Shown piece after piece: positions 1-64,000 of a stretch of DNA of 64,000 nucleotides. The notes under the pieces were generated by a model. The model ran no database searches, was not told where the DNA came from, and worked only from the letters and a program-made list of their open reading frames with translations. The position numbers and the translations under genes were made by a program. Positions within the stretch are counted from its first letter, which is position 1, and each line of letters begins with the position of its first letter. Origin of the DNA: Bugula neritina (lineage: Eukaryota; Animalia; Bryozoa); contig OZ037767.1 in the NCBI GenBank assembly GCA_964035545.1, positions 9,310,581 through 9,374,580 on the forward strand, read 5' to 3'.

Positions 1-3000
1 TTCTCTATCGGCAGCAGGTCATAAGACATAGCCTGGAAAGTCAGCTCATGCAGAAGAGGGGTGACGGGATCAAACCCTCTATCTATTATAATTAGCTGGG
101 ACCTTTCTTTGTTAGGACCCTGAGTAAAGCAGAACAAACTGACTTCATAACAGTTTAAATTAACCTCAACTGTTCAAGTCTAAGTATTGTACAATTATAA
201 CTCACATCTCCCATTGAAGGATCATCTGCCTTGTACGCCACCAGCTTCTGTTGGACCAGCTGTGCAAACTCTCCATTCTGGTCAAAGTGTGCTCTGTACC
301 TGCAAAACATAATTGTAAGTCAGTCACATGACATTATGACCCCATTCAAACACACCGACAAAATATATTTCATGTAATGGCATACCTGATTGCTCTAAAT
401 CAGGGATGTCCAACAGGCCCAGAGCCGGACGTGGCCCCCCCAGCCTACATTTATGTGGCCCTCAAAGGCATAAAACTAAAATTATTTTTCACACGTATAT
501 ATATTCGAGTGAAAAACCACCTATATATTCCGTGTGATAGCATACCAGATTGCTACAAAATATAGCGTCACAACAGAGCGGCTACATTATGGAGCTAAGA
601 TAGAAAGATACTTACCTAATAGAAGGAAACTCACGAAGAGTTGCACACAGTGTAGCTATTTGTTCAGCAGCTCTCTCCAGACAATTTATCCTGTTCAGTT
701 CTCGGTTGGGTGAATAAAATGCGTTGAAAACAGTTGGGCTGCCCAATGTAAAAACCTTCAACATAAATGTATTACTCAACATTATCTAAACTAGAAATGA
801 ACCAAGTATGAAATATCTGTAGCTGGCAGCTGGTATATGTAAATAGTTTTATCAAGATGGACAAATCTGGAGCTACTAGTTTACCTGCAGCAGAACCATC
901 GATGAATCAAAATTTAAAATCAACTTTTGAGACTAAAAAACGATTATGTAATAATATTTTAGCTAAGTCAGTTACTGCAGACTAATGTACTTGGTTGTAG
1001 TAACTATTAGCCAAATTGCATATATACAAGCATACATAATATATATGATAAGTTTTAACGAAATACATATAAGATAACTGCAAAATTAATTACACAGGGA
1101 AAGTGGGAATATAAATAGGAGATATCCCACTGTATGTGGCATAGAAAGTCACAGCTGAGCCTAACAGCCAAATCAGTTGAATACTAGAATCAATATGCAA
1201 GAGATCTGGCACATTCAAGTATTGATTGCTCACGTTGAATAGATAGTCCAAGATCAATAAATTCAGTACACAGCAAACAGGTTATTCTAAACATATAGAA
1301 TCTTGTCTAATTCAAGAAGTTACAACAAAGCCAATGGAAACCATGGAAACTATGCTATAACCCATATGAAACCCGAGAGAAGACTAGAAGTAACACTTGG
1401 ATGTAACTGGCAATTAACTGTATGCTGTGTTGACTGTTGCTATCACAGTGATAATTTCATCTAACTGACTCTACACTGGCCTTACATACAGTAAACTACT
1501 ACACACTGCAAATTACTGCTCATCTATGCTGACTCATTCATACTGGTCAAAGCATACGTGTTCCAATTTTACAACTCATAAGCAGCCAGCAGAATAAAAG
1601 TATAGCCAGTATGGCGTATGCTAATAATATAATAAGGGTAGAACTGCAAAAGATTCACTGTGGAAGCTAAAACCCCATTCAAATACGTCATGAGTCTCGA
1701 CACTTCCAACTTACATTTAATACATTTATCAAAATAGTAAGACTTACACTAGCTACATGTCAAATAAAGAACTCACCCTTCTTTCGCATGGCATGAAGGC
1801 ACAGTTGATTTCCTTTAGAGTTTTGATAGCCTTGTACTTAGTTGCTGGATGTCTGCACATGTCTGTGAACAACTGATCCGGGCAAGCTTCAGTAAAATAG
1901 ACGTGTGCCGCTCTGTACGTCCATTTACCATGTTCAGCAAAGTCCGACAGCAGCTGACTCACACTCTGCAGAAATAAAGAGTCTCGCTGAGCAAACCGGG
2001 GAGGGCAGACTGAAATATGTACTGTTGATGACCATTACATCCAACCTACCTCATTTGTAGGAGTGATCAAGTATATAGCGTCGAGCTGTGGTAAAGGTTC
2101 TCTCACTTTAGCCAGGTTCTCTACAAGTGTTATACCTTCAGCCATTATCTCATGCATCTTACAGCATGCCGAGATCATTCTCGTAGACAGTTTATCCAAC
2201 ACCAAAACCTGAATAACATCGATAAGCAGTGCATTTAATGTTTATTTCATAAGGAAACAGCTAACAAGTCTGCACGCAGTGCAATGATCACAAGTGTGAT
2301 TTGCTGATGGGAATATGGTGTAGCAGGTCAAAAGAGTGCACACCTATAAATGAATTTGCATGAGCTTATGGACCACCTAGTGCAGCATAAGAGAGCTGCA
2401 GCTATTGAAAATATGCCTAGAAATAAAACTAAACTGTACTCGGCTAAAAGACAGTTCAACAACAAATCTGGTTCTGGCCTTATAAAATTTGCATTTTCTT
2501 ACAATATTCAAACTAAGTGTGAGTGAACACATTAAATGTATAAGGCTAAAATATCTTGATACAACAGAGGAAGCTGTGCCTTTGATCATAAATGAGAAAA
2601 TCGCATCAGAAACATTCAAACACAAGTAGGGTTTTGATATATCATACCTTCCACTGACTTTCTTTATATTGCTGTCCAAGGGCTCCATTTGGAGTGCTAC
2701 TACTCGAGTACTTGTGTGGAGTAATGATTTCTTTAAATATTTCTGAAATGGTCATTTTTAAATTTCAAATTATATTCATATGCATGTTTAAGGACATACA
2801 AAAAAATTATATGATTAATTTATCAAAAAAAAAACAAAAAATTCAGTAATGATCATTTGAGATAAAAAAATCTAAAAGGCATTTATTCTAACAGTTTTTA
2901 GATAATTATTATAAAATATATTTATGTATAAAATAATGTTAAATGATAATTTTTCAGTTGGCTACCACCAGCTTTCATCAAAGTAAATAATTCTGAAATA

Positions 3001-3875
3001 AACAAGAAACTAACTGCCAAAATGCAATATATGCACACCAAAATACAGTTACACTTCAAAACATAAAAACTAGCTACTTAAAATTAAACACTCTGACATC
3101 ACACAAATATATGCCTAAACAATAACAATGTATTAAAGCAATAAAAGTTATAAGAAATGCAGTAAAGTACACAATTTACTAACAAAAATTATATACTAAC
3201 CACGAACATACAAAATTCCAGCATAAGACAACATTTCACAGGATCCCAAACATGAAAATTTTATTTTAACATTATCCCTCTGATGGCTGGTGGTAGACAG
3301 TCAAAATATCAATTTAAAATAACCTTAATGTAATTGTATTGGCTGAATTTTTGTTTACTTCTTCTAATTATAAAGAGGCAGGAAATTTTCTCCGTAGTAC
3401 TTGTAGCTGTAGACTTAATGCTTAATAAAGTAACTATTATTATAGTTAATACTATAACTAATATTATAACTTATAGTTATACATATAAGTTATTCTAATT
3501 ATATTTATTGCTTATATTTAAAAAATTATAACAAAATTATAAAGCTTAAATCAATACTAATACCAATAGTAATAGCAGTATAACAGTAACTATTGACAAT
3601 TACTATTATAGGATCAAATTTCAAGTTAATAGAAATATTAAATTAAATATATAAGTTAAATTATTATTAATTATAATTGTTGCCATGGTCAGCGCTAATG
3701 CTATGGTAATCTAACACCCATAACAAATACAATATTTTCACTATAATTATTAGTACCATAATATCTTACTATTTATCAAATCAAATACCGTAACACTAAC
3801 AGTAATATCTATGCAATTATGAATTATTATTATGCAATCCTTACTGTCTCGAACTGATTCTTGCAAAGAACCCAT
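1..3875 (-). CDS. STXBP1: Sec1/Munc18 family syntaxin-binding protein (Munc18-1/ROP/UNC-18-like), N-terminal 7 coding exons; gene continues beyond the window start
   Basis: Exons on minus strand with GT-AG ends and matching phases: 3875-3845 ([10 protein letters not shown]), 2742-2648 (KIFKEII...SQWK), 2208-2050 ([53 protein letters not shown]), 1965-1777 (...[14 protein letters not shown]...[14 protein letters not shown]), 755-616 (...[22 protein letters not shown]), 299-206 (...[18 protein letters not shown]), 119-<1 ([39 protein letters not shown]). These match hallmark Munc18-1/ROP motifs. Confidence 0.96.
400..465 (+). mobile_element. Terminal fragment of a hAT (Charlie/Buster-like) non-autonomous element
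   Basis: cagggatgtccaac...ggccc...gccggacgtggccc...tgtggccctc resembles the usual CAGGGGTGTCCAA terminus with GGCCC subterminal motifs; GC-rich island in an AT-rich intron; other end not found. Confidence 0.5.
2935..3320. mobile_element. Degenerate MITE-like inverted repeat in Munc18 intron 1
   Basis: ctaccaccagc (about 2962) and gctggtggtag (about 3285) are reverse complements, within about 60 bp of imperfect inverted similarity. Confidence 0.45.
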
Positions 3876-4329
3876 CACCAGTTGAGTTGGTAGAAGCTTA
3901 AAGTTGATTGTTTCAATATGAATATGTATTTCACTTTCAGCTGCTTCTCACTCCTTAGACGTAGTCTCACTCTTAGAGTAACTGCAAGTGTAACAGTAAC
4001 ACTAACTCAAACTGTGATTGTCAATGTCAGACTAAGTGCAACTGCACGAGTTACACTTACGGTAAGTGTAATTGCTACACTCTCACTCTGTTAGACTTAT
4101 TCCTAGTATTGTTATTGTACTAAGACTAGTAAGACTCTTAGTAAGAGCAACTGTTGAACTTGATATTACTAGTATTACTATTAGTATTAGTGTTACTGTC
4201 ACTTTGCTATACTGATACTCAGAGATAGTTAAAGTTTTACTTAGAGAATCTCAACCTGAACCTGAGGCAGAACTGTAACACTAATACTAACTCAAACTGT
4301 AAGTGTAAGTCAAAGTGTAAGTAACTTAC

Positions 4330-5002
4330 CAAGTTACTAAGTGTAACTGCAAGTGTATCTCAAAGTCAAACTCAAACTGAAACTGACTATCTTAAGTCTG
4401 CAGTAGCGATCAGAGTTTTTAAACCACTATGTCCCCTTTCTTAAATTCTATCACAAACCAATCGCGGATTACATGTAATCATTGAACCAGGTTTAATATC
4501 CTATGGGAAATACAACTATAACTCCAACATGATGATGATCCGTAAGTGTAACTATAACTGTAAGTTTATGTGATTCACTGAAGGAGGAGCAAACATTGCC
4601 TCAAAATCAATGCGATTTCCGGTTGGAGGCTGTAATTCTACAATTTAAAAAAATATTTACACAAACAGACAATTATTTAAAAAAAATGATTTTATAAAAA
4701 AAATTAAATAATACTAATTTATTCAAAAAGTTATCAAGAAAAACCTTTTAGCTGTGCGGTTATAATTTAATAGAAAGTGGAAAATTAAAGATGCTTAGAT
4801 GTAGCCAATGGTCTAATAGCCCAAACATTTGTTGCAGACTGGAGGCTAAAAATAAAGGCTGCAGCACTGAGCTGGAATAGAATTAGTATTATTGAGTTCA
4901 TTGGGCTGCAGCGATTGCGTGTAAAACTATAATAATAATTTTAATTATAATTTCAACCAAGCTGAAAGGCTGTAAGGGCCACCTTACAGAGCTCGTCCTG
5001 AG
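4330..5002. promoter_or_regulatory. Probable bidirectional promoter between Munc18 and VPS13, including a likely non-coding VPS13 first exon ending at 5002
   Basis: Genes are head-to-head. CCAAT/ATTGG motifs near 4459, 4805 and 4900; donor-like CTGAG|gtaact at 5002/5003; acceptor ttcatatag| at 7279 just before the VPS13 ATG. TSS positions not determined. Confidence 0.5.
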
Positions 5003-7287
5003 GTAACTTGATTAAGATATACTAATTTACATTTCTAAGACTAATTTACTTATAGTTATAGGAATTTTTACTTTATTTTACATTTTCATTTTGAGCTGGG
5101 TGTCCGTGTACTTCAACTTGTACTACTACTTGTAGTCAGCAGACTGCAGTCACTGAAAGTGAATCACTGTCGCTGTCAGTACGGTGACACTGACTGAGCG
5201 AGTAGAACTACTGCAAGTGCAAGAAGTACTAGTAGTATAACTTGAACTACTACGTCTACTCACTACTGACATTGTACTACTACTAGTAGTACTACTACTG
5301 TACTAGTAGTAGTACTAGTACTACTATTACTATTAGCAATTAGACGTAATGGTAGACTTAAAGTTAGTGAGTTAGTCTAAATAAAAATATTTTACTCGTA
5401 GTGTTACCTAGAATTACTTATACTTATAGTTATAGTAATACTATTAGTATTAATGTACTGTCTGCCGTATGGGTTACCTTAAACCTACATAATCATATTG
5501 ATGATCAAAGTCAAAATGATTTAGATTGTGAGTAACACTCACTGAAAATCATAGTTATAAATACAATGACAATACCTAGCCCTATCACTATCAATATTAA
5601 TATGAATGTCAGTGAGTAATTCTTATTTTACCGCTAAAGCTTAGTGCAAACTTTGATATTAAAATATGGATAGCTAAAAATGGAAATATATTGGACCAAT
5701 TCTCCAGCACCTGTGTCAGCAGTAGTCAGAGCAAGTTTTTACAATTTTTATCACCATTAAATATGATTGGTTACAGCTATATTATATTATTTCATTGTTG
5801 GCTAATTCCCAGTCATTGAAAGCAAATCTAGTTCCACCAGGATTAGTGCATGAGGTAAATAATTACATAAATGCAGCCGTTCTAGTAACAAGGATTTTTC
5901 AAGACAAATTGAGTGAATGGAAATTTTTGGAAGAACATGCCAGTCTATTAGATTTAAAAATAGCATGCTTCCAGCAGTAAAGTATACAAATAAGCAGTAG
6001 ACTACGTAAAGACATGCTTAAGATTTGGGTTGAAGTTAGCCCTTATAATTTCATTTTCAGTCTTGTCCACCCTACTTTGTCAAAATGACACTATAAATGC
6101 AGCTATTGGGAGCTATGTTGATGACATTTTTGTTTCTGTGGAAACATTTATCAAAATTTAGGTTGCTAACCAAGAACCTGCAAAATTGAATAGCACTAGA
6201 GTTTCACGCTTAAGAGACCTCTACAAATATAAACCTGGACAGTAAATTGTATAGCAGGCAGTCAGGTGATGGAATACAATCATTAGTTCTAGTGGCTGCC
6301 TTGTAAGCATAATAGAGCTGATTTTCATATGCGCCTGTATACAGTATACAAGTGGGCAATTACCTGTAGCAGGTGGCATGCATTTTTATGAAAAGGTTGA
6401 CACGGTCAAAGTTATGAAGTGGTGCTGTTTATGAAACATGTCTGGAAACATTGAGCATATTTTGGAAAGAATATCCTGTAATGGAACCGTGGCATGTGTC
6501 AAATACAGATTTAAGCACAATATACTAGTAGCATAGCAGTGGGAGTATGTTTGGAGATTAGTAGAAGATGGGTAAACGGATAAGAAAGTGAGTTTATTTA
6601 TTTATAAAACAACTCACCTGGGTTTATAGTCACCATCTCTGTGGGAGAAAGTTTTTCTTAACAATCATGATTACTTTTAACTTTCCTACAATTGCTTATA
6701 TAATTCTAATAAATTTGAGTTACTCTGATTTCAATATTTTGGTAATAAGAAATTAATTTTTTTCTCACCTGTCTCCGCTTTGTCTTGTTCGGGTAGCGGG
6801 TAATGAAAAAATTAAATGTCAAATATTATTTCAATTTATTAGTCATAAACAGTTTTCATATAGCTGAGGTAGCTAGAATTGATAAAAAATTAGAGCAATA
6901 GCAGTAATTTTTATTTGGTTTACAGCAAGTTGTTTCATAGCAGCTTTTTGGAAAATGAATTATTGTAAAAGTTAGTTGGGCAAGCACGTGTTAGTGAAAT
7001 TTTCTGGTCATAATTTTATCAGGTATGCATGGTGTTTATAACATTATGTCAAGTAAATAAATTTTGCTTTTTATTAGTTTTAAGAATTGCAGCAAACACC
7101 AGTTGCTGTTGAGTGAATTACTACCTTAGCGTAATGGTAAACATGGATATATACATATATTCATAATTATAGTTACTGTTTTGCTGGTATAGTTTCATTC
7201 ACTGTTAGCTCCTACTCCAATTTTAATGTACACCCAAGGTCAAGTTGGTTATTCTTACGTATGTCTTGTTTTCATATAGCAGTGACA

Positions 7288-51007
<43,720 letters not shown>

Positions 51008-51255
51008 TGCACTAAAATTTCAAACTCTTTCAATTTATTAGAAACAATGGCTTATTCAACAACAAAGCATAATCTAGTTCTATTTTATTACAGCAAATAT
51101 AGCTCTGAATTATATTGTTTTATAAAATAATTTATATTACAAAATATTTGTGTATGATAGAATGTTATTGTGTGATTATATATTTTCCTAGAATATGTGT
51201 TGCAATTTAATTCTTGTAAATGGTGTGCTTCGCTCATAATATAAATTTATATTTC

Positions 51256-51261
51256 AATAAA
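51256..51261 (+). terminator. Candidate VPS13 polyadenylation signal AATAAA
   Basis: AATAAA about 250 nt after the stop codon, followed by a T/GT-rich tract. Confidence 0.45.
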
Positions 51262-51363
51262 CTCTAATATAATTTTGTGCATGGCATAACAACTCGTTTA
51301 TAGTTTTTACAACCTATAATACATGCCATATAATCTCAACAATTTGGCCAGGCACATTGAACA

Positions 51364-51761
51364 CTACCATTGTCTACCTATGGCAGAAGGACTTGCTCTA
51401 ATTGGCATACCTCTGCCTCCGCCCATCATTCCTCCGCCCATCATTCCCCCGCCCATCATCCCTCCGCCCATCATTCCCCCGCCCATCATCCCTCCGCCCA
51501 TCATTCCGCCACCCATCATGCTACTTGGTGTGGATCGAACACCTCCGGGCATAGACCTAGGTCCTCCCATCATACTAGGTGTGGCTCGAGGTCCTCCCAT
51601 CATACTTCCATGCATAGTTCGAGATCCACCCATCATACTGGGTGTAGCCCGAGGTCCTCCACCCATCATACTGGGTGTAGCCCGAGGTCCTCCCATCATC
51701 ATACTAGGTGTAGACCTAGGTCCTCCCATCATCATACTAGGTTGTGCACCCATCATCCCAC
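51364..51761 (-). CDS. Terminal exon encoding Gly/Met/Pro-Arg low-complexity repeats
   Basis: Acceptor tgattttag| at 51762; open frame with (GGPR[AS]TPSMM)-type and (GGGMM) repeats varying mainly at third codon positions; GC-rich relative to flanks; ends RASPSAIGRQW-stop. Confidence 0.8.
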
Positions 51762-54700
51762 CTAAAATCAATAGCTTTATGGTTTTGCGAGTTTCACAAT
51801 AATTGGTATTTTGGTATTATTACAAGAAAAAGCAAATGAAGTTGATTTACTTGCTGTAGAGGACACAAAATACCATAAGTGTATCATTCTACAAGCAAAC
51901 ATAACTTACTGTCACATCTGGTAACTACAATATGCTTTCTTGTTGAACAGTATCCAGGAGGATGTGCTAATTGTGCAAGGATACTAAATACTGTAGACAA
52001 CATGTTAATACTATACCATCTCTATATACTCATATTACACCATAGATATACCACCTCTATAATATACTACCGATACATTTACTGTATAACCACTCACTTG
52101 GTGACATAGCAGAGGGTCTATGACCTATAGAAGCTGATGGACCCACGGTGTAGGATGCATCTAATGTTCTACAAGTTTATAATCCGGAAATAGTTGAAGA
52201 TGAACATGTTTAGCATGAAGACTACTGCTGTGCAGTTTAGTGGTGCAACTTGTATATTAGAATAAGTAATCTCGGGCATTTGAAAAGTAGTAAATGAAAT
52301 GGTAAATAATTATATGAAATAACCAATTAGTTAATTTGAATAAATCATATCATGAAATGTACATTTAAACAAACAGTATAACATTATTTTATCATATTGG
52401 TTTAATGTCAATTCTTTTTTGTTTCACAAACAAAATTTGTTTCTAAATAACACATTGTATGTGTGGCAGTTAGTGTAATAAATAAATTTGCTCATGCTGT
52501 GCAGTTTGTTGGAAAAAAGAGTTATTTTAAGGAAATGAGACTTGTCTTCTCAATATAGATTAACTAAAAATTACACTTTTCCAAAATGCTATTTTTAGGA
52601 CAGGAGTTTTGAAAATGTATTTTTAGCTTCACTCTAATAAGTTGTAGATTTGTGTTATTTGTTGCAATAAAATAAAATAAAATATTCTTTTCTTACTCTT
52701 ATTTAATCATAAACACTCTAATGAAAGCCATCCATATTAAGCCTATCAAATTTTCTACTATTACAAAAACCCCATCTTCAAGGTGGCCAATCAAGAATGA
52801 CTCATTTCAAGTTTGCTTTCAAACCCACGGATGAAAAGTTACAGTTACAAACTCTTGCATGCACGCATAGCAGACTGTCTGGGAGTAGGCTGCACAATTA
52901 CTATCATTTCCTTAATTATACACACTAACACTATAATTACTTCTTCAGAGGTTGTCAACAGAATCTGTAGATATTTGTATCGAGACACGATTACACTTTA
53001 GCATACCAGAGCATTAACGTAATATTACTGTAATTATACGCAGCACCCTGAATTTCTGTATTGTGTAAATAATAATATTGTGTAACTCAGGGTATAACTG
53101 TAATGTATTATGCATAAGCAGTTGAAAACTTGTTATATATACGTGTATAGCTTACGCATTTAGTGCGCTATCCACTGGTTTCACATCTGGGGAGTTACTG
53201 AGGAGACAAAACACGCCTCCTAAGCACATGAGTAGGATGATTGTTCCGATTGCTATAAAATTAAAAAAGTTTAGATGCAAGCAGTAGAATCACTAGATAT
53301 ATATATATATATTGCTGTGTACACTGCAAGCATGGTGTATTTGACATAACACATAATACCGCGCAGTAAACATATTACCTATGCATTGTAGCGACAATAC
53401 TAAGTTGCTTTAACACACTGAATAAATATAATGTAAAATCCTATAAACCAAAATAACTTTTATGTAAATATCATAACACGCAAAAAACTATATTAGTATT
53501 TTTGTAATACTTACTAGCCCCAATAATGTACCCATAGTACAATTCAAAGAAGTTGGCAGCTAAAACACAATTAGTACATATGTATATCAGCATACTGTAA
53601 TTTCAAGATGCTGTATTGTAATAGTAGCTGCATATAATTTTCCTATATCATCATCTAATAACACAACAATCGCTTTAAATGTATTCACTCAGTTCTTTAG
53701 CAAAGGGCATGATTAGGTGTACCTAATACCCCCTTAGACGCACTTTAAAATATCAGCCAATTTTACAAATGTCTGAGCTTTTTGTACAGCGTTGCGATAT
53801 GTCAGGTTCAAGCACTGCTTGACTCAAAAAAGTTGCATCGGGCTCTTATTGGACAGAAAGACGCTCGCGTCAACTCAATGGATATAAATGTCCAAAGAGA
53901 TGTCATAGATCGTACCCAATAGCACACTTGAGAACTTCAGCCCGGACACATTAAAGATGGCTGACATTTTACGTTACGGCTTACGATGCAGCAAAGTGGG
54001 TCTAGGGGGTTGTAGTTACAGTTGCCTAATCTAGTCAAAATGTGTGGTGACCTCATTTTTACCTTTAATCATAAATATGAATTAGCGCAAATTACTCTTA
54101 ATGGTACTTATGTATTTTTTATCATTTGTCGTAGCTTGAATGATAATTAATATGTTTTCTGAAAGAAAACATATAGAAATTAAGAGAAATATATTATTAA
54201 TTATTGGAAAAGTTTATTTTACAGTAGCAAAAGCACTACTACCACTGTAAGCAACGATATTGACTTTAAATTAACCAGAGAAGTGTAATAAGCAAATGCT
54301 ATCACTATGACAATAGTCTAACCTTTACAGTTCTTGGAATCAACTGGTACTCTTTTTGAGAAGCATAGACATCTATATCCACCGTCAGTGTTTTCACATA
54401 TGTCACCACAAACTGGTGGTGTTGTGTCGCACTCGTTTACATCTGAAAGGCAACAAGGTGTATTTTTGCAACTCATCTGTTATTAAACAAAATTATTTGT
54501 AGTTATTTATACCACACAACCGCGCGCACACACATACACACGCACGCACGCACGCACGCACGCACGCACACACGCACACACGCACACAAACATGTGGAAG
54601 ATGAGTTAAATTAGAGCATTAACTCTATTTTTCAAATTTTTAAAATTTAAATCTAAATAATAACAAAGTCTAATAACTTTTATTCCTTATTTTAAAATCA

Positions 54701-55061
54701 GAAATTGGAGATTTTAGTAGAACAAAAAACCACTTATTTTGGTACAACATGTAAGAACACTTTTGCTAATTATACAATGACTGTACATCATACCTCTACA
54801 ATGTATATTTGAAGTTTGACTAAAGGCATAGCCTTCCGCGCATGTGCAGGTTGATGTATTGTTAGTCTGGGAAGAGCAAGGCGTTCCTTTAGATGCCGTT
54901 GCGTGACAAACGCAACTGACTACTTTTGATGAAGAGAGTGGGCAGTTTTGACACATCTCTCCCAATCTTCTCACAGTACCTTCCCTAATCGACGCCACCG
55001 AATTCACAATAGGCCAACAAGTAAATAGCAGCAGCAAAGCTGCATTCAATTTTCGATTCAT
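51364..55061 (-). CDS. Uncharacterised probable type-I membrane protein: signal peptide, Cys-rich module, calcium-binding EGF-like domain, probable TM helix, Gly/Met-rich low-complexity C-terminus
   Basis: Exon 55061-54794 (MNRKLNAALLLLFTCWPIVNSVAS...CTCAEGYAFSQTSNIHCR), 54442-54323 (DVNECDTTPPVCGDICENTDGGYRCLCFSKRVPVDSKNCK, cbEGF consensus), 53559-53515 (ANFFELYYGYIIGA), about 53399-53379, about 53219-53156 (GGVFCLLSNSPDVKPVDSALNA), 52168-52098 (TLDASYTVGPSASIGHRPSAMSP), 51761-51364 (GMMG/PRATPS repeats, TAG). Phases join. The middle small exons are the least certain part. Confidence 0.7.
53728..54010. mobile_element. MITE (about 283 bp) in an intron of the EGF gene
   Basis: TIRs acccccttagacgcacttt / aaagtgggtctagggggt plus subterminal inverted aaaatatcagcca / tggctgacatttt. 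Confidence 0.7.
54323..54442 (-). CDS. Calcium-binding EGF-like domain exon (phase 1-1)
   Basis: 120-nt symmetric exon, ttcag|...|gttag, encoding DVNEC-x6-C-x3-C-x-NTDGGYRC-x-C-x10-C. Confidence 0.9.
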
Positions 55062-55687
55062 AATTTTATGACATTTTTCACTAATGCGTTTAACAAATAT
55101 TTTTGATTGAAATTTTTTTAGAGAAAAACTAGCTTTACATTGTTAAAGTGATTGTTGCATGATTGATTAATATTTTCTGATACTTGATAAGTACTAAAAC
55201 AATCATTAACTTTTAGAAAATTGAAATTATTTAGGAATATTTTGAATATGAAGTGGTCGTGCAGACGTGTACTAGTGGCACTGTACGTGAAATATTTCTG
55301 ATTCATCTAAACAGTGCATTTACCTTATAGGCTGTAATTGTGTTTAAAGATTTAGAGTAGTACAAATATGATAAATCTGGTAATAAAGCTAATGAATATC
55401 ATGTAACACATAGTTTGCAATTTTCAAACAGTTTTTGCAAAATGTAGTTATTCTTTTAATTGTCAAATACTTTATGGGAGAAAAATAAACAACTACTAAT
55501 TATTAGCTCAATTAATACTCATATATAGCGTAGTAGTATTTATATAAAGTATATTATATTATATTATGTTATATTATATTATATTATATTATATTATATA
55601 GTAGTATTTAGTCACACTGAGGATAACTAAAAACAAACTCAATTAATTTGCTATAAGAATATTTATACAAGTATTTAAAAACAACAA

Positions 55688-55825
55688 TACCTTAGTATTA
55701 CCTTAGTATTACCTCAGTATTACCTCAGTATTACCCCAGTATTACCTCAGTATTACCTCAGTATTACCCCAGTATTACCCCAGTATTACCTCAGTAAAAC
55801 CTCAGTATTACCTCAGTATTACCCC
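55688..55825. repeat. 11-bp repeat
   Basis: cagtattacc(t/c) units, x about 12. Confidence 0.9.
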
Positions 55826-56248
55826 AAGCGTTATAATTGCACTACAGTGAACCATTTTAAACCAACTGTTGTGTGTTTATTTATGAAGACTTTCTAGAAT
55901 CGCATCTATCTACATATGTTTATAAAGTGGATAAGCGCCATAATCCATACTTTAGCTGCCCTGTTGTCAAACTCTATAAAAGTTCATCTATTGTACTATT
56001 GACCACATACGCTGTAGCTAATCTTGTAAACATTCATCACCGACTGCTTATAAATTTGCTTTTTACAAATTCTACTAATGCTCTAGTTGTTCTCAGTAGT
56101 TATATGAGCAAATAATATATGCAGTGTTGCCAGGGTGAGTACAGGACAGGCCAAATAATGCTGCATTTTCACGTCTTGCTGCCAGACATTTAGAGTAAAA
56201 CTGCCAAACGGTGTTATTACCAGGAGACCATAATATATCAACTTGGTG

Positions 56249-56284
56249 TGACATCAGCTAGGCTAGTTACAATGCTATATATAG
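56249..56284 (+). promoter_or_regulatory. Candidate core promoter of NPF-like gene 1 (CRE-like TGACATCA plus TATA box)
   Basis: TGACATCA at 56249-56256, then TATATATAG at 56276-56284, about 1.3 kb upstream of the first coding exon, which starts with a splice acceptor. Confidence 0.4.
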
Positions 56285-57615
56285 GTTACTGCACACTCAT
56301 AAGGCTCAAAGTATACATCTTGAAAATCAGTGTCATCAATAAATACTCCTCTGTGTGAAATTCCTTGAGATGATTTGATTTCAAGAAAACAATAAAAGGA
56401 TTTAAGAATAGGAAGTGGTTTATTATCAATTAGGAACACACAGATAAACTAGCAACTATGATTTACTATAATTTGATTCTTGACATACTGTGCTATCTAC
56501 TATATGTGAAGTTGCATTAATTTCTCTTTCTAATATACTACAGTGTATAAAAATCTTCATTAGGCATACACTATACTACTGTAGACAACATTTATCTGTT
56601 CCATCACAGTATTTACCAACTTTGTGCCAAGTGTAGCCTTGTGTATTGGTAGTCTGTTACAGCAGACTAAAAGAATAATGTTCTTCTCATCTTTTGTGCT
56701 GTACTCTGAAATACCATTCACCTTGAACTAAAGGCTTCAAAGCCAGCAATTTATTTGTTTGGTTGCCAAAGAAATGCCTTATTAGGTAAAACTGTTTATA
56801 TGTAAGTTTATTAATATTCAAAAACTTTCACCTGTTTAGGCCATTTAAATAAGGACAACAACATTTCAGATGCAGATTATATTTTAGCTCTGTTATAACC
56901 ATTTATATTATCAGGAAGTTAGACTATATTTAAATTGTTGAAACTAGTTTTAATTGGTTAGTTGTGGCAGCCTAAAAGCACATGTTATGATTTGCAGAAA
57001 AGAAAATATTGATTTGTGGGAAAGTTTACTTCTACACAACTATAAAAGAAAACTGAATTTCTTTCATAAAATTTACACGCAGTATTGGTACTCTAGCAAA
57101 GAATAATGTACTAATAAAGAAATTGCTAAACTATTAAAGACTATTATTTTATCTGAAATAATCATTTTATTTAACAAAAGGTATGTATAAATACTCCAAA
57201 AAATTCTATTTTTAGGAATTATGCTTCCAATTTGCAGAAGATATGTCTGTATCCTTTCTGCTAGAGAGGTCTATTTTAATCTGTTTCATTAGTAGTAGCT
57301 CAAAACTACATAGAATACATGTTGTTGAGTATCATAATGTATGCAGTGTTTATGTGCATTCATTGGTGCTTAACTTACAGTGACAGGTTTTTTTAAATAT
57401 TTTATATATTGAAGAAGTCTCTTGACAACGCAAAAACTTTTTAATGTGTTTTTGGTAAATAATAAACAGAGATTCACACTAGCTTTAGACTCAATGCTGT
57501 TTGTAAAGTTGGACAGTCAGCAAAGTTCTGATTATTATGTCTGGTGAGATGCACTAGCTCGTCTTTGTACAGTTGTGACCACCTAACGTATGTTTTACAG
57601 GATTTTTGAAGGAAG

Positions 57616-58392
57616 ATGCTCACCATAAGGACTATGCTAGCCATAGCTGTTTTGTTCACTTTACTGATGTCGTCAGAGCTAACTGCTTTTAATCCTGTTA
57701 TCACAACTCCTATTTACGTGCCAAGTGGTGGTAGCAGAGAAAATGTTACCCGGAATATACAAGAGTATGTGTCAAGACTCGTGACTTACTACCAATGGAC
57801 CAACAGACCAAGGTAACATATTACACATACATACATGCATGCGTAAGTATGTACATATGCACATTATAGCACACGCATACTGTATACATGCATATGATAA
57901 TTATGCATTTGCATTACATACATAGTACGTATACAAATATACATGCATGTACACTTATGTGTACAGGTGTGTGCATGCGTGTGTAATATAATGCATAAAT
58001 ACTAATGTTCAAGTGAGTCTACAGAGTAAAACTATTATTGCAGATTTTCAAGAAGTAAAGGAGTCTCCAATTTTTAAATTTATATATTATATCCCTTGCA
58101 GCATGTTGTACACGTAGAATTCCCCATAGTTACTTCATATTCTATTTAAACTCTAATATTGGTAAACTTATAAAATGTTGATTAGCTAAATTTTTCAATT
58201 AGTTTGTGTAGCTCAGCATTTAGGGCGCTTCAGATCAAGGGCTAAAGTTTTACTATGGCTTTGGCATCACTCACTGTATGAAATCTAGACTGGCCAGTCA
58301 CTGTATAAAACCAATGCTGTGTCTGCAGGTTAGGCAAAAGAAGTCTATCTCACATATTTGGTTGGATCAAAAAACTTAGAAATCCGAGTTGA
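57616..58392 (+). CDS. NPF: NPY/NPF-like neuropeptide precursor 1 (predicted mature peptide FNPVITTPIYVPSGGSRENVTRNIQEYVSRLVTYYQWTNRPRL-amide)
   Basis: Exons 57616-57812 and 58329-58392. Signal peptide MLTIRTMLAIAVLFTLLMSSELTA; Tyr at -10 and -17 and Leu at -13 from the amidated end; RPR|L-G-KR with a phase-2 intron splitting the last Arg codon (AG|gtaac...ctgcag|G); short C-terminal peptide SLSHIFGWIKKLRNPS-stop; acceptor gttttacag| 15 nt upstream of the ATG implies a non-coding first exon. Confidence 0.88.
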
Positions 58393-60369
58393 AGAATCTC
58401 ATCCTTTCTATTTTTAGAACAAGGTTACAGACAGTTAAAATAGTTGACTATCTGTTATAGACATTTAACTGATTAGTATGTAATGTAAAACAGTTTTGAA
58501 TTGCATTGCTATATAATACAGTTTTGTAATTATTATGTGTATAAGGGAAATCTAAGAGTGAAAGGTAACTCAGTTTATTAGGGATTTGAAAATAACATTC
58601 AATAATGTATTTTGTGACTTGCAATTCAGGCATGAGTAAAATAAAAATCAATTACAATTGTCTAACACTTTTATTTTAATTTAATCTTAAGCAAGCTCAT
58701 TTCAAGCTGCACTCATAAGTCAAATAAGGAAAATACAAGTACACAATACAAAATGTACAATAATTTATATTCTTAGAAGTTTTAAAGTTGATTTCAGGCA
58801 TTCCTTTGTAAATAAAACAAAACATTAAATAGAGCTAAAATATGATAACATTGACTATTACAGTGACTATGTTTATAATTAAATTATATTATAAATATAA
58901 TTATATTATATTATTTTTAATGAACAGTTCTTTTTGTTAAAGGAAAATGAACAATCTACGTGTTCACTGCTTGCAATAAAAAGTTGATGTTATGTTGCAT
59001 TTCGTTAAAACTGAAAACATGTAGAAATAGCTTTTGCTTACATCTGGTGTAAATTGAAATTTCATATTATATTCTTTGTTAATGTGCATTATGGAAAGCA
59101 TAGTTGCGTAAAGTTGAGCCAGGGAGTGTTGGTATTGCTAGTACATCTGACTAAAAGTGTTAGTATTATCTAATATTACTAATACTACCTAAATTACTAG
59201 TCAATAGTTATATAATTTTGAATTTGGCAGTTGTCTTTCCTTGCCACGCATAGAGAGCACATTACTATAATTGAAGAAATTTAGCTTCAGGAATACGAAT
59301 TAAAGTGTGTGGATTGCATCATAACTAGAATAATATAAAGTTATATGAGACAGTTTGTGTGGAATAGAGTGGTACAGTTATATATGGAGCTTCTGGACAT
59401 ACAGATCTTGTGTGTAGATAGAGTTTGGTTATTGTGCAAGATTGTGAATGAATAGAAAAACTTAATGTCTTGGAGCATGTTAAATCTCAGCCCAGAATTT
59501 TAGACTGTGGAACACTGCCAGACAAATATCTTAGCCCGGGGTCCTAACTCTTTCTGCAGGTTGACAGGAGCTGGAGTTACCTCGATAGCTATAACAAGCC
59601 ATAACAAAAGTAACATCAACTGCTACTATTATTATCTGTAGTAATGTTAGTAATACTATACTATGATTACTAGTGCTACTTTTTATTCATATATATAGTG
59701 GTGCTAGAGATACATTGAGTGTCAAAGTTTTGTAATTTCCTGTCAAAAATTATAGTTTAAAAGGTTTTAGATATAAAAACCAAAAAAGCTAACAACATTT
59801 ACTAAACTCAACTAAAACTGCAATTAAATTGAACAACAGTTTATTTACTGTTAATTTGAAAATTATGAGGTTTTTAAAATTTAACCATCTTTCTTCATTT
59901 TTTTTAATTTTCAATACCATGCAAAATAAATATTCAAGTAATGCCACCCTGATTATTTTAAAATACTAGTTTTTATAAAAGATTAGTACATCTTATAATT
60001 ACAACACAGTCCAGCTCTATTTGGAATATAATTATTTGGGTTGCCACTATTAAATTGTGGGAGTTGTCAGCACTTTATAAATTTAAATTCTATTGTAATA
60101 ATTCATATTATTTCTACTATAGGCATGGCTAAATTTCACTAACGGTAACTATACTTTTAAAATAAGTCTCTTTCATGGGTAGGTTGGCTGAGAGAACTAG
60201 GTAGTTGGTTTTATAGATGCGGAACTTTCGCTTTGCTACTAACATCCATTAGAGAGTACAGGCGGCATCTCCAGAAATCGAAAGTGTTTTCGCATTTCTA
60301 TCAGGTGTGTGTGTTGGCTGTTGCTGTATGATGCGATCATTGCACGCATGTGTTGACAGCTAGGCAATG

Positions 60370-60632
60370 GATGTATTACATGTACTATTAGTGTGTATTG
60401 CATGTACTGTTAGTGGGCATTGCATGCACTATCAGTGTGTATTAAATGCACTACCAGTGTGCATTAAATGTACTACCAGCGTGTATTAAATACGCTACCA
60501 GTGTGTATTAAATACACTACCAGTGTGTATTGCATGCACTACCAGTGTGCATTGCATGCACTACCAGTGTGTATTACATACACTACCAGCGTGTATTACA
60601 CACACTACCAGTGTGTATTGCATGCACTACCA
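60370..60632. repeat. 22-bp minisatellite between the two NPF-like genes
   Basis: cactaccagtgtgtattgcatg units, x about 11. Confidence 0.9.
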
Positions 60633-60917
60633 TTTGGTCAAGAAGGAAATCTAGTTAGACATAGCAACATACTGTAGCCAGAAAGCAGGAAAACCTTGCT
60701 AAGTGAATGCAGCCATACAGAGTGTAAGCTTGACAATTCTATAAAGAAAAGTAATTAGATAGAGCATGCAATTGTTCTAGAACAAGCATTAATTATGCTT
60801 AACATCTTAAAATCAAAACAAAAATTAGCCTCCCATGTCTAATTACTTAATTTTCAGCCAAGGTTGTTCTGCAGGTATTGCATTGCTGTAATTAAGCATG
60901 ATAAATGTTGAGCTGTG

Positions 60918-61158
60918 ATTGGTCAATTATAACTAGCATTAATTAGGCAGCGGCCTAATGCTGTATAAAAGTTGAAAAATATTCTGTATAAAATTAGTTG
61001 GCTTCATTTTCTTGCCAAGCATTGGCTCATTAACCTAGAGCTATCTACCTTTCACAAGTATACAGTTACTGTTGAAGTGTTGAAGTGTTGAAGGGTTGAA
61101 GTGTTGAAGTGTTGAAAACTCAACTTGTTGCAAGTTTCTAGAGATATTTTATTAAGAG
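60918..61158 (+). promoter_or_regulatory. Candidate promoter and non-coding first exon of NPF-like gene 2
   Basis: GATTGG at about 60917, TATAAAA at about 60964 and about 60987, donor AAGAG|gtgagg at 61158/61159, acceptor tgttttag| at 61451; short (GTTGAAGT)n at 61071-61115. Confidence 0.5.
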
Positions 61159-61470
61159 GTGAGGGCTCTAACTTATTCATTCTGCTGTTATTTAGTAAGA
61201 AATTGAATTTTATAAGACAAGCAGGGATAATGCTGCCACTTTTAATTCATTTAATTATAGTTTTATTAGATCACCTAAATCCAATTACACTTATAATGAG
61301 AATTGATAGGTTGCCGGTCCACATAAGTGATGGGACTTGTATAATCATAGAGAGAAAACAGAAGTATATGAGTAGATTTGAGTAGATTCTCATTCACAGC
61401 TAGCATTCAATTTATTGACCAAAGTATATAAATATGTGTTTCGTGTTTTAGCATTGCTTCGAAGTCAAAA

Positions 61471-61916
61471 ATGAGACAAGGAATAGCTTGGCTTCCTATC
61501 TTCAGCACATTCACCTTTGTGGTGCTATACATGATAGAGCAGGCACACACTTTAGACATTGTAGTTCAGGGACCAACAACTCCTGCTAATGGATTTAGGA
61601 GCAGACAACAGCTAATAGATTTCCTGCGAAGACAGCACATGTACGACATTATCTCAAATGGTTCCAGGTGAGTAGCTTTCCTTTCTGACTACCTGCTTAC
61701 GTTCTGCTAATGCATGTTGCTGGCATGTCACAAAGTCTGTGTCATGGAATCTCTCTATTTCCAGACTTGGTAAAAGAGTTCCATCTGTACATGGAGGTAT
61801 TCCACAGTATACGGAGAGCACAACTCTATTAAATAGCTATGGTTATAATAGCAACAAGGGGCTGCTCTACAGTTTACTTACCAAACTTATACCAAAAGAT
61901 GACTCTAGGCCTCACT
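61471..61916 (+). CDS. NPF: Divergent NPY/NPF-like neuropeptide precursor 2 (predicted mature peptide ...GPTTPANGFRSRQQLIDFLRRQHMYDIISNGSRL-amide); 3' end uncertain
   Basis: Exons 61471-61667 and 61765-61916 (probable donor CACT|gtaagt; unspliced frame would end at 61993). Signal peptide; PxxPxxxFxSxxxLxxFL PP-fold pattern; Tyr -10, Phe -17, Leu -20; SR|L-G-KR with the same phase-2 intron in the Arg codon (AG|gtgag...ttccag|A). Confidence 0.8.
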
Positions 61917-64000
61917 GTAAGTTATCTGCCTTCAGAGGCATTATATTTTATTATATTTTACTTTATTTTATTGCTTACACTGCCTTCTTTTAGGTGCATA
62001 TGCACAAAATATTAATTTTAACAGCTTTTCTGTGAGCCATATTGTTTGTGTTTTAAACCAACCAAATCTACTGGTCTGATTGTCTGTTGGGCAAAATTAT
62101 CTGAAGTCCAGTTGTCTGTTGGGCGAGACTGTCTAGAGTCTGATTGTCTGTTGGTGGAGGTTGTCTGAAGTCTGATTGTTTTTAGTCTGGTTGTCGGGAC
62201 ATTTTACAAGCTGAAACAGATGACTCATAACAACGTGAAGTCATTAGGTTTAGCTATTGTCTTTAGGGTCTAGTGTAAACCATGGCTATATATCATAATG
62301 AATTCTAATCATTAAACATATTGTAATAATCTGTAATATGATGGTGAATAATTCACAAATACTTCAATCTCATTAATAACTGCACTCTCTAGCAGACTCA
62401 GAAACACTATAATGCTGCCTTAGGGTTACTGCTGACTTAGCAATAATTAGAACCATGTGGTACATGATGCAAGCCATTTAGTGCTAGCTGAGACTAAAGG
62501 CACTCATAGAACCCATTTAGCCAAGAACAACATACGTAGTAAACCCGTACACTAAACAAGTGTAGAGAATATTACCTCTGTACCTCTCTTGCTATTATTA
62601 CAAGGCTAAAGTATTTGTTAAGTAAAAACAGTAAAACTTTATAGAAGACATCACTGAACATTAGCTAGCCTAAAGTGGTAGACGACTCCTGTGACATTCT
62701 GCTTGATTCAACTGGATTGCTGCTAGCAATATGAATACTCAAGGGTGTACCCACATTATGTGACCTCCTCATTATTTGACTTGCATATCGGCACACTTTT
62801 TAAATGTTGAAGTAAATAAGTTTTTCGGCTGTTTCAAGTTAAAACAATATTTGAAAAGCATGCACTGAATTAGATGTGATGGTAATTTCAAACTTAGATA
62901 TAATTTTTTACATAAAGTTTACACAATTGTGCTTTGCGCTATAAATAGACTACAGATGGCAGCAGCTTTATGTCAATTAAAAGTATGAGCTGCTAAGTTA
63001 AAAAGTAAAGCTGTTGTGTTATTTTTGTCTTGTAGTACTATTTGTTTAGTAAACCACTTGATATCAATTGATTAGCAATAATGGCTGTAAAATCTCCATA
63101 TTTTATTTCAACTTAAACTTGGAAGTTTGGTCCATAAAAGCAAAGCTTTACATAAACTGCTCCAATATGACGTCTAATAGCGGCTATAGCATACGTTGTT
63201 AGAGGTGGTTAAAGAGTGATAAAGTGTGTGTGACACAGTTTTTATGCAAGCAATTTTCCTTCAGCACTTGGTCATAAACAGAAAAATATACGTTTCTAAC
63301 AATGATGAAAGAATAAGCTGAGAGGCTGTAGGGTTGTGACTATGTGAGAGGGTAGAGAGACTGTCCCCATCAAGGTGCAGGAAATATACTATTAGATAAT
63401 ACTCAGAAGGTTAGGTTACGCCCAAAGCAATTGAGCAGGCAGCTTTAAAACAGTTTCGCTATAATATCATGATTTTTGAATAGGATGAGAGCCAGGAGTA
63501 ATAGTGTTCAGGTATTCAAGACTAAGACCCGTCTGCTTTGGTCTTCTCAGGGTTTTCAGACCAGAAAACCGGGTCCAATAATATTTTCCTTGAAGTTGAG
63601 CTTATAGTAACTTGAGGTGATATTGACTCGGGTCATTAGATAAATCATAGTAATAAAGGGCAATTACTAGTACTATGTTAGCTGGGTATCCACAGCACAT
63701 AACTGCACTCTAGAGGTCGGGGTGGTGTAGACACCCACAGTTTGTAGACATCTTGCACTCAGTCTTGCTGCATAATTACAGGCCGTTGTGCAAAATGTTG
63801 ATGAAGTAAATTACAGGTGAATCCTGTATAACTGGAAACCATTGTTTCAATTCGCAGACTTCACTGAATGAATATGTCCCTGGAGTGTCATTGACTAGCC
63901 TAGTCGCATTTCTACCTTTCTTTTATTTTCTTTGTTCTAGGATCCTGGGCCAAGATTAAATCTGATCACACAACCTTCTCTCAGCAGCTGGTGATATAAT

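Follow-up and report, generated by a model that had tools for sequence, protein, structure and literature searches.

The 64-kb window of Bugula neritina contig OZ037767.1 analysed here carries two precursor genes, gene 1 and gene 2 (Table 1), and the architecture that a preliminary description had claimed for two NPF-type precursors is found in both: a signal peptide, a peptide of 43 (gene 1) or 40 (gene 2) residues, a phase-2 intron in the last Arg codon and then Leu-Gly-Lys-Arg. Exon 1 runs from the ATG (57616 and 61471, respectively) through 65 codons plus AG (to 57812 and 61667), and exon 2 opens with G-TTA-GGC-AAA-AGA in gene 1 and A-CTT-GGT-AAA-AGA in gene 2, so that the predicted joins would give R-L-G-K-R in both, and mature peptides of 43 and 40 aa ending in RPRL-amide and GSRL-amide. 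Splicing of both genes is predicted from the genomic sequence, and the signal peptides, called solely from hydrophobicity and the -3/-1 rule, have putative cleavage sites. AATAAA motifs lie 3' of gene 1 at 58640 and 58811. The 3' end of gene 2 may include a further intron, and the gene for the published BnNPFL has a donor at a place similar to that at 61917, past which the cDNA-derived BnNPFL protein extends. No third gene copy was found within the window or 30 kb downstream.

Table 1. Features of the two precursor genes, by position in the 64-kb window.
Gene	Feature	Position	Strand	Details
1 and 2	Gene pair	57616-58392 and 61471-61916 onward	+	Bugula neritina OZ037767.1
1	Probable 5'-UTR intron	57544..57600	+	GTGAGA donor, CTAAC branch-like site, TACAG acceptor; putative, from sequence
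1	Signal peptide, about 24 aa	57616..57687	+	Translation; hydrophobicity 2.8 over 12 residues; putative cleavage
1	Mature NPF-like peptide, exon 1 part	57688..57812	+	Stops after first two bases of Arg codon
1	Phase-2 intron in last Arg codon	57813..58328	+	516 nt, GTAACA..TGCAG
1	Exon 2	58329..58392	+	R/L-G-K-R amidation/cleavage site, 16-aa flanking peptide, stop 58390-92
2	TATA-like boxes (60964, 60987) and probable non-coding first exon	60964..61158	+	Sequence; putative
2	Probable 5'-UTR intron	61159-61451	+	Donor and acceptor retained in sibling (L061); putative
2	Signal peptide, about 27 aa	61471..61551	+	Translation; putative cleavage
2	Mature NPF-like peptide, exon 1 part	61552..61667	+	Stops after first two bases of Arg codon
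2	Phase-2 intron in last Arg codon	61668..61764	+	97 nt, GTGAGT..TTCCAG
2	Exon 2	61765..61916	+	R/L-G-K-R site, flanking peptide resembling that of BnNPFL
2	Probable second intron	61917..61993	+	GTAAGT..TTTTAG; alternative: read-through hydrophobic tail to TAG 61991-93

DNA of a sibling Bugula, about 10% diverged, aligns with coding exon 1 of both genes without indels. For gene 1 the sibling contig L008, which spans exon 1 and intron sequence with exon 2 lying outside it, gives 95% identity and 0 indels over exon 1 versus 87% and 9 indels in the intron; the donor of this intron is retained, as are the donor, branch site and acceptor of the 5'-UTR intron. The intron of gene 2 is 87% identical to its sibling counterpart (L061-L063), with one indel and identical donor and acceptor, and its split codon is AG/A here and CG/A in the sibling, Arg in both, a synonymous change across the junction. 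The LGKR that follows is retained, and the -1 residue of the signal peptide differs (Thr here, Ser in the sibling). pN/pS over exon 1 is 0.21 for gene 1 (versus L008) and 0.19 for gene 2 (combined Fisher p 4e-5), a sequence comparison that shows purifying selection on both genes and, at a ratio of about 0.2, upholds the earlier claim that the two copies have been retained. The strong divergence between the copies, also claimed earlier, is seen in their 21% identity.

Screening the window for the full architecture picks out gene 1 and gene 2 and no other site, and the same filter finds none in 300 Markov-simulated 64-kb windows. Taken alone, the acceptor motif occurs genome-wide at chance level, so significance lies only in the combined architecture; a genome-wide search for further split-codon precursors by this pattern, foreseen in the preliminary description, was unproductive, none of the nine other matches having an exon of NPF type in the 1.5 kb upstream. 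It is very improbable that either gene, or the pair, is a silent relic or a product of chance. This might be supposed from their absence from the larval transcriptome mining of 2016, which was based on BLAST to known peptides (PMC4990251), but it would be at odds with purifying selection, intact frames and splice sites conserved in the diverged sibling, and with a chance rate of less than 1 in 300 windows.

Both genes share the layout of the NPY/NPF family, with one peptide of about 36-48 aa immediately behind the signal peptide and, after the predicted splice, GKR. The phase-2 intron predicted within the last Arg codon is a hallmark of this family (PMC8536682, PMC2953531), which bears out its earlier use as a diagnostic, and the aromatic residues then reported at -10/-17 are present, with Y at both positions of gene 1 and Y/F in gene 2. 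With a score matrix built from six non-Bugula NPFs the two genes rank 3rd and 4th of 118,656 genomic 25-mers, behind two more Bugula NPF genes on contig C4, and all four 25-mers stop exactly at the AG/GT donor; shuffling against the same six NPFs gives z of 6.2 and 5.5 for the window genes. The best ESM Atlas matches of gene 1 are NPF/PP/NPY (0.80, at lead level only), and the ESM search with gene 2 gave no NPY match. Helices predicted at residues 17-38 of the gene 1 peptide and 18-35 of the gene 2 peptide (pLDDT about 70) sit where NPY has the helix of the PP-fold, onto which a polyproline strand is packed. Single-sequence PDB and fold searches with either peptide returned no match, and a four-gene profile against the PDB gave peptide YY as six of seven matches, at E 0.3-0.8. 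The matrix ranks, the shuffling, the combined architecture and the ESM lead for gene 1 agree with the NPY/NPF descent proposed at the outset, and we regard the family affinity of both genes as shown at the level of sequence. An HMM search against PF00159, with exon 1 of either gene, which lacks the final R-x, gave no match even at E 10; the accepted member BnNPFL itself scores 28.3 bits against a cut-off of 28.7. Both genes being invisible to Pfam, such genes call for a gene-structure search.

The C-terminal RxR(F/Y)-amide of the family is absent, its place being taken by RPRL in gene 1 and GSRL in gene 2, and we therefore file the genes as atypical NPY-superfamily paralogues, like planarian npy-11, and not as canonical NPF. 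Other families were considered. PrRP is recognised by a phase-1 intron in the N-terminal or central peptide and sNPF by several short copies (PMC7314547), and neither fits a single long peptide whose phase-2 intron lies at the C-terminal Arg. Membership of the PRX-amide (pyrokinin/NMU) peptides was rejected as the Pro is not conserved, being Ser in the sibling of gene 1, with no Pro in gene 2. Pyrokinins end in PRL-amide, and the myomodulin ending is RL-amide. The pyrokinin-like PRL-amide end of gene 1 and the RL-amide shared with myomodulin could be taken to mean that signalling has converged on the PRX-amide (pyrokinin/NMU) or myomodulin (LRL-amide) type, with the end being read by a different receptor family; we consider this highly unlikely, given the variable Pro (at -3 of gene 1, P here and S in the sibling contig, P0001; no Pro in gene 2) and the combination of a single-copy long helical peptide with the Arg-codon intron, which is NPY-type and not pyrokinin-type.

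Presentation of the Leu-amide as a novelty was overstated, as Schmidtea mediterranea npy-11, published as an 'atypical NPY' (PMC2953531), already ends in RPRL-GKR, its last four residues identical to those of gene 1, has the same Arg-splitting intron and, like the window genes, belongs to a lineage-expanded NPY set. Gene 2 differs from it in also lacking the -4 Arg. More broadly, npy-11 is the sole such gene in a genome that also has 10 canonical ones and 16 NPY-like receptors (PMC4862687), whereas none of the four genes found in Bugula is canonical, and the Leu endings of npy-11 and Bugula are probably convergent. Leu replaces the terminal aromatic also in Leucoraja ocellata NPY (QRL-GKR, one database record) and in P0022 (KPRL-G, an uninterrupted two-peptide precursor), each from an unrelated lineage. 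Canonical lophotrochozoan NPFs (abalone Hdh-NPF, phoronid NPF; RPRF-amide) resemble the window genes in having a signal peptide, then one 36-48 aa peptide and GKR, with the Arg-codon intron and a conserved hydrophobic helix face (PMC8536682, PMC6389622); compared with these, the window genes have Leu for the terminal Phe and gene 2 lacks the first Arg.

Four NPF genes were detected in the Bugula genome, namely gene 1, gene 2 and the two on C4. The latter two lie on another contig, outside the view of the preliminary description. One of them (L001) is the orthologue of BnNPFL (KX095879 / ANW11179; PMC4990251) and has a PVRF-amide end; in its paralogue, C4b, the amide has apparently been lost altogether. 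BnNPFL is RACE-confirmed, and a junction of the identical type there gives PVRF-GKR (PMC4990251). It shares with the window genes the lineage, intron, precursor layout and -10/-17 aromatics, and its flanking peptide resembles that of gene 2 (p=0.006 by shuffling), but it is 35 aa long, ends in PVRF-amide and nearly reaches the PF00159 cut-off, whereas the window genes are longer, Leu-ended and missed by Pfam. All four Bugula NPF genes are thus non-canonical, each having lost part of RxR(F/Y)-amide. The earlier view of a single Leu acquisition in one shared subfamily is neither rejected nor favoured by the tree (AU p 0.41 vs 0.59), in which the branches of the window genes are about 2 changes per site long. 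Neither of these genes is closer to the other than to the C4 NPFs, and a single step separates each of their Leu codons, TTA in gene 1 and CTT in gene 2, from the Phe codon TTT. Searches of 1.84 billion representatives gave no orthologue outside Bugula, metagenome scans with gene 1 gave no match, and both genes are apparently undescribed so far.

We consider it probable that gene 1 and gene 2 are functional, divergent bryozoan NPF paralogues encoding secreted hormones that act via some rhodopsin-type GPCR. Transcription and splicing would join the split Arg codon to Leu-Gly-Lys-Arg, and the precursor would enter the secretory pathway, to be cleaved after Lys-Arg by prohormone convertase, trimmed by carboxypeptidase E and amidated by PAM at the Gly. 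The resulting hormones would be extended at the N-terminus and form an amphipathic helix towards the C-terminus, with the Arg-Leu-amide end inserting into the receptor, for which two duplicated sNPF-type receptors and the FMRFamide/NPY-4/myomodulin-type clade are candidates. A cut at the internal Arg-Arg of gene 2 could in addition yield a 13-aa fragment. By analogy with other members of the family, a role in feeding, energy balance or reproduction is likely.

A co-evolved receptor pairing had been proposed, which is unproven. The receptor phylogeny placed two NPY-like receptors found in the genome, both alongside the sNPF receptors of abalone and beetle, in a quickly built tree with long-branch warnings and no NPF-receptor reference; an NPF-type receptor was not detected in an exon-by-exon search that scored best candidates only and used no true NPF receptor as query. 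Two further candidates were rejected, L027 being galanin/allatostatin-A-like and L031 tachykinin-group-like. Nor can loss of Gln3.32 be read as a sign of co-evolution, as Leu3.32 is the norm among lophotrochozoan matches. Both sNPF-type receptors have an acidic residue at 6.52, where non-bryozoan matches have Asn, and one of them (L035) has Lys at 6.59, a position acidic in 93 of 122 aligned receptors.

A refinement of our main explanation, possible but doubtful, is that the canonical NPF receptor was lost and that NPF-derived peptides, freed from the RxRF constraint, use a bryozoan-duplicated sNPF-type or NPY-4/myomodulin-clade receptor. The four non-canonical ligands, the detection of no more than two NPY-like receptors, both of sNPF type, and the unusual 6.52 and 6.59 residues of these receptors would fit such a rewiring, as would the 21 matches to the Srw-type profile PF10324 in the Bugula genome, and there are precedents in the phoronid, whose data hold no NPY/F receptor (PMC8557429), in Platynereis, whose NPFs activate a receptor outside the NPY clade, and in hymenopterans, which have a variant NPF without a clear receptor (PMC6389622). 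However, an NPF receptor split by introns may be concealed among several exon matches of 35-41%, the scope of the search and tree being as given above, and an sNPF/LFRFamide may simply be the ligand of the sNPF-type receptors. Extended to cheilostome bryozoans as a group, with the canonical receptor lost and an expanded motif-breaking set (RPRL-, GSRL-, PVRF-amide and an amide-less form) re-paired with duplicated sNPF-type or other receptors, the proposal is somewhat more doubtful still. It is unlikely that, the receptor-anchoring aromatic amide having gone, the peptides are weak agonists or antagonists, or non-neural secreted peptides. Their long branches, a -3 residue that varies between sibling species (P/S in gene 1; S here and A in the sibling in gene 2), the apparently amide-less C4b and the expression of planarian npy-11 in the pharynx (PMC2953531) are consistent with this, but Arg, Leu and GKR are retained in the sibling of gene 2 and exon 1 is under purifying selection, as for an amide end read by a receptor.

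As functional NPF paralogues the two genes, absent from the sole published Bugula neuropeptide survey, would enlarge the poorly known bryozoan neuropeptide set. The Leu ending by itself is a known oddity repeated; more unusual is that four of four Bugula NPF genes break the family signature and that no standard receptor was found. Receptor re-pairing, if true, would mean that two ancient systems, NPF and sNPF, had naturally swapped ligand and receptor. With its four divergent NPF ligands, its two receptors of sNPF type and no NPF receptor detected, Bugula would be a small closed system in which to study how a near-invariant hormone motif can be released from constraint.

Exon and intron sequence bears out the preliminary description of two same-strand precursor genes in which an intron splits an Arg codon. 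In both, a first coding exon of 197 nt (65 codons plus AG) runs to a GT donor and the second exon opens with the third Arg base followed by Leu-Gly-Lys-Arg, from which we infer splicing across the split codon. The predicted product of gene 1 has 43 residues and an RPRL-amide end, that of gene 2 has 40 and a GSRL-amide end; in each peptide positions -10 and -17 are aromatic. When we filtered for the full architecture, the window gave these two sites and no others, and 300 simulated windows gave none. Each gene probably also has a 5'-UTR intron, the putative splice sites of which are kept in a sibling Bugula form. Gene 1 carries an N-x-T glycosylation sequon (57742-57750) in both forms, and an internal Arg-Arg in gene 2 (61615-61620) could release a 13-residue pyroglutamyl amide.

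The sibling form differs by about 10% in its non-coding DNA; its public contigs span gene 2 completely (L061-L063) and, of gene 1, exon 1 (L008). Exon 1 has a pN/pS of 0.21 in gene 1 and 0.19 in gene 2 (combined Fisher p 4e-5) and no indel in either, against many in introns and flanks. The junction codon of gene 2 is AG|A in this genome and CG|A in the sibling, a change that is silent only when the frame is spliced; donor, acceptor and LGKR are identical, and residue -3 differs between the forms (P/S in gene 1, S/A in gene 2). The same kind of junction was verified by RACE in the paralogue BnNPFL, the published B. neritina NPF (PMC4990251). The gene pair is real and, it appears, previously undescribed, a literature search of incomplete coverage having found no earlier report of either gene. 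Positions 61765-61993 of the window, synonymous sites included, differ from the sibling at only 7 of 229 nt, whereas neighbouring stretches differ at 8-13% (binomial p 6e-5 assuming 10%); the final 77 nt could be an intron or could encode a hydrophobic tail of anchor type.

The window is part of contig C3 in a 216-Mb assembly, and within it the pair follows a VPS13 gene and then a small gene with an EGF domain. A VPS13 exon near 40584-40845 contains a five-fold in-frame repeat, and the open frame 51364-51771, whose Met/Gly-rich repeats recur every 15 and 33 nt, may be the last exon of the EGF gene. Downstream of the window, minus-strand open frames (L014-L016, C3:9374001-9404000), which to us look like TADA3 and TADA2-type exons, are useful synteny anchors. 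The animal belongs to the Bugula neritina complex of bryozoans: an NPF gene on contig C4 matches published BnNPFL apart from a few substitutions, and one of its receptors shares 98% identity with B. neritina KAF6025000.

Coordinates of the neuropeptide genes, their neighbours and candidate receptors
Feature	Position	Strand	Remarks
Gene 1	window, ATG 57616, intron 57813-58328, stop 58390-58392	plus	
Gene 2	window, ATG 61471, intron 61668-61764	plus	
VPS13 gene	window ~8000-49800	plus	multi-exon; PF25033, PF25037
Small EGF gene	window 51364-55061	minus	signal peptide; calcium-binding EGF exon 54324-54452 (PF07645)
Second tandem NPF pair, L001 + L002	G000:C4:19876244-19885568	minus	~9 kb apart
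L030, NPY-like receptor	C2:13048861-13050081		intronless; best PDB match human Y2
L035, NPY-like receptor	C1:24406004-24406915		intronless; best PDB match human Y2

Similarity searches were all run exon by exon. Pfam PF00159 recognised neither gene, and single-sequence PDB searches gave no match. Neither gene has the family-defining RxR(F/Y)-amide end, so we file both as atypical NPY-superfamily paralogues. The NPY/NPF descent first proposed is supported by the Arg-codon intron, a hallmark that sets NPY/NPF genes apart from PrRP-type genes (PMC8536682, PMC7314547), and by a position matrix from six non-Bugula NPFs, which gave the window genes shuffle z-scores of 6.2 and 5.5. Over 118,656 stop-free 25-mers (296 kb of genome) this matrix ranked the C4 NPF genes 1-2 and the window genes 3-4, and an AG|GT donor marks the exact end of all four 25-mers. 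The flanking peptide of gene 2 resembles the C4 NPF flank (p 0.006). ESM Atlas neighbours of gene 1, at the level of a lead, are NPF, PP and NPY clusters; the same search with gene 2 returned none of these. In the AlphaFold predictions both peptides have an extended N-terminus with a helix at the C-terminal side, and fold comparisons of these models did not confirm a PP-fold.

Genome searches place four NPF-type genes in this genome, none of the four with the canonical ending. On C4, L001 is the BnNPFL orthologue (PVRF-amide), and the acceptor of L002 leads into Ser-Lys-Arg; lacking Phe-Gly after the intron, for which no restoring micro-exon was found, L002 would end Ser-Val-Ser and cannot be amidated. 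The window pair may have acquired Leu once, as adjacency, equal exon length, a shared longer hydrophobic N-terminus and Asn at -5 in both suggest. However, the two are only 21% identical and no more alike than each is to the C4 genes, each Leu codon is one step from TTT, and a tree test does not decide (AU p 0.41). No orthologue outside Bugula was found at E 0.001 among 1.84 billion representatives.

A Leu-amide ending is already known in the NPY family. Planarian npy-11 ends RPRL-GKR and is described as having the intron and no aromatic residue (PMC2953531), one database record of skate NPY ends QRL-GKR, and the eukaryotic precursor P0022 ends KPRL-G. P0022 and P0030 (L064, L065) represent an uninterrupted precursor with two NPF-like peptides (KPRH-G, KPRL-G) and an EF-hand-like tail. 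Tandem NPF pairs and NPF expansions confined to one lineage have been described from flatworms, annelids and abalone (PMC2953531, PMC6389622, PMC8536682). No published NPF ending GSRL-amide emerged from our literature search, whose coverage was incomplete. Elsewhere in the genome, three acceptor-like sites (L059, C8:8183534, minus; L058, C5:1743478; L051, C2:588449) precede L/F-G-K-R and an open frame; they may be chance, or may mark the second exon of further amidated-peptide genes whose introns are long.

The candidate receptors L030 and L035 are 45% identical and apparently a bryozoan duplication. Both belong to a clade that includes two Watersipora receptors, where they occupy separate branches, in a placement made without a true NPF receptor as reference; their nearest named relatives are sNPF receptors, one of 415 residues from abalone and others from beetles, and we therefore class them as sNPF-type. 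An acidic residue at 6.52 in both and, in L035, Lys at 6.59, where most relatives are acidic, are lineage changes in the pocket and leads only. Leu at 3.32 was rejected as a sign of co-evolution, being general in lophotrochozoans. A genome search with two queries, which an intron-split NPF receptor could escape, found no further receptor of comparable similarity. On this negative search is based an alternative we judge unlikely, that the canonical NPF receptor may have been lost and NPF-derived peptides signal through sNPF-type or other receptors. The Srw-type profile PF10324, with at least 21 matches in the genome, presumably covers the group of the Platynereis NPF-activated receptor. That receptor lies outside the NPY clade (PMC6389622), an NPF receptor is reportedly absent in phoronids (PMC8557429), and hymenopterans have a variant NPF without a clear receptor (PMC6389622).

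We consider it probable that both genes encode secreted, amidated, helical hormones. Their precursors would be processed by convertase, carboxypeptidase and then PAM, the standard route to secreted amidated peptides, and the Arg-Leu-amide end of each hormone would be recognised by a putative GPCR, with a role, by family precedent only, in feeding, energy or reproductive control. A Leu-amide NPF pair is less surprising than first taken; the interesting reading is the one in which receptor use by NPF-derived peptides may have been rewired.
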